Counted from the stretch's first letter, positions 1 through 64,000 are shown. The stretch: DNA of 64,000 bases from an uncultured Gammaproteobacteria bacterium (GCA_964582615.1 CAZORP010000005.1:11994-75993), one strand, 5' to 3'. The notes: generated from the letters alone by a model not told the origin. Numbers and translations: made by a program.

Positions 1-424
1 GCTTATTAAGCGCATGCAAGAAGATATCGATCCCAATGGAACGGTTATTTCTTGGTACAAATCGTACGAAAGTCAACGCAATGAAAAGCTCGCAGAACTC
101 CACCCGGAATATGCACCGTTTCTTGAGATGCTCAATGAGCGCATGTTCGACCTCATGACGATCTTTTCAACAAATCAGTATGTCGATCCGGCATTTAAAG
201 GAAGTGCGAGTATCAAGAAGGTGCTTCCGGTTCTTGTGCCGAATTTGAGCTATCAAGACATGAACATTAGCAAAGGCGATCAGGCAAGTGAGCGATGGGA
301 AAAGCTCATCTCCCCCACTACCTCCCCCGAAGATAAAGAAAAAATCCGCAAAGACTTACTTGATTATTGCAAACTTGATACGTGGGCAATGGTGGAGATT
401 TATCGGTATTTGAAAAATGTTTAG
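1..424 (+). CDS. C-terminal fragment of a DUF2779-like / DEDDy-exonuclease-like protein; the gene continues upstream of the window
   Basis: Frame is open from nt 2. Motifs GSASIKKVLPVLVP and C-terminal YCKLDTWAMVEI (Y-x3-D) recalled from the DUF2779 family. Confidence 0.45.
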   Translation, partial: LIKRMQEDIDPNGTVISWYKSYESQRNEKLAELHPEYAPFLEMLNERMFDLMTIFSTNQYVDPAFKGSASIKKVLPVLVPNLSYQDMNISKGDQASERWEKLISPTTSPEDKEKIRKDLLDYCKLDTWAMVEIYRYLKNV

Positions 425-475
425 GCGTACATATTTCCAAGCCACACTTAAACCTCCTAGCCCGAGCATGAGAGT

Positions 476-1642
476 TCACGCATTAAATCGTCTATTTGAA
501 AGAATGAGAACTCCACCGATTAACTGAATAGCAGCGATACCTAAAAAGGCATGTGTAAGAGAGAAATTATCCGCAATAGCACCAAGTAAAATTGAAAATA
601 GCACGCCGCCAACACTTACAAACATAGCACTTGTAGAAAGGGTCGTCGCCCTCAGTTTCGTTGAAGATCTTTCATTGAGGTAGTCAGATTTATAGGCTCG
701 ATACAAGCTTTCAACAAAAGAGTAGACCGCAATTCCTGCAATCACGAAAAATATCGATGAAAGAGAAGCTACGAGAAAACAAGCTGTACCCAACAAGCTC
801 ATAAAAAATATTCGATAGACGCTTGTTTTGTGATTTTGTTTTGTCACAACGTAGCCGCCCAATATCGAGAAGAGCTTAATAACTGCAAAAAGTATTCCAA
901 ATAATGCAACTGCAATTCCTCCTTCCTCCATCTTTGGCTGCCATAAAAATCTTCCCGTTTCAGAAAGAAAGGAAAATGCTACCATTGCCACTAAAAGTTC
1001 ATTATTCGTTTTTACAAAGCTCCAAGCCCTCCGTAAGAAGTTTGTTGGAGATTCTTCAAATGATTCAATGATATTTTCATGTCTCTCATCATGAACCAAC
1101 GGCTCCTTCAAGAAAAACAGACTGTAGACCGCCGTAAGGAGCAGAAGAACAGATGCAATAATAAATACAGATGCCATACCACCAAAGAAAATAATAGTGC
1201 TTGATGCAAGCATGCCTATTAGTGTCGCGGACTCATCAATGATGCTAATTTTTCCGTAGGTTTTTTTGTACTCTGCTTCCTGACGTCGTTCCTTCAAAGT
1301 GTCGTAAACGAATGCATCGTCGGCGCCCGAGAGCAGTGAAAATCCAACACCCTCGACAACGGCCGCTAAAATAAACAAATTAATTCCATGTGCTACCGCA
1401 AAAATACCCGTTGAAATTGCGAGTACAAAGCTCGACAATACAATGCTACTTTTTCTTCCAAATCTATCAGATACATATCCCGTTGGTACTTCCGAGACAA
1501 AAGAAACAGCGAGTAGGATGGCGTTTACAGATGCGATTTCCGTTAAAGAAAGTCCACGACTTACCATGAAGACGGTTGAAATTGGAATGGTAAACCCAAA
1601 GGCGAGATGCTGGAGAAGTATTCTGACAAAATAAGCTTTCAT
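476..1642 (-). CDS. MFS transporter
   Basis: 388 aa with multiple TM helices; motif DRFGRK after TM2 is typical of the major facilitator superfamily. Confidence 0.8.
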   Translation of the reverse strand: MKAYFVRILLQHLAFGFTIPISTVFMVSRGLSLTEIASVNAILLAVSFVSEVPTGYVSDRFGRKSSIVLSSFVLAISTGIFAVAHGINLFILAAVVEGVGFSLLSGADDAFVYDTLKERRQEAEYKKTYGKISIIDESATLIGMLASSTIIFFGGMASVFIIASVLLLLTAVYSLFFLKEPLVHDERHENIIESFEESPTNFLRRAWSFVKTNNELLVAMVAFSFLSETGRFLWQPKMEEGGIAVALFGILFAVIKLFSILGGYVVTKQNHKTSVYRIFFMSLLGTACFLVASLSSIFFVIAGIAVYSFVESLYRAYKSDYLNERSSTKLRATTLSTSAMFVSVGGVLFSILLGAIADNFSLTHAFLGIAAIQLIGGVLILSNRRFNA

Positions 1643-1796
1643 AATGGCGAAATGTTATCATAAAATAACTATATCGACCTTAAAGGCAATCGAGAGAGCG
1701 TCCATTACAAATCAATACCCTAAGGACATTCAACAATCAAAGCTACCGGTATTCAGTCTAGCAATAGGTCGAATTTTGTTTTATGCTAGAAATATT

Positions 1797-2198
1797 ATGC
1801 GTTCTGAAGAAGAGATAAAACATGAGATTCTTGAGATACACGTACTTTTTCAAGAATGGTACCAAGGATCGCTTCCAGATTCGGATCTGGATTCTAAGAT
1901 TGGTATTCGTCTCGCTGAAGATTTTCAGATCACGTTTCCCGACGGTACGGTGCATGCTAAGAATGATCTCCTAAAAATGATGCGCCCAGATCGAGGTAAC
2001 GACCCTCAGTACAGGATTGTGATTGGCTATATTCAGATGAAAAGCTCCTCAGCGGACACGTATCACGTTGCCTATATTGAATCTCAACACTGGTACGGGG
2101 CCGAGAAGCCAAATCTAATCATTGAAACGTCGTCTATTCTCAGAGATTCACCAAATGGATTGCTTTGGGCATCTATCCATGAAACGAAAGTTGACTAA
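1797..2198 (+). CDS. NTF2-like (SnoaL/DUF4440-like) small protein; the ORF could start as early as 1644
   Basis: Pattern EEEIKHEILEIHVLFQEWYQG...DFQITFPDGTVHAKNDLL resembles SnoaL-like domains. An ATG at 1797 leaves room for divergent promoters with the MFS gene. Confidence 0.4.
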   Translation: MRSEEEIKHEILEIHVLFQEWYQGSLPDSDLDSKIGIRLAEDFQITFPDGTVHAKNDLLKMMRPDRGNDPQYRIVIGYIQMKSSSADTYHVAYIESQHWYGAEKPNLIIETSSILRDSPNGLLWASIHETKVD

Positions 2199-2528
2199 GG
2201 TGCACGGAGAACTGTAACCAGTCATCTCGTCTCACCGTTCTGAACTCGTCCAACGTGTGGAGCCATGAGAAGGCGTGTGAGGTAACCCACATGCCTTGTC
2301 AAAAAGTCGTCATTGAAAAATGGCGATTTTTTTGTTTAATCCTCGAGCGGAAAGCGACTCTTGGTAACCTACTCAACAATCGAAGCACCCGAGACGCAAA
2401 ATCGTCGAATTTTTCTCAAACAGCCGAAAGTTAGTTTTTGCCTTATTTTTTTCGGTTCGATCCTCAGACAGGGTTTCGAAATTCCGAGACTTCGAGAATT
2501 CATCAAAAGTTGCTATGATTCAAGTACC

Positions 2529-2828
2529 ATGAGCGATGGTGCAAAACCTAATATCATTCTCACTTCAAGCTTTAATTCCGTCACCCAAGAGCTTTGGGAA
2601 AAATCCCTCTTACCAAAAACGGCATCGGTTGCTTTTATTCCAACGGCTGGTGATCCGTATCCGGAACGGCCCTGGATCGACGCGGATCGAAAAGCTCTTG
2701 TTGGGCTAGGCTATAACGTCACAGACATCGGTCTCAAGGGCGTGACAATCGAAAAGAATCTGCTTAGAACCCCAGCCTCCATCCGAATCTTCGGGTGGAT
2801 ACTATCAATAAACACATTTCGTTCCTAA
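2529..2828 (+). pseudogene. Peptidase E (S51)-like N-terminal remnant, truncated after ~100 codons
   Basis: NIILTSSF...VAFIPTAGDPYPERPWIDADRKALVGLGYNV matches the peptidase E N-terminus. The reading frame then degenerates (IFGWILSINTF where IFVGGGNTF is expected) and stops. It directly abuts the nucleotidyltransferase cassette. Confidence 0.4.
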
Positions 2829-2854
2829 GATAACGATGCGTTCCTAAGAATTCT

Positions 2855-3502
2855 ATGAACCTAGAAGAAAATATTCTCCAGCACTTACTCGAGAAATACA
2901 ATCCATGGTTTATTTTTCTCCACGGATCACGAGCTGTTCATAAAAATCGCCAAGATAGTGATTGGGATATCTACGTCTTCACAAAAGACACCACAAAAAC
3001 AGGCAGTGCCACCGAAGTATTTGAGGGTTACGAACTTGATGTAAGCTTGCAAGTTTTTCCGTTTGAAATTACTAAAGAGACTCTTGTTGCTACATTTGGA
3101 CCAACATTACAAACCGCGGAGATTCTTTTTGACAAAAACGGTGACGGTAAAGATTTTCTCAATAAAGCCCAATTACTTTACGCAGAGGGTAGAAAACTTT
3201 CAGACCGCGAGATTGAGGATCGCAAGAGACGTTTCGCTAGAGTTCTGCTGAGATTAAAGGGGAGCATTCATGATGACTATGAATTCTTCTATCATATGAC
3301 AAGTTTTTATCCGTCCATTATTAGATGGTGGTTTGAACTTAGAGGTGAGTGGTCAAAGCCGATTTACCTTGCAATGAGAGAAATAATGAGTAGAGATGAG
3401 GAATACTATAATCATCTAAGCGCCATCGTAAGGTACGGCGACAACCATAACAAAGTAGTCGCACTTGAAAAAATTTACAAAAAACTCTTCAGCACTCACT
3501 GA
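2855..3502 (+). CDS. Minimal nucleotidyltransferase (Pol-beta superfamily, MNT/ANT-like) with a C-terminal helical domain
   Basis: hG[GS]...DxD signature HGSRAVHKNRQDSDWDIYVF; 215 aa. Confidence 0.75.
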   Translation: MNLEENILQHLLEKYNPWFIFLHGSRAVHKNRQDSDWDIYVFTKDTTKTGSATEVFEGYELDVSLQVFPFEITKETLVATFGPTLQTAEILFDKNGDGKDFLNKAQLLYAEGRKLSDREIEDRKRRFARVLLRLKGSIHDDYEFFYHMTSFYPSIIRWWFELRGEWSKPIYLAMREIMSRDEEYYNHLSAIVRYGDNHNKVVALEKIYKKLFSTH

Positions 3503-3567
3503 TTCTTGCTAGAACTCCCCGCTTAGTCCTCCAGCTATAGAGCTAGACTTATATCACGTAATTACGT

Positions 3568-4299
3568 ATGTCGGAACAAAAAAAGGATCGCTGGTGGATC
3601 GGTGCCCGAAGTCTTCACGATAATGTACGAAAGGTCGGTCTACACTACGAGGATATCGCTGGCAAGGAAAAATATGAATATTTTTTAGAAAACCAACAAT
3701 TTACTCTTACACCCTTTCCACGATCGTCCGCTCCTGCAAATACCGATTCTCTACTTACACCCAACTGGAAGTTGCTTGAATCTCGCTACACCGCCACGCT
3801 TTCCTCCTATTTACACCCCGCCGCGTCGGAGAAGGTAGATTTTATTAAAGGCCCCAACGAGGCGTATAAGCTACACCTCAACATTCCTATCGATCACGTG
3901 CGCGAAGCTTCGAATTATTTAAAGAAAGAGAATTACTACCACAAGTATCTATCAGGTGGAGATGATCCTGGATCAATTTTTACGCTTTACATCGGATCGC
4001 ATCATCTAGCATTTAGTCTTGCGGAAAAACTCAGCACGGAACTTGCAGATTTTCTTGCAAAACCCGAAAGAGCAGATGAGATAGAGTTTGCAGCTAATGT
4101 CGTAGGAAGATTTAGTACAGCAAAAGATGGTCGATATACCAAATACGGTGGCGGCCTTCGGGGAATGTCGTGCCTTACGGAATTTAATTGGTCCTTCTGG
4201 ATTACCAATGCCAGCGATCGGAAGGAATATCTTCAAAAAGCCTTCAAGGCGACCTACGCAAGTCTGGCAAAAGACTACGGTTCGTACTTCCATGGATAA
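3568..4299 (+). CDS. Hypothetical protein (243 aa) between the NTase and the HEPN-like gene
   Basis: Long ORF on the same strand with ATG start and compact spacing; no recognisable domain. Confidence 0.5.
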   Translation: MSEQKKDRWWIGARSLHDNVRKVGLHYEDIAGKEKYEYFLENQQFTLTPFPRSSAPANTDSLLTPNWKLLESRYTATLSSYLHPAASEKVDFIKGPNEAYKLHLNIPIDHVREASNYLKKENYYHKYLSGGDDPGSIFTLYIGSHHLAFSLAEKLSTELADFLAKPERADEIEFAANVVGRFSTAKDGRYTKYGGGLRGMSCLTEFNWSFWITNASDRKEYLQKAFKATYASLAKDYGSYFHG

Positions 4300-4470
4300 T
4301 GAGCACTTAGCATCAGAAAATCTCACAGCATCGCTTGAGAGCATAAAAGCTCACAGCAACATCGTTACCGGAAAAGTATTTCCTTCCCGTTGTTCACAAT
4401 TCCACTTCCGTGAACCTTAGAAATCGAAGGGGTGGTCTAAGGATATATTTGATTACTATAAACTTGCTAC

Positions 4471-4980
4471 GTGGACCGTGATAAAAATTTATCGACACCT
4501 TTGAGCGTTATGAGTACAAAAATCATCGATCTTGAGTATCCTTGGAAATATAACGATGGCCGTAATTGGCCTTACAACGGCATGGTAAATGATCTTTGGC
4601 GAGGAATTCAGGCCGATCAAAACTACCTCGTAGCTCTCGGTCTTTTTGCTTATTCAGAAATGCTTGGCCGTGAACTTCGAGGAACTGTGGGGAACCGAAA
4701 TATAGGTAAAGGTTTTGAAGCCTATAAAGAATTCACGGAAAACTTTGTCGGTTATGCATTTGAGGAATCTTTATTAAAAGATATTTTCGATAGGTATCGA
4801 AATGGGCTTGCTCATGAATATTTCATAAAATCCCAAAACGGAATGAGCGCTATTATTTATAATGATGATGGAAACAGGTCCTGTGGCATTGTTCTCAGCA
4901 AAGGAACGGCCGAGCTCTATATCCATACCTATTTCAAACACTTCGTCGCTGGACTCGAAAAAATGCTCAACAAATACTAG
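4471..4980 (+). CDS. Hypothetical protein with an Rx4HxY (HepT/HEPN-like) motif; GTG start at 4471 or ATG at 4510
   Basis: Motif RNGLAHEY (R-x4-H-x-Y) near the C-terminal third. It follows the NTase gene on the same strand. Confidence 0.5.
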   Translation: MDRDKNLSTPLSVMSTKIIDLEYPWKYNDGRNWPYNGMVNDLWRGIQADQNYLVALGLFAYSEMLGRELRGTVGNRNIGKGFEAYKEFTENFVGYAFEESLLKDIFDRYRNGLAHEYFIKSQNGMSAIIYNDDGNRSCGIVLSKGTAELYIHTYFKHFVAGLEKMLNKY

Positions 4981-5056
4981 TCACGAGAAGGATATCCCGC
5001 TACGCTCATCAACAAAATAACCGCACAACCTCTCATTCATCTACATATTTCACGCT

Positions 5057-5488
5057 ATGCCAACCATCAATCCCTGGATTAACTTCAACGGCAATGCCGA
5101 AGAAGCTTTTACGTTTTATCAATCAATCTTCGGAGGAGAATTCAAAAAGATCATACGTTTTAAAGATCTTGCAAGTGAAGACTTCCCTATTCCTCAAGAA
5201 GAATCAGAAAAAGTCATGCTTATCGCTCTATCTGTTGGCGAGCACCATACGCTCATGGGAAATGACGTGCCCTCTTTCATGGGAACCGTTAGCGAGCAAG
5301 AGCACCGAAGCAAGATCGCTCTTAGCGCAGACTCTAAGGAGGAAGCTGACGCAATCTTTCAAGGTCTTTCCGTGGGAGGTCACATAGAAGGCGCTATGAG
5401 CGAAGGTCCTTGGGGTTCTTACGCGGGAATGTTACGCGATAAATTTGGTATTGAGTGGATTATTGAATACTACCCCACTACACCGTAA
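5057..5488 (+). CDS. VOC/glyoxalase-family protein (PhnB-like)
   Basis: N-terminal INFNGNAEEAFTFYQSIFGG and 143 aa length are typical of the PhnB/VOC family. A hairpin terminator lies at 5511-5548. Confidence 0.75.
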   Translation: MPTINPWINFNGNAEEAFTFYQSIFGGEFKKIIRFKDLASEDFPIPQEESEKVMLIALSVGEHHTLMGNDVPSFMGTVSEQEHRSKIALSADSKEEADAIFQGLSVGGHIEGAMSEGPWGSYAGMLRDKFGIEWIIEYYPTTP

Positions 5489-5609
5489 TTTTCTACACAA
5501 AACCCTATACAAAAATAGCTATCCATCAAGGATAGTTGTTTTTTTACTGAACTTAAGAAAATCCTAAAACACTACCTCCCTCTGGGCATTTGCCGAGAAT
5601 ATTGCTACG

Positions 5610-5948
5610 ATGACCGGTATGTCGCATCAAGAACCGCGCAAAGAAAGCTATACCTTTACCGCCTCGCTATGGAAATACCAAGGACACGCTTCGTGGTATT
5701 TTTTTACCGTTTCCCAAGAGGTCTCACAGCGCATTCGAGAACACCATCATCAACACGCCCGAGGCTGGGGATCTCTCCCTGTTGCCGTATCTCTTGGAAC
5801 TAGCTCATGGGAAACATCGCTTTTTCCCGAAGGAAAAAGCAAGTGCTATCTCCTCCCCGTAAAAGCGGCAATTCGCAAAGCGGAAAACCTCAGCGTTCAA
5901 GAGCCTCGCAATATAACACTTCACGTTCTTCATACACCCTCGCGCTAA
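5610..5948 (+). CDS. DUF1905-like small protein
   Basis: ~110 aa; the WKYQGHASWYFFTVSQEV pattern resembles DUF1905. Confidence 0.35.
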   Translation: MTGMSHQEPRKESYTFTASLWKYQGHASWYFFTVSQEVSQRIREHHHQHARGWGSLPVAVSLGTSSWETSLFPEGKSKCYLLPVKAAIRKAENLSVQEPRNITLHVLHTPSR

Positions 5949-5975
5949 GTACACCTTCACCCTCAATCACAATCT

Positions 5976-7691
5976 ATGTCCTCCTCCGCCAAACAAACCA
6001 AACCCTCACTCATAGCACTTCTCAAGCCCTACCGACCCCTCATCGCAGGACTACTCCTCCTCACACTTGGTATCAACGCACTCACCCTTATACTCCCCCG
6101 CCTTATCTCGCAAGCTATTGATAGCTTTACACAAACGAACCATTCCCTCACCCCACTTCTCATAACCTTCGCGGGAATTTCTTTCGTTATTTTTCTTCTC
6201 ACCGTAGCACAGGGCATTCTTCAGGTTGTAGCATCTGAGCGAGTAGGTCGAGATCTTCGCCTTCAGCTTATGGAAAAACTCTCGGAAGAGTCTTTTTCAT
6301 TCATTCAGGAAAAAACTCCCGCAGTACTCCTCACCCACCTCACTTCAGACATCGACGCATTAAAAACTTTTGTCGCGCAAGCAATTTCTTCACTTATTGC
6401 CGCGGGAATACTTATCATCGGATCAGCAACACTCTTACTTGTAAGCAATGTTGCTCTCGGACTTTCCGTACTTGCCGTCTTCCCTCTCATCGCTTTTCTC
6501 TTCTTTCGAGCACTTAAAAAAGTTCGCGCGCTCTTTAAAGAAGGTCAAGAAACCATCGATCTCCTCAATCGCGTCATTCAGGAAAATATTTCCGGATCTA
6601 GCCTCATTCGCGTACTCAATCTTCAACGCCATGAAGAAGAAAAATTTTCACAGGTAAATGAGACCGCAAAGGGTATTGGTTTGCGTATTTTAGGGCTTTT
6701 TGCGGGACTCATTCCCACTATAACATTCATGGTCAGCCTTACAACGCTCATCATTCTTGTGCTTGGCGGCTATCTCGTCCAGCAAGGAACTATGACCCTT
6801 GGGGAAATTACCGCATTCATGAGCTACGTTGGTATTATGGTATTTCCCATCTTCATGATTGGATTTACTACGGGAGTCATCGCTCGCGCAACAGCATCTT
6901 ACGAGCGCATCATCACGCTTCTTGAACGGCCAGTGCCAAAAGAGGAAGGGACCATTTCATCTGCGCCTCGCGGAAATTTTTCTCTCAAGAACATCACCCT
7001 CGCGCGAAATGAAAAAACTATTCTTCGGGACATTTCCTTCACCATACAGGCCGGTAAAAAAACCGCAATCTTAGGCCCAACTGCCGCAGGGAAAACCCAT
7101 CTTCTCTATCTTCTCTCGGGACTTCTCACGCCAACATCGGGAAGCCTCACGTTAGACGATCGAGGTCTTCATGAATATCGCCAGGATGTACTTCATCAAT
7201 ATCTTGGTTTTGTCTTCCAAGACAGTATCATCTTTCAAGCGACACTTCGGGAAAACATCGCTTTTGGAAAAAATGTCAGCGAAGAAAATCTCATGAAGGC
7301 GATTCATGCGGCGGAACTTTCTGATTTTATCGCGTCTCTACCCGAGGGACTTGCCACACGTATTGCAGAAAAAGGATCCGGGCTTTCTGGAGGACAAAAG
7401 CAACGCATTATGCTTGCTCGAGCACTGGCAAATAATCCCAGCATTCTTCTTCTTGATGATTTTACCGCTCGTGTTGATGTTCCTACTGAGCAAAAAATTC
7501 TTGAGAATATTCGCGAACTCTATCCCCACATCACCCTTATTTCTGTTACGCAAAAAATTTCAACCATCGAGCAGTTTGACGACGTTATTCTTCTTATGGA
7601 GGGAGAGCTTATTGCTCAAGGAACCCACAAGGAACTCTCTGCAACATCATCCGAATACCTCCAAATTCTCCAATCTCAAGAAAGCATGTAA
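5976..7691 (+). CDS. ABC exporter permease/ATPase subunit carrying the degenerate nucleotide-binding site
   Basis: N-terminal 6-TM domain. Walker A GPTAAGKT; canonical signature LSGGQKQR; Walker B ILLLDD with D replacing the catalytic E; H-loop His replaced by Q (VTQKIS). Confidence 0.9.
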   Translation: MSSSAKQTKPSLIALLKPYRPLIAGLLLLTLGINALTLILPRLISQAIDSFTQTNHSLTPLLITFAGISFVIFLLTVAQGILQVVASERVGRDLRLQLMEKLSEESFSFIQEKTPAVLLTHLTSDIDALKTFVAQAISSLIAAGILIIGSATLLLVSNVALGLSVLAVFPLIAFLFFRALKKVRALFKEGQETIDLLNRVIQENISGSSLIRVLNLQRHEEEKFSQVNETAKGIGLRILGLFAGLIPTITFMVSLTTLIILVLGGYLVQQGTMTLGEITAFMSYVGIMVFPIFMIGFTTGVIARATASYERIITLLERPVPKEEGTISSAPRGNFSLKNITLARNEKTILRDISFTIQAGKKTAILGPTAAGKTHLLYLLSGLLTPTSGSLTLDDRGLHEYRQDVLHQYLGFVFQDSIIFQATLRENIAFGKNVSEENLMKAIHAAELSDFIASLPEGLATRIAEKGSGLSGGQKQRIMLARALANNPSILLLDDFTARVDVPTEQKILENIRELYPHITLISVTQKISTIEQFDDVILLMEGELIAQGTHKELSATSSEYLQILQSQESM

Positions 7692-7694
7692 CCT

Positions 7695-9446
7695 ATGACT
7701 CCTCTCCAAGAAAACACCAAGGTTCAACAAAAGACCATGAGCTCTCTGAGAAAATTCCTACCCTTTCTTTCTCAAGAACGAGGAAATCTTCTCTCTTCAA
7801 GTATAGCCATCGTCCTCGCTTCGGGACTCAATCTTCTCGCGCCAATACTTATTGCGCACACTATAGATACAACCTTTGGAACTGGAAATTTCTCCTCAAT
7901 TCTTTTCATGGGTTTTTGGATTTTCCTAGTGTATCTTGGAGCATTTTTTGCAAGCTATATACAAACCATGATCATGGGTGGCGTTGCACAGCGCATTCTC
8001 TTTCGCTTGCGAGAACGCATTTTTAACCACCTTCAGGAGCTTCCTCTTGCGTTTTTTCACGAACAGAAAACGGGAGATATCATCTCACGCATTAACGCAG
8101 ATACCGACAAGCTCAATCAGTTCTTCTCGCAAGGCATCATGCAGTTTGTAGGTAATGCCTTCATGATTCTTGGATCTGCACTTTTCATGCTTGGCCTACA
8201 ACGTCAACTTGGAGGGGCTGCACTTCTTCCCGCGGCCGGCATCATGGTGATAACACTTTTCATGGGAAGCATCACCCGCAAGAAAAATAAGGAAAATCTT
8301 GCATCGATAGGAAGTCTCAGCGGAACCATTCAAGAACAATTTGCAAACTTCAGCGTCATCGCAGTCTTTCACCGAAGAGACTATCTCCGCGAAACCTTCA
8401 AGCGCGCAACGCAAGCTACCTACAAGTCCGCCATTTCCGCAGGCATGGTAACAACCTTCATGACACCGCTTTATACCCTTGCGGGAAATCTTGCCATGCT
8501 CATTATTCTTAGCTATGGAACCTTACTCATTGCACGAGGAAATTTAACGCTTGGTATTCTTGTAAGTTTTCTCACCTATGCCAATCGCTTCTACGATCCT
8601 CTCAAACAGATCGCTGCAACGTGGTCATCCTTTCAACTTGCACTTGCCGCATGGGATCGCATTCGTGACATTCTTGAATATACAGCGCCATCACCAAAGA
8701 CTCTTCATGCGTCACCTCGTGCACCCGAAGAATTACTAGTATTCTCAGATGTCTCCTTTGGATATACGCCGGAAAAAGAAGTTCTTCATCACGTAAATAT
8801 CACGCTTGAATCCGGAAAAACCTATGCGCTTGTTGGACCAACTGGAGGAGGAAAAACTACCCTAGCGTCACTCATGGCGAAGCTTTTTGAGCCAACACAG
8901 GGATCCGTGCTCTTTTTAGGAAAAGATCTTCGTGAATACACCGACAACGAACGGGCACATCGCATTGGATTCATCTTGCAAGAACCTTTTCTTTTCACGG
9001 GAACCGTTCATGAAAACCTCATCTACGGAAATGAAGAGCTTCACAATATTTCAGAGCAAGATCTTGAACACATCCTCGAGGAACAACATCTCAAAGATCT
9101 TCTTCGCCGATTCAGCGAAGGGCTTTCAACACGAGTGACCTCAGAAGGATCATCGCTAAGTCTTGGACAGCGCCAGCTCCTTGCCTTCATGCGTGCCGTA
9201 TTGCGCAAACCCGACCTGCTCATTCTTGATGAAGCAACCGCAAATATCGACACTGTCACCGAACAACTCCTTCAAGAAACCCTCGAAAAACTTCCAAAAA
9301 CTACCACAAAGGTCATCATCGCACACCGTCTTCATACGATAAAAAATGCTGATGAAATCTTTTTCATTAACCAAGGATCCGTGGTACAGGCAGGATCATT
9401 TGACCACGCTGTAGACCTTCTCATGCATGGAAAACGAACGAGTTAA
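7695..9446 (+). CDS. ABC exporter permease/ATPase subunit carrying the consensus nucleotide-binding site
   Basis: Walker A GPTGGGKT; Walker B LLILDEAT; H-loop AHRLHTI; signature degenerate LSLGQRQ. Lies 4 bp after the partner gene. Confidence 0.9.
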   Translation: MTPLQENTKVQQKTMSSLRKFLPFLSQERGNLLSSSIAIVLASGLNLLAPILIAHTIDTTFGTGNFSSILFMGFWIFLVYLGAFFASYIQTMIMGGVAQRILFRLRERIFNHLQELPLAFFHEQKTGDIISRINADTDKLNQFFSQGIMQFVGNAFMILGSALFMLGLQRQLGGAALLPAAGIMVITLFMGSITRKKNKENLASIGSLSGTIQEQFANFSVIAVFHRRDYLRETFKRATQATYKSAISAGMVTTFMTPLYTLAGNLAMLIILSYGTLLIARGNLTLGILVSFLTYANRFYDPLKQIAATWSSFQLALAAWDRIRDILEYTAPSPKTLHASPRAPEELLVFSDVSFGYTPEKEVLHHVNITLESGKTYALVGPTGGGKTTLASLMAKLFEPTQGSVLFLGKDLREYTDNERAHRIGFILQEPFLFTGTVHENLIYGNEELHNISEQDLEHILEEQHLKDLLRRFSEGLSTRVTSEGSSLSLGQRQLLAFMRAVLRKPDLLILDEATANIDTVTEQLLQETLEKLPKTTTKVIIAHRLHTIKNADEIFFINQGSVVQAGSFDHAVDLLMHGKRTS

Positions 9447-9516
9447 TAACCATCGAAAAGTTCCATCTTTTATTCATCTGCTACACTTTCTGAAAAAAAC
9501 TCTGAGATTCTTTTTT

Positions 9517-10044
9517 ATGCGCCACATTTCACTTAAAGATTTTCAAGATATCCTCAAAGAACACGGAAACGATGCAGATATTCTTTTTCTCAACGTTTGC
9601 ACACGAGAAGAATTTGCAACGCAACATATTGCAGGAGTAAAAAACATTCCCCTCGACGAACTCTCTCAACATCAAGAAGCCTTCAAAGATAAAAAGGCTC
9701 TCTACATTCATTGTCGATCGGGAAAACGTAGCGATGCCGCGTGTGTAACATTGGAGAATTTGGGATTTACCGGAGAGCTCTTTTCACTCGAAGGAGGCCT
9801 TCTCGCGTGGACATCAGCAGGACTTCCCATTCATCGCCTGAACAACGCTCTTCCCTTGCGGCAACAAATCTTTTTATGCGCCGGGATACTCATTCTTCTT
9901 GGCGTATTCTGCACCGTATTCTTTGGAAATATTTTTCTCATCATACCCTGTATCGTGGGTATTGGCATGACGATATCAGGCACAACCGGATGGTGCGGCA
10001 TGGAACTTCTTCTTAAAAAAATGCCTTGGAATCGGGGCAAGTAA
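9517..10044 (+). CDS. Rhodanese-domain protein fused to a C-terminal two-TM DUF2892/YgaP-like segment
   Basis: Active-site Cys in YIHCRSGKRSD; C-terminal hydrophobic helices with a GW motif. ATG at 9517 (the track ORF starts earlier, overlapping the ABC gene). Confidence 0.7.
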   Translation: MRHISLKDFQDILKEHGNDADILFLNVCTREEFATQHIAGVKNIPLDELSQHQEAFKDKKALYIHCRSGKRSDAACVTLENLGFTGELFSLEGGLLAWTSAGLPIHRLNNALPLRQQIFLCAGILILLGVFCTVFFGNIFLIIPCIVGIGMTISGTTGWCGMELLLKKMPWNRGK

Positions 10045-10060
10045 CCATCACGCTGGGCAT

Positions 10061-11572
10061 ATGACTTCTTCACCGCGGATACCCTTGCACATTTTCTGGT
10101 CAAGAAGGGACTTTCGACATACCGACAATCCCGCACTCTCACAAGCCACTCGATCAGCCAAAGAAGAATCAGGAGCATTTTTGCCGATCTTTATCCTTGA
10201 AGATTACATGACAAAAGGGGATCCTCATGAACAATTTGGCTACCCTCAACGTGCATGGCTAAGTAATGCACTTCCAGAATTTTCTCGCACATTCCCAGCA
10301 TTTCTCACGCTCCTTGGCAAAGGAGCTTCTTGTATGATTGACCTTTGCACGCAAGCTCGGTCACACGGTTACGAGCCTCATGTTCACGTTAATCATGATA
10401 TTTATCAGGATTTCTTTACACAATGTAAAAAAATTCGCGATGCAGGAATTTCACTTTCACTCTATCGTGACGCACTCACCATTCCCTCAATAACAAAAAC
10501 TGGCTCAGGATCAACCTATAGCGTCTTTACCCCTTTTAAAAAGGCTGTCTGGAATGATTTTCTTCTTGCGCCGTGCCTTGCCTCCCCATCGCTCCAAAAT
10601 CTCACGAAACCTTCAAAAGATTTCCTCAACGCGGTAGGTAGCGCCATCGATTCAACGCCAGAAAACCTTCGCAAGCTTTTTTCTCAAGAGCGGACGCTCA
10701 TCGTTCGTGGTGAAAGAGATCATATCATTGACCTCGAAAAATTATTACCGGAAAAACCCCTTATTGATGACGTCATCAACGAGCAACAAGCACAACATCG
10801 CTTTAAGAAATATCTTAACAACATCTCGACGTATCACCTCGATCGAGACAATCTTGAACGCGACGTTACTCATGCAAGTACCTCGCACATGTCAACCGCG
10901 CTAGCATGGGGACTCGTATCTACGCGCTGGATGAAACAAGAGATTCTTCACCATGAACATCTCAACGCAGAGCATGTATCACTTACACAAAAAACCCACC
11001 AAGGCGCAACAACGTATCTCTCGGAACTTATTTGGAGAGAATTTTATAAATACCTCTTCCTTCACCACAAGAACCTCATGCGGGAAGAATTTCAATCTCG
11101 CTACCGAGGAACACTTTCATGGACAGAGGACACTCAAGCACTTCGATATTTCAAAGCGTGGATTCAGGGATCTACGGGCTACCCCCTCGTCGATGCGGCA
11201 ATGCGACAACTCGCCAAAACAGGACGCATGCACAATCGCGCGCGTATGGTTGTCGCCTCGGTGCTTACAAAAAACTTCGGCGTAGACTGGCGATGGGGTC
11301 AGGAATATTTCCGTGCACAGCTTATTGACCTTGATGAAGCCTCAAATTGCGGTGGATGGCAGTGGGCGGCATCGGTTGGAGCTGATCCAAAACCCATTCG
11401 CATTTTTAATCCACAACTTCAAGCAAAAACTCATGATCCTCAAGGAACCTACGAGAAATACTGGCTGGGAGAAGTGTACATGCACAACCCTCCCCAGCCC
11501 ATCATCGACCACAAAACCGCACGAATGGAGGCGCTATCGCGTTATCACCACGCGTACACTAAAAGCGATTGA
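10061..11572 (+). CDS. phr: Deoxyribodipyrimidine photolyase / cryptochrome family (FAD-binding domain)
   Basis: C-terminal FAD-binding domain motifs WREFY, TGYPLVDAAMRQL..TGRMHNRARM, LIDLDEASNCGGWQW, IFNPQLQ. Confidence 0.85.
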   Translation: MTSSPRIPLHIFWSRRDFRHTDNPALSQATRSAKEESGAFLPIFILEDYMTKGDPHEQFGYPQRAWLSNALPEFSRTFPAFLTLLGKGASCMIDLCTQARSHGYEPHVHVNHDIYQDFFTQCKKIRDAGISLSLYRDALTIPSITKTGSGSTYSVFTPFKKAVWNDFLLAPCLASPSLQNLTKPSKDFLNAVGSAIDSTPENLRKLFSQERTLIVRGERDHIIDLEKLLPEKPLIDDVINEQQAQHRFKKYLNNISTYHLDRDNLERDVTHASTSHMSTALAWGLVSTRWMKQEILHHEHLNAEHVSLTQKTHQGATTYLSELIWREFYKYLFLHHKNLMREEFQSRYRGTLSWTEDTQALRYFKAWIQGSTGYPLVDAAMRQLAKTGRMHNRARMVVASVLTKNFGVDWRWGQEYFRAQLIDLDEASNCGGWQWAASVGADPKPIRIFNPQLQAKTHDPQGTYEKYWLGEVYMHNPPQPIIDHKTARMEALSRYHHAYTKSD

Positions 11573-12002
11573 GCTCTTGTTCCAACTGGCGACCTTCTTC
11601 AATCAACGAAGCAAGATTCGTGCGCGCATTTTCCATGAGTACAACATCCTGCGATGAAGCCTTTTGAAGCTCCCCCTGTAAGCGAAGAAGCTCCCCCTGC
11701 AACACGTTGCATGCATTTTGCAAAAGTCCCTCATGAATTCCGCGATACCCACGCAAATGCTGGAGTTCTTTTCCAGAAGACCAACCTTGACCGCCCATAA
11801 AAGACCCACTCGCCCGACGAAGCAAACGCTGAAGTCGAAGAATGTACTCACGCGCTGTTTCGACATTCCAAGATCCGTTATACACCAAATCTCCCCCATC
11901 TAAAGGATTCTGCGCTCGGAGTATGTCATTCATCTGGGAAAGTGCCGCGCGATCACGTTCTGGATCTCTGAAAAATTTTTTCATTTGCTCAAAAATTCTC
12001 AT
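11559..12002 (-). CDS. Hypothetical protein (147 aa)
   Basis: ATG-initiated ORF convergent with phr; no recognised domain. Confidence 0.4.
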   Translation of the reverse strand: MRIFEQMKKFFRDPERDRAALSQMNDILRAQNPLDGGDLVYNGSWNVETAREYILRLQRLLRRASGSFMGGQGWSSGKELQHLRGYRGIHEGLLQNACNVLQGELLRLQGELQKASSQDVVLMENARTNLASLIEEGRQLEQELNRF

Positions 12003-12052
12003 ATAATATCAGTGTATCATAGAAGAGGTCTCATATTCCTTAACACCACCCA

Positions 12053-12670
12053 ATGTCTCAAGAAAAAAATCAGCACCCTCACACCTGGGAGGATTTTCGT
12101 GATGCATTTTATAGAAAAGGCCTTAAAATTGAAGGGGATTTTTCCAACTATCCACGCTACACACTTGATGTTCTTCCCGAATTATCCGAAATGACTCAAG
12201 CCCTCATGCGCGAGTGGGAGGACGCTTTCCTCGCAGAGCTTTCATCCATAACAAACAACAAAGAAATCATCAACTTTCTTACAAGTAACAACCGACACCT
12301 TCCAAGTTTCACACTTATACCCCCACAACAGGGGTACAACTTTATCAACAAAGAACGATCGCTTCGTCAAAGACGCTACCCTCTCGAGAGAACTTCAGCC
12401 ATCCTCATCTTCAACCTACCAAAAGTTTTTCAACGCTATTGGTGGAAAAGCAAGGAGGCAACTCGAGAAATGACCATCGCGTGGGGCTATCTTTACAATG
12501 TCATGATGAGAGTTTTTTGGAAGTACGGTGACGTTCTTGAAAATGGCAAGGGCCTTCCCCTATACCTCTCTCGGATCTCAGAAAAAAAGCGTCATGTAAA
12601 AAATGTCTATCATTACGTCTGGGAAGTCATCCCGGACCCCGTAAAGCCTTGGGATAACCTCAAGATATAA
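12053..12670 (+). CDS. Hypothetical protein (205 aa)
   Basis: ATG start and clean intergenic spacing; no recognised domain. Confidence 0.5.
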   Translation: MSQEKNQHPHTWEDFRDAFYRKGLKIEGDFSNYPRYTLDVLPELSEMTQALMREWEDAFLAELSSITNNKEIINFLTSNNRHLPSFTLIPPQQGYNFINKERSLRQRRYPLERTSAILIFNLPKVFQRYWWKSKEATREMTIAWGYLYNVMMRVFWKYGDVLENGKGLPLYLSRISEKKRHVKNVYHYVWEVIPDPVKPWDNLKI

Positions 12671-12715
12671 AGATTCTTCCTGCTATGCTATGGGGTGAAG
12701 ATTTTTTTCTTTACT

Positions 12716-14488
12716 ATGCATAGCTTTTTTAAAAAAATTGCGGCAGGAAGCGCGGTCTTTGCACTCGCAGGAGGGCCAAGTCTCGCACACGCCGCAAGTC
12801 TTATTACTGACGGAAACGATCCTCTTTTTGATTATTCCTTTACCGAGGAAAATACTTCATGGAGAATTACCACGACCTCAGATAGCGCAACGGTTGAGGA
12901 GATCGAAAGCGACTTCGTGGGAGAATCAGATCAACACCTCACCGACGACTCTGGTTGGTCGAGTATTTTCAGCGGAGATGATGACGACAGAAGTCTTGCT
13001 GTGGATCTTGGGTACTCGCTTTCATTTGGAGGAGAGGCATATGACACCGCATTTATCTCATCCAATACTTACATCAGCTTCCATGAAGGTTCAGAACTCT
13101 ACTGGGACCTCAGAGAAGACCGTCCCGCGCTTCCCAGCATCCACCTCTGTTCAGGAGATCACTCTTATCAAGAAGTTTACCAAGAAAATGGAGAAGGCTT
13201 TACCCGTATACGTTACGAAGGAACTGACGACACGGATGCTGGAGAAGATTCTCCTAATATCATTTACGAGGTAGTTTTCTACGCCGGAGAAAACTATATT
13301 GACGTCCACATGGGAACAAACGCGGCGTGTGATGGCGAAGACGGGAGCACTCTTCCCTATTTTCATGGCTATGCCGCCGTTGGCCAAACTCTTCATGGAA
13401 ACGAAGGAAACTTTCCAGCATCAGGAGCGCCCTACGAATACCAGTATCAGTGGCAGAGAGGGTTTGAGGGAGAATTCGAAGACATCGAAGATGCAACCCA
13501 ACTTCACTACACCATCACTGAAGAAGACATTGGAGCATCTTTGCGCCTTACCGTCACCGGAATAACTCTCGATGATGAGGAAATAATGCATATAAGTGAC
13601 CCTTCGGACGATGTCCAAGAAATCAACATCATCTCCTCGTGCGCTGAATTATTCGCCATTGATGAAACCCATGACTCAGGAGATGCCTTTGCACTTACAG
13701 GAAACATCGACTGCGACGGCGTAGAAACTCATCCACTCTGGTACTCTGGGGAATCGGGAGAAAACTTCACCGGATTATTTGATGGAAAAAATTACACCAT
13801 TGAGAACCTCTCACTATCATCATTGGGCCAAGGTGGTTTGTTTTATCAAATCGCCGACGATGCAGTAATCACCAATATAAACTTTACTGACTCTACTATC
13901 TCAGGAGAAGGCGATTACCTTGGAACTCTTTCTGGCTACATGACCGGAGGAACGATTACCAATATTACCATTGATGGGTCCGTTGATAACACCGGAGGCT
14001 ACACCGGAGGACTCATTGGAAATATTACCACTGGGGAAAGTTCCTATCCGGTTATTATTTCCAATGTTTATTTTACAGGAAGTGTACACGGTGACGGATC
14101 TTACACGGGAGGAATTGCAGGGTCTCTCTACAGTGGAGATGCTATGGAACTCGTCGACATCTCTCATCTTACTGTTGACGCTGATATTTCAGGTTCTTCT
14201 GACTACGTAGGAGGTATTGCAGGCCAAGCCAGCACCGACGATGGTCAGATTGATATCTCAACCTCAAGCGTACAAGGTAGCGTTGTTGGAGATTATGACT
14301 ACGTTGGTGGAATTGTAGGATTTGCAAGTGCATGGTCTGGTATTACAGGAACCATTGTTCGCATTGAGATGAATGATGTATATACCAGCGCAAACATCAG
14401 TGGAGTAGCAACGGTTGGTGGAATTGTTGGATCTGCCATTATAGGCCTGTCAGAAGGCAGTGACACTGAGATTAATATCCGCATATAG
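12716..14488 (+). CDS. Giant secreted surface protein A, 5' part: signal peptide plus GLUG-motif-like repeats. Interrupted by a frameshift near 14480.
   Basis: Signal peptide MHSFFKKIAAGSAVFALAGGPSLAHA. Repeated xYxGG(I/L)(A/V)G modules (YTGGLIGN, YTGGIAGS, YVGGIAGQ, YVGGIVGF, TVGGIVGS). Confidence 0.7.
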   Translation: MHSFFKKIAAGSAVFALAGGPSLAHAASLITDGNDPLFDYSFTEENTSWRITTTSDSATVEEIESDFVGESDQHLTDDSGWSSIFSGDDDDRSLAVDLGYSLSFGGEAYDTAFISSNTYISFHEGSELYWDLREDRPALPSIHLCSGDHSYQEVYQENGEGFTRIRYEGTDDTDAGEDSPNIIYEVVFYAGENYIDVHMGTNAACDGEDGSTLPYFHGYAAVGQTLHGNEGNFPASGAPYEYQYQWQRGFEGEFEDIEDATQLHYTITEEDIGASLRLTVTGITLDDEEIMHISDPSDDVQEINIISSCAELFAIDETHDSGDAFALTGNIDCDGVETHPLWYSGESGENFTGLFDGKNYTIENLSLSSLGQGGLFYQIADDAVITNINFTDSTISGEGDYLGTLSGYMTGGTITNITIDGSVDNTGGYTGGLIGNITTGESSYPVIISNVYFTGSVHGDGSYTGGIAGSLYSGDAMELVDISHLTVDADISGSSDYVGGIAGQASTDDGQIDISTSSVQGSVVGDYDYVGGIVGFASAWSGITGTIVRIEMNDVYTSANISGVATVGGIVGSAIIGLSEGSDTEINIRI

Positions 14489-15863
14489 CTCAGGACTTCT
14501 TACCACTACAGAAGGAGGGGCTGGAGGCATCATTGGATACGCTTCTTCACCACTTGAAAATACAAGAATAACCATTGATGACAGCTTCTCTCGAGCATCG
14601 TACGGAACTTCAGGATGGCCAAGTATTAACGCTTATTCCACAGAATTCCCTCCACAGGTTAGTAACTTCTCCTTCGATGCAACCGCGGCAGATACGCTTA
14701 TTTGTGACCAAGAAGAAGCTTTTTCCTGCACTGTTGTTAATGAATCGGCAGATGAAGATGATTTCTTCTTTATAACAACACATAGCCCAATGGACTCTTG
14801 GGATTTTGATGATGTGTGGCAAGAAGAAACCGATGCCCTTCCAACGCTCAGAGTTGTGTATACCTATACCGAGCCCCTCGTCACAACGACTCCCGCACAT
14901 GGACGAGCATCTCATCGCGCCACGCTTTCAGGAGAAATTCTTGATAACGGCGGAGCCGCAGTTACCGAAGTTGGCGTTATTTACGGAACAACACGAGAGT
15001 ACGGTAACACCGTATCAGACGAGGGATTCTTTGAAGCCGGCAGTTTCGATGTTACCGTAAGCGGACTTCACTGCGGAAGAACCTACTATTACCGCGCTTT
15101 TGCAATAAACCAAATGGGCACCACGCTCGGAAGAAGTGAAACCTTCAGAACCTCAAGTTGCGACGATGACACCCCATCATCGGGAGGAGGATCGTCATCA
15201 TTGCCGTCTATACCAGACGCTTCCAATGAAGACTCCTCAGAAGAGGCTACACCAGAAGACACATCATCAGGCGAAGAATCGTCAACCGAGGAGGAGGAAG
15301 ATGAGGAGCAATCCCCCATCCACCGCGATGACGCAACATCTTCCTACGACACCTCTCGTCAACGATTTGTTGCAGAAGATTCTGGAGAAGTAGATAGCTC
15401 AGGTCGAGCATTGTCACGTGTTGCTTCAGGATGGTTTGTTCGCAGTGAACAGTTCTCAACGGTGTACTACATTGATAGCTCTTATGTACGTCATCCACTT
15501 TGGGATACACAAACGTTCTTTACATGGGCAGATTCATGGGATGACATTACCTGGGTTACCGATGCTACCCTTGCAACCATGCCCCTTGGAAAGCCAGTGC
15601 TTCCTAAGTCTGGAGTGGTGCTTGTGAAACTTGAGAGTGATCCTTCGGTATATGCGGTAGATGAAGATACTTCAGGAAACAGTATCCTTCGCCGCGTTCC
15701 TTCCGAAGAAGATGCTCGTGCACTCTTTGGATCTTCTTGGCAGTCGTACGTCATTGATATTCCTCCTACGATCTTCCCTCACTTTGGTAAGGGATCTCCC
15801 CTGACCAAGGATGAGGCATGGGATGCGGGAGGGATGAAGGAACGAGCATTGTTAAGCCTTTAA
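14460..15863 (+). CDS. Giant surface protein A, 3' part (GTG-opened frame): more GLUG-like repeats, an Fn3-like domain, an acidic S/E-rich linker and the C-terminal domain shared with protein B
   Basis: Continues the repeats (GGAGGIIGYASS) in a different frame. Fn3-like GRTYYYRAFAINQMG. The last ~176 codons are identical to the end of the 21112-24552 ORF. Confidence 0.7.
   Translation: MTLRLISAYSSGLLTTTEGGAGGIIGYASSPLENTRITIDDSFSRASYGTSGWPSINAYSTEFPPQVSNFSFDATAADTLICDQEEAFSCTVVNESADEDDFFFITTHSPMDSWDFDDVWQEETDALPTLRVVYTYTEPLVTTTPAHGRASHRATLSGEILDNGGAAVTEVGVIYGTTREYGNTVSDEGFFEAGSFDVTVSGLHCGRTYYYRAFAINQMGTTLGRSETFRTSSCDDDTPSSGGGSSSLPSIPDASNEDSSEEATPEDTSSGEESSTEEEEDEEQSPIHRDDATSSYDTSRQRFVAEDSGEVDSSGRALSRVASGWFVRSEQFSTVYYIDSSYVRHPLWDTQTFFTWADSWDDITWVTDATLATMPLGKPVLPKSGVVLVKLESDPSVYAVDEDTSGNSILRRVPSEEDARALFGSSWQSYVIDIPPTIFPHFGKGSPLTKDEAWDAGGMKERALLSL
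15309..15836 (+). repeat. 528-bp perfect direct repeat, copy 1 (3' module of giant gene A)
   Basis: Identical line by line to 23989-24516 (offset 8680 bp); identity breaks at both flanks. Confidence 0.95.
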
Positions 15864-15891
15864 AAAAACACGCCTTCGGGCGTGTTTTTTT
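15862..15891. terminator. Bidirectional intrinsic terminator
   Basis: aaaaaaaCACGCCttcgGGCGTGttttttt lies between convergent genes. Confidence 0.8.
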
Positions 15892-15905
15892 ATATCTCGA
15901 GTTTT

Positions 15906-17762
15906 TTAGTACTCAGTAACGATATTGAGTTGGGGAATGTGCACCATTCCAGCAAGGATAAGATTTTGCATATCTTTTTCCTCGGGAGTCTTCGGGCTTG
16001 GCATCTCTCCCCCAAGATACATCTTTAACCACATTTTCTGTCCAAAGTCATACCCCTCAGCTCGACGTAAAGCCTTTCTTGCAAGATCATCTTCACCAAA
16101 AATTTCGCTTCGTGAGGTTCCGCGTAACTCCTCATCTTTTCGCAACGATGCAAAAGAGAGCATGTCTTCGTAAAGTTCAAGAAATGTTGCGAGATCTTTG
16201 GCATACTCCGCATGCGCGACACGTCGTCCAGAAAATATCTCAGAAGCATCGCCTTTCTCACGAAGAAGAATTTCCTTCAACCTGCCCGGAAGGCCACTCC
16301 ATAGGCGATCGCGCGCAACATAACTCATTATCTCGGATGATGTAAAACTTTCGCGATCAGACGGTGAGAGTTCAGCGATGCTCAAGCGGATTTCTTGTAC
16401 TGCGAATCGCAAACAGTCTCGACGTAATATGATACCAGGAAGACGATCGCCGAGAGAGTCTTTTCTTAGATTTTCCCTTGCTTTATATAAAGATTCCCGC
16501 ATCTTTATAAGTTCTTGACGACGGGGCTCAAGTTCTTTTCGAGCGCGCGCAACCTCCTGCAATTGATCGCGAAGATTTTCACTCTTTTTTTGCACGCCCT
16601 CTCTTCTCCACTTCCACGCATCATACGCATAGGCATCCTGAAGATGCTTTGGAAGTTCACCCTTCGCACCAGCAATTGCATCAGCAATAACATCAGGACG
16701 CTCAAGTTCGCTGCGAAGATTCTCCACATACGCTCTTGCTTGAGCAAGCTTCTGACCAAGTTGGCGCTTCTTCACTATTCTCCAAGAAGAACACTCCGCC
16801 TCTTCTTTTTCAAGCTCACGAAGACGAACCTCGCGCTCTGCGGCTCGCAATTTACTCTCAATTCGTTCAGATCGCTCTTGACGATTCTTGTACGAAAGCG
16901 CATCTCGCTCGTCTTCTTTAACAATACGAAGAGCTTCTTTTTGCATGCGAAGCTCATGGCTATCAAGCTGTTTCTTCGCTTTAAGACGTTCAAAAATATT
17001 CCAGAGCGGAATCTTTTCATACGCCGCCGTTAACATCTGCTGACGTTCACGAAACGACGCCCAAGAATGCGGGAGATTCTCGGACTTATCGTGAAGAGAC
17101 TCCCCGCGAAGAGCGGGTCTTTGAGGAACTCCAAGTACAACTCTTGTGATTTCTTTTTGAGGAACCCTCTCAACTTCAAGAGGAGTAATAAACCTATCAG
17201 GCAACTCTTCAAGAATACCTTCCGACGTATCAAGAGGGGCAAGGAATTCATCAGGCAACTCTTCCGGAATATTCAGTGAAAGAGTTTTAACGTGCATTAA
17301 CATTGCATCAAGAAGGTGCTCCTCAAGAAGCATTCCCTGCCTATCCCTCGCTCGACCATCAGCATCAGCTTCGCTTATCTGCTTATGGAGTTCTTGTCGG
17401 CGGCGTATAAGTACCGCTTGATACTTCTGCACGGAGGGAAACGCACCTACCTCACGATCAACGCGCTCCCTCGCAAGAAGAGCGGCGAGTTCTCGAGCTT
17501 CTCCAAGCACCTGAGCTCGACTGCCATCATATGGCCCAGTATTAACATACCTCTGCTTAAGAGAGCTCCAGTAACTCTCATGATCTATCCCAGATTCGAG
17601 ACGCAACTGTGCAAGTCTTCTTCCTGCATCCTGGAGAGCATCCGCCTTATTCCTTGGATCTTTATGAGGAACAACTCCTTGGGAAGACCCTACTTCTAAT
17701 CTTGGCGAGCGACGCTCTGGGGGTCTACGCTCTGGGGATCCAGATGCAGAAAATCTTTCCAT
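15906..17762 (-). CDS. Hypothetical highly charged coiled-coil protein (618 aa)
   Basis: Long ATG ORF rich in E/R/K/L heptad-like segments. Transcribed divergently from giant gene B. Confidence 0.6.
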   Translation of the reverse strand: MERFSASGSPERRPPERRSPRLEVGSSQGVVPHKDPRNKADALQDAGRRLAQLRLESGIDHESYWSSLKQRYVNTGPYDGSRAQVLGEARELAALLARERVDREVGAFPSVQKYQAVLIRRRQELHKQISEADADGRARDRQGMLLEEHLLDAMLMHVKTLSLNIPEELPDEFLAPLDTSEGILEELPDRFITPLEVERVPQKEITRVVLGVPQRPALRGESLHDKSENLPHSWASFRERQQMLTAAYEKIPLWNIFERLKAKKQLDSHELRMQKEALRIVKEDERDALSYKNRQERSERIESKLRAAEREVRLRELEKEEAECSSWRIVKKRQLGQKLAQARAYVENLRSELERPDVIADAIAGAKGELPKHLQDAYAYDAWKWRREGVQKKSENLRDQLQEVARARKELEPRRQELIKMRESLYKARENLRKDSLGDRLPGIILRRDCLRFAVQEIRLSIAELSPSDRESFTSSEIMSYVARDRLWSGLPGRLKEILLREKGDASEIFSGRRVAHAEYAKDLATFLELYEDMLSFASLRKDEELRGTSRSEIFGEDDLARKALRRAEGYDFGQKMWLKMYLGGEMPSPKTPEEKDMQNLILAGMVHIPQLNIVTEY

Positions 17763-17884
17763 ATCACTAAGTATACTTGAGTGCTTGTTTCACAGAAAAA
17801 ATTATACACATATTTTTTTTCAAAAAATGCTTTTTTAAAAAAGAAAACCAACTTAATTCGTGCTATTATAGAAAAAATTTTGCT

Positions 17885-20800
17885 ATGCATTTTTTCAAAA
17901 AATTTCTCTCACTTTTTAGCCTTATAACCCTTGGTATTTTAGCGGTACTTCACCCGACTATAACTCACGCCGATCCCGATACTACTCCCCCATCATTTGT
18001 ATCCGCCTATATTACCGGCGACCATAGCGTCACCATTACCTATTCAGAAACGCTTTGGTGGAATTTTTCTGATGCATATGCGAACTTTACCGGAGATTTT
18101 GCAGGAAAAAACATCATCGCACAGAGTGAAAATTCCTCAAGCAATCATATTGTCCTTATTTTTGACGGTCCTGTTTTTGAAAGCAACTTCTCGGGAACAC
18201 TCGATATTCTCGCGGGAGAAGTTCAGGACTTTTCAGGAAATGCCTTTGGTGGGCTTTCCGGTGTACTCATTACCCGCCAACCACAAGCAACACAAGTAAT
18301 CTGGAATGATGTCGACGCTTCAAGAGATTTTTCCGGAACCGATACCCTCACGGTGCAGTTCAGTACTGTCATGAACGAATCTTCAATTACCACAGAAAAC
18401 ATTGATAGCCGCCTCGGTCTTTCCGCGGGAACATTTGGAACTTCCGCCGCGGGACTTAGCCTCTCATGGGACCTCATGGGAGATCCCTCCTTCTCAACAC
18501 TCACCATTACTCTTGGCAGTGATACAACCATCGTTCACGGAGCAACCATCAATCCAAGCTCAAGCGTTACCAATAGCTCAGGAGCTCCGGACGCAACACC
18601 ATCAAACCTTATCCTCAGTACCGATTATTACTTTGCAGAATTTTGGAATCTTCCCGCGGAGTCCGATGAATCTCCAGCTTTTCCCACGGGAGAGCCGGAT
18701 TATCAATCAAATAGTGAGGAAATTAATTTCATGTGGAGTGAGGAATCTCCAAATCCCGCCATTAACACCGACGATTTTGCGGCTCGTTTTACAAGAACCA
18801 CAACACTTACCAACAATCATTACACCTTTTCCTTCAGCGAACTTGATGACGGAGTCAAACTTTATATTGATGATGAACTCATCTTTTCTTCATGGGTCGA
18901 TCAGGGATCCGCAAGTTATAACGTAGAAGCTCGAATAACACCAGGAGAACACACCATCGTTCTGGAATATTATGAAAACGGTGGAGGTGCAGGTATTATC
19001 TTTAGCATGTCAGGTGACACGCTCGCGGACACTGTGTATGTTGATTCCACATATGCAAGCGAACTTGCCAACGATGGTCACACCTGGGGTTACGACGCAT
19101 TTTCAAATATTTTTAGCGCCATTAGCGCGACTGCGGGAAATGGAACCGTACACATCGGTGATGCAGAGTGGGCAACTTCTGACAGCATCAATCTCACCTT
19201 CCCTATTACCATAGATGGCGAAGGTGCAGGCATAACTCGAATAAAAAACGTTTCCTGTACAACGGTATTTAACATTCAATCAAGCAACGTTACCATTCAA
19301 GATCTTACCGCAGGAAGTTACGACGGTTTTGGATCGGATCTCTGCACAAGTAGTGACGTTATTTACGCGGTTGGAACGTCCACGACACCAATTAGTTCAA
19401 TTTCACTTTCCCATGTAGACCTCCACGGTGGAGATGGAGGAGTTTATTTTGGCGAATATATTTCAGACGCTACCGTTACCGGAAGTACAGTATCGGAAGC
19501 ATATACAGGAATTTACCTTGCCAGCTCAACTGATGTTACAATCTCGGGATCGACACTTGAAAACAATACCGCGGAAGCAATCTTCTTTACCCTTGGATCC
19601 TGCGAGGAATGCAGTCTCATGCCACCGTCAATGATCACTATTGACGACAACCTCATTCAAGGAAATCTTGGCGCGGGAATTACCCTAGAAACCGGCGACA
19701 CCATTACCATTTCTTCAAATACCATCTCCGATAACGGATGGGATTGGTGGGATATCTCAGGCGGTATCGTTGTACGAGGAGAGTGGGGGGAAACGCGCAG
19801 TCTTACTATTTCAGGAAATACCCTCTCTCAAAATTCAGCTCACGGTATCTACATTCATCAACCAACTGACCTTGAAGCAGATGCTCCAACACTAAGCGAC
19901 AACATCATCGTTCGAACAGGCATGAATGATGCCGACGAAACATATCCTGCAACGGCAGGTGTAACAATTCTTGCTTCAAGCGTTACCTGTGAGGGAAATT
20001 CTATTGGAGAAAATTCAGGATCGGGTATCGTCCTTGGAAGTATCGATGTTTACCCAGAAAATGTTACGATCAGTACCAATATCCTTGGATCTTTTACGCT
20101 TCCCGATACAACTTCCTACGGAGGAAATACCGCGAATGGTCTCACCGTCGTCCACTTCGCCGGCACCGCAAATAGCATTCACCAAAACATTATTAGAGAT
20201 AATGCATTACTCGCCGCAGAAAATAGCAATGGCTCTGAGATTGACTTAACACTCAACTACTGGGGACATTTTACGGGACCATTTCATTCTTCGGAGCACA
20301 TGACTGGTCGAGGCGATACCATTGGTAACGATATTCTTTTTACACCCTACAATGAAGGACCGGAAACCCTCACGCTTAACGATCCTCTTGTAAGTTTCTT
20401 TAGCGCCCCTGAAGATGCCTCAGAAATCACCGACGCTACGCTTGGCGTAGTACTTGAAACCAGCGCATCTCGAGATCAGCACGCAGCTTTCGTTTCTCGC
20501 AACGATGACCTTTTAGCCTTCTGGAGATTTGAGAACATGGGACCAAATGAGGGATCTTTAAGCATCCCTATGAACGTTGGCGGAGCAGACCCCTATCTTT
20601 ATCAAGGACATTACGGAAGCTCAGCAAAATTCGATGGTGTGAGTGCACTTTTCGCAAATGAAAGCATCCTTTCATCACGTCCAGAGTTTACCCTTGCAGG
20701 ATGGGTTTACATCGACGAAGACGTGCTCTCAGGTCAACGACGCGGATTCTTCGGTGAGAATAATGCCTTTGAAGTTGGTTTTGACACCGATCACCTCACC

Positions 20801-21355
20801 ATTTATACCGACCTTGTAGGAAATGTTAGTTGGGAGGTAACTCCAGAAAATTTCCCTGTTCGCACATGGCATCACATTGCCGCAGTTTTTGAACCTTCCG
20901 GAACAAATCCCCTTACGCTTTATGTTGATGGCGTAGCTGTTGCCGAAGGTGGCAGTTCTGGACCCTATGTCACGGAAGGATTCTACGAATCCCCTCTTGC
21001 GCTTGGCGGTGCGTCATTGACGCTTCCTGTGGGGACGATGCGCTTGTTGGAAGACTTGATGATGTATTTCTCTTCAATCGAGCACTGCAAAGCGACGAAG
21101 TCCTCTCCCTTATGGACGCAGGAGAAAATCCCTACACGAATCTTACCTACCCACTTGATGACGGTGAGTACACTATTCAAGGTTTCGTTATTGATGGCGG
21201 TGGCGACATGGAATCAACCTCGTCGCGGTCATTCTTTGCAACATACACCCCTCCTGTATACAGCCTCTACGTTGACGATGACTACACGCCCGAAGGAGAA
21301 AATGATGGTCATGTTTGGGGAGAAACAGCATTCGCGGATCTTGATAGCGCGCTAG
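17885..21355 (+). CDS. Giant secreted surface protein B, 5' part: signal peptide, PA14 domain, parallel beta-helix (PbH1) repeats and a LamG/ConA-like domain. The frame breaks by -1 near 21017; the last ~110 codons of this ORF are out of frame.
   Basis: Signal peptide MHFFKKFLSLFSLITLGILAVLHPTITHA. PA14-like DDGVKLYIDDELIFSSW...YYENGGGAGIIF. PbH1 repeats (NTISDNGWDWWDISGGIVV, NTLSQNSAHGIYIH). LamG core TLAGWVYIDED...TLYVDGVAV. Confidence 0.75.
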   Translation: MHFFKKFLSLFSLITLGILAVLHPTITHADPDTTPPSFVSAYITGDHSVTITYSETLWWNFSDAYANFTGDFAGKNIIAQSENSSSNHIVLIFDGPVFESNFSGTLDILAGEVQDFSGNAFGGLSGVLITRQPQATQVIWNDVDASRDFSGTDTLTVQFSTVMNESSITTENIDSRLGLSAGTFGTSAAGLSLSWDLMGDPSFSTLTITLGSDTTIVHGATINPSSSVTNSSGAPDATPSNLILSTDYYFAEFWNLPAESDESPAFPTGEPDYQSNSEEINFMWSEESPNPAINTDDFAARFTRTTTLTNNHYTFSFSELDDGVKLYIDDELIFSSWVDQGSASYNVEARITPGEHTIVLEYYENGGGAGIIFSMSGDTLADTVYVDSTYASELANDGHTWGYDAFSNIFSAISATAGNGTVHIGDAEWATSDSINLTFPITIDGEGAGITRIKNVSCTTVFNIQSSNVTIQDLTAGSYDGFGSDLCTSSDVIYAVGTSTTPISSISLSHVDLHGGDGGVYFGEYISDATVTGSTVSEAYTGIYLASSTDVTISGSTLENNTAEAIFFTLGSCEECSLMPPSMITIDDNLIQGNLGAGITLETGDTITISSNTISDNGWDWWDISGGIVVRGEWGETRSLTISGNTLSQNSAHGIYIHQPTDLEADAPTLSDNIIVRTGMNDADETYPATAGVTILASSVTCEGNSIGENSGSGIVLGSIDVYPENVTISTNILGSFTLPDTTSYGGNTANGLTVVHFAGTANSIHQNIIRDNALLAAENSNGSEIDLTLNYWGHFTGPFHSSEHMTGRGDTIGNDILFTPYNEGPETLTLNDPLVSFFSAPEDASEITDATLGVVLETSASRDQHAAFVSRNDDLLAFWRFENMGPNEGSLSIPMNVGGADPYLYQGHYGSSAKFDGVSALFANESILSSRPEFTLAGWVYIDEDVLSGQRRGFFGENNAFEVGFDTDHLTIYTDLVGNVSWEVTPENFPVRTWHHIAAVFEPSGTNPLTLYVDGVAVAEGGSSGPYVTEGFYESPLALGGASLTLPVGTMRLLEDLMMYFSSIEHCKATKSSPLWTQEKIPTRILPTHLMTVSTLFKVSLLMAVATWNQPRRGHSLQHTPLLYTASTLTMTTRPKEKMMVMFGEKQHSRILIAR

Positions 21356-24300
21356 AAATCGCAACGCCAAACTCAACGATCACCATGGCATCGGGCTATT
21401 ACGAAACTGTTCTTGGTTACGATATCACTCTCGAAGGACTCACCATCGAAGGCCCTGAAGACATGAGTGCACGTATCGTAAATCCGCTCTGCGGGGATGT
21501 TTTTAACATCTACGCACCATCGGTCACCATCACCCACCTCACCCTCGAAGAACGCGATGGCGATGGAGCGATCTGTGAAGAAAATGAGGTCATAAGCCTA
21601 TGGCATGATCCTGAAAGCATATGGGACGCTTCGTCTGCCGAAATAAGTTACAACGTCATCACGGGAGGTTATCGAGGAGTATATCTCTCAGGACACATGG
21701 AGGACGTAACTATTACATCAAACACCATCTCTGAAAGTACATATGGCATTCGATCTTACGGTGGAAAACGAACAGTTATCGACGATAATACTATTATAGA
21801 AAATTTTATTGGTATTCGTTTTGATGACCATGACTGTAGCGAGGAAGGCTGTGAAAGTTATCCCGAAGACGTCATCATTCAATTCAACAACATCAGCTAT
21901 AACGACGAAGACGGTCTTAATCTTGACGAAGGAAAACGAACCATCGTTTCGGGCAATGCCTTCTTCGAAAATGGTCATGATTCTGAATTTGGAGGAGGAA
22001 TCTACATATCCGACATCGGACTTGATGGAACAGAAATTGATACAAATACGTTCATCAACAACGTATCTTACGGTATCTACATCTCTGCTGAGGAAACCAG
22101 CGCGGAAAGCCCTATATCTATCACGAATAACACCATTCTTCAAGACACCGTAGGTGAGGATACTCGCGGAATTGATGTAAATGGAGACTATATTTCCATC
22201 ACCGAAAATAGTATCGCCGGCTACGCTGAAGGAATTCGCGCCTGCAGTGACTATCTCAATACTGCAACCATTTCCGAAAATACCCTCGGAGCCATCACTA
22301 TCGAAGATACAAGTTTCCCCGGAAACACCATCGGACTAGGCATGTACTGCGGAGACACTGTCACCGTTGAGCGTAATACCTTTTCAGGAAACGAAGTCGG
22401 TCTTCATAACTTTTCAACAGAAACCGTGACCGCTCAATACAACTACTGGGGTGCGGCATCAGGACCAACAAACCTCACCAACCCCGAGGGATCCGGAGAT
22501 CAGCTCAATGAAAACGACGGCATCTTCACTAATCCTTATACTTACGGAGAAGAAGATGGAACGTATCATTTCCTTGTAACACTTTCCGCTCCCAACAACA
22601 ACGTCATCTACCGTCCCTTCTTTAGCGATGAAGAAATGACTACGGAAGTCACCGGAGAAAACATCCCCTTCACGTTAACTCGAGCAGGCGTTAGCTTTGG
22701 AGAGTCCTCCGTTGAAGAGTCCACCTTAGCGCAAGAGGACAGCGAAGGTCTCCTCTTTGGAGAATATACCTTCACAAGCGACAGCCCACTTTCCTGTGGA
22801 AGATCTTATCTTTACCGCTACGATGCAACGCTTAACGATGAGGTATTCCTTTCAACAACGGAAACCTTTATCGCCGATGCGTGTACCGATAACGAAGGAC
22901 CTGAAATCGTTACTATTTCAGCAGAAGCAGAAGAGACGACCGCGACGCTCTCCTTTGAAACCAATGAACGATCGTCGTACCTTCCTCGAATTGGCACACA
23001 CCTCGATCTTCTTGAAGAACTCTTCCTTGAGGACGATGCATTTACTACAGCAGAACATACTGCAGAATTTGATGAACTTACCCCCTGTACGAAGTACTAC
23101 GTCACTCTTGAACTCTCTGACAGTCTTGGAAATGTCTCAACAGATACCGTGGCAGAATTTACCACGCAAGGATGTCCCGGAAATGCAGAAATGGTGAATA
23201 TTGGAACGGAAATTTTTGACCCCGAAGAAAGCGAATTGTTTGGACTTTCCGCCGAAGATTTCTCAGCCAGCATTTTCGCAGATGAAGACTTCTTCATTCT
23301 TCCCACCGCCTTCCAAATGTCACTCTTTATTGCCGATGAAGTTTTTGACGGTATGGGCGATCCCGCAAGAACAACACTCGCAAGCTCACACCTTGCCCAA
23401 GTGAATGCTTTCGTTTTTGGAACCAATCTTGTAGAAACCCTAAGTGAACCCATTTCCGTCAGTGTAAACTACGACGCCGAACTCGTTCCCGAAGAAGATC
23501 TTGAAAAACTCTTCATCTACAGCTATCGCAACCATCACTGGAGTAAACTCTCTGACTGCACCACGGACACCGAGGAATATCGCATTACATGTACTACCGA
23601 CGAGCCCGGGCTCTTTGGAGCTTTTATCCAGGAAGATCGTCGATCGTCATCATCAGCACCAGCAACGCCTCCTCGCGTCGTTTCGGAAACCCCAGAAGGA
23701 ACCGTGCCAACCTGCACCCTACCTCGAAAAACCACCTCACTCAACATCCCCTTCTCTTGTACCGCAACGGGAAGCTCAACACGTTCCATGAGCTTTACCG
23801 AAACCTACCAAGGAAAAACATCCTTATCCTCTGGTCGCTACACTTCCAAAGATACCCTTCTTCTTCGCGAAGGCGCCGGAGAACACACCATTGTCATCAC
23901 ACTTACATCACAGACGGGAGAAATCCTCACCCTACCCACGTTTACCGTCACGGTAGAAGATGCCCACGGACAGATCTCAACATCATCTCAATCCCCCATC
24001 CACCGCGATGACGCAACATCTTCCTACGACACCTCTCGTCAACGATTTGTTGCAGAAGATTCTGGAGAAGTAGATAGCTCAGGTCGAGCATTGTCACGTG
24101 TTGCTTCAGGATGGTTTGTTCGCAGTGAACAGTTCTCAACGGTGTACTACATTGATAGCTCTTATGTACGTCATCCACTTTGGGATACACAAACGTTCTT
24201 TACATGGGCAGATTCATGGGATGACATTACCTGGGTTACCGATGCTACCCTTGCAACCATGCCCCTTGGAAAGCCAGTGCTTCCTAAGTCTGGAGTGGTG

Positions 24301-24552
24301 CTTGTGAAACTTGAGAGTGATCCTTCGGTATATGCGGTAGATGAAGATACTTCAGGAAACAGTATCCTTCGCCGCGTTCCTTCCGAAGAAGATGCTCGTG
24401 CACTCTTTGGATCTTCTTGGCAGTCGTACGTCATTGATATTCCTCCTACGATCTTCCCTCACTTTGGTAAGGGATCTCCCCTGACCAAGGATGAGGCATG
24501 GGATGCGGGAGGGATGCTCTCTCGCGCACAGATTTCCGCCGCATCGTTATAG
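20930..24552 (+). CDS. Giant surface protein B, 3' part: completes the LamG domain (..GRLDDVFLFNRALQSDEVLSLMDAGENP), then more PbH1 repeats with NYWG..SGP motifs, Ig/Fn3-like domains and the shared C-terminal domain. The frame is open from ~20930; the first ATG is at 21112.
   Basis: The canonical LamG terminal motif lies in the +2 frame immediately after the break. Beta-helix repeats follow (NTISESTYGIRSYGG, NNISYNDEDGLNLDEG). Confidence 0.75.
23989..24516 (+). repeat. 528-bp perfect direct repeat, copy 2 (3' module of giant gene B)
   Basis: Identical to 15309-15836. Confidence 0.95.
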
Positions 24553-24587
24553 ACGTTTTTCCGCACACGTGGTACATCTGAGTCTCT

Positions 24588-25853
24588 ATGCGCCAACGCG
24601 AAGCACTTGCACTCATGTGTGCGGGAAATAATATTTTTCTCACAGGAGAACCGGGATCGGGGAAAAGTCACACCCTACGAACGTTCTGCGCATTTCTTCG
24701 CGCAGAGCATCGCAATTTTGCGGTAACCGCAAGCACCGGAATTGCCGCAACGCACATCGGAGGAACCACCATTCACGCGTGGAGCGGCATTGGTATCGCA
24801 AAACATCTCACCAAAAAAGCCTGCAAAGACCGAGGAAAAATCAATGGCTGTGCAAAGCGTATCGCAAATACTGAAGTCCTTATTATCGACGAAGTTTCCA
24901 TGCTTGATGCACAAGTTCTCGATACCGTGGATCTCATGTGTCGCGTACATCGCACCGCAGATCTCCCCTTCGGAGGTATGCAGGTTGTTTTTGTTGGAGA
25001 TTTCTTTCAACTCCCTCCTGTCGCACGTCACGATGAACCTCCTGCAAAATTCGCATTTCAAAGCGATGCATGGCAATCTCTCGACCTGCAGATTTGTTAT
25101 CTTGATGAACAGCACCGACAAGAAGACCCTCTTTTTCTTGAACTTCTTCGCGATATCCGCAAAGGGTCACCCACCGCAAAGCATCTCGAAACATTACAAA
25201 CTCGCATTCGAAAAACCGCACCAGAACATACAAAGCTTTTCTGCACCAATCTTGATGTCGACACCATGAACGCAGAGCATCTTTCCCGCATCAAAGAACC
25301 CCTCAAGGCTTTCACCATGACTACATTTGGAAATCCAAAAGCGATTGAGCAATTACAACGAGGATGCCTATCCCCCGAACGCCTTGAGCTGAAAAAGGGA
25401 GCTCGCGTCATGGTGACGAAAAATCTTCCCAGCAAACGATTGGTTAACGGAAGTATTGGTATTGTGGAAGATTTCGCAAAAGAAACTCACCTACCTCTTG
25501 TGCGATTTCCTTCCGGATCTCTTGTAAGCTTTGAACCCGAGGTTTGGAGCTTTGAAGGAACCAAAGAGGAACAAGCGAGCATTCGCCAAATTCCTCTTCG
25601 ACTTGCGTGGGCTATTACCATTCACAAGAGTCAAGGCATGTCACTCTCCGAAGCGTATATCGATCTTGAGAAGACGTTTACCTACGGCCAAGGCTACGTT
25701 GCTCTTTCTCGCGTGCGCACGCTGGCAGGCATTACACTTAAGGGAATTTCACCAAGAGCTCTCGAGGTGCATCCGGATATTCTTGTTTTCGACAATCACC
25801 TTCGCACCGCATCAAAAACCCTTGTGCCACAAAGAAAGAAGACGCTTTTTTGA
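24588..25853 (+). CDS. PIF1/RecD-like superfamily-1 DNA helicase
   Basis: Walker A FLTGEPGSGKSH; motif II LIIDEVSMLD; VVFVGDFFQLPPV. Confidence 0.8.
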   Translation: MRQREALALMCAGNNIFLTGEPGSGKSHTLRTFCAFLRAEHRNFAVTASTGIAATHIGGTTIHAWSGIGIAKHLTKKACKDRGKINGCAKRIANTEVLIIDEVSMLDAQVLDTVDLMCRVHRTADLPFGGMQVVFVGDFFQLPPVARHDEPPAKFAFQSDAWQSLDLQICYLDEQHRQEDPLFLELLRDIRKGSPTAKHLETLQTRIRKTAPEHTKLFCTNLDVDTMNAEHLSRIKEPLKAFTMTTFGNPKAIEQLQRGCLSPERLELKKGARVMVTKNLPSKRLVNGSIGIVEDFAKETHLPLVRFPSGSLVSFEPEVWSFEGTKEEQASIRQIPLRLAWAITIHKSQGMSLSEAYIDLEKTFTYGQGYVALSRVRTLAGITLKGISPRALEVHPDILVFDNHLRTASKTLVPQRKKTLF

Positions 25854-25917
25854 GGAAAAATCCTTATTTCATGCATGAATTTGAAAAAATGCCAAAAATG
25901 TGGTATACTAAAAAGTT

Positions 25918-26769
25918 ATGCATGAACAGCCAAAAAACACTCAAGATACTCTCACTCAAGAGACTCTTCTTGTAAAAGACGCAATCAAAATTCTTCGAGA
26001 AAAACTAGGGACAGCCTCACACCAAACCCTCAAACAAAGCCTCGTGGGACTTAGGTCAACACCAGGCTTGAGCGAAGAAGTTATTCGGGATCTTCAAGGG
26101 GGAAAACTTACCCAACGCGTTCTTGATGCCATCATCGCCATGCGCCCAAGCCTTCGTCCTGAAGGTTTTTTGGGTATTGATGAATTCTGTACTGCAGTTG
26201 GCTGTTCTCCAGATGAAGCAAAGATCAACGGTCTCCTTGATCGCTTTATGAAGCTTTACGGAGATTCAAATGTACTAAAAAGCTTTGATGTGTGGAGAGC
26301 CGGGGGTCATCGCTTTCCAGAAATTGGCGTCTTTGCTCGGTCTCCAAAAAATGGCTACGAAACATTTTTCTTTGCACCGGAAAGTGTCAAGTTATTCAAG
26401 GAATTCATAAAAGAGCATCGCAAAAAGCAAAAACTTCCAACGCAACCACCACTTCAGAACGAAGGAGTCCCCCTTCAAGAACTCACGGGAGCTATATATT
26501 CCCCTTCGAATCCTTCAAAAAAATTACCGGCAACCTTCGTAGCAGAAAGACCAGAAGCAAGTCCAAATCAACCCGATCGCTCACCACTCATAAACCGATG
26601 CTCAAGGCTTCTTAATGAAGACAATCGCTTAAAAAACTTACACTCTGATGAACGAAAGCGTGTTGCCGAGATTCTTGCACGACTCAACAAGCAAGAAGCC
26701 ATCGATCCTTCAACTGGAAGATTGCTCGCGCAACATATTGCAAAAATAGAAAGCCGTATCAAGGCTTAG
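25918..26769 (+). CDS. Hypothetical protein (283 aa)
   Basis: ATG ORF followed by the terminator at 26815-26841. Confidence 0.5.
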   Translation: MHEQPKNTQDTLTQETLLVKDAIKILREKLGTASHQTLKQSLVGLRSTPGLSEEVIRDLQGGKLTQRVLDAIIAMRPSLRPEGFLGIDEFCTAVGCSPDEAKINGLLDRFMKLYGDSNVLKSFDVWRAGGHRFPEIGVFARSPKNGYETFFFAPESVKLFKEFIKEHRKKQKLPTQPPLQNEGVPLQELTGAIYSPSNPSKKLPATFVAERPEASPNQPDRSPLINRCSRLLNEDNRLKNLHSDERKRVAEILARLNKQEAIDPSTGRLLAQHIAKIESRIKA

Positions 26770-26814
26770 CAAGTCGGGAATATAGCTCTTTTCGCTAAGC
26801 GGAATTTTATGCAC

Positions 26815-26841
26815 AAAAACCACCCTACAGGGTGGTTTTTT
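26815..26841 (+). terminator. Intrinsic terminator
   Basis: aaaaacCACCCtacaGGGTGGtttttt. Confidence 0.75.
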
Positions 26842-26897
26842 GAATCTTATCTTTACTTTATAAGAATAAAAAATCACTGAACATGTCAGTGATTTTT

Positions 26898-26972
26898 TGG
26901 TGACTCTACCGGGAATCGAACCCGGATTTAAGGCTTGAGAAGCCTCTGTCCTAACCGTTAGACGATAGAGCC
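26898..26972 (-). tRNA. tRNA-Glu (anticodon CUC), CCA encoded
   Basis: Cloverleaf folds by hand: acceptor GGCTCTA/TAGAGTC, anticodon stem GAGGC/GCCTT with loop TTCTCAA, T-arm CCGGG-TTCGATT-CCCGG. A hairpin terminator lies at 26868-26897. Confidence 0.85.
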
Positions 26973-27072
26973 GTACGAGAAGAGTGTAGCAAGGTCATGA
27001 AGTTTTCGCAAGATCTCCCCCTCCACAGGGGCTATAGAAAAAACTGATGGGATTTTGTTATAACTGATACCT

Positions 27073-28902
27073 ATGTGTGGAATCATTGGATTTATTGGAA
27101 ACGACGATAGTATTACCTATCTTCTTGACGGTCTTACCATTCTCGAAAATCGAGGATACGACTCCGCGGGTGTTGCAACCATGAGCCACAAAGGCGACAT
27201 GATGATTTCAAAGTTCGCAAGCAAACATGAACAAACTGCAAATGCAATCACACTGCTTCGTGAACACGCAGGAAAGCATACCGGACACAATGTAGGCATT
27301 GGTCACACAAGATGGGCTACCCATGGAGGAAAAACGGATGCCAATGCGCACCCGCATACCGATGAAAAACTTCGCGTAAGCGTTGTACACAATGGCGTCA
27401 TTGAAAACTATCACACGCTAAAAAAGGAGCTTCTTGGTAAAGGCGTCTCTTTTGTTTCAGAAACTGATACCGAAGTCATCGCGCAACTCATTGGCGCATA
27501 CCTCGACGAAGGTCTTTCCCTTCCCGAAGCAATCCGCACAACACTTTCTCGCTTGGAAGGAACATGGGGCCTTGCCATTATTTCACCCCTTGATCCAGAA
27601 ACCATCTTTGTAGCAAAAAATGGCAGTCCACTATGTATCGGTATTAGCGAAGGAAAGATGTTTATCGCCTCAGAACCTGCGGCATTTGGCATGATAACGC
27701 GAGACTTTATCGCCCTTGATAACGGAGAATTTGCCATGGTTCGCGCAACCGGAACAGAACTTGATAAAACACGCATCGAGCAAGCTCCACTGGACACCAT
27801 TAGTACCTCACCAGATCCTCATCCCCATTGGACTATTAAAGAAATTCTCGAGCAACCAGAAGCTGTCCATCGAACACTCAATTATGGAGCTCGACTTCTT
27901 GGGGATACTCAAATAAAGCTTGGAGGACTCGATAGTCATGCAGACGAACTTCTTAGCATAGACCACCTTGTCATTGCGGCATGCGGCACGAGCTATCACG
28001 CGGGAATGTACGGTGCACTTGCCATGCGTGCCATGCAGGCATTTTCCACGGTACAAGTAGTTGATGCATCAGAACTCACACCTCATCATTTTCCCAAAAA
28101 AGGCGCCGGACTTCTTGTACTTTCTCAGTCGGGAGAAACGAAAGACACCCACCGTGCAGTGATCCTTGCGCAAAACATGGGAATTCCCACCTTCTCCATT
28201 GTAAACGCTGTTGGTTCGCTCATTGCTCGAACAACGGGATGCGGCGTCTATCTCAATGCAGGAAGAGAACACGCAGTTGCATCAACAAAGGCCTTTGTGA
28301 CACAAGTAACCGCACTTGAACTGACTGCGGCATGGTTCTCGGAACGACGCGGTCATGAACTCTCCCGAAGAAAAGCTATCATTCACGACCTTCGAAGGCT
28401 CTCAACAAATCTCTCTACAACACTTGCCACGCGAGAACATTGCGCAGATATCGCCAAAAAGCTCCTTCCCCACGAACACGCATTCGTACTTGGAAAAGGT
28501 CCGGGAGAGAGCATCGCCAAAGAAGGAGCTTTAAAGATCAAAGAGATCACCTACCTTCACGCCGAAGGCTATGCGGGAGGAGCACTCAAACACGGTCCAT
28601 TTGCACTCATCAGCGAAGGAACACCGGTTATACTTCTTGTTCTTGATGACGCTCACGGTAATCTTATGCGCACCGCCGCGGAAGAAGTTCGAGCTCGCGG
28701 AGCGTATACCATCATCATTACCGATAATCCAAAGCTTGCCGAAGGCATTGCTGATGACACCATTCTTATACCTCACGACGGATCACTCACTGCACTTCTT
28801 GCAACAATCCCCCTCCAGTATCTCGCTTACGAGCTCGCGGTCGCAAAAGGCATTAATCCCGACAAGCCAAGAAATCTTGCAAAAGCCGTTACCGTCGACT
28901 AA
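27073..28902 (+). CDS. glmS: Glutamine--fructose-6-phosphate aminotransferase
   Basis: N-terminal MCGIIGFIG (Ntn Cys), two SIS domains, 609 aa. Confidence 0.95.
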   Translation: MCGIIGFIGNDDSITYLLDGLTILENRGYDSAGVATMSHKGDMMISKFASKHEQTANAITLLREHAGKHTGHNVGIGHTRWATHGGKTDANAHPHTDEKLRVSVVHNGVIENYHTLKKELLGKGVSFVSETDTEVIAQLIGAYLDEGLSLPEAIRTTLSRLEGTWGLAIISPLDPETIFVAKNGSPLCIGISEGKMFIASEPAAFGMITRDFIALDNGEFAMVRATGTELDKTRIEQAPLDTISTSPDPHPHWTIKEILEQPEAVHRTLNYGARLLGDTQIKLGGLDSHADELLSIDHLVIAACGTSYHAGMYGALAMRAMQAFSTVQVVDASELTPHHFPKKGAGLLVLSQSGETKDTHRAVILAQNMGIPTFSIVNAVGSLIARTTGCGVYLNAGREHAVASTKAFVTQVTALELTAAWFSERRGHELSRRKAIIHDLRRLSTNLSTTLATREHCADIAKKLLPHEHAFVLGKGPGESIAKEGALKIKEITYLHAEGYAGGALKHGPFALISEGTPVILLVLDDAHGNLMRTAAEEVRARGAYTIIITDNPKLAEGIADDTILIPHDGSLTALLATIPLQYLAYELAVAKGINPDKPRNLAKAVTVD

Positions 28903-28910
28903 GCCATCAA

Positions 28911-28943
28911 AGAAAAAACCATGCATCAAGCATGGTTTTTTAA
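28911..28943. terminator. Bidirectional intrinsic terminator between glmS and the convergent Mur ligase gene
   Basis: aaaaaaCCATGCatcaaGCATGGtttttt. Confidence 0.8.
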
Positions 28944-28953
28944 GAGCGTTTTC

Positions 28954-30264
28954 TTATTCCTGCCAAGCGGCATCCTGTCGCACGAGCAACTCTTCAGCGC
29001 GAAGAGGTTCGGCCATGATGTCTTTCACCACACGCTCCATGCGCATACTCTGAGAACCCTTTACCAGCACAACATCTCCCCCTTGAACATGGCTATCAAG
29101 GTAACGACCAGCTTCGCGACTATCCTTAAACCACTCAACCGCATCGCGAGGCATTCCTGCGGCAATAGCAGCATCAGCCGCGAGGCGCATTTGAGGACCG
29201 ACAGCGATAAACATCTGCGCAACTTCAGCAATGCGACTTCCAAGCGCACGATGCTCCTCTTCGGAGCGAGGACCAAGCTCGGCCATATCACCAAGACACG
29301 CAATGTAGCGATCACGCGTCTCTCCCGGTGTAAAGGCGGAAAGCGCATCAAGTCCCGCGCGCATACTTGCAGGAGCCGCATTGTAGGTATCGTCAAGAAT
29401 GAGCGAACCTCGAATTCCCGCCAGAGGACGCAAACGACCCGCCTCGGGATTAATGCGCTTCTCCATTTCTCGCACCGCCTCTTCAAGAGAAACGCCGTAA
29501 TGTTTCGCGACGGCAACACCTGCAAGTACTGTAGAAATCACCGTCTCAGAAATACAATTATCCAGCGTCAATGAAACCCGTTCTCCTTCGCAACTAATCG
29601 TTGCGGTGAGACGTGCAAATGTTTCTGTTGGCATAAAAAGCCCATCACCGTCTTTGCGAGTGTAGCACGCAATATCCTCAGCCATAACATCTGCAGGATG
29701 ATGAATAGCGTACGTAACAACGCGCGCAACAAAACGTGACGCCATGGAACGAACGTCCTCATTGTCAACATTGAGCACAACAAGGCCTTGAGCATCAACC
29801 GCCTCACCAAGTGAAGCCTTCTCTTGAACAAGCGCTTCATACGAGGGGTAGTTCGCAAGGTGAACGGGAGATACCGCGGTAATTACCGCAACTTCAGGTC
29901 GAGCAATGTCAACCAAATGAGCAATATCTCCGGGCTTATCGGCGCCATACTCAAGTACGAGATAATCGGGCATATCTTCATAGCCCATATTTCTCCAAAA
30001 CAACTTCAACCACTCCCAAGCATTTTTTCCGGGACTTTTTTCTCCAAGAATAGCCAAGGGAACTCCAAGTTCATTATTGTAATTTTTATACGGAATACGA
30101 ACACGAGAACGACTTGAAAGCGCGTGAGCAATAGCATTGCGCGTCGATGTCTTTCCTACAGATCCCGTAACCGCAATAACGTGAGGCTTATGTTCTGCAA
30201 GATGCTTTTTCGCTAGACGAGCAAGAGTTTTTTCAAAAAACGTTGGCATAGATGCCCGTAGCAT
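28954..30264 (-). CDS. Mur ligase family protein, MurF-like, lacking the usual N-terminal domain
   Basis: P-loop VIAVTGSVGKTSTRNAI only ~30 residues from the start. C-terminal LVKGSQSMRMERVVKDI is typical of MurF. Confidence 0.75.
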   Translation of the reverse strand: MLRASMPTFFEKTLARLAKKHLAEHKPHVIAVTGSVGKTSTRNAIAHALSSRSRVRIPYKNYNNELGVPLAILGEKSPGKNAWEWLKLFWRNMGYEDMPDYLVLEYGADKPGDIAHLVDIARPEVAVITAVSPVHLANYPSYEALVQEKASLGEAVDAQGLVVLNVDNEDVRSMASRFVARVVTYAIHHPADVMAEDIACYTRKDGDGLFMPTETFARLTATISCEGERVSLTLDNCISETVISTVLAGVAVAKHYGVSLEEAVREMEKRINPEAGRLRPLAGIRGSLILDDTYNAAPASMRAGLDALSAFTPGETRDRYIACLGDMAELGPRSEEEHRALGSRIAEVAQMFIAVGPQMRLAADAAIAAGMPRDAVEWFKDSREAGRYLDSHVQGGDVVLVKGSQSMRMERVVKDIMAEPLRAEELLVRQDAAWQE

Positions 30265-30310
30265 AGCACTTTTGCTAAAAAACCCTAGACTCTGTTCACA
30301 AGAGTCTTAT

Positions 30311-31066
30311 TTAAGACTTTTTCTGACGATCGTGTACCTTTTCAAGAACTTCTTTTGCGTAACCAAAGCCGTAACGAAAACCATCGTGACGAATTGGACC
30401 AAAAAAGAGCAGGTGAAGTTCAGCGAGGGCGTATTTTATGGCCATACCAAGCCTTCCATCACGCTCTTGTCGTCGCGTTGTTACCGCAATGGAAATACCA
30501 TCAAGAAAACCAAACCTTCCTCGCTTTGCGGCACGACCCGCATAGTCATGATCTTCACAAAATCGTACAGTTTCATCAAAACCACCCACTTCATTATGAA
30601 GTTCTTTTTTTACAAACATGCAAAATCCCGGAGCGTGAGCATGTACACTCCCCCAAAGTCTTACATATCTATTGTAAAAAGCATGAACTGCCCGATCAAA
30701 AGCGTTCCCATGAGGAACAATAACGTCAACCGTAGCAATGGCAAGATCTCGTCGGGAAAACTGCTCGAGTCCGCGCTCAAGAAAATCGTTCTGCGGTAAA
30801 AGAACATCAGCATCAAGAAAAAGGATGATATCCCCCATCGCCGCACGTGCGCCAGCATTTCTCCCCGGTCCCGGCATGCCACCCTTCACCACACGACATC
30901 CATATTGCCCAGCAAGAGTGACCGTCCCATCAGTACTCCCCGCGTCGGCAATAATAATTTCATCCGGTTGCAACGTCTGCTGTTTGATACTTTCAAGAAG
31001 AATGGGGAGAAAATGCTCCTCGTTTTTTGCAGGAATAACAATTGAAAGACGTTGCATATAGCCCAT
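30311..31066 (-). CDS. Family-2 glycosyltransferase (GT-A fold)
   Basis: LSIVIPAKNEE...IIIADAGSTDGT...LFLDADV (DxD). Confidence 0.8.
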   Translation of the reverse strand: MGYMQRLSIVIPAKNEEHFLPILLESIKQQTLQPDEIIIADAGSTDGTVTLAGQYGCRVVKGGMPGPGRNAGARAAMGDIILFLDADVLLPQNDFLERGLEQFSRRDLAIATVDVIVPHGNAFDRAVHAFYNRYVRLWGSVHAHAPGFCMFVKKELHNEVGGFDETVRFCEDHDYAGRAAKRGRFGFLDGISIAVTTRRQERDGRLGMAIKYALAELHLLFFGPIRHDGFRYGFGYAKEVLEKVHDRQKKS

Positions 31067-31134
31067 ATCATGCAGAAGACCTCAAAAAAAGACAATGACT
31101 TGAGAAAAGTCGCGGGTTCTGGCAGGCTACTTTC

Positions 31135-31569
31135 ATGATCGTCATCGCGCATAACATTCGAAGCATGCACAACGTTGGAGCAATCTTCCGATCTGCGGCA
31201 TGTTTTGGTATTGAGAAAATTTTTCTCACCGGATATACCCCAACTCCCCCAAGAAAGGAGATTGCCAAGGTCGCACTTGGAGCGGAGCGCATTGTCGCCT
31301 GGGAATCCTGTGCGATACACGAAGCAATCGAAATCTGCAAGAACTTAGACTTTAGCGTCTTCGCACTCGAGCAAACACCGTCGGCAGAAATTCTCTCCCC
31401 AAAAAACAATCTTCGCATTGCGCTCATTCTTGGCAATGAAGTCACCGGCGTCGAATCTGAAGTTCTTGCACATTGCGATGGAAGTTTCGTGATTCCCATG
31501 GAACAAAAACAATCGCTCAATGTTTCGGTTGCCGCGGGGGTTGCGATGTTTATCCTCAAAAATTCGTAA
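31135..31569 (+). CDS. SpoU/TrmH-family RNA 2'-O-methyltransferase (TrmL-like, ~145 aa)
   Basis: Motifs IVIAHNIRSMHNVGAIFRSAACFG and LILGNEVTGV...SLNVSVAAGVAMF. Confidence 0.75.
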   Translation: MIVIAHNIRSMHNVGAIFRSAACFGIEKIFLTGYTPTPPRKEIAKVALGAERIVAWESCAIHEAIEICKNLDFSVFALEQTPSAEILSPKNNLRIALILGNEVTGVESEVLAHCDGSFVIPMEQKQSLNVSVAAGVAMFILKNS

Positions 31570-31607
31570 GAGTTGCAAAAATTTGCTACGCTCGCAAAGG
31601 AGGTGAC

Positions 31608-31991
31608 ATGGCAAGACCCTGGACGACACCCTGCGTCGGCAGGATGATCACCCGCCGATGCTTAGAACTCCCCCAGAGCCGACTGGGGAGAATTCAGCTC
31701 CTAGGAGATCTCATACTCCTCGGAGCTGTGCTCGACGAAGAGCTCGTCGAGCTTTCGTGCAACAAGCAGGTCGACGCGAAATTCTCCTCCCGCGAAGCCT
31801 CGGCAACGCTTCGCGTCATGGAGGCCCTCGGTCGCGATGATGAGCAGCCCGCGAGCTACGAGTGCCAAGAAGCACTCGTTGGTGCTATCAGCGCCCTAAC
31901 GACGCCTCAGGGCGAGTTCATGCTCGGGGTATGGACTTTCAGGGGTATCTACCTCCTCGCTCCCCTGGATTCTTTGCCGGAGGAGTGTTAG
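31608..31991 (+). CDS. Small GC3-rich hypothetical protein (127 aa) with a perfect SD and its own terminator; possibly horizontally acquired
   Basis: AAGGAGGTGA lies 1 nt upstream of the ATG. Codon third positions are strongly G/C, unlike neighbouring genes. A hairpin terminator lies at 31993-32026. Confidence 0.4.
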   Translation: MARPWTTPCVGRMITRRCLELPQSRLGRIQLLGDLILLGAVLDEELVELSCNKQVDAKFSSREASATLRVMEALGRDDEQPASYECQEALVGAISALTTPQGEFMLGVWTFRGIYLLAPLDSLPEEC

Positions 31992-32026
31992 GCTAACGTC
32001 CAATACTCTTGGACGTTTCTTTTTTT

Positions 32027-33196
32027 ATGTCATCACCAACCCTTTGCCCAAACGCCGACGTCTGCGGAAGTTGCGGATGGAGCCATATTGCCTACGAACA
32101 TCAGCTCACACAAAAACAAGCCGATATCAATGCCTCCTTCGCGCTCAAGGAACTCCCCTATACCGTAAATGCCATACACGCATCTCCAAAAATCGATCAC
32201 TATCGTAACCGCATGGATTTTGTCATCGATTGGCAAGGCAGTGTGGGACTACGCGAACAAGGAAAGTGGTGGCGCGTCATTGATAATCACCCCTGCTTCC
32301 TCGCCGATGAGCGAATTGATGAACTCTTTGCCGTGTGTCGATCTTGGGCGAAAACCTGCGGACTCTCTTTCTTTGATCGAAAGGCAATAACAGGAACTTT
32401 GCGCTACGCGGTTATTCGCACAACAACACAAAAAGAAAGCATGGTAACTATTGTCACGAGTGCTCCGGAAAATTCTGAACACGAGATTCGCATTACCGCT
32501 ACGCTCCACGATCTCGTGAAGAATCTTGAAGACACCCATAAAGATGGCCATCTTACCGTACTTTGGGCGATTAACCACACCCCATCGGACGTTTCACATG
32601 GAGGGGAGTATCGCATTATTTCAGGAAAGGGATTTATTGAGGAAGAAATCGCCAATGTACGCTATCGCATTTCACCAAACGCCTTCTTCCAAACTAATCC
32701 GCATGCCGCCCCCCTTCTTCTTGATGCCGTAACTCGAGCCCTCGGAGATCTCTCGGGAAAAACCTTCCTTGATCTTTACTGCGGAACAGGATTCTTCTCC
32801 CTTGCACTTGCAGGCAAGGCAAAAAAAACTCTTGGTATCGAAATCGTTCCAGAAGCTATCGATGACGCACGGCAAAATGCAATGATCAATCATCTTGAAG
32901 ACAAGGTCACCTACCTTGCACAACCCACTGAACAGGTCGATTGGCTAAGCTATCAACCCGACATCGTACTTCTTGATCCTCCACGTGCAGGACTTCATCC
33001 CTCAACGCTTGAAACCCTCAAGGATCCTCGGGCACCTCAAGATATTGTTTACGTGTCTTGCAACTATAAAAATCTTGCACGAGAAATGGCACTCCTTAAG
33101 GAGTTTTATACCGTAACCTTCATGGAGGCTATTGACATGTTTCCCCACACACCACACGTTGAAGTTGTTGCAACTCTTAAAAAACGCTCCTCCTAG
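32027..33196 (+). CDS. 23S rRNA (uracil-5-)-methyltransferase RlmD/RumA-like (Fe-S cluster plus class I SAM methyltransferase)
   Basis: Cys cluster CPNADVCGSCGW; SAM motif LDLYCGTGFFSLALAG; VLLDPPRAG. The ATG at 32027 is preferred over the TTG at 32009, which lies inside the upstream terminator. Confidence 0.85.
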   Translation: MSSPTLCPNADVCGSCGWSHIAYEHQLTQKQADINASFALKELPYTVNAIHASPKIDHYRNRMDFVIDWQGSVGLREQGKWWRVIDNHPCFLADERIDELFAVCRSWAKTCGLSFFDRKAITGTLRYAVIRTTTQKESMVTIVTSAPENSEHEIRITATLHDLVKNLEDTHKDGHLTVLWAINHTPSDVSHGGEYRIISGKGFIEEEIANVRYRISPNAFFQTNPHAAPLLLDAVTRALGDLSGKTFLDLYCGTGFFSLALAGKAKKTLGIEIVPEAIDDARQNAMINHLEDKVTYLAQPTEQVDWLSYQPDIVLLDPPRAGLHPSTLETLKDPRAPQDIVYVSCNYKNLAREMALLKEFYTVTFMEAIDMFPHTPHVEVVATLKKRSS

Positions 33197-33258
33197 GGGC
33201 GTTTTTCTATCCTCACGAACTATTTTTTTCACGAGAAAACAACGTATACTTACCATGT

Positions 33259-34938
33259 ATGCTGAAAGAAAGTCCCAATGCCACAAAAGAACGCGTAGAA
33301 CGTCCCCACGAAATAGAGCACATTCTTACGATACTTAGCGACATCGCCGCATCAGATGACATTCATCACCGTGCATTTGGCGCCTTTTGCAAGACATTTC
33401 TTAGTACCAACGAAAAAGCGTCTTTGGAAAAACTCTCAACACTCCTTGATTACTATCAGGGCATCTTCAGCGCCCCCACATCTCCAGAAGAGAATATTGC
33501 AAAGCTTAAGACCATCTTTGAATGCGCTGACTACATGGGACTATCTACACAGGCACACATTGAGGCAAAGGATCTCATCGGCGCCTTTGAGGATTTCTGC
33601 GTTCTTGAAAAATTTCTCACCCTCTGCAACCTCTCGCTTACTTCAAGCACTGAAGAAATCTCCCAGAGAATACCAAAAACAGCTCGTGACGAAGTATACG
33701 CCAACCTGCCATCTTCAGAAAAAAGAGCACTACAACGAGTGGTTATCCATCGACACAGACTTTTCCACATCTTCTCAAACTTTTTTTCAGCACAAAAAAA
33801 CCTTCACTATATCTGCAAAAAAATCAATGATCTCTTTTTAAAAGAAGATCGACAATCACTTCTTGCAGAAGAATTCTCATGCGAAGAAGATGATGTAGTC
33901 TTCTCACTTGCAGACGCAGAAGCCTTGGCAAATAAAGGCAAGCTTTTTTCCGTTCTTTACTTGGATTATGCGCATGGCAATGATCTAAACCTTAGAAGAT
34001 ATCCATACCTTCAAAAGCTCATACAACACCCTCAAATTAAAACAAATCCCGTCATCATTGGAGACGTCTCTATTTTCGAAGAATTTCACGCAGAACCACT
34101 TCTCTCACGAGCGATCTTTAGAGGGAGTGTGATGTTATTAAACTTGGAAAAGAATATTCATCTTAACTATGGAAAACTTATCTACGCAAAACCCGCCCTG
34201 GAAATGCCACTAACTGAAGAAGCCAAAAAAGAACCGGAACCACTGCTTCCTATGCATATTCAAGGAAAGGGAACTGTGTGCATGGAACTACCTTGCAACG
34301 TTAACCTCGACCCGGGTATTTACGAGACAACATTCAAAAGTACATGGTATGCATCAACGCTACCATCATCAACTCACATCATTATCGATACAGATATCGC
34401 AGACCCAGAAACATGCACGCTCCCGAGCGATCTCAGAAAACTAACCCTTCGAAGCGAAGGTGGCCTTAGATACATCAACAAACAACTCCTCTCATCTCTC
34501 ACCGATCTTACCGTCGAAACTCACATGTCAGAAAGTCACCGGATTCGAGAAGCACAAAGTCTTATAAACCTCACCCTTGCATACCCACTCGCATTAAAAG
34601 AATGCTATTCATCATCGCTTCTCTGTCTTGAAATAAAAAATCTTGGGCACAAATCCCCCACTGAACTCCCCAGCATTCCTCACCTCATTCTTCATGTCAC
34701 TCCAAATACCCCAAGCATCACGATACCTCAAGAAACCCGGCGTCTCACACTCCTCTTCGAGAGCACGCCAGCAGTGGAATTCAATTATCGTTCTACATCA
34801 GTAGCGAATCCCGTATCATTTAATGCGCGATCTTATCAAACATTCTTCTCGGGTCTCAAACTTCCACAAGAAACCCGCGTCGTCATTCCTTTGCGTGAAG
34901 CTCGGGAAGCCTATGAGAAATTTTTAAAAAATAGCTAA
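33259..34938 (+). CDS. Tandem paralogue 1 of a lineage-specific LRR-like protein family (559 aa)
   Basis: Shares its architecture with the next two genes: N-terminal helical region with the F(S)C(E/K)EEDVV motif, C-terminal ~22-24-aa L-rich repeats, C-terminal EAREAYEKFLKN. Confidence 0.7.
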   Translation: MLKESPNATKERVERPHEIEHILTILSDIAASDDIHHRAFGAFCKTFLSTNEKASLEKLSTLLDYYQGIFSAPTSPEENIAKLKTIFECADYMGLSTQAHIEAKDLIGAFEDFCVLEKFLTLCNLSLTSSTEEISQRIPKTARDEVYANLPSSEKRALQRVVIHRHRLFHIFSNFFSAQKNLHYICKKINDLFLKEDRQSLLAEEFSCEEDDVVFSLADAEALANKGKLFSVLYLDYAHGNDLNLRRYPYLQKLIQHPQIKTNPVIIGDVSIFEEFHAEPLLSRAIFRGSVMLLNLEKNIHLNYGKLIYAKPALEMPLTEEAKKEPEPLLPMHIQGKGTVCMELPCNVNLDPGIYETTFKSTWYASTLPSSTHIIIDTDIADPETCTLPSDLRKLTLRSEGGLRYINKQLLSSLTDLTVETHMSESHRIREAQSLINLTLAYPLALKECYSSSLLCLEIKNLGHKSPTELPSIPHLILHVTPNTPSITIPQETRRLTLLFESTPAVEFNYRSTSVANPVSFNARSYQTFFSGLKLPQETRVVIPLREAREAYEKFLKNS

Positions 34939-34941
34939 TGT

Positions 34942-36633
34942 ATGAAGCGTGAGTTAATGCCAAAAAATCCCGAGCGAGACCAATCGACGCAGGAAAAAAA
35001 TCTTCTCATCCTTGAAAAAAACCTTGAAGAGATGGAGAAGTATCCAACACTTCACAATGCCGCATTTGCTCGTTTTTGTCGTAAATTTTTAGTAAATCTT
35101 TCGCCTTACAACGTCGAAACTACTAGCGTGCTTCTTGATATCTGGAAAACGCATTACTTAAAAAATACACCCCCATTCTCACAAGAGAGTAATCGCGTTG
35201 AGCAACTATTCCTAGAATACAAAGACTTTTTTAAAGAAAAAAATCTCTCCATTCAAGAGCTTTTTATCGCCATTGACGACCTCTGTACTATAGATTCTTT
35301 TCTCAAGTTATCAGGTCTCTCACTAGACTCAACTAGCCAAGATATACGGACAAAGTTTGCAGGAAAAATATCAATCTTTGAAGATCTCCCAAATGATCAT
35401 CAGCAAAGATTAAAAAAATCTCTCCTCATGCGTGCGCGAGTGCAGTATTTTTTTGATAAAGATATCTTTAAAAATTTAGAAGATATTTGCTTAGAACTCG
35501 AATATTCTCTCTCAGAAGAAGACGCTAAGGGGCTTCTTGCTGATCTCTTTTCTTGCAAAGAAGAAGACGTTGTCTGTACGAAAGAAGATCTCTACAGAGT
35601 CTTAACTGAAAAAAAATATCCACGCGTATTCTACGCGCTCTATTCTCAGAAAAATTTCCCAGAAGTCATAAACTTTGAGGACGTCGATATTTCAGCCATT
35701 GAAGAACGCTACAATGCGAATTGTAAGAGAATGTATTTCGTGGGGAATATTGATCTACGGAAACAAGAGACCGCGGAACGTGTCTGCACTTTTGGTATTT
35801 TTCAAGGAAATGTACGACTAAGTGACGTTCAACCGAGCAGTATGCGTCTGCACTACGCCAATATCACGTACTGCGACAGTGAGCTTGGCGAAGAGACCAC
35901 TGAACCATCTTCCTGTGAAGTTGCAGGATATGGATCCATATCCGTCCATCGACCACTTAAAGATCTCGCACTTGGAGCGGGAATATATCACCTAGAACTC
36001 TCTAGTCCTGTTTCACGATTACTACAGGTTCCATATCTACAAAGCCTTGATCTTTCCTTTTCAAAAATTCCTCAGTCCATTGAAATCAACCCCCACCTCA
36101 AAACTCTTATCTTGCAAAATACCGAGAGTAGAATTTGGACAGAAATCCTTCCCATTGACAACCTCACAAGCCTCACCATGCGAGGTGTTAATAGAAGCAA
36201 CTTCCCCACCCAAGAAACCATCGCCTCTAAGGCACGCGGCCTTATGCATCTTGATCTGGAGCGCGGCTTATCAATAGTGGAAGCTTACCCAAAAAATCTT
36301 CAAAACCTCACGATGCGAGAAATTTCAGGACCAATATTTGGTAAAAAACTCGAAATTCCCACCGTACCAAACGTAACGCTTTACGTAAAGCCAACCAACG
36401 CTCCTCCAGAACTACCAGAAGACATCTCCAATCTCACAATACTATTCCCACAAAGTACCCCACCACAAAACACTATCCCGCGGGGAGTAAAAAGACTATC
36501 ATCCCATTATCAAGTGTCTGGGGATGGCCATGCGCAAAGTTTTCCAAATTTCACCCAAGAAAATCACGCTCCCCGCGTACTTACTAACGATGAGGCCCGA
36601 AAGGCTTATAAGGATTTTTTTAAAAATGGCTAA
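34942..36633 (+). CDS. Tandem paralogue 2 (563 aa), LRR-like C-terminal repeats
   Basis: The start context TAAtgtATGAAGCGTGA is conserved with paralogue 3. Repeats NLTSLTMRG.., NLQNLTMRE.., NLTILFP.. Confidence 0.7.
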   Translation: MKRELMPKNPERDQSTQEKNLLILEKNLEEMEKYPTLHNAAFARFCRKFLVNLSPYNVETTSVLLDIWKTHYLKNTPPFSQESNRVEQLFLEYKDFFKEKNLSIQELFIAIDDLCTIDSFLKLSGLSLDSTSQDIRTKFAGKISIFEDLPNDHQQRLKKSLLMRARVQYFFDKDIFKNLEDICLELEYSLSEEDAKGLLADLFSCKEEDVVCTKEDLYRVLTEKKYPRVFYALYSQKNFPEVINFEDVDISAIEERYNANCKRMYFVGNIDLRKQETAERVCTFGIFQGNVRLSDVQPSSMRLHYANITYCDSELGEETTEPSSCEVAGYGSISVHRPLKDLALGAGIYHLELSSPVSRLLQVPYLQSLDLSFSKIPQSIEINPHLKTLILQNTESRIWTEILPIDNLTSLTMRGVNRSNFPTQETIASKARGLMHLDLERGLSIVEAYPKNLQNLTMREISGPIFGKKLEIPTVPNVTLYVKPTNAPPELPEDISNLTILFPQSTPPQNTIPRGVKRLSSHYQVSGDGHAQSFPNFTQENHAPRVLTNDEARKAYKDFFKNG

Positions 36634-36636
36634 TGT

Positions 36637-38340
36637 ATGAAGCGTGAACTGGCGCCAGTGGAAACACTGAAGAGCGAAAGGCTTTTACTTGAAAAAAACT
36701 TTTCCTCCTGCGAATTTCATCCAAGAATGGAGATGCGCCTTTTTTCTTCATGGCTAAAAACCTTTCTCTACCCCATCCCAAAGACTGAAGCTGTCTGCGC
36801 CGTCATGCTTGACTTCATGCACGAATTTTTTGCAACGTACCGCGAAGAAAATGACATCCTCGCGCAAAAAGAGCCTCCAAAAACACTTCTTGATCTGGAA
36901 GAATCCCTCAAGCAAGAATTTCCCACGCTATCTCTACGAGAAATGTTTTCTTCGCTTCAACATCTTCTTCGACTCAAGCATCTTTTCCAAGAAATTCAGG
37001 TAAAGCATCTCCTAACGCAGAGAGATCGCTATGTTGGAAAAGATACGCTCACACGTATTCGTCAGGCCATCGGAGAGTATCTCCTGAAAAAGTCTGAAGA
37101 AGAAAAATTTCTCATCCTTGAGGCGCTCTGGAGCACTTCTCTTATCCGCTACCATTTCGGTAACGAAGAATTCTCGGACATAGATCAGGAATGTGCCGTA
37201 TTGCTAAGAAATGAGTACACCGTTACCGAGAGTGGAACTGCGCTCACGAAAAAATATTTTGCTCGCCGTTTTTCCTGCAAGGAAGAGGAGGTTATCGAAT
37301 TTAATGCTTTTAATATCGGACATACACTCATCCCAGATTCTCAGATAAAGGTTATCTATTATTCACGATCAAAGCACAATCCCGCTTTCAGCGAACTTGA
37401 GACAAGAGATGTCATGACCTTCCAAAATAACCTTCTCTCAAGACTTGAAAGCGAATCCACAATAGCCTTCTTTGGATCTGTAGAAGTTATGCCATCGGGA
37501 AATACCGGGAATGCGGATATGTACATAAACACGCTCCGCAACCATCAGTTCTTCTGCAGTAAACTCGATCTCCGCAACACCATTCCCAACATTCACCTCG
37601 CACAAGGAGGAGAAATTTCCATTAGTGGAAACATTCCAGGAAGCAATCAAGAGCGCATCTTCTCGGGAAAGATTACACACCTTATTCTTGACAGAAGTAC
37701 TCAGTGGCAGAACATAACCATCATGCCAGGCGCGAAGCACGTTACCATCAACGCATCATCCGCAGACATTCATCTTCCCAACTTTCTTCCTGAACTCACC
37801 TTAAAAGATACCGTCAATGGAGAAAATATTTTTCCACCAAAATCCATTGGCAAACTTGTTCTTTCCGAAAGAACAGAAAACCTCTTCCCCGGATCGGTAC
37901 AGCCCTCAATACAACACCTTGTCCTTGAAAAAACCAACTTTATCCCAAAGAATATCGCCAATATTTCAGCATTTGACGGAGAACTTCCCAAAGAAGGCCT
38001 TCCCCGAGGCATTACAACACTCATCCTTCCCGCACAACAGTCGCAAAAAACCACCTACCCCGAACATGTCATTACTTTTGGCATACGGTGCTCTCAAACA
38101 AGGATTCCAAAGACCCCCATTCCACAAACCTGCAGAGCACTCCTCATTTTTCCCAAAGTAACAAGCAATGACGTCACACGACAAGATCTTGAAAAATTTT
38201 TTAAAGATTTCTCAACACTCTCCATCCCCAGAAACGTTGAGCGTATTATCTTTAAAAATCCTCGTTATCAAGAATATTATACCGAGGTCTTCACAGGAAA
38301 AAATTCTCCAAAAGATCGTCATGAGCGTAAAGAATTTTAA
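36637..38340 (+). CDS. Tandem paralogue 3 (567 aa)
   Basis: MKRELAP.. N-terminus, FSCKEEEVIEF motif, L-rich C-terminal repeats. The terminator at 38341-38366 follows. Confidence 0.7.
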   Translation: MKRELAPVETLKSERLLLEKNFSSCEFHPRMEMRLFSSWLKTFLYPIPKTEAVCAVMLDFMHEFFATYREENDILAQKEPPKTLLDLEESLKQEFPTLSLREMFSSLQHLLRLKHLFQEIQVKHLLTQRDRYVGKDTLTRIRQAIGEYLLKKSEEEKFLILEALWSTSLIRYHFGNEEFSDIDQECAVLLRNEYTVTESGTALTKKYFARRFSCKEEEVIEFNAFNIGHTLIPDSQIKVIYYSRSKHNPAFSELETRDVMTFQNNLLSRLESESTIAFFGSVEVMPSGNTGNADMYINTLRNHQFFCSKLDLRNTIPNIHLAQGGEISISGNIPGSNQERIFSGKITHLILDRSTQWQNITIMPGAKHVTINASSADIHLPNFLPELTLKDTVNGENIFPPKSIGKLVLSERTENLFPGSVQPSIQHLVLEKTNFIPKNIANISAFDGELPKEGLPRGITTLILPAQQSQKTTYPEHVITFGIRCSQTRIPKTPIPQTCRALLIFPKVTSNDVTRQDLEKFFKDFSTLSIPRNVERIIFKNPRYQEYYTEVFTGKNSPKDRHERKEF

Positions 38341-38366
38341 AACCACCCAAGATCTGGGTGGTTTTT
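38341..38366. terminator. Bidirectional intrinsic terminator
   Basis: aaCCACCCaagatctGGGTGGttttt. Confidence 0.8.
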
Positions 38367-38898
38367 ATTCAATCAAGGAAACTCTTGAAGAACAAGGCTC
38401 CTCAATATTTTCTTGTGGCGTGATGTAGACACGGTACGTGGAGACTTCGCGAGCAAATGCTTCCGTTACCCGACTCGCATCGTTTGTGGAAAGTGTCACA
38501 AGTGAACGACTCTGCTGTGGATTAAAAAACTCTTCCTCCAATCGATTGTCATTGCTTGCAAGAAGCTGAAACGTCGGACACGATACCTCACCATCATGCA
38601 TCCATAAACTCTCTTCAAGAGGCGCGAGCGTCATCGTCGCAACTCCAGCAAGACGTTGCGAGGCGTTATCGTAAACAAGACAACGTCGACCAACGTCACA
38701 CGACGTGTCTGCATAGCGAAGTGTATACACCGTTTCCTGCAATGCATGTAGCGTCTTGACGACTCGCAAGTAATTTTCTGTCATGATACGCAAAACAACC
38801 ACAACGAGCGCTAGCGTAATGACCGTCAAAAGCCACATCCTCCACTCACGAGCGGAGGATGTTTTAGCAAGAGGTATCTTAACCTTGCTCCGCAACAT
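38365..38898 (-). CDS. Membrane-anchored hypothetical protein (single TM after a W-R-M-W motif, ~150-aa extracytoplasmic domain)
   Basis: ..SAREWRMWLLTVITLALVVVVL.. The start at 38898 was chosen by alignment to its upstream paralogue. Confidence 0.45.
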   Translation of the reverse strand: MLRSKVKIPLAKTSSAREWRMWLLTVITLALVVVVLRIMTENYLRVVKTLHALQETVYTLRYADTSCDVGRRCLVYDNASQRLAGVATMTLAPLEESLWMHDGEVSCPTFQLLASNDNRLEEEFFNPQQSRSLVTLSTNDASRVTEAFAREVSTYRVYITPQENIEEPCSSRVSLIE

Positions 38899-39094
38899 AT
38901 CCCGTGTCACGCAATTGCATGATGCGGTTGGTGAGTGCATTATTCTGCTTCATAAGAAGCACCATAACGAGCAATGAGAATGCGAGCGCGGCACATGTGA
39001 GAATCCACATACGCCATGATCCATTATTTGCCACTGACGAGCTTTGTGACTCGCGATTTTTTACCGTTGAACGAACTCCTCCTTGTTTTTTCAT
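38879..39094 (-). CDS. Short membrane-anchored paralogue (~71 aa) of the preceding gene
   Basis: ..NNGSWRMWILTCAALAFSLLVMVLL.. has the same N-terminal architecture and a truncated ectodomain. Confidence 0.4.
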   Translation of the reverse strand: MKKQGGVRSTVKNRESQSSSVANNGSWRMWILTCAALAFSLLVMVLLMKQNNALTNRIMQLRDTGYVAEQG

Positions 39095-39223
39095 ATATAC
39101 GCAGTATAGCATATCTTTTTCACGCTTGTGCATGAGGTTGGGGGTTGCATTTTTTTAAAAAAATGTGTATATTCTTTGTCTTATTTTTGGCGCGCAAACA
39201 TACTGCGCGATAACCTCGACACT

Positions 39224-40081
39224 ATGAAAAAAGCTGGATTCGTCGCCATCATCGGACGATCAAACGTTGGAAAGTCAACGCTTCTTAATACCCTTGTTGG
39301 TACCAAGGTTGCTATCACGACTCCTAAACCACAAACCACTCGCCGCCCCATTCAAGGCGTTATTACTCGGGAAGAAGGACAGATTGTTTTCGTTGATACT
39401 CCGGGTATCATGCAAAAAGCACGCGACCCTCTTACACAAGCGCTTCTTGCGTACGCGAAAGAGGCATTGCATGACGTTGATGCCATTCTTTATGTTGTAG
39501 ATCCTACGCGAGCAATTGGCGAAGAAGAGAAGCAAGCGTTTCGTCTTCTTGAACACGTCACCGCTCCAACACTTCTTGTTATCAATAAAATAGATGATCC
39601 TCAATCGCGAAACTATCTTGATTTCTACCGAGATCTTTCTAAGAAATTTACCGCATACGCCGAAGTTTCGGCTATGACCGGAAAGGACGTTGACACGCTT
39701 TCTCGATGGCTCTTTACCCACATGCCAGAATGCGAAGAACTTCCCTATCCAGAATTTCAATATACAAACCTGAGTAACGCAGACTGGATGGCGGAATTAA
39801 TTCGCGAGAAGCTTTTTCTTCGCCTCGACAAGGAGGTTCCTTACTCTACTCACGTTGAAGTTGACGAGATCGCGCAACGCGAAAATGGCACCACCTATGT
39901 TCACGGCATTGTCTATACCAGCGCAGAACGCTACAAGCCGATGATTATCGGAAAAGGAGCTCGTGGCATTAAAGAAATTAGTCAGTCGGTTCGCAACGAA
40001 CTCGAGGGCGTTTCTGGAAGAAAGTACTTTATTGCCCTTGAAGTTGCTGTTGATCCTCGCTGGGTTGAGAAATTTGCGTAA
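39224..40081 (+). CDS. era: GTPase Era
   Basis: G1 GRSNVGKST, G3 DTPG, G4 NKID, C-terminal KH domain. Confidence 0.9.
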   Translation: MKKAGFVAIIGRSNVGKSTLLNTLVGTKVAITTPKPQTTRRPIQGVITREEGQIVFVDTPGIMQKARDPLTQALLAYAKEALHDVDAILYVVDPTRAIGEEEKQAFRLLEHVTAPTLLVINKIDDPQSRNYLDFYRDLSKKFTAYAEVSAMTGKDVDTLSRWLFTHMPECEELPYPEFQYTNLSNADWMAELIREKLFLRLDKEVPYSTHVEVDEIAQRENGTTYVHGIVYTSAERYKPMIIGKGARGIKEISQSVRNELEGVSGRKYFIALEVAVDPRWVEKFA

Positions 40082-40973
40082 TACGATACCCTTCAAGAAG
40101 CACCCCGGGCATAAGCGTACCCATTACGGAAGAAATCCATGATACCCCCCGAGGCTCCCATGCAAGCACAAGCGGCGCATCTGCTCGTGCGAGAATGGTG
40201 TAGCGAGCAAACATATTCTCTGCAATAAGCACAGGAACCGTTACGCGATCTTCCCCATACGTAAGCGTATATGTTCCCCATGCTGAATCCGCGGTAAGCG
40301 TCATAAACTCATCAAGCGTAGCACCACCATCAGGAAGTGCTACGTTTGCTTTTTGAGCAAGCGACACAGCGAGATCCGAAGCGTACCCAAGGTAGTCACT
40401 CACTACAGCGAAGATATCCTGCGTAGATCCGACCGTTACTCGAGCTTGTCTGGTTGTTTGAAGTTGCTCGTAGGTTTCTTTTGAAAGCAGGAGCACCGCA
40501 TGGGTACTTCCCGAAAAATTACTCTCTCCCTCACTCCACATACTTGGAACAACGAATCTCGTACCCTCACGATGACCAACGATCCCCACATTTCCCTCTC
40601 GTAAAAGAGTTTCATAGACTGCATCAGGAACTTCAACGTCAGTCCCCACGGGAGCGTGTTCTGCTAAACTTCGAGCCTCTTTTGATGCTAAGGTTTCTTC
40701 TTCGTACGACTGCTTCCAGGAAAAACGCAAAAGATCATCGGTAAATGTCGTAAGCGTTATCTCGCGAGGTTCGAGATGCGTTTTTTGCAAAAGATCCCCC
40801 AGTGCCGCGTGCGAAGGAGTTACCTCGAGCATCGTTCCCTCGGCAAGTACAAGATCATCAGGAGAAAGATCTCTTGCACCCAACGACCATGACGACGGAA
40901 TGCATCCAATACCAAAAAGCACCATCGCCACGCATCCCAAAAAAACCGCGCGAAATCCTCCAAGATTCTTCAT
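40029..40973 (-). CDS. Secreted/lipoprotein-like hypothetical protein
   Basis: N-terminal signal MKNLGGFRAVFLGCVAMVLFGIGC. Its 3' end overlaps era convergently by ~52 nt. Confidence 0.55.
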   Translation of the reverse strand: MKNLGGFRAVFLGCVAMVLFGIGCIPSSWSLGARDLSPDDLVLAEGTMLEVTPSHAALGDLLQKTHLEPREITLTTFTDDLLRFSWKQSYEEETLASKEARSLAEHAPVGTDVEVPDAVYETLLREGNVGIVGHREGTRFVVPSMWSEGESNFSGSTHAVLLLSKETYEQLQTTRQARVTVGSTQDIFAVVSDYLGYASDLAVSLAQKANVALPDGGATLDEFMTLTADSAWGTYTLTYGEDRVTVPVLIAENMFARYTILARADAPLVLAWEPRGVSWISSVMGTLMPGVLLEGYRITQISQPSEDQQQLQGQ

Positions 40974-40974
40974 A

Positions 40975-41238
40975 CTACACCGAGGATCCTAACATCCACG
41001 CACGAAGCTCTGCCTCATCGCAAGATCCACAAATTTTTTGACCAGTCACATCATTGTAAAAGAATGGGACACCGCCACAAACACCCTGATCAATATCATG
41101 AAGCTTCTTTGCGTTCTCCTCATTATTCCAAACCTCAAACTTCTCTACCGTAACACCAAGTTCTCGTTCAAGTTTTTCCACCATCGGCATCATTACCAAG
41201 CAATGAGGACACTCGTCACCATAAAATTCGTAAAGCAT
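40975..41238 (-). CDS. Thioredoxin/glutaredoxin-like small protein
   Basis: CPHC active site, 87 aa. Confidence 0.75.
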   Translation of the reverse strand: MLYEFYGDECPHCLVMMPMVEKLERELGVTVEKFEVWNNEENAKKLHDIDQGVCGGVPFFYNDVTGQKICGSCDEAELRAWMLGSSV

Positions 41239-41256
41239 ACATTCTGGAGATAAGAA

Positions 41257-42141
41257 TTACATTACTTCCTTAGCTATACTATAAGTTCCATCGTTGTCAT
41301 ACGCAAGAAATCCCTCACGAACTAGACCCCGAAGAATCTCTTCGCCGCGCGAAGGATTATCACCAAGACCAACATGTCGCAAAAGCGCCTCAGTGCCCAC
41401 GGATGATTCCACATGTAAGACTCGCAAAATTCTTCCACGAAACATCCTATCAGATCCTTCAAACTTCTTTTGACGAGCCTTAACAATCTCTCCCCCAGCG
41501 CAAGGATATGAAGCACAAACATCTCGAAGAGGACACGAGGCACACTGAGGCTTTCGCGCAGCACACTTGCTTGCCCCAAGATCCATAAGTGCATGATTCC
41601 ACGAAGCGACGTCATCTGGAACACTCCACACGGCAAGCTCTTTAATTTCCCGCGCAGACATGCTATGCGCTCCATACACTCTCCGAAGCACACGATCAAC
41701 ATTGGTATCAACCGCGGCCGCATGAGGAGTTTTGTACGCAAATGCCGCTATCGCCGCGGCGGTGTATGGACCTATCCCCGGAAGCGTAACAAGCTCATCA
41801 ATCGATCTCGGGAGTCCTCCACGTCTTACCACTTCCTCGGCCAAACGTTTCAGCGCAAGCGCTCGACGATTGTACCCAAGCCCGCTCCAAAGCCTGAGAA
41901 TAGTAGGCACATCAGCTCTTGCCACCGCCTCCCACGTGGGAAGCTCCTCAAGCCACGCTTGCCACTTGGGAATAACCCGATCAACCTGCGTTTGTTGAGA
42001 CATGATCTCCGAAAGCGCAATAGCGTAAGGATCTTCTATTTTTCGCCAAGGAAGCTCGCGGTGACTTGCCGCGTACCATGCGAGAAGAATTTTTTGAAAT
42101 ATGCTACGCTTGGCAGAAAGCTCCACCTCATTTAAGGTCAT
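41257..42141 (-). CDS. mutY: A/G-specific adenine DNA glycosylase
   Basis: HhH-GPD (LPGIGPYTAAAI), Fe-S loop CAARKPQCASCPLRDVC and a C-terminal NUDIX-like domain. ATG at 42141 (GTG at 42153). Confidence 0.85.
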   Translation of the reverse strand: MTLNEVELSAKRSIFQKILLAWYAASHRELPWRKIEDPYAIALSEIMSQQTQVDRVIPKWQAWLEELPTWEAVARADVPTILRLWSGLGYNRRALALKRLAEEVVRRGGLPRSIDELVTLPGIGPYTAAAIAAFAYKTPHAAAVDTNVDRVLRRVYGAHSMSAREIKELAVWSVPDDVASWNHALMDLGASKCAARKPQCASCPLRDVCASYPCAGGEIVKARQKKFEGSDRMFRGRILRVLHVESSVGTEALLRHVGLGDNPSRGEEILRGLVREGFLAYDNDGTYSIAKEVM

Positions 42142-42777
42142 ATGTTTTTGCACGGTAAAAGAAAAATCTCCCCAAGGGCAATACAGTTATCCGCAGGAAT
42201 CTGTACCGTCGTATGCGCAACTGTACTTCTTCTTTCTTTACGTCTTGATCTTCGAAAGCCTCAAATGTTTACATTTGAGGAATTCTCTCTCGAAGAAGTC
42301 GCTCCGCATACCACATCCCCCTTAGCCATCGGCGAATATCTTTCAACAACCTTTTCATCCTACGGAAAAAGCACCCTCAACACATGCACTCTTCTCCTTA
42401 GCACATCATCAGAAGCTTATCTTGAAGACTCCCGAGTCTCACCTCCGCTCATACGTCTTCTTGGAGGAAGATTTTTTGCCAAGGGAGACTGCGACCTCCT
42501 ACTCCGTTCAGCGACGCTTCATACACAAGGACTGGTAAGCGTCGTGATGTATGGATGGGAGTCTCGTGCGGACGTCGTCGTACACGAAGGACAGGCAACG
42601 CTCACAACGCCACACGACGAATATCTTCTCTCCCCCAATCCCACGGGAACCACAAGCGCTATTGCAACAACCTATCATCTTACCAATGAAAGCATTACTT
42701 CAACACCATTCGCTTTTGATGGCACACCGGAAGTACGCGCTTGGTATACTTGGGCTACTCACTTCTTCGAACTATGA
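42142..42777 (+). CDS. Hypothetical membrane-anchored protein (211 aa)
   Basis: N-terminal TM helix. Its start is back to back with the mutY start (CATATG); an alternative start is at 42265. Confidence 0.45.
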   Translation: MFLHGKRKISPRAIQLSAGICTVVCATVLLLSLRLDLRKPQMFTFEEFSLEEVAPHTTSPLAIGEYLSTTFSSYGKSTLNTCTLLLSTSSEAYLEDSRVSPPLIRLLGGRFFAKGDCDLLLRSATLHTQGLVSVVMYGWESRADVVVHEGQATLTTPHDEYLLSPNPTGTTSAIATTYHLTNESITSTPFAFDGTPEVRAWYTWATHFFEL

Positions 42778-43283
42778 TGAACGAAAAAAAACGCGGTGAA
42801 CGCACTTCCTTGCCAGAACAGAAAAATCCCCTCTTGAACAAAGAATTCCTTGAATATCTCAAATCAGAGCTCGTGAAGTATCCAGAAACTCACGAGGGCA
42901 TCGACGCATCACTACGAACCGTCATCAATCTTCTTCTTGTGTTCATCGATACGATTCCGGGAATCGGAGAAGCCTCATCGGGCCTCGTAGATACCCTGAA
43001 AGCTTTTGCCATCCTTCGAGGCATGACCATGAAGCATGGGGAAAGAACGCTCCTTAACACAACTCCGGATGTTCCCTTTGTCTACAATATCGTTTCGGAA
43101 ATTTTTGAACCATGCTTTGGGTTCATTTTTCCGTCACACGCAATTCCAAGCGCATTGCAGTTCAAGAAAGACCTTCCAAGAATTCAAGCTTTTCTCAAAC
43201 TTAGTGCTCAACGCATTGCCGACTATCAACAAAGCAAACAACAAAGAGATCGCGAAAAAGCCGCTGATGTATTTTTAGAATAA
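42774..43283 (+). CDS. Hypothetical protein (169 aa)
   Basis: ATGA overlap with the preceding stop indicates translational coupling. Confidence 0.5.
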   Translation: MMNEKKRGERTSLPEQKNPLLNKEFLEYLKSELVKYPETHEGIDASLRTVINLLLVFIDTIPGIGEASSGLVDTLKAFAILRGMTMKHGERTLLNTTPDVPFVYNIVSEIFEPCFGFIFPSHAIPSALQFKKDLPRIQAFLKLSAQRIADYQQSKQQRDREKAADVFLE

Positions 43284-43289
43284 TCCCCT

Positions 43290-43535
43290 ATGACAATCAT
43301 GGAACCCAAAGAGGCGCTCATCATCCTTATTAACACAAGCCCTCTTTCAGAGAAAGACAAACAGACTCTTCTTGATATCGTACCAACGCTATCACCTCAA
43401 GACGTCACCCTTCTAGGAAAGGCTTTTGCAAAAGAAGTCCGTGAAGAAAATATGCTCCTTGAGCGTATTTTTACACACATCACATCAACTCACGATGCTC
43501 TTACAGCTCAAAAACCTCATGCAAGCGAGGAATGA
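43290..43535 (+). CDS. Small hypothetical protein (81 aa)
   Basis: Third gene of the same-strand cluster. Confidence 0.35.
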   Translation: MTIMEPKEALIILINTSPLSEKDKQTLLDIVPTLSPQDVTLLGKAFAKEVREENMLLERIFTHITSTHDALTAQKPHASEE

Positions 43536-44841
43536 GAATATCGCTTTCAAGCGTTTTTCCAAGATACTGGGAGAACGCTTGTTTTGTTGTATCTTCGCCA
43601 TGAACAAGAAAAATCTTCTTAGGATCGCCCTCAGTTGCCTTGAGCCAAGAAGCAAGTTTTTCACGATCTCCATGCGCAGAAAATGACTCGATATTTCCTA
43701 CCTCAGCACGAACGCGTACCGATGATCCAAAGATGCGCACCGTTTCGTGACGCTGCATAATTGCTCGACCAAGCGTTCCCGGAGCTTGGAATCCTATAAC
43801 CAAAAGGCCATTCTTTTCATCATCAAGATAGCGCAACAAGTGATGTAGCACTCTTCCACCTGTCATCATGCCATTTCCAGCAATAATAATTTTCGGCCGA
43901 TGATCGTCATTGATACGCTTACTCTCATCAACCGTCACCGTTTCTCGAAGTGAAGGAAACGAGAAAAAGTCCCTCTGCATCATGGGGTGATCAAAGGATA
44001 GGTATTGTGCGTAGTGTCGATAAATTGACGTAGCCCGTATCGCAAGAGGACTGTCGAGATATACGGGAATTTGAGGAAGCTTTCCCTCGGTAACCAACAC
44101 ATCCAACTCGTAGAGCAGTTCCTGAGTTCGCTCAAGCGAAAACGCTGGAATAATCACCGTTCCATGTCTGCGCAAAATCTTCTCAACAAATGCACGAAGT
44201 TTTTCTCGGCGAAATGATGTTGGCTCATGATCACGATCTCCGTAGGTAGATTCACACACGACAACGTCCGCATGATGAAGCGCTTCGGTATCAGGAAGAA
44301 TTGGAACGTCATTATTTCCAATATCTCCCGAAAAAACTAAACGCTTCCCATGAACATCGAGAGAAATGTACGCAGACCCTAAAATATGACCAGCATCATG
44401 AAACATCACCGAAACGCCGGGAACAGGTTCAAATGTAGTATGGTAATTTACCCCAACAACATGACGAAGATACTCCCGAACATCTTCCTCGGAGTAAGGA
44501 ACCACATCGCCACATCGCTCAGCATTTTCTGACATGATGCCAAGAGAATCATCGAGAATAATCTCTGAGAGCGCCTTTGTTGGTGGAGTCATGTAGACCT
44601 TTCCCGTGTATCCTTTTGCAAAAAGCTCAGGAAGACGCCCTGTGTGATCAAAATGCGCATGGGTTACGAGCACGGCAGAAAGATTTTTTGGATCAAACGT
44701 AAAATCATCATGATCACGCAACATGCATACTCGCTCTCCCTGTTTCATTCCGCAGTCAACAAGAATGTTTCCGTGCTCCGTTTCAAGCAAAAAACAAGAT
44801 CCCGTGACCTCCTCCGTCGCCCCATGAAACGAGAGTTTCAT
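43501..44841 (-). CDS. MBL-fold beta-CASP ribonuclease (CPSF/RNase J family)
   Basis: VTHAHFDHTG metallo-beta-lactamase motif with an N-terminal beta-strand region, 446 aa. Confidence 0.8.
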   Translation of the reverse strand: MKLSFHGATEEVTGSCFLLETEHGNILVDCGMKQGERVCMLRDHDDFTFDPKNLSAVLVTHAHFDHTGRLPELFAKGYTGKVYMTPPTKALSEIILDDSLGIMSENAERCGDVVPYSEEDVREYLRHVVGVNYHTTFEPVPGVSVMFHDAGHILGSAYISLDVHGKRLVFSGDIGNNDVPILPDTEALHHADVVVCESTYGDRDHEPTSFRREKLRAFVEKILRRHGTVIIPAFSLERTQELLYELDVLVTEGKLPQIPVYLDSPLAIRATSIYRHYAQYLSFDHPMMQRDFFSFPSLRETVTVDESKRINDDHRPKIIIAGNGMMTGGRVLHHLLRYLDDEKNGLLVIGFQAPGTLGRAIMQRHETVRIFGSSVRVRAEVGNIESFSAHGDREKLASWLKATEGDPKKIFLVHGEDTTKQAFSQYLGKTLESDILIPRLHEVFEL

Positions 44842-44849
44842 ACCCGCTT

Positions 44850-45074
44850 TTACGCTTCCTCCTGATATCGTCGCTCAAATTCTCCAAAACGCTCACCGAT
44901 ACGCTGTGTGAGTTGCCCTGCGGCAGATGCTCGAATCTCACCCATATCAACCATATCGTTAAGCACGTCTTCCACAAGACTTGCGTATTCTTCCTGCGTC
45001 ACCGTTCCGCGAATCACCCCTTCCTCCACAATACGATCAAAGATTTCTTCTTCAGAAAATGCAAGATTTGCCAT
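44850..45074 (-). CDS. Small acidic hypothetical protein (~75 aa)
   Basis: ATG ORF MANLAFSEEEIFDRIVEEG... lying between convergent/divergent genes. Confidence 0.35.
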   Translation of the reverse strand: MANLAFSEEEIFDRIVEEGVIRGTVTQEEYASLVEDVLNDMVDMGEIRASAAGQLTQRIGERFGEFERRYQEEA

Positions 45075-45160
45075 ACAAAAAAATATACAGCAAGTATACT
45101 TCACGCAACTTTGGGTAGGCAAGTGGATTATTCCGCCCACCTCTGTTACACTGCATATCT

Positions 45161-46138
45161 ATGTTTTCTTGGAACTCCCTAGAAAAGCCCATCCTCTGCC
45201 TCTCCCCCATGGCAGACATGACCGATTCAGCTTTTTGCCAAATCGTTCGCGAAGTCACCGCAGAACGTCTAGGCAAAGACCGCGATACCTGCATTGTCTT
45301 CCGAGAAATGGTCTCCGCGGAAGCTGTTGTTCGTGGCAATGAAAAAACCCTTGGAATGACCGACATTCATCCAACAGAGCGGCCACTTATTCAACAGATC
45401 TTCGGAAGCGATCCTGCGATTATGGCCGAAGCGGCCGCGCGCATTTCCGCGGAACATGCTCCCGAAGGGTTCGACCTCAACATGGGATGCCCTGTGTATA
45501 AAATCGTGCACAACTTCAACGGATGCGCACTCATGAAAGACCCCGAACTAGCGGCACGCATTGTTCGCTCGGTCAAACACGCAATCACCACTCCCCTTTC
45601 GGTAAAGATTCGTCTTGGCTGGTCCGATCCGAAAGACTGCCTTACTTTTGTTCAGGTCCTCGAAGATGCCGGCGCTGATCTTATTACCATTCACGGACGT
45701 ACAAAGGCTCAAGGATATTCAGGCGTTGCCGATTGGGATATGGTTGGCGAAGCACGAAAGCGCGTCAAAAACATCCCCGTTCTTGTAAATGGCGATATTC
45801 ATAAGCCGGAACTTGTCAATGAAGCTCTCCAACGGTCAGGTGCCGACGGCGCACTCATTGCCCGAGGAGCACTTGGCAATCCTTGGTTCTTTTCGGACTA
45901 CGCGCTTCTTCGCGAGGGAAAGTCAGTCCCCCCACTCACACTCAGTGAGCGAGTACGTGTTGTACGTCGCCATTTCCTACTTCATCTTGAACATCATGGA
46001 GAAGGAGCGGTTACTACTTTTAGAAAGCATCTTTCGTGGTATTTTAAGGGAATTCCTCACATCAAGCCTCATAAAGAAGCACTTATGCTTGCAAAAACAC
46101 GAGAGGAAGTTCTTGCGCACCTTGAAGCGATGCAATAA
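45161..46138 (+). CDS. dus: tRNA-dihydrouridine synthase
   Basis: TIM-barrel Dus motifs: LSPMADMTD, GFDLNMGCP, ITIHGRT. Confidence 0.85.
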   Translation: MFSWNSLEKPILCLSPMADMTDSAFCQIVREVTAERLGKDRDTCIVFREMVSAEAVVRGNEKTLGMTDIHPTERPLIQQIFGSDPAIMAEAAARISAEHAPEGFDLNMGCPVYKIVHNFNGCALMKDPELAARIVRSVKHAITTPLSVKIRLGWSDPKDCLTFVQVLEDAGADLITIHGRTKAQGYSGVADWDMVGEARKRVKNIPVLVNGDIHKPELVNEALQRSGADGALIARGALGNPWFFSDYALLREGKSVPPLTLSERVRVVRRHFLLHLEHHGEGAVTTFRKHLSWYFKGIPHIKPHKEALMLAKTREEVLAHLEAMQ

Positions 46139-46167
46139 AAAAACTCCCTTGTGGGAGTTTTTTTATT
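46137..46167. terminator. Bidirectional intrinsic terminator
   Basis: aaaaaaaCTCCCttgtGGGAGttttttt. Confidence 0.8.
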
Positions 46168-46179
46168 TCTTGGAAGAAA

Positions 46180-46368
46180 TTAGTCGAGAACCTCTTCTTC
46201 ATCTTCTCCATCCTCATCTTCAAGTCCTTCGCCAACTTCACCAAATCCATCCATCTCATCCTCATCTTCATTTTCTTCATCACCAAAAGCATCCTCATCG
46301 CCGGTAGCAGCGACCACGGGAAGAACTGCGAATTCGAGTTCTGTTTTTTCTTCAAGCGTCGTAAGCAT
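46180..46368 (-). CDS. Possible acidic micro-protein (62 aa, D/E-rich tail)
   Basis: Extended -10 (TGTATAAT) lies ~30 nt upstream on the minus strand; it ends at the bidirectional terminator. Confidence 0.3.
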   Translation of the reverse strand: MLTTLEEKTELEFAVLPVVAATGDEDAFGDEENEDEDEMDGFGEVGEGLEDEDGEDEEEVLD

Positions 46369-46456
46369 AACAATAAAATAATTAAGTGGTTTCTATTATA
46401 CAAACCTTTCAGGGCTTGGCAAGAGGCAAAAGCTCTGGCATACTATCCCTGCCTCA

Positions 46457-46531
46457 TTCCGAGATCGTCTAACGGCAGGACGAGGGACTCTGAATCCCTT
46501 AATCATGGTTCGAATCCATGTCTCGGAACCA
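46457..46531 (+). tRNA. tRNA-Gln (anticodon CUG), CCA encoded
   Basis: Acceptor TCCGAGA/TCTCGGA with the U1-A72 pair typical of bacterial tRNA-Gln. Anticodon stem AGGGA/TCCCT with loop CTCTGAA. T-arm CATGG-TTCGAAT-CCATG. Confidence 0.85.
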
Positions 46532-46577
46532 TCACGACCCATTCCCACAATAAAGAACCGGGAGGTGACCAAGAAAA
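46526..46577 (+). repeat. 52-bp direct repeat, copy 1 (last 6 nt of tRNA-Gln plus downstream sequence); a terminator follows at ~46574-46605
   Basis: gaaccatcacgacccattcccacaataaagaaccgggaggtgaccaagaaaa is identical at 47107-47158. Confidence 0.9.
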
Positions 46578-46643
46578 CCCGCATCCAGCAATGGAAGCGG
46601 GTTTTCGATTTATTAGATATAATGTTCAGTGAAAAAATACGAT

Positions 46644-47000
46644 ATGAAAAAAGTAATCTTCGCCATAGTACTTACCCCATTTATTATCATTGGAGCACTG
46701 TATTTCGCGTACTATATCCACGATATCATTCCAGATAAATTAATGGCCGCTCGGGAAATCCGTAAAGCGGAATCCGATGGATCTATTATTATCCAAGAAG
46801 GAAAATCGAAAAACATCAACGGCATCAACATTGCATTCGATCTTCTACCTGTTGTTTACGGTAAACTTACGTTTACGGTTGATGGAGAAAAAGTTTTCGT
46901 TTCAGATTGGGATTTTTTGGCAGTTGGCGATCAAATGTACCGCATTCATGGCTGGGGAATTGGTAGCGACGCCTGGGTGTCACTTACCCTAAAAAATTGA
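46644..47000 (+). CDS. Small membrane-anchored hypothetical protein inside the tRNA-Gln-associated insert
   Basis: TATAAT at ~46612. N-terminal TM VIFAIVLTPFIIIGALYFAYY. The GTG at 46629 is an alternative start. Confidence 0.5.
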   Translation: MKKVIFAIVLTPFIIIGALYFAYYIHDIIPDKLMAAREIRKAESDGSIIIQEGKSKNINGINIAFDLLPVVYGKLTFTVDGEKVFVSDWDFLAVGDQMYRIHGWGIGSDAWVSLTLKN

Positions 47001-47106
47001 TTTCAATTTTGCGCTTTATAGCTCTACCCAATCGGGACAGAGTCGAGGAGCACATAGAAGGTACGTTGAATACCCCCTCAAAAGCTCCAAGCGAGACCGG
47101 GTCGCA

Positions 47107-47158
47107 GAACCATCACGACCCATTCCCACAATAAAGAACCGGGAGGTGACCAAGAAAA
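47107..47158 (+). repeat. 52-bp direct repeat, copy 2, preceded by a degenerate tRNA 3'-end-like segment; a terminator follows at 47156-47188
   Basis: Identical to 46526-46577. The upstream gtcgca matches the tRNA's gtctcg at 4/6 positions. Confidence 0.9.
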
Positions 47159-47221
47159 AGCCCGAAACCATATGGTTCCGGGCTTTTGCGTTTTCATAAA
47201 ACAAGATACTCTACATTTCGT

Positions 47222-47761
47222 ATGACAAACGCGGCACACGAAGAACTTCTTCAATGTTTTGACGACTCTGGAAACCCAACCGAGACCCGCCCTCGATCCG
47301 AGGTAAAACAACAGCCTCCTCGTTTTTGGTATGGCGTTGCGCGTGTTTGGGTTGTGAATAATCAGGGAGAAATCCTCGTCTCAAAACGTAGCGACAAGAT
47401 GGATGTTGCAGGCGGAAAGTGGTCAACGTGGTTCGGTGGTCATGTTGGTGCCGGCGAGACTATCAAAGAAGCGGCTCAACGAGAATTGCGCGAGGAAGCT
47501 GGCCTTAACCTTCCATTAGAAGAATTCTTTTTCGTTGATAAGGGCCGTAACGAAGTCAAAAAGGTTTTCTTTGAAAATTACGCCGTTCGCTTTAATGGAA
47601 CGCCGACTGACCTCAAGGTTCAGGATGACGAAGTTACTGAGGTGAAATGGATGCCTATGCATAACTGTCAGGCCGATGCCGCCGCAAACACAGAATGTTG
47701 GGCAAATTGCATTCTTAAAGAACAGGGGGAACTCGTATTGGAGTCGCTGTTCTTGAAGTGA
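47222..47761 (+). CDS. NUDIX hydrolase
   Basis: Nudix box GGHVGAGETIKEAAQRELREEAGL. ATG at 47222 (TTG at 47186). Confidence 0.75.
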   Translation: MTNAAHEELLQCFDDSGNPTETRPRSEVKQQPPRFWYGVARVWVVNNQGEILVSKRSDKMDVAGGKWSTWFGGHVGAGETIKEAAQRELREEAGLNLPLEEFFFVDKGRNEVKKVFFENYAVRFNGTPTDLKVQDDEVTEVKWMPMHNCQADAAANTECWANCILKEQGELVLESLFLK

Positions 47762-47903
47762 AATAATGAAAAATTCTCAAGCATTTGACCTTCACCGAGA
47801 AAAATGCTAATATTTTCGCGAAAAAGCGCCGTTTTTTTCGGCGTTTTCCTCTTTTTTTCTTCATGCCACCGTTCAGACACCTGCACGGATATGCGCCTTT
47901 TGT

Positions 47904-49703
47904 ATGGATATTCGCAATATCGCCATCATCGCCCACGTTGACCACGGCAAAACAACCCTCGTTGACGCCATGCTTAAACAGTCAGGAACCTTTTCAGATC
48001 GTGAGGAGGTAGAAACCTGCGTCATGGACTCTAACGAACTCGAACGCGAGCGTGGAATCACCATTTACGCAAAAAATACCGCCATCATGGTTGATGGAAA
48101 TAAAATCAACATCGTCGACACCCCGGGTCACGCCGACTTCGGATCCGAAGTTGAGCGTGTTTTGCGCATGGTCGACTCCGTTCTTCTTCTTGTTGACGCC
48201 TACGAAGGACCAATGCCACAAACAAAATTCGTTCTTCGCAAATCCCTCGCGCTTGGCCTTAAACCAATTGTCGTACTTAACAAAATCGATAAACCAACTG
48301 CACGTCCAGACTGGGTGCTCGACCAGGTTTTTGACCTTTTCGTTGAGCTTGGTGCAAATGACGATCAGTTGAACTTTACCTACCTTTACGCCATCGGTCG
48401 TGATGGAGTTGCAAAGCGTGAACTTACCGATGAAAGCAAAGATCTTCGCCCACTTTTTGACATTATCCTCAACCAAGTTCCACCCGCAGCAAGCGACACC
48501 TCCAAAGAGCTCCGCATGCAAATTGCAAACCTCAAGTACGACAACTATGTTGGCCGTTTGGGTGTTGGGCGCATTTACGAAGGTATCGTTAAAAACGGCA
48601 TGACCGTTACCGCAATTAAGCCAGACGGAAGCCGCTATAGCGGAAAAATCAGCAAAATCTATACGCATCGTGGACTTGAAAAAATCGAAGTTCAGGAAGC
48701 TGTCGCGGGAGATATCGTGCAAATCGCAGGACTTTCTCAAATTTACGTAGGAGAAACCATCGCTGGAAATGCGCAAGCAGAGGCACTCCCAACACTCGCC
48801 ATCGATGCACCAACGTTGACCATGAACTTCATGCCAAACAGTTCGCCGTTTGCTGGACGCGAGGGATCTCTTGTTACCTCACGTCAAATTCGCGATCGTC
48901 TTGAGCGAGAACTTGAAACTAACGTAGGACTTCACATTGATTTTCCTGATGGAGATGGAGAGTTCAAGGTTTCTGGACGTGGAGAAATGCACCTCTCCGT
49001 GCTTATTGAGCAGATGCGTCGTGAGGGCTTTGAATTACAAGTTTCCCAGCCTCAAGTTATCATGAAGGAAGAGAATGGGGTTGTTTTTGAACCTGTTGAA
49101 AGCGTTATCGTTGACGTTCCTGATGAATTCTCAGGAACCGTTATCGAAAAGCTTGGTCGTCGCAAGGGAGAAATGCGCAACATGCACGCAGAAAACGGAT
49201 CTACTCGCCTTGAATACGTTGTCCCTACGCGAGGACTTCTTGGCTACCGAACCGAGTTCATGACTGACACCAAGGGACAAGGAACACTCGCCCACAACTT
49301 CGCAGAATATGCTCCATGGAAGGGAGATATCGAGCGTCGCTCCACCGGATCAATCATTTCAGGATTTACCGGAGTTACCACCGCATATGCACTTGAAGGC
49401 CTTCAAGATCGCGGACCACTCTTTGTCTCCCCGGGTGTTGACGTGTACGAAGGCATGGTCATTGGAGCATCCATGAAAGAGTCCATGACGGTGAACGCTA
49501 TTCGTGAAAAGAAACTCACGAACATGCGCTCGGCGGGAGCAGAAGACCTTACCCGTCTTACGCCACCTATCGACATGAACCTTGAACGCGCACTTGAATA
49601 TATCGAAGGTGATGAGTACGTTGAAGTGACACCAAAGTCCGTTCGCATTCGCAAAAAGTACCTTACCGAAACTGATCGCAAGCGCGCTGATCGCAGTGCA
49701 TAA
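47904..49703 (+). CDS. typA: Translational GTPase TypA/BipA
   Basis: [21 protein letters not shown]; EF-G-like domains; 599 aa. Convergent terminators lie at 49704-49780. Confidence 0.9.
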
Positions 49704-49793
49704 TAAAAAATACCCACCTCATCTGAGTGTGGGTATTTTTATAAAAAACAGGACATTGCCAACGATGACAATGTCCTGTACGAGAGGTGCAGG

Positions 49794-50258
49794 TTACCTG
49801 AGGTTTAACCTCCACATCCGAGCGAGATCCGCCTCAGTGAGGCTTGCAGTCAATCCTACCCGCCAAACCCCACCATCAAACGAGATCCACCGGTCTCGCT
49901 TCTTCGGATTCGGCGACCCCCAGGAAACCTCCGTCACCACGACAGGATCCCATCTCCCCTGTACCCCCCCTCGGTTAAAATACATCCAGAGAAGCGTCTC
50001 TGGAGGTGATGGCAACTCCTCCGAAGCGGGGGTTGCCATCACCTCCCGCATTCCGGAGGTGGTGAAATAGTTCTTCCCGCCCTTTGGGGCAAATGGGGAC
50101 CAAAGAACCCCATTGAATATCTCCCTCTCCTCGGGGGAGAAGAGAAAATCCATCACCCTCTCCCTCCCCCAGTGGGGAATTTGGCCTTCAGGCCACAAAA
50201 AGTGAGCCCCAATCCCTGGGAACGAACGAAGCGCGAACGGAACAAATAGAGCAGCCAT
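49794..50258 (-). CDS. Hypothetical protein (~154 aa)
   Basis: The internal ATG with AAGGAG 7 nt upstream is preferred over the 50291 start. Confidence 0.45.
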   Translation of the reverse strand: MAALFVPFALRSFPGIGAHFLWPEGQIPHWGRERVMDFLFSPEEREIFNGVLWSPFAPKGGKNYFTTSGMREVMATPASEELPSPPETLLWMYFNRGGVQGRWDPVVVTEVSWGSPNPKKRDRWISFDGGVWRVGLTASLTEADLARMWRLNLR

Positions 50259-50384
50259 GACAATCTCCTTGAAAAAGTCTTTTATCGACATGATAAAAGA
50301 CCGCTCATACTAACAAAAATCCCCCTTTCTTGCAATTGCGCAAAACTAAAAAAACACCCACTGGGTGTTTTTTTGATGACAATA

Positions 50385-50981
50385 TTACTTCTTTTTCTGA
50401 GGAAAAACGATGTATGAATGCGCAAGGTCTGGATACGTCTTCACAATACTCTCAATAGACGAGAAAATTTCTTCTAGCCCTTCTTCTTGTTCACGATACT
50501 CTTCCTGATATTCAGCAATAGACTTAGATCCGTATAAGAATCCAAAAGAAGTATTTTGTATAATCTGCCACAGTTCGCCCATGTTCTCAGCGCATATCCG
50601 CGCTTGCTCAACAAGATTCATGACTTCTTCAGTGAGCGGAAGTGCCGGCAAGAAAACCCCCTCTTCTCTCCCCTTCACTAAAAGATCAAGAACCTCGTCT
50701 ATCCTCGTCAGTTGAGCATTGAGAAACGCATAGTGATCCCACCGCGCTCGCAGGTCCTCGAGGCGCTTTGCGCTCTTGCTGGTATCAAGATATGGAACAG
50801 CGTACTCCGAATTTGGCACAAACGACACCCCGCCCTGACTTTCTACGAGATGAATTTGAGCAATTTCATCTTGAATTTTCCTTATTTCATCATCATTTTT
50901 GGCGATCTCTTCTTTATACCAAGAGTATTCAGAGATAATACGCCGAGACCCTTCTTTTTGTTGAGGCTTTTCTTTTCTCAT
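50385..50981 (-). CDS. Hypothetical protein (198 aa), translationally coupled downstream of rpoD
   Basis: Its start is 1 nt after the rpoD stop; a terminator at 50347-50374 follows it. Confidence 0.5.
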   Translation of the reverse strand: MRKEKPQQKEGSRRIISEYSWYKEEIAKNDDEIRKIQDEIAQIHLVESQGGVSFVPNSEYAVPYLDTSKSAKRLEDLRARWDHYAFLNAQLTRIDEVLDLLVKGREEGVFLPALPLTEEVMNLVEQARICAENMGELWQIIQNTSFGFLYGSKSIAEYQEEYREQEEGLEEIFSSIESIVKTYPDLAHSYIVFPQKKK

Positions 50982-50982
50982 A

Positions 50983-52296
50983 TTAGTAATCCTTCAGCTT
51001 TTGAATGATTTCTTTTTGCTGAATTTTTTCAAGAGCCTTTGCTTCAATTTGACGAATACGCTCACGAGTAACATCAAATTCTCGACCAACCTCTTCAAGA
51101 GTATGAGAAACACCATCCTCAAGACCAAAACGCAATTCGAGAATCTTCTGTTCACGAGGCGTGAGATCCTTCATCGCCTCGGTAACGTAGTCTTTAAGCA
51201 GTTGACGAGCGGCGCTTTTATCGGGAGAAAGATTTTTCGCGTCCTCAATAAAGTCCGCGAGCTTGGAATCATCGTCATCGTCACCAACTGAAGTGTCAAG
51301 CGATGCCGTTTCTTGAGAAATCTTCTGAATGTGCACCACCTTATCAATGGGCATGTCCATCTCTGCGGCAAGCTCCTCAAGAAGAGGCTCACGTCCAAGG
51401 TCTTGAATCAATCGACGCTCAACCTGCTTGAAACGATTAATCGTTTCAACCATGTGCACCGGAATACGGATAGTGCGAGATTGATCAGCAAGAGCACGCG
51501 TAATTGCTTGACGAATCCACCAGGTAGCATAGGTAGAAAACTTGAATCCCTTACGGTATTCAAATTTCTTCACCGCACGGAAAAGTCCAACATTTCCCTC
51601 TTGAATAAGGTCAAGCAACGAAAGCTGTTTTCCTACAAATTTCTTGGCAATAGAAACTACCAAGCGGAGGTTTGCCTCAATAAGACGACGCTCAGCTTCT
51701 TTATCGTTACGTTCCTTTCGTTTTGCGAGCAACACCTCTTCTTCAGCAGTAAGGAGAGGGATCTTTCCAATTTCACGCAAGTACATCTGAATACTATCCT
51801 GCGTGAGTTCTGACGCGAGCGCGGATACTTCAGGACGCTTTTCAACCGTAATACGAAGCTTGTCATAAACATCGCTTCGGCTTTTCCCTCCTCCCAAAAA
51901 GCCCTCCTTCATTTCAACGAAGTGGAGACCCTTGCGCTCAACGCGCTCCATGAACTCTTCAAGAAGTTCGAGGTGATCTTCAATATATCCGAACGTAAAA
52001 AGCACTTCGTTTTCGGTAACGAATCCTCGCATCATGCCGCGATCAATCACCGCCTGCAAAGCATCTTCCGATGGTGGTGGAGATTTTTTATCAGCAACAA
52101 GCTTTGCCGGAGAAGGCACCTTTGTTGGGGTCAGTACGGTCTTTGGGGAAGACTTTTGCACCGAGGACGAACCTGTCTTAGCCGCCTTCGTTCCAGAAAC
52201 CTTATTTCCCTTCTTTACTTTTTCTTCCTCAGTCTTCTTATCGACTAGCGCGCGCATCTTTGAACGTACAGAATTCACAATATTTTTCACAGGCAT
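50983..52296 (-). CDS. rpoD: RNA polymerase primary sigma factor (sigma-70)
   Basis: Region 2 [37 protein letters not shown] and region 4 [24 protein letters not shown]. Confidence 0.9.
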
Positions 52297-52311
52297 ACAC
52301 AAAGCAAGAGA

Positions 52312-54225
52312 TTATCGCATCTTGCGAAATTCAGATAAGAGCGCGCTGTATTGAGCAAGAAGTGCGTGAAGACGATCAAGGTTTCCCTGCGCTTCAGCTT
52401 GCCGAATAGCCGCTTCTAATGATTTTTTTTGATCTTCCATGCGCGCACGCGCAAGAAAGAGAAAGTGCCGTCGTGCTTCTTCGTGCTTTTGGGATTGCGA
52501 CAGTCCGGCAACGATCTCGTCGTAAAGAAGCACCGCGCGATCAAGCACGGAAGAAAGGTGCTTGCGGGAGGCGTCATCGAGATATGCCCGAAGTTGCGTG
52601 AAAAGGGATTGTGATTCACCCGAGGAAGAAGAACGTTCCTGAGAAGCAGTATACACGGTCTTTAGGGCCTCGTAAAGAATATTCCACGGATCTTCAAGCG
52701 GTTTTTCGGCGAACTTTTCAAGAAAAAATGGCGTGAATTGAGCGTCGGAAAGCGCGTGCATGAATAAAAACGCCTGTGCACGCTCGCGTGGAGACGATCC
52801 AAGACTCTCAGAAACTTGCCAAGACTTCACCTCACGCGCGACGACACCTCCCTGCCCTTTAGCCTGTTGAGGCTGTTGCATCTGCGTTTCTTGAGGCTTT
52901 TTCCTTCGTGCAAGTTCTTCAATAAGTACCTCCGGAGAAACATGCGTAGCATCAGCAAGTTGTAAGAGATAAAGATGTCGCTCATCGGAACGAACAATGT
53001 CTTGAAGATAAGGCAATAGTGCATCAATAAGCGCCTTGCGTGCATCAAGCGAGAGAGTTTCCCCAAAGCGAATATGAAAATCCTCAAAGGTTCGCTCGAA
53101 AACATAAGCAACGCTTCCCACCGAACGTTCAACAAGATCCCTCCAGGCTTGCGGATCTTTACGAACAACATCATCGGGATCCTTTCCTAGTTGAGGAGGA
53201 ATGCTAATACAACGAATATCATAACTAAGATCCTGCTGTTGAAGTGCAAGCGCAAAAGCCAAAACACGTTTTGCCGCAGAAAATCCAGCAGAATCTCCAT
53301 CAAGACAAAAAATAAATCGTTTTGTATATCGAGATAGAAGTTTAAGCTGTGCAGGCGTCAGTGCAGTTCCTGAAGATGCAACAACATGCTGAACGCCAGC
53401 CTGATGCGATGAAATGACGTCAAGATTTCCCTCAACGATAATGACCGCATCCTGTTTTCGAATTGCCTGCTTTGCAACCGAAAGTCCATACACGACCTCG
53501 CCTTTTTTATACAGAATCGTTTCTGGAGAATTAACATACTTTGCGGCGTCGGGTGGATGGACGCCACCAGGAAGAACTCTTCCGGTAAATGCAATGACAT
53601 TTCCCTGAGCATCTGAAATTGGAACCATGAGACGATCGCGAAAACGATCAAAAACTCCTGAACCATTTTTTCGCTCAAGTGCAAGACCTCCGCGAACCAT
53701 TTCATCATCACGATATCCTCGCTTATGAAGCCACGTCACCAATCCATCCCACCCCTCGGATGCCGCTCCAAGCTGGAATACTTCACGCGTCTGACCATCA
53801 ATCCCTCGGGTATCGCAATACGATCGAGCACGTGCTCCAGCAGGAAACTCTCGCAGTGATGTTGCGTAATACGTTGCCGCCTCTTTGTAAAGCGCAAGGT
53901 AGCGTAAACGTTCGTCTTCGTGTTCTTGAGATTGCGGTTGATACGCAGGGAGCACAACACCCGCGCGAGATGCGAGCATGCGCAAAGCCTCTGCAAACGT
54001 TATCCCCTCCATCTCCATGAGGAAAGAAAAAATATCCCCCCCTTTATCACATCCAAAGCATTTAAAAATTTGACGATCTCGAGAAACATGAAACGAAGGA
54101 GACCGCTCCTGATGAAAGGGGCAGATTCCTTTAAGACTTCCCGTTCCAGCGGGTTTTAACTGGACATATTCTCCGATAAGCTCAGCAATATCGAGAGATT
54201 GTTTAACGAGCTCTTTTGGTTCCAT
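52312..54225 (-). CDS. dnaG: DNA primase
   Basis: Zn-ribbon CPFHQERSPSFHV..CFGC and a TOPRIM domain (EGNLD), 637 aa, immediately upstream of rpoD. Confidence 0.9.
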   Translation of the reverse strand: MEPKELVKQSLDIAELIGEYVQLKPAGTGSLKGICPFHQERSPSFHVSRDRQIFKCFGCDKGGDIFSFLMEMEGITFAEALRMLASRAGVVLPAYQPQSQEHEDERLRYLALYKEAATYYATSLREFPAGARARSYCDTRGIDGQTREVFQLGAASEGWDGLVTWLHKRGYRDDEMVRGGLALERKNGSGVFDRFRDRLMVPISDAQGNVIAFTGRVLPGGVHPPDAAKYVNSPETILYKKGEVVYGLSVAKQAIRKQDAVIIVEGNLDVISSHQAGVQHVVASSGTALTPAQLKLLSRYTKRFIFCLDGDSAGFSAAKRVLAFALALQQQDLSYDIRCISIPPQLGKDPDDVVRKDPQAWRDLVERSVGSVAYVFERTFEDFHIRFGETLSLDARKALIDALLPYLQDIVRSDERHLYLLQLADATHVSPEVLIEELARRKKPQETQMQQPQQAKGQGGVVAREVKSWQVSESLGSSPRERAQAFLFMHALSDAQFTPFFLEKFAEKPLEDPWNILYEALKTVYTASQERSSSSGESQSLFTQLRAYLDDASRKHLSSVLDRAVLLYDEIVAGLSQSQKHEEARRHFLFLARARMEDQKKSLEAAIRQAEAQGNLDRLHALLAQYSALLSEFRKMR

Positions 54226-54433
54226 ACAGCTATGCTAAGAGTAGCCTGAAAGCGCAACCCTCGCAACTTTACATACATCCCTTATTCTGCTAAAATTTCC
54301 CGTTATTTGGGACAGCGAGCAGGTACTCTTTCCAAGAGAACTCGCCCGTTACGCTCCAAGCAGGGCCGACCTCCACACCCTTCGAGGGTTCGGACGTCTG
54401 CTTCGGACAACCAATGACACTCGTCATCCTAGC

Positions 54434-54697
54434 TTAGGGTGACGTTTTTTCTTTTTCCTCTTTGAGACGACGGATTTTCTCACTCCTGCCACGGTTGTAT
54501 TCTCCCGCATCGCCATTAGAACGGATAACTCTATGACATGGAATCGTTGGATCGTAATTTTTCTTTAAAATACTTCCAACTGCACGATACGCCCGGGGAC
54601 TACCCGCACGCTCGGCGACTTCGCGATACGTAGCAACCTCTCCCTCGGGAATACAACGAACAACATCATGTACCCGCTGAGTGAATGTTTTTTTCAT
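54434..54697 (-). CDS. Methylated-DNA--protein-cysteine methyltransferase family (C-terminal domain only, 87 aa)
   Basis: PCHRV active-site motif. Confidence 0.7.
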   Translation of the reverse strand: MKKTFTQRVHDVVRCIPEGEVATYREVAERAGSPRAYRAVGSILKKNYDPTIPCHRVIRSNGDAGEYNRGRSEKIRRLKEEKEKTSP

Positions 54698-54724
54698 AAA
54701 AAGAAAAAGAGGTTGTCGCCTCTT

Positions 54725-55213
54725 TTAATGTACAAGTGAGCTCATTTTCATCTTCGTTACGCGCGGCTCTTTTTTAATACGCTGATACTTTGCTTGGATG
54801 GTCGCCGATGCGAGAATGTGTCCCTCCATAGCTCGTTCAAGCACGTGTCGTTGAGATCCTCTTGGAAGATTGAGCGTCACCGAAAGCGCGAAGACCATAA
54901 AACGATATTCATGCTCTCCGTAACTTGGACAAGGTCCTCCGTAGCCAATTTCACTAAAATCAGTTTCTCCCTCAACAGCACCCTTGGGAAGAGTATCCTC
55001 AGGAATGCAGGTTATTGCGGGATCAATATTCCACACCGACCAGTGCAACCAATTGCCACTGGGAGATTTTGGATCGTCGATCATGAGAACCAAACTCTTC
55101 GCGTCTTGAGGAACATCAGCAAAGCGGAGTTCCGGATTCACATCATCGCCGTCACATGTGTACTTTGATGGTACTCGACTACCATCTTCGAACGCTGGAC
55201 TCATGATGCGCAT
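54725..55213 (-). CDS. YbhB/YbcL-family PEBP (Raf kinase inhibitor-like) protein
   Basis: DPD..P motif in MIDDPKSPSGNWLHW, GYGGPCP, HEYRF. Confidence 0.8.
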   Translation of the reverse strand: MRIMSPAFEDGSRVPSKYTCDGDDVNPELRFADVPQDAKSLVLMIDDPKSPSGNWLHWSVWNIDPAITCIPEDTLPKGAVEGETDFSEIGYGGPCPSYGEHEYRFMVFALSVTLNLPRGSQRHVLERAMEGHILASATIQAKYQRIKKEPRVTKMKMSSLVH

Positions 55214-55291
55214 ATACGGTACTCATCATAAAATGAGTTCATCTCTCTCACAAGAGAATTCATGCACAGCCTCTCACGTCTTTTCTTCTTT

Positions 55292-55984
55292 CTATGCTTG
55301 CATGAGATTTTTACGTGCGCGATGAAGCTCATCATGCGTACCAACAGGCTGCCACATCGTTGCTTCTTCAATATGAACATCACATCGCTTTGCAATGCGT
55401 GCAAGTGTATGCGGAATACTTGCCTCAGAAGATCCTCGCACGGAAATTATTTCAAGAGGCTCTGAAAAATATGCATCACCTAGTACATACGCTCCACAAT
55501 TTTGCCAAGCATCCGATTGTGGTCCGGGAAGAAAACCGCGAAGCAATAAGGATGACTCGTCAACCAAGAATGGATTGGCGACACTTTCTTTTGTGCGACG
55601 AGCGAGTACCGCGTGTTCATAAGAGAGCATGCGCTGAAGATCTTCTTGCGCATAAAGATCATCACCATTAACAACAAGCAATCGTTCTCCGGAAAGACGC
55701 TGAACACAGGCGAGGGCCCCTCCAGTTCCCGTGAGTTCAGACTGCTCTACATATACCAACGAACACGATCCAAAGCGATCCCCCAGCGCGGTACGAATCT
55801 GATCGCCAAGATAACCAACCACAATCACAACCTCCCGAATCTCCAAAGGAATCGATCGCAGTACATGCACAATAAGCGGATCGTGATCAAGTAAAACAAG
55901 AGGCTTGGGGAGGTTTTGTGTAAGCGGAAGAAGTCGAGTTCCTTTTCCCGCGGCAAGAATGACGGCGCGCATAGATGAAGGCAT
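55292..55984 (-). CDS. Sugar-phosphate nucleotidyltransferase (short NTP-transferase)
   Basis: MRAVILAAGKGTRLLPLT..PKPLV signature. Confidence 0.75.
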   Translation of the reverse strand: MPSSMRAVILAAGKGTRLLPLTQNLPKPLVLLDHDPLIVHVLRSIPLEIREVVIVVGYLGDQIRTALGDRFGSCSLVYVEQSELTGTGGALACVQRLSGERLLVVNGDDLYAQEDLQRMLSYEHAVLARRTKESVANPFLVDESSLLLRGFLPGPQSDAWQNCGAYVLGDAYFSEPLEIISVRGSSEASIPHTLARIAKRCDVHIEEATMWQPVGTHDELHRARKNLMQA

Positions 55985-56138
55985 CGTAACATAAAAAAAA
56001 TCCCGCACGTGAATCGTACGGGACCCCTCAAGACGAGGGAAGAAATTGCGTCCTTTTTTACAATGTGAGGCCCACCGCCACACATCGTTCAAAAAACGCA
56101 ACTGTCAATTTTATCAAAAAACATCACCATCGTCAAGA

Positions 56139-57404
56139 CTATACTTCATGAAATGACTCACGATGCAAAGATTCTCCCCCGCCACTATGGCGAACACCTG
56201 CAAGAAAAACTAGCCACGCCAAAAAGATTATCGTTCCGGAAATGAGCATTGGAAGACGAATATCGTACACAATAACCATTCCCGCGATAACCGGAGGAAG
56301 CATTTGTGCTAACGCTTGAACCGATGATTGGATACCAAGAATCTCCCCCTGCGACTTAGGATCTGCAAGTTGAGAAATCATTGCGCTGGTATTTGGGTTT
56401 ACAAAACCATTTGCAATCGCCACAAATGGCAACGACCACATAAGCATCATTGGCGCACTAGGAAGAAGAAGCGCGGGAATGGCGAGCGCAAGGCCAAGAA
56501 GTGCAATGCGAAGAACCTGGGCAGAAGAATAGCGCGACCCTACAAGTCGCAAGAGAAAAGCCTGTGTAATAACAATCCAAACACCTATCACCGCAAAGGT
56601 GTCTCCAATTTGCGATTCGGAAAATCCAAAACGATCGACGAGATACACTTGAAAAAATTGTGTAAAGAACGAAAAGCCAAGCGTGACCAAGAAAATTACC
56701 GTAAACATTGTACGCGTTGCTGGCATTGAAAAAGCCTTGGCAATATTTGAAAATCCTGTAAAAAAACTCATGGGTTTATAGAGTTTTTTCTGCAATGTTT
56801 CAGGTATCTTCACATATACCATGCACATATTTAGCGCAGAAATAAGTGCGGCAAAATAAAATGGCGTTGCGGCAGTAAACCACGATACCAACGAAGCATC
56901 GGCAAGCTTTCCTCCAATGTAGGGCCCTATGATAAAACCAAGACCAAATGCGGCACCAATCATGCCGAACGCCTTCGCGCGATCTTGAGGCTTAGTGACA
57001 TCGGTAAGAACCGCCATGGCAACTGCAATATTTCCACCCGTGAATCCATCAAGAAGTCTACTTGCAAACAAGAGAGGGATATTTTTAAAAAGAATTCCGA
57101 TTGCAAACATGACGTATCCGAGTGCAGTTCCTAGTAATGACGCAAGCAAAACACCCCGACGACCGCGTCTATCCGCAAGCGCCCCAAGAAGTGGAGCTCC
57201 GAAAAATTGCGCAAAAGGAAACGCCGCGGAAAGAAGTCCGTACAATATTCCTCTCATGAGCATTGAGGTTTCGGAAGGAAGAATACTTCCCTGTCCAAAA
57301 AAGAGTGGCCCAAGAACAGGAATGATAATTCCCACGCCAAGCATGTCGATAAAGATCGTGAGAAAAAGAATGGAACGCGAAAAGTTTTTTTGCATATGTA
57401 TCAT
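56139..57404 (-). CDS. MFS transporter (drug:H+ antiporter-like)
   Basis: 12 predicted TM helices; GALADRRGRRGVLL motif. Confidence 0.85.
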   Translation of the reverse strand: MIHMQKNFSRSILFLTIFIDMLGVGIIIPVLGPLFFGQGSILPSETSMLMRGILYGLLSAAFPFAQFFGAPLLGALADRRGRRGVLLASLLGTALGYVMFAIGILFKNIPLLFASRLLDGFTGGNIAVAMAVLTDVTKPQDRAKAFGMIGAAFGLGFIIGPYIGGKLADASLVSWFTAATPFYFAALISALNMCMVYVKIPETLQKKLYKPMSFFTGFSNIAKAFSMPATRTMFTVIFLVTLGFSFFTQFFQVYLVDRFGFSESQIGDTFAVIGVWIVITQAFLLRLVGSRYSSAQVLRIALLGLALAIPALLLPSAPMMLMWSLPFVAIANGFVNPNTSAMISQLADPKSQGEILGIQSSVQALAQMLPPVIAGMVIVYDIRLPMLISGTIIFLAWLVFLAGVRHSGGGESLHRESFHEV

Positions 57405-57435
57405 GGAAATTATCTCCCTGCCATACCATCACTCT

Positions 57436-57834
57436 CTACACCCCCGCAAGCTTTTCAATGCGACGCGCTTGAGCCGATGTCACCGGCATCACTGAAAGTC
57501 GAGATTGCTTTACAAGAAGCATCTCCTTCATACCATCATCATGTTTTATCTGCTCCAAGGAAACTGCTCGAGGACATCGTTCAAGCGGAACAATGTCAAC
57601 AACAACCCACGCGGAATCCTGAGGATCGGGGTACGGAGATGAGACGATGCGAGCAAGGCCAACAATCTCTTTATCTTTTTGACTATGATAAATAAAAACC
57701 GTATCTCCGGAACGCATCGCGGAAAGATACTGCCTCGCCTGAGGATTACGAACCCCATCCCACACTGCACGACCATCTTTTACAAGATTATCAAATCCAT
57801 AAGTTTCAGGATCCGACTTGAGAAGCCAGTACGC
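57436..57834 (-). CDS. EVE (PUA-like) domain protein
   Basis: MAYWLLKSDPETYGFDNLVKDGRAVWDGVRN matches the EVE domain N-terminus. Confidence 0.75.
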   Translation of the reverse strand, partial: AYWLLKSDPETYGFDNLVKDGRAVWDGVRNPQARQYLSAMRSGDTVFIYHSQKDKEIVGLARIVSSPYPDPQDSAWVVVDIVPLERCPRAVSLEQIKHDDGMKEMLLVKQSRLSVMPVTSAQARRIEKLAGV

Positions 57835-57841
57835 CATACCT

Positions 57842-59272
57842 TTAGTATGAGCGAGCAAAAATAACTCTCGTTGATGAAGGACGTCCTGTCATGACACAAG
57901 CACCTTCCTCGGGCTTTTCGGAAAATGGAATACAGCGAATGGTCGCGTTGGTGAGTTCTTTAATTTTAGCTTCCGTCGCCGAGTCACCATCCCAGTGCGC
58001 ACGCACAAAGCATCCCCTCTCAATTGCGGCGACAAAATCTTCCCAAGTATCAACCGCAACAATCTTTTCATCACGATACGCACGTGCACGCGCAAGTAAT
58101 GTTTCATGAATCTGCTCAAGAAGTTGGGGTATCTCCTTATCAAGAACATCAAGACTCAAGGAAGTCTTTTCACCGGTATCACGACGAGCAACTACCGCAA
58201 CTCCTGCGTCGAGATCCTTTGGACCAAGCTCAAGACGCAAAGGAACACCCTTCTTTTCCCACGCAAAAATCTTTTCACCGGGACGACCTTCCTTGGTATC
58301 AACCTTTACACGAATACCAACTCGCTTAAGACGCTCTTCAATACTCTTTGCTGCGGAAAGTATTCCTTCGCGCTGTTCGTCCTTGAACCACAAAGGAATA
58401 ATCACCACTTGCGTTGCCGCGAGGCGAGGTGGAACAACAAGGCCCTTGTCATCACTATGCGTCATGATAAGTCCTCCGATACTTCGCGTAGAAAGTCCCC
58501 AGCTTGTTTGATGACAGAACTGCTCGGTATTTTGCTCGTCGGTAAAGGTTACATGGAACGCTTTTGCAAAATTTTGTCCAAGATGATGCGACGTTGCAAA
58601 TTGCAAAGCCTTACCATCTTGCATCATCGCCTCGAGACAATATGTACGAAGAGCTCCTGCGAATTTTTCAGACTCGCTCTTTTGTCCGGGAATAACCGGT
58701 ATCGCCATCACGTTCTCGGCGAAGTCTCGATATACCTCGAGCATCATGCGAGCACGCTCATCAGCTTCAGCGTCGGTTGCATGCACTGTGTGACCTTCTT
58801 GCCACAAGAACTCCGTGGTGCGCAAAAAGAGCCTTGTACGCTTTTCCCAGCGAACAACGTTTGCCCATTGGTTAATAAGAAGCGGGAGATCGCGATACGA
58901 GTGAACCCAATCTTTAAAAACTTCGTACATGATGGTCTCGGACGTAGGACGAACCACCAAGGGTTCATCAAGTGGACCGCCACCGGCATGTGTCACCGTT
59001 GCAACTTCGGGAGCAAATCCCTCAACATGATCCTCTTCTCGAGTTAGCAAAGAACGAGGAATAAAAAGTGGGAAATAGGCATTTTCAACCCCCGTTTCCT
59101 TGAAGCGACGATCAAGCTCTTCTTCAATGCGCTCCCATAGAGCGTAGCCGTAAGGCTTAATAATCATGCATCCTTTCACCGGAGAATGCTCGGCCATATC
59201 TGCCGCGGCAATAACATCAAGATACCACTGATTGTAGTCTTCCTTGCGAGGAGTAATGCGAATATCGGACAT
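57842..59272 (-). CDS. proS: Proline--tRNA ligase (archaeal/eukaryotic-type class II)
   Basis: N-terminal RKEDYNQWYLDVI..., class II motifs, C-terminal zinc-binding ProRS domain, 476 aa. Confidence 0.9.
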   Translation of the reverse strand: MSDIRITPRKEDYNQWYLDVIAAADMAEHSPVKGCMIIKPYGYALWERIEEELDRRFKETGVENAYFPLFIPRSLLTREEDHVEGFAPEVATVTHAGGGPLDEPLVVRPTSETIMYEVFKDWVHSYRDLPLLINQWANVVRWEKRTRLFLRTTEFLWQEGHTVHATDAEADERARMMLEVYRDFAENVMAIPVIPGQKSESEKFAGALRTYCLEAMMQDGKALQFATSHHLGQNFAKAFHVTFTDEQNTEQFCHQTSWGLSTRSIGGLIMTHSDDKGLVVPPRLAATQVVIIPLWFKDEQREGILSAAKSIEERLKRVGIRVKVDTKEGRPGEKIFAWEKKGVPLRLELGPKDLDAGVAVVARRDTGEKTSLSLDVLDKEIPQLLEQIHETLLARARAYRDEKIVAVDTWEDFVAAIERGCFVRAHWDGDSATEAKIKELTNATIRCIPFSEKPEEGACVMTGRPSSTRVIFARSY

Positions 59273-59311
59273 ATGACGGTAGTCTATCGGAAAGATTCAA
59301 AAATGTCACCC

Positions 59312-59902
59312 CTATCGCCTCCCCCACCTCGCCAAAAAACGCCTCCACGCTGAGGGGCTATTTTTAGAATAAACACAGGGGCATCCTTTGCAGGCGCCGG
59401 ATTTTTCAGGAAGCCTGTACGATGCACAGCACACCTTTTTTATTCGTTTACGACCAAAAAATACGAGAACATCAGCCCATAGGCGGGATAGCTTTGGGCG
59501 ATCACGAAAATCATGAGGAATCTCCTCTTCGTAGCCCTTCTCTCGAAAATACGAAACCCAAGAACTTCCCTCGGCTACCGTCGTCTTCACAAGAAATGCC
59601 TCAGGAGAAAGTCCCCCGAGTCGCTCAAACTTTTTCTGCTTCTTCTCAAGAACACCCGCAAATGAACCGCCAGACTGCACAACCATCGCCTCAAGAACCT
59701 CGCACACATCAGCGGCTTCAGAAAGAAGATCTTCCAGCGTTGTTGCTGTAGAAAATTCTTCAGCTTCTTCGCGAAGTTTTCGCAAGAGCTCTTGGTGAAA
59801 TTCCTGAGTATCTAGAGTTTTTGTGACGATATTTTCACCCTCAGAACGTATACGCTCTGGAAGCTTTTCACGAACAAGTTTTTGAAGAAGAAATGTTGGC
59901 AT
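59312..59902 (-). CDS. MazG-like nucleotide pyrophosphohydrolase-like protein with a Cys-rich basic C-terminal tail
   Basis: N-terminal KLVREKLPERI resembles the MazG/HisE-like all-alpha NTP-PPase family. The tail is ..CCASYRLPEKSGACKGCPC. Confidence 0.4.
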   Translation of the reverse strand: MPTFLLQKLVREKLPERIRSEGENIVTKTLDTQEFHQELLRKLREEAEEFSTATTLEDLLSEAADVCEVLEAMVVQSGGSFAGVLEKKQKKFERLGGLSPEAFLVKTTVAEGSSWVSYFREKGYEEEIPHDFRDRPKLSRLWADVLVFFGRKRIKKVCCASYRLPEKSGACKGCPCVYSKNSPSAWRRFLARWGRR

Positions 59903-59905
59903 ATA

Positions 59906-60391
59906 TTACTTTCGTGAACGTTTTTGAAAAAGAAACACCATAATTGCCAATAGTACACCAACACTCACGTACCCGACACCCCTCCAGGGAATAGCAAGCA
60001 CGGAGGGCTGTACAATCTCTTCGCTGGTGAAATCGGAAGAAATCTCTTTTGTTCCCGAACAAAGTGTCGTTTGCAAGTCGCCATCAGCATCAATTGTGGC
60101 AAAAATTTCATAGGCGACACCCTCTTCAAACATTACTCCACACGAGATCTCCTCTTGAGATGGAAGTGTAACAAAGGGGCGAAGCACGTATCGCTCACTC
60201 TTTTCTTTATCGTGAACCCTTACAAGCGCACGAGAAATGCCATTTTCCGAAGTCACCCGATCAACAACGCCTGTAAACACCACATCGGCAGAATTGAGGA
60301 GCACCTCTCGAGACTGTTCAATACACTGACAGGCGTGTGCAGAGAGGGGAAATGCTAGGAAAAGCATCAGAGCGGTAACGTATCGAAACAT
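59906..60391 (-). CDS. Secreted hypothetical protein (signal peptide; ATG at 60391)
   Basis: MFRYVTALMLFLAFPLSAHA signal peptide; the track ORF extends further upstream. Confidence 0.5.
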   Translation of the reverse strand: MFRYVTALMLFLAFPLSAHACQCIEQSREVLLNSADVVFTGVVDRVTSENGISRALVRVHDKEKSERYVLRPFVTLPSQEEISCGVMFEEGVAYEIFATIDADGDLQTTLCSGTKEISSDFTSEEIVQPSVLAIPWRGVGYVSVGVLLAIMVFLFQKRSRK

Positions 60392-60423
60392 AAGTTTTTT
60401 CTCAGTATACGTAAAATTCTTTT

Positions 60424-60452
60424 TGACGAAAAGCCAAAAAAATGCCATAATT
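60424..60452 (+). promoter_or_regulatory. Sigma-70-like promoter (TTGACG - 17 bp - CATAAT)
   Basis: Consensus-like -35 and -10 boxes with a 17-bp spacer, upstream of the structured GC-rich element. Confidence 0.4.
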
Positions 60453-60459
60453 CCAAGTT

Positions 60460-60765
60460 CGCACGCCACTTTTTGCACTTCCGCAAAAGAATACCCGTGC
60501 AAACTCGGAGGAAGTACGATCTGTCGCTTTCATTTCCGGGGACGACTCTATGAAGGGTTCGTCCCCGAAACAACCGGGGAGGCGTATTTTCGCCTCCCAG
60601 AAACCGACGGTAACACGGAGGGCGTCTGCGTCCTGGTTACCGTTGATGGGTTGGGTGTCGTGGCTAGCACGGTAGACTTCAACCCGAGCTACCCCCTTGC
60701 GACCGAAGTGGTCGACGAGGGGTAGCCCTCACCTTCCCAAATCATGGGAAGGTTTTTTTATTTTT
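60460..60765 (+). ncRNA. Candidate structured small RNA of ~300 nt (class unassigned) ending in an intrinsic terminator at 60732-60765
   Basis: GC-rich island with several perfect 7-8-bp helices (GGGGACGA/TCGTCCCC; GGAGGCG/CGCCTCC; CGGTAAC/GTTACCG; GCTACCCC/GGGGTAGC) and CCTTCCC-aaatcat-GGGAAGGttttttt. The only long ORF here starts with TTG inside the -35 box and has no in-frame ATG. Confidence 0.35.
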
Positions 60766-60848
60766 ACACCCCACTTCACAGTCCTGTGGTCACTTGCCGC
60801 GCAGAAATATTCGCGGTATATTCGCTGAAAATATTCTTAGCCTCAGTT

Positions 60849-61592
60849 ATGAAAAACTTGAGTACAAACATCTCCCTTTTCGCACTGCTTCTCTCCTTCA
60901 TTGCTTGTATCGTGAGCATTACCGCACTCACCACCTCTTCAGAGATATCCTCGATAACACAACAAGCATCACCCACAACAACAGAGCAGATACCGTCATC
61001 CGCTACCGCAACCTACACAAATAACGATCTTAGACTGCAATTTTCATACCCTGCAAACTATCAGATTTCGGAAGAACATGAACTCGCGGGTGATACTGGA
61101 AAGCTTTTACGTATCAACGTCACACGCAACAATGAAGCCCTTTTCACCGTAACCGCAACATCTTCTAACTACGATCCAAGCGCGGGAGAAGGAACCATGT
61201 CCTTTGCTGGATCTCTTGATATAAAGAATGCTCCTCAAGAAGCAGAGCGTATTGTCGGCGAACAGCTCGGCAAAATCTTTGCACCTTACCGTAGAGAGCT
61301 CGACAATCAGTCATCGATGGGATTCTTTTACGCGCCCATACAGTATGGAGCCGTAGATATCTTTGAATCACACATAGTTTCTGCGACGCACAACAACACC
61401 TACAGCACCATAAGCTTTACCAGTGGAAGCCTTTATCACGAAAGCGGCACCGAGGAAGAGCTCGCTCAGCGAGTTAACGATATTTTGACACTGAAGAATT
61501 TGCGTATGGGTGACGATTTTTACAATGAACTTTCATTGGAAAAGCGTGATGCTTATAACCGCATTTTGGAAAGCGTTCTTTTAGCCGACTAG
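60849..61592 (+). CDS. Secreted/membrane-anchored hypothetical protein
   Basis: N-terminal signal/TM MKNLSTNISLFALLLSFIACIVSITAL. A bidirectional terminator lies at 61611-61637. Confidence 0.55.
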   Translation: MKNLSTNISLFALLLSFIACIVSITALTTSSEISSITQQASPTTTEQIPSSATATYTNNDLRLQFSYPANYQISEEHELAGDTGKLLRINVTRNNEALFTVTATSSNYDPSAGEGTMSFAGSLDIKNAPQEAERIVGEQLGKIFAPYRRELDNQSSMGFFYAPIQYGAVDIFESHIVSATHNNTYSTISFTSGSLYHESGTEEELAQRVNDILTLKNLRMGDDFYNELSLEKRDAYNRILESVLLAD

Positions 61593-61654
61593 TTCTTAGG
61601 CATGAAATAGTAAAAACGGCTCATAGAGCCGTTTTTTTATATAGCGTAAACGTA

Positions 61655-62167
61655 CTAAAGTCCTGTTGCTAAAAAGGCTTTGGAGGCACGTTCCCCTTGC
61701 TCGCGTCGAAGCCTCTCTCCCAAGACAAGCTCGGCGCTCTTTGCGAATGTATAAAAACTTTTCGATGCAAGATTCGGTGTAGAGTCCCCTAAAATTTGAT
61801 ATTCCAAAACATTATTGTTCATTGGGTTGAGCATGTAGGGAATACTTCCATACAACACCAGAACACGATAAAGTTCCGCAGAACGAATATTGTGTTCGTT
61901 GAAGAAATCTTCAGAGAACTTTACATAGTGAAGAGCCTTGTCCGACCCCTTCCAGTGTATCGTCATTTCCTTCTCATGTAGCAGAGATGTGATAGCCGTT
62001 CCGGGAGCACATGCTTCAAACCTTCCCCACAATACGCTGCGCATATCTACTTCCTGTCCTTCGGCATCAAATGCGGCAATTTTCTCTCCGTGTAGATACG
62101 CAAGCTTCAAAAAAGCCTCGCGATCCTCGGGGGTAGAGGTCACAATAATTTCCCCGCGTTGTTTCAT
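61655..62167 (-). CDS. Hypothetical protein (~170 aa)
   Basis: ATG at 62167 (TTG at 62176). Confidence 0.45.
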   Translation of the reverse strand: MKQRGEIIVTSTPEDREAFLKLAYLHGEKIAAFDAEGQEVDMRSVLWGRFEACAPGTAITSLLHEKEMTIHWKGSDKALHYVKFSEDFFNEHNIRSAELYRVLVLYGSIPYMLNPMNNNVLEYQILGDSTPNLASKSFYTFAKSAELVLGERLRREQGERASKAFLATGL

Positions 62168-62353
62168 GTACTCCAAAACAACGTTAGCAAGCTTTTTTCA
62201 GCCTTGACACGTTCATCATAGTCATCATTACGTTGCTTTTCCCTTGAAGACACTTCCCGATACGACATAGATTTATATTTGTTTTTTTAAAAAAGTATCA
62301 CGAGAAGAATATCGCCTCCAAGCACACCCTCTCAAGGTGCCGAGGTATAGCTT

Positions 62354-62881
62354 TTATATCATGCGGCGACAAAGATCGGTAACAATTTCATCAACCGATT
62401 GTATGGAAGTATCGTAGGTCACCGTCACGTCATCTCTACGAACCTCGTTTCTATACTGAAGATATTTTTCTAAAAATCCTTCATCAGTCATTCTTGCAAC
62501 TCGCTCAGGATTTCGCTCAAGCATTCGTCTTTCATGCATTCTTTCAAGAATGACTTCGTAGGGTGCCTCGATGATGACGTGGTGAATATCAAAACCTTCC
62601 GACTTTGCATTTTCGATAAGTTGTGAGAGTTTTTCAGGACTTGCATAAATCGCAAACTCCAAAATAATATCCTCCCCCTGTTCAACAAGCGTGCATGCAA
62701 TGTGATGAACAAGAGCGTACACGCGCTGACGATGTGTCGCGGAAGTATATTGAGAGTACCACTTTTTAACCTTATCAAAAGAAGGTGCAACGTACTCTAT
62801 TGCAGTTTGCTCTAAAAATCGAGAAATGATGGTGGTTTTTCCGGCTCCAAATGGACCTTGAACTATAATGAGTTTTGGCAT
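62354..62881 (-). CDS. P-loop NTPase, small kinase-like (AAA_33/zeta-toxin-like fold)
   Basis: Walker A IVQGPFGAGKTT at the N-terminus; ~175 aa. Confidence 0.6.
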   Translation of the reverse strand: MPKLIIVQGPFGAGKTTIISRFLEQTAIEYVAPSFDKVKKWYSQYTSATHRQRVYALVHHIACTLVEQGEDIILEFAIYASPEKLSQLIENAKSEGFDIHHVIIEAPYEVILERMHERRMLERNPERVARMTDEGFLEKYLQYRNEVRRDDVTVTYDTSIQSVDEIVTDLCRRMI

Positions 62882-63126
62882 ACGTCCCAATTATCTTAGC
62901 GTATTCTAAAAAAGAATACGATACGCGCACCATCGCCCCCTTGTTGCGATCATCGCCAAGAGGTATCCGACACTTATCGCTAAGGCAAGATTGAAGCACT
63001 CGGTTCAATTTGTAAAAATTCTTCAAATATTAGCCACATAAAGCACATACATCATTCGTACGAAAAGCCCCTGATGACATTACCGTGTCACAAAGTATAA
63101 GCTCCTACGTATAGTAGAATGCACCT

Positions 63127-63630
63127 ATGAACGTTTCTCAAAAAATACGACGGGCATTTCTGACAGAATACGACCAAAATTATCAGCGCGTGTATCGTTA
63201 TATTCGCATGCGTACAACTCGAGAAGAAGATGCGAAAGATCTCACGTCCGACGTGTTTATTTCAGCTATCGAGCATCTAGAACACTACGATCCTCAAAAG
63301 GGGAAATTTGAGCAGTGGATTATTAGCATCGCAAAGAATCGCCTCATTGATCACTGGCGTCAACGTAAGGATGTTTTAGTAGAAGACGAGATGCTGGAAC
63401 AAATGGCTGGAGATGTCAATAAAGGATTGAACAGTCGCATAGATCTCAAGCAAATTCTTGCCGATATACCAGACACCGATCGCGCACTTGTCACATTTCA
63501 TTATGTGGACGGGTATAGCTACGAGGAGATCGCGAAAATGCTTAATGCAACAACGTCCGCAGTAAGACAGCGCTCATCACGCATCATGCGACGCCTCCAA
63601 CAAGAACACGCATATGAAAAACATACTTGA
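63127..63630 (+). CDS. ECF-type RNA polymerase sigma factor (sigma-70 regions 2 and 4)
   Basis: Region 2 DLTSDVFISAIEHLEHYDP...WIISIAKNRLIDHWR; region 4 YSYEEIAKMLNATTSAVRQRSSRIMRRL. Confidence 0.85.
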   Translation: MNVSQKIRRAFLTEYDQNYQRVYRYIRMRTTREEDAKDLTSDVFISAIEHLEHYDPQKGKFEQWIISIAKNRLIDHWRQRKDVLVEDEMLEQMAGDVNKGLNSRIDLKQILADIPDTDRALVTFHYVDGYSYEEIAKMLNATTSAVRQRSSRIMRRLQQEHAYEKHT

Positions 63631-64000
63631 ACATTTCGAAAATACCATCAGAATCGATGCCAACCATCGCAAAGCACTCAGAATCGAGATTAAAAAACGT
63701 CTCCATCCCCCCGTACGACATATGTGGTGGTTCATTGCACCGCTTGCGATAGGAATTGCAACTTTTGCGTTGTTTACTCGTCCATCATCACAACCTGTCA
63801 CTGCTAATGCTACAGAACTCCTTCGCCACGCGTCGGAAGCCTTTGTCAATATTCCTGAAGGAAAAATCCTTCACATCCATCGAACAATGACTGGAATGAG
63901 CGAGCGCGAAGATGGAGTGATTGAATACGGCGTAACAAATAGGGACGATCTTACATTCAACGGCGACTCATATATTTGGACGATGATCGATCCGCGATCA
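63613..64000 (+). CDS. Putative anti-sigma factor / membrane protein; partial, runs off the window
   Basis: Overlaps the sigma gene stop by 18 nt. TM helix WWFIAPLAIGIATFALF. No stop codon before the window end. Confidence 0.5.

What the first reader, a model, noticed from the sequence alone, without database searches (positions are those of the whole stretch)
60423..60765. GC-rich, multi-helix ~300-nt element with its own promoter and terminator: candidate unclassified ncRNA
The element sits between a secreted-protein gene on the minus strand and another on the plus strand. The region has a near-consensus promoter (TTGACG-17-CATAAT at 60424-60452). It contains a run of perfect helices: GGGGACGA...TCGTCCCC, GGAGGCG-tatttt-CGCCTCC, CGGTAAC...GTTACCG, CGTG-gctag-CACG and GCTACCCC...GGGGTAGC with a nested CGACC/GGTCG. 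It ends in a strong intrinsic terminator (CCTTCCC-aaatcat-GGGAAGG + T7). GC content is visibly higher than the flanks. The only long ORF overlapping it (60423-60725) starts at a TTG that is the -35 box and has no in-frame ATG. I could not match it confidently to RNase P, tmRNA, SRP, 6S or common riboswitch consensus sequences from memory. It could be a leader or riboswitch for the downstream secreted protein, or a stand-alone sRNA.
Basis: seen in the sequence. Interest (0 to 1): 0.55.

Follow-up and report, generated by a model that had tools for sequence, protein, structure and literature searches.

The report
Orphan hairpin-rich small RNA candidate
A roughly 300-base, GC-rich stretch with its own strong promoter and terminator folds into six or seven very stable hairpins and matches no known RNA or protein family. 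No relative was found anywhere, so it remains an unclassified small-RNA candidate, not a demonstrated new RNA class.

Summary
A near-consensus extended -10 promoter lies at 60423-60451 and a 9-bp terminator with T7 at 60731-60760. Between them is a 57-62% GC block in a 46% GC genome. The + strand folds at -140 kcal/mol, z = -8.1 against dinucleotide shuffles.

Rfam 15 and ARAGORN find nothing. The architecture does not fit RNase P, tmRNA, SRP or 6S RNA. The 100-aa ORF has no usable start codon, no credible homologue, a low-confidence structure model and no strand-specific codon signal.

No homologue of the element turned up in related Patescibacteria loci, metagenome or viral pattern scans, phages or plasmids. 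Both flanking secreted-protein genes are themselves orphans among 5.8 billion proteins. The region upstream of ProRS differs in every relative examined. Covariation could therefore not be tested.

No antiterminator is evident, so a stand-alone RNA is favoured over a leader.

Two more GC-rich, hairpin-dense, uncalled islands lie in the same window, and one lies in a relative. The element may therefore belong to a lineage-wide phenomenon that need not be RNA function.

Verdict: real feature, plausible orphan sRNA, function unresolved, moderate-to-low interest.

The parts
60423..60451 (+). Sigma-70-type promoter: -35 TTGACG, 17-nt spacer, TG-extended -10 CATAAT. Inferred transcription start is about 60458-60460.
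   Evidence: 10 of 12 matches with TG; only 5 sites at >= 10/12 in 20 kb on both strands.
60461..60500 (+). 5' hairpin H0: outer stem GCACG/CGUGC, inner stem UUUUUGC/GCAAAAG, loop ACUUCC. The loop is complementary to GGAAGU at 60510-60515 and to the H5 loop GAAGU.
   Evidence: Minimum-free-energy fold. Pairing probabilities. The loop complementarity was read from the sequence and is at chance level.
60501..60536 (+). Mostly unpaired linker AAACUCGGAGGAAGUACGAUCUGUCGCUUUCAUUUCC. It contains an SD-like GGAGGA followed 6 nt later by an in-frame ATC, which is not a canonical start codon.
   Evidence: Unpaired probabilities; sequence.
60537..60567 (+). Hairpin H1: 13 bp with one bulged U and loop AUGA. 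It shares the frame CCGGGGA...UCCCCGAAAC with H2.
60577..60598 (+). Hairpin H2: GGGAGGCG-UAUUUU-CGCCUCCC, 8 bp, followed by AGAAAC.
60605..60645 (+). Hairpin H3: outer stem CGACGGUAAC/GUUACCGUUG and inner stem AGGGCG/CGUCCU. It contains G-U pairs.
60648..60685 (+). Hairpin H4: outer stem GGGUUGGGU.../...ACUUCAACCC and inner stem UCGUG-GCUAG-CACGG. It contains G-U pairs.
60688..60726 (+). Hairpin H5: outer stem GCUACCCC/GGGGUAGC, nested CGACC-GAAGU-GGUCG.
60731..60760 (+). Intrinsic terminator: 9-bp stem, 5-nt loop, T7. The T run is on the + strand only.
   Evidence: Pairing probability is about 1.
60423..60725 (+). 100-codon open frame. Most likely a by-product of GC-rich, self-complementary sequence; a 108-codon open frame also runs on the - strand.

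Best explanation
The element is an independently transcribed, lineage-specific non-coding RNA of about 300 nt, running from about 60459 to 60760 on the + strand, in a Patescibacteria (Minisyncoccia-like) genome.

Shown:
- a strong extended -10 promoter;
- a strong, apparently constitutive intrinsic terminator;
- a body of six very stable hairpins plus a roughly 35-nt unpaired 5'-proximal linker.

Inferred:
- The RNA acts in trans rather than as a leader of the downstream gene.
- It more likely serves as a stable protein-binding or decoy scaffold than as a classical seed-pairing riboregulator.

Reasons for the scaffold reading:
- Almost all of the RNA is locked in helices.
- Two short motifs recur: CCGGGGA...UCCC(C/A)GAAAC framing H1 and H2, and AAC(U/A)CGGAGG at 60502 and 60612.
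- No outstanding mRNA target was seen in the window.

The specific partner and function are unknown.
For: - Promoter at 10/12 with TG. Such sites occur about once per 8 kb of strand.
- Terminator with a T7 run on the + strand only.
- z = -8.07 on + against -6.06 on -. The core is -105.2 kcal/mol on + against -96.0 on -.
- Hairpins have unpaired probability near 0, and no alternative pairing captures the terminator's 5' arm.
- No gene was called on the element in the independent Logan assembly, which is sequence-identical.
- The ORF lacks a start codon and homologues, has pLDDT 46, and its codon score equals that of its antisense frame.
- A second promoter-like site (60794-60822, 9/12) could serve the downstream gene.
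- Repeated motifs are seen.
Against: - No homologue was found in any search, so there is no covariation or conservation.
- No expression data were available.
- None of the terminal loops of the predicted hairpins is a GNRA or UNCG tetraloop, and the helices are near-perfect. That also fits young or DNA-level palindromes.
- Three other GC-rich, hairpin-dense, uncalled islands exist: window 31575-32030, window 49700-50296, and L084 8169-8772. A generic sequence-generating process could explain them all.
- The repeated motifs are short and could be chance.
- The target scan was uninformative.
Confidence: 0.4

Rival explanations
1. The element is hairpin-dense GC-rich accessory DNA with no specific RNA function. 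It would be one of several such islands in this lineage, for example decaying foreign or selfish palindromic DNA, or sequence generated by local inverted duplication. It happens to lie between a promoter and a terminator.
For: - The window holds three islands with the same style, counting the element: GC 0.55-0.62, runs of perfect 7-15-bp hairpins, no called gene. The other two fold at z = -6.2 and -6.4.
- A fourth island lies in relative L084 (z = -5.1).
- All sit in positions that differ between relatives.
- Both strands fold well.
- Helices are nearly perfect and no conservation is seen.
Against: - The islands share no sequence, so they are not copies of one mobile element.
- No target-site duplication rises above chance.
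- The promoter and terminator bracket the GC-rich block exactly and on the same strand. Given site densities, that is improbable by chance.
- The + strand is favoured energetically.
Confidence: 0.28
2. The element is a cis-regulatory 5' leader (attenuator, riboswitch or protein-controlled terminator) of the downstream secreted-protein gene at 60849-61592.
For: - Same strand as that gene.
- The terminator ends 88 nt before the start codon.
- The intervening promoter-like site scores only 9/12, which is chance level.
- H1's 3' arm and H2's 5' arm can pair with each other: UCCCCG-AAACAAC-CGGGGA.
Against: - No antiterminator: the terminator's 5' arm stays essentially unpaired before its 3' arm is made, and the upstream hairpins are extremely stable.
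- No match to any riboswitch or leader family.
- The downstream gene is an orphan with no homologue among 5.8 billion proteins, so no conserved regulon exists.
- The alternative H1/H2 hairpin is not next to a U tract.
Confidence: 0.1
3. The element is a small protein gene. Candidates are the 100- or 69-codon frame using a non-canonical start (ATC at 60519, 6 nt after GGAGGA), or the 41-codon ORF at 60550-60675. The latter could be a type I toxin-like mRNA whose structure sequesters its ribosome-binding site.
For: - The frame is open for 100 codons and ends 5 nt before the terminator.
- GGAGGA lies 6 nt upstream of the in-frame ATC.
- The codon score is z = 2.0-2.4 above shuffles, and per unit length this approaches the weakest real genes.
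- All neighbouring genes are orphans too, so a lack of homologues is not discriminating.
Against: - No ATG, GTG or TTG start is usable: the only one before codon ~76 is the -35 box itself.
- The phmmer hits are heterogeneous repeat proteins and therefore spurious.
- No Pfam, PHROG, NCBIfam or PADLOC match.
- pLDDT is 46.
- The antisense frame scores identically, and a 108-codon frame is open on the - strand, as expected for palindromic GC-rich DNA.
- An open 100-codon frame in one of six frames has a chance probability of about 0.14 at this GC content (own calculation).
- The ORF41 frame shows no codon signal, and the peptide lacks a 20-residue hydrophobic segment.
Confidence: 0.1
4. The element is a highly diverged copy of a housekeeping RNA (RNase P RNA, tmRNA, 6S or SRP RNA) that falls below Rfam thresholds, as documented for RNase P RNA in CPR genomes.
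For: - In one study, 10 of 35 circular CPR genomes needed sub-threshold scores to detect RNase P RNA (PMC8172020).
- The length of about 300 nt is in range.
- GGAGGAAGUACG and CAGAAACCGACGG faintly resemble CR-I and CR-V.
Against: - No RNase P, tmRNA, 6S or SRP match even at E <= 10. ARAGORN finds nothing.
- The CR-I motif is absent within 2 mismatches.
- The candidate P4 strands are not complementary.
- The CR-V-like stretch sits mid-molecule with 160 nt after it.
- There is no P1 helix pairing the 5' and 3' ends, no T-arm or CCA, and no rod-like 6S fold.
- The element lies in a strain-specific region flanked by orphan genes, which is unlike a housekeeping gene.
Confidence: 0.03

Closest known systems
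Stand-alone bacterial sRNA genes with a sigma-70 promoter and intrinsic terminator (general kind; long structured examples include RNAIII and 6S RNA)
   Same: It has its own promoter, a Rho-independent terminator with a long U tract, no translatable ORF, an intergenic location, and higher GC than the genome.
   Different: It belongs to no described family and has no homologues. Nearly the whole body is locked in helices and no obvious seed is seen. The organism is a Patescibacteria MAG. From my own knowledge, sRNA chaperones such as Hfq are generally not reported in that group.
Protein-sequestering multi-hairpin RNAs (CsrB/RsmZ type)
   Same: It is a series of hairpins with a short sequence motif repeated between modules, and could act as a decoy.
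   Different: Only two copies of each motif are present. The GGA motifs lie mostly in stems, not loops. No CsrA-type partner was identified. This is a functional analogy only.
Diverged RNase P RNA of CPR bacteria (Lui et al. 2021, PMC8172020)
   Same: Comparable length and GC enrichment, and missed by standard Rfam thresholds in this phylum.
   Different: The P4 pseudoknot strands, the CR-I and CR-V motifs in the correct order, and a terminal P1 helix are all missing. The CM score is below E = 10.
GC-rich palindromic intergenic elements (REP/BIME of enterobacteria; GC clusters of yeast mitochondria)
   Same: It is a cluster of GC-rich hairpins in a lower-GC genome, sits in a variable intergenic position, and there are several islands per genome.
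   Different: No shared consensus exists between hairpins or between islands, and the element is bracketed by its own promoter and terminator. The comparison with these families rests on my own knowledge, not on a test.
Type I toxin mRNAs (hok/sok-like)
   Same: It would be a highly structured, ~300-nt orphan transcript with a small internal ORF whose start lies inside a hairpin, in an accessory region.
   Different: There is no hydrophobic transmembrane peptide, no antisense promoter or terminator, and no codon signal in that frame.

Membership tests
RNase P RNA (bacterial type A/B, including diverged CPR forms) | Covariance-model match to RF00010, RF00011 or the clan | tested here: not met
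   No clan CL00002 hit on 60300-60900 at E <= 10. Caveat: diverged CPR forms were recovered in the cited study only after lowering the bit-score threshold to 5, which this tool cannot reach.
RNase P RNA (bacterial type A/B, including diverged CPR forms) | CR-I (GAGGAAAGUCC) and CR-V (ACAGAAnnCGGCUUA) forming the P4 pseudoknot, with CR-V near the 3' end and P1 pairing the two termini | tested here: not met
   No CR-I match within 2 mismatches in the element. The candidate strands AAGUACG and ACCGACGG are not complementary. The CR-V-like stretch lies at position ~140 of 300. No terminal P1 is present.
tmRNA | tRNA-like domain (acceptor stem, T-arm, CCA) and a tag reading frame | tested here: not met
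   ARAGORN finds only two tRNAs in the window. No Rfam tmRNA hit. No T-arm or ACCA was seen by reading the sequence.
6S RNA and SRP RNA | For 6S, a rod-like fold with a central bubble. For SRP, the helix 8 motif with a GNRA loop and conserved AGCA/GGAA. | tested here: not met
   No Rfam hit at E <= 10. The minimum-free-energy and centroid folds are a series of independent hairpins, not a rod.
Riboswitch or transcription-attenuation leader | Mutually exclusive terminator and antiterminator structures | tested here: not met
   Folding truncated at 60744 leaves the terminator's 5' arm almost unpaired, and the upstream hairpins are unchanged.
Riboswitch or transcription-attenuation leader | A conserved aptamer upstream of a functionally coherent set of genes | tested here: not met
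   No Rfam cis-regulatory match. The downstream gene has no homologue. No related element was found.
Stand-alone Rho-independent sRNA gene (general kind) | Promoter and intrinsic terminator on one strand bracketing a non-coding stretch | tested here: met
Stand-alone Rho-independent sRNA gene (general kind) | A discrete transcript detected in vivo | not testable with these tools
   No RNA-seq data are accessible.
Structured ncRNA class (Rfam-style family) | Homologues with covarying base pairs | tested here: inconclusive
   No homologue was recovered. The only other copies are identical sequence from the same organism (L081, L082).
CRISPR, TIGR or other repeat array | Regularly spaced direct repeats | tested here: not met
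   No tandem or direct repeat family in 60380-60800 beyond two 10-nt chance pairs.
Type I toxin-antitoxin | A small hydrophobic peptide ORF and an overlapping antisense RNA | tested here: not met
   ORF41 is basic and lacks a transmembrane-length hydrophobic run. No - strand promoter was found, and the only - strand terminator-like site (60598-60577, the H2 palindrome) has a weak T tail. That frame shows no codon signal.

The most novel reading that the evidence does not exclude
The element is the first seen member of a new class of large, hairpin-built non-coding RNAs specific to a Patescibacteria lineage. The other GC-rich hairpin islands (window 31575-32030, window 49700-50296, L084 8169-8772) would be further, sequence-unrelated members of a lineage-specific repertoire of structured RNAs encoded in variable genome regions. 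Possible roles include protein scaffolds, or decoys used in the episymbiotic lifestyle or against phages.
Probability: 0.12. Interest if true: 0.65.

Novelty: new member of a known kind. Interest (0 to 1): 0.35.

Why it matters
Non-coding RNAs of Patescibacteria (CPR) beyond rRNA, tRNA and RNase P appear to be little described: three full-text literature searches here returned nothing on them. A verified ~300-nt structured RNA that is strain-specific and sits among orphan secreted-protein genes would suggest that accessory regions of these reduced genomes carry RNA genes invisible to homology-based annotation. Several GC-rich, hairpin-dense, uncalled islands recur in this lineage, which is cheap to test genome-wide. 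That test could reveal either a family of new RNAs or a new kind of palindromic sequence turnover. On present evidence the element is only a good candidate.

Tried and rejected
1. Rfam 15 on the whole window at gathering thresholds, and on 60300-60900 at E <= 10, gave only junk such as miRNA and CRISPR-DR fragments.

2. ARAGORN found no tmRNA.

3. Synteny via ProRS.
- 80 GTDB loci were fetched.
- Closer relatives from ENA, Logan, NCBI and JGI have ProRS 77-82% identical.
- Genes downstream of ProRS are conserved, but the side carrying the element differs in every relative.
- nhmmer, blastn and a single-sequence covariance model (R1) found nothing.

4. Flanking proteins as anchors. Both have only themselves in 5.8 billion proteins. 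p173 has no viral relative.

5. Metagenome pattern scans.
- The linker-anchored pattern found nothing.
- The relaxed motif pattern returned 16 loci.
- These are GC hairpins, other direct repeats of the motif, and tandem 21-nt GGGGAGTTCCCCGAAAC arrays.
- The R1 score of 35 bits on L098 is produced by the pattern that selected it, so it is not evidence of homology.

6. Four viral-contig pattern scans gave two chance 18-mer hits and nothing else. Phage and plasmid blastn found no match.

7. ORF100 as a protein.
- phmmer against 1.84 billion representatives gave five hits to unrelated repeat proteins, with scores inflated by summing over repeats.
- Six-frame tblastn against all fetched loci gave nothing.
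- AlphaFold2 gave pLDDT 46.

8. A target scan of translation-initiation regions in the window found no outlier.

9. A shuffle-based z-score scan of the whole window timed out. It was replaced by a GC-regressed MFE scan.

10. Structured intergenic gaps in L083, L085 and L087 looked like possible analogues but turned out to be tRNA genes.

11. The 10-nt direct repeat flanking the element (60462 and 60767) was considered as a target-site duplication. It was rejected as chance, with about 2 such pairs expected (own estimate).

Full report
**Observation**

The region reads exactly as described.
- The promoter scan finds TTGACG-17-CATAAT at 60423-60451, 10 of 12 matches with a TG extension.
- In the surrounding 20 kb only five sites on both strands reach 10/12, and three of those have TG.
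- A terminator (ACCTTCCCA-AATCA-TGGGAAGGT followed by T7) lies at 60731-60760 on the same strand.
- The block between them has GC 0.575-0.62 against a window mean of 0.459.
- The + strand RNA (60458-60762) folds at -140.1 kcal/mol against -102.2 +/- 4.7 for dinucleotide shuffles, z = -8.07.
- The - strand gives z = -6.06.
- For the hairpin core (60530-60730) the + strand is 9 kcal/mol more stable than the - strand.

The fold has these parts:
- a 5' hairpin, H0 (60461-60500);
- a largely unpaired linker (60501-60536);
- five very stable hairpins: H1 60537-60567, H2 60577-60598, H3 60605-60645, H4 60648-60685, H5 60688-60726;
- the terminator.

Their unpaired probabilities are close to zero.

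**Is it a known RNA?**

Rfam 15 at gathering thresholds finds only two tRNAs in the 64-kb window. In E-value mode on 60300-60900 it returns only sub-threshold fragments of unrelated families. ARAGORN finds no tmRNA.

CPR bacteria are documented to carry RNase P RNAs that fall below Rfam thresholds (PMC8172020), so I checked that identity by hand.
- The CR-I motif is absent within two mismatches.
- The faint CR-I-like and CR-V-like stretches cannot pair to form P4.
- The CR-V-like stretch sits mid-molecule.
- There is no terminal P1.

The series-of-hairpins fold also does not fit 6S or SRP RNA. No repeat array is present.

**Is it a gene for a protein?**

The 100-codon frame (60423-60725) begins at the TTG of the -35 box and has no internal Met.
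- A full HMMER search of 1.84 billion representatives gave five hits. All are large, unrelated repeat proteins whose scores come from summing many weak repeat matches.
- No Pfam, PHROG, NCBIfam or PADLOC family matches.
- A single-sequence AlphaFold2 model has pLDDT 46. That is uninformative but not supportive.
- A codon-usage score trained on the window's genes puts the frame at z = 2.0 above shuffles, against 3.3-5.7 for real neighbours.
- The antisense frame scores the same, and a 108-codon frame is open on the - strand. That is what palindromic GC-rich DNA produces.

One point in favour of coding: GGAGGA lies 6 nt upstream of an in-frame ATC. ATC is not a normal start codon. I keep coding as a minor rival.

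**Organism and context**

The window is from a Patescibacteria genome.
- The best GTDB ProRS match is 68%, to a Minisyncoccia MAG.
- ENA and Logan relatives reach 82%.
- The same sequence occurs identically in Logan assemblies of SRR16481183 and SRR16481182, with no gene called on the element.

In relatives with 77-82% ProRS identity, the genes downstream of ProRS are syntenic: NTP transferase, PBP, DnaG and RpoD. The upstream side, where the element lies, is different in every case.

Both flanking secreted-protein genes are orphans among 5.8 billion proteins. The element therefore sits in a strain- or species-specific accessory stretch.

**Search for homologues**

Every route came back empty.
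- nhmmer, blastn and a covariance model built from the element (R1) found nothing in 13 Patescibacteria loci, including filter-off searches.
- Phage and plasmid blastn found nothing.
- Four viral pattern scans gave only two chance 18-mers.
- A metagenome scan anchored on the two GAAAC-containing linkers found nothing.
- A relaxed scan on the motif shared by H1 and H2 (TCCCNGAAAC...GGGGA...TCCCNGAAAC) returned 16 loci. These are GC hairpins, other direct repeats of the motif, and tandem 21-nt mini-hairpin arrays.

The similarity of those 16 loci to the element is produced by the search pattern itself, so they are not evidence of homology. Covariation therefore could not be tested.

**Leader or stand-alone RNA?**

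When the transcript is folded up to the terminator loop, the terminator's 5' arm remains essentially unpaired and the upstream hairpins are unchanged. No antiterminator is evident. A 9/12 promoter-like site at 60794-60822 could serve the downstream gene, but that score is at chance density. I therefore favour a stand-alone RNA over a leader.

Within that reading, I lean towards a protein-binding scaffold or decoy rather than a seed-pairing regulator. The reasons are the near-total helicity, the two short repeated motifs (CCGGGGA...UCCC[C/A]GAAAC on H1 and H2; AAC[U/A]CGGAGG at 60502 and 60612), and the absence of any outstanding target among the window's translation-initiation regions. This step is inference, not demonstration.

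**A complicating discovery**

A GC-corrected folding scan of the window and a census of perfect hairpins show the element is one of three similar islands.
- Island 31575-32030 (+): z = -6.17, about eight near-perfect hairpins, its own terminator, and an SD-ATG frame of 127 codons.
- Island 49700-50296 (-): z = -6.44, a 15-bp perfect hairpin, a promoter and two tandem terminators, and a 165-codon frame.
- Neither frame is on record as a called gene.
- Neither matches any family.
- Neither shows a codon signal as clear as real genes do; both sit below the real-gene range (z = 2.46 and 0.95 against 3.3-5.7).
- The island at 49.7-50.3 kb is absent from the syntenic position in relative L085.
- Relative L084 has its own 604-nt uncalled GC-rich island upstream of dnaG, z = -5.1.
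- The three window islands share no sequence with each other.

Either this lineage encodes many unrelated structured RNAs in variable regions, or some process generates GC-rich palindrome clusters there. The second reading is my main rival explanation.

**Verdict**

The feature is real and statistically strong.

I estimate the following probabilities:
- 0.40 for an orphan stand-alone ncRNA;
- 0.28 for non-functional hairpin-rich accessory DNA;
- 0.10 for a leader;
- 0.10 for a small protein;
- 0.03 for a diverged housekeeping RNA.

It belongs to a known general kind, a Rho-independent sRNA gene, but to no known family. Interest is moderate to low until a transcript or homologues are shown.

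Noticed in passing
window 31575-32030 (+): A second GC-rich (about 0.60) island lies between a SpoU-like and a TrmA-like methyltransferase gene. It has about eight near-perfect hairpins, MFE -195.9 kcal/mol, z = -6.17, and a terminator at 31995-32025. It contains a 127-codon frame (31608-31991) with a strong SD (AAGGAGGTGAC-ATG). That frame has no family match, is not on record as a called gene, and gives an ambiguous codon score.
   Followed up: partly
window 49700-50330 (-): A third GC-rich island lies between convergent BipA and a 198-aa gene. It has promoter TTGCAA-17-TAGTAT, a 15-bp perfect hairpin (50002-50046), two tandem terminators (49706-49779), MFE -260.5 kcal/mol and z = -6.44. Its 165-codon frame (49794-50291) has no family match and no codon signal. 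The island is absent from the syntenic position in relative L085.
   Followed up: partly
L084 8169-8772: A relative with ProRS 80% identical has its own 604-nt uncalled island upstream of dnaG. It is GC 0.57 and hairpin-dense (z = -5.1), with only junk-like ORFs on both strands. This suggests such islands recur in the lineage.
   Followed up: partly
L098 5979-6182 (-), L100 1-170 (+), L105 2830-3060 (+): Metagenome contigs carry tandem arrays of a 21-nt mini-hairpin unit (TTGGGGAGTTCCCCGAAACYY, 8-10 copies). Each is preceded by AT-rich promoter-like sequence and ends in a T-run terminator. L105 has a second array of a different unit (GGTAAGGATACCGAAAGTTCC) immediately upstream. They look like repeat RNAs of unknown kind. 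They were found only because of the search pattern and are not shown to be related to the element.
   Followed up: no
window 54268-54452 (+): A 10/12 TG-extended promoter-like site (54268-54296) and a 10-bp terminator with T6 (54422-54450) lie on the + strand, opposite to the flanking dnaG and MGMT-like genes. This may be a ~150-nt antisense or intergenic transcript.
   Followed up: no
window 2382-2463 versus L087 243-323: An 83-nt stretch is 83% identical between the window (inside or at the start of ORF 2361-2828) and an uncalled gap in a relative with ProRS 77% identical. It contains GGATCGAACC. There is no Rfam match. It could be a conserved small gene or RNA.
   Followed up: partly
window 59312-59902 (-): The 196-aa 'MazG/PRA-PH-like' ORF looks like a fusion or two genes. 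Residues 128-196 are homologous (58-62%) to separate short reading frames upstream of ProRS in L083 and L084; in L083 the match lies within a called 74-aa gene.
   Followed up: no
window 15706-15738 and 24386-24418: An identical 33-nt hairpin sequence (AAGAAGAT-17 nt-ATCTTCTT) occurs near the 3' ends of two reading frames that end at 15863 and 24552. This suggests a shared C-terminal module or a recent duplication.
   Followed up: no
window 59906-60448 (-): The pipeline's 180-aa call for the upstream secreted protein starts at an ATG that is the reverse complement of the element's -10 box. The 161-aa form starting at 60391 has a classical signal peptide (MFRYVTALMLFLAFPLSAHA) followed by a CxC motif that recalls TIMP/NTR-like domains. 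That resemblance is from memory and was not tested.
   Followed up: no
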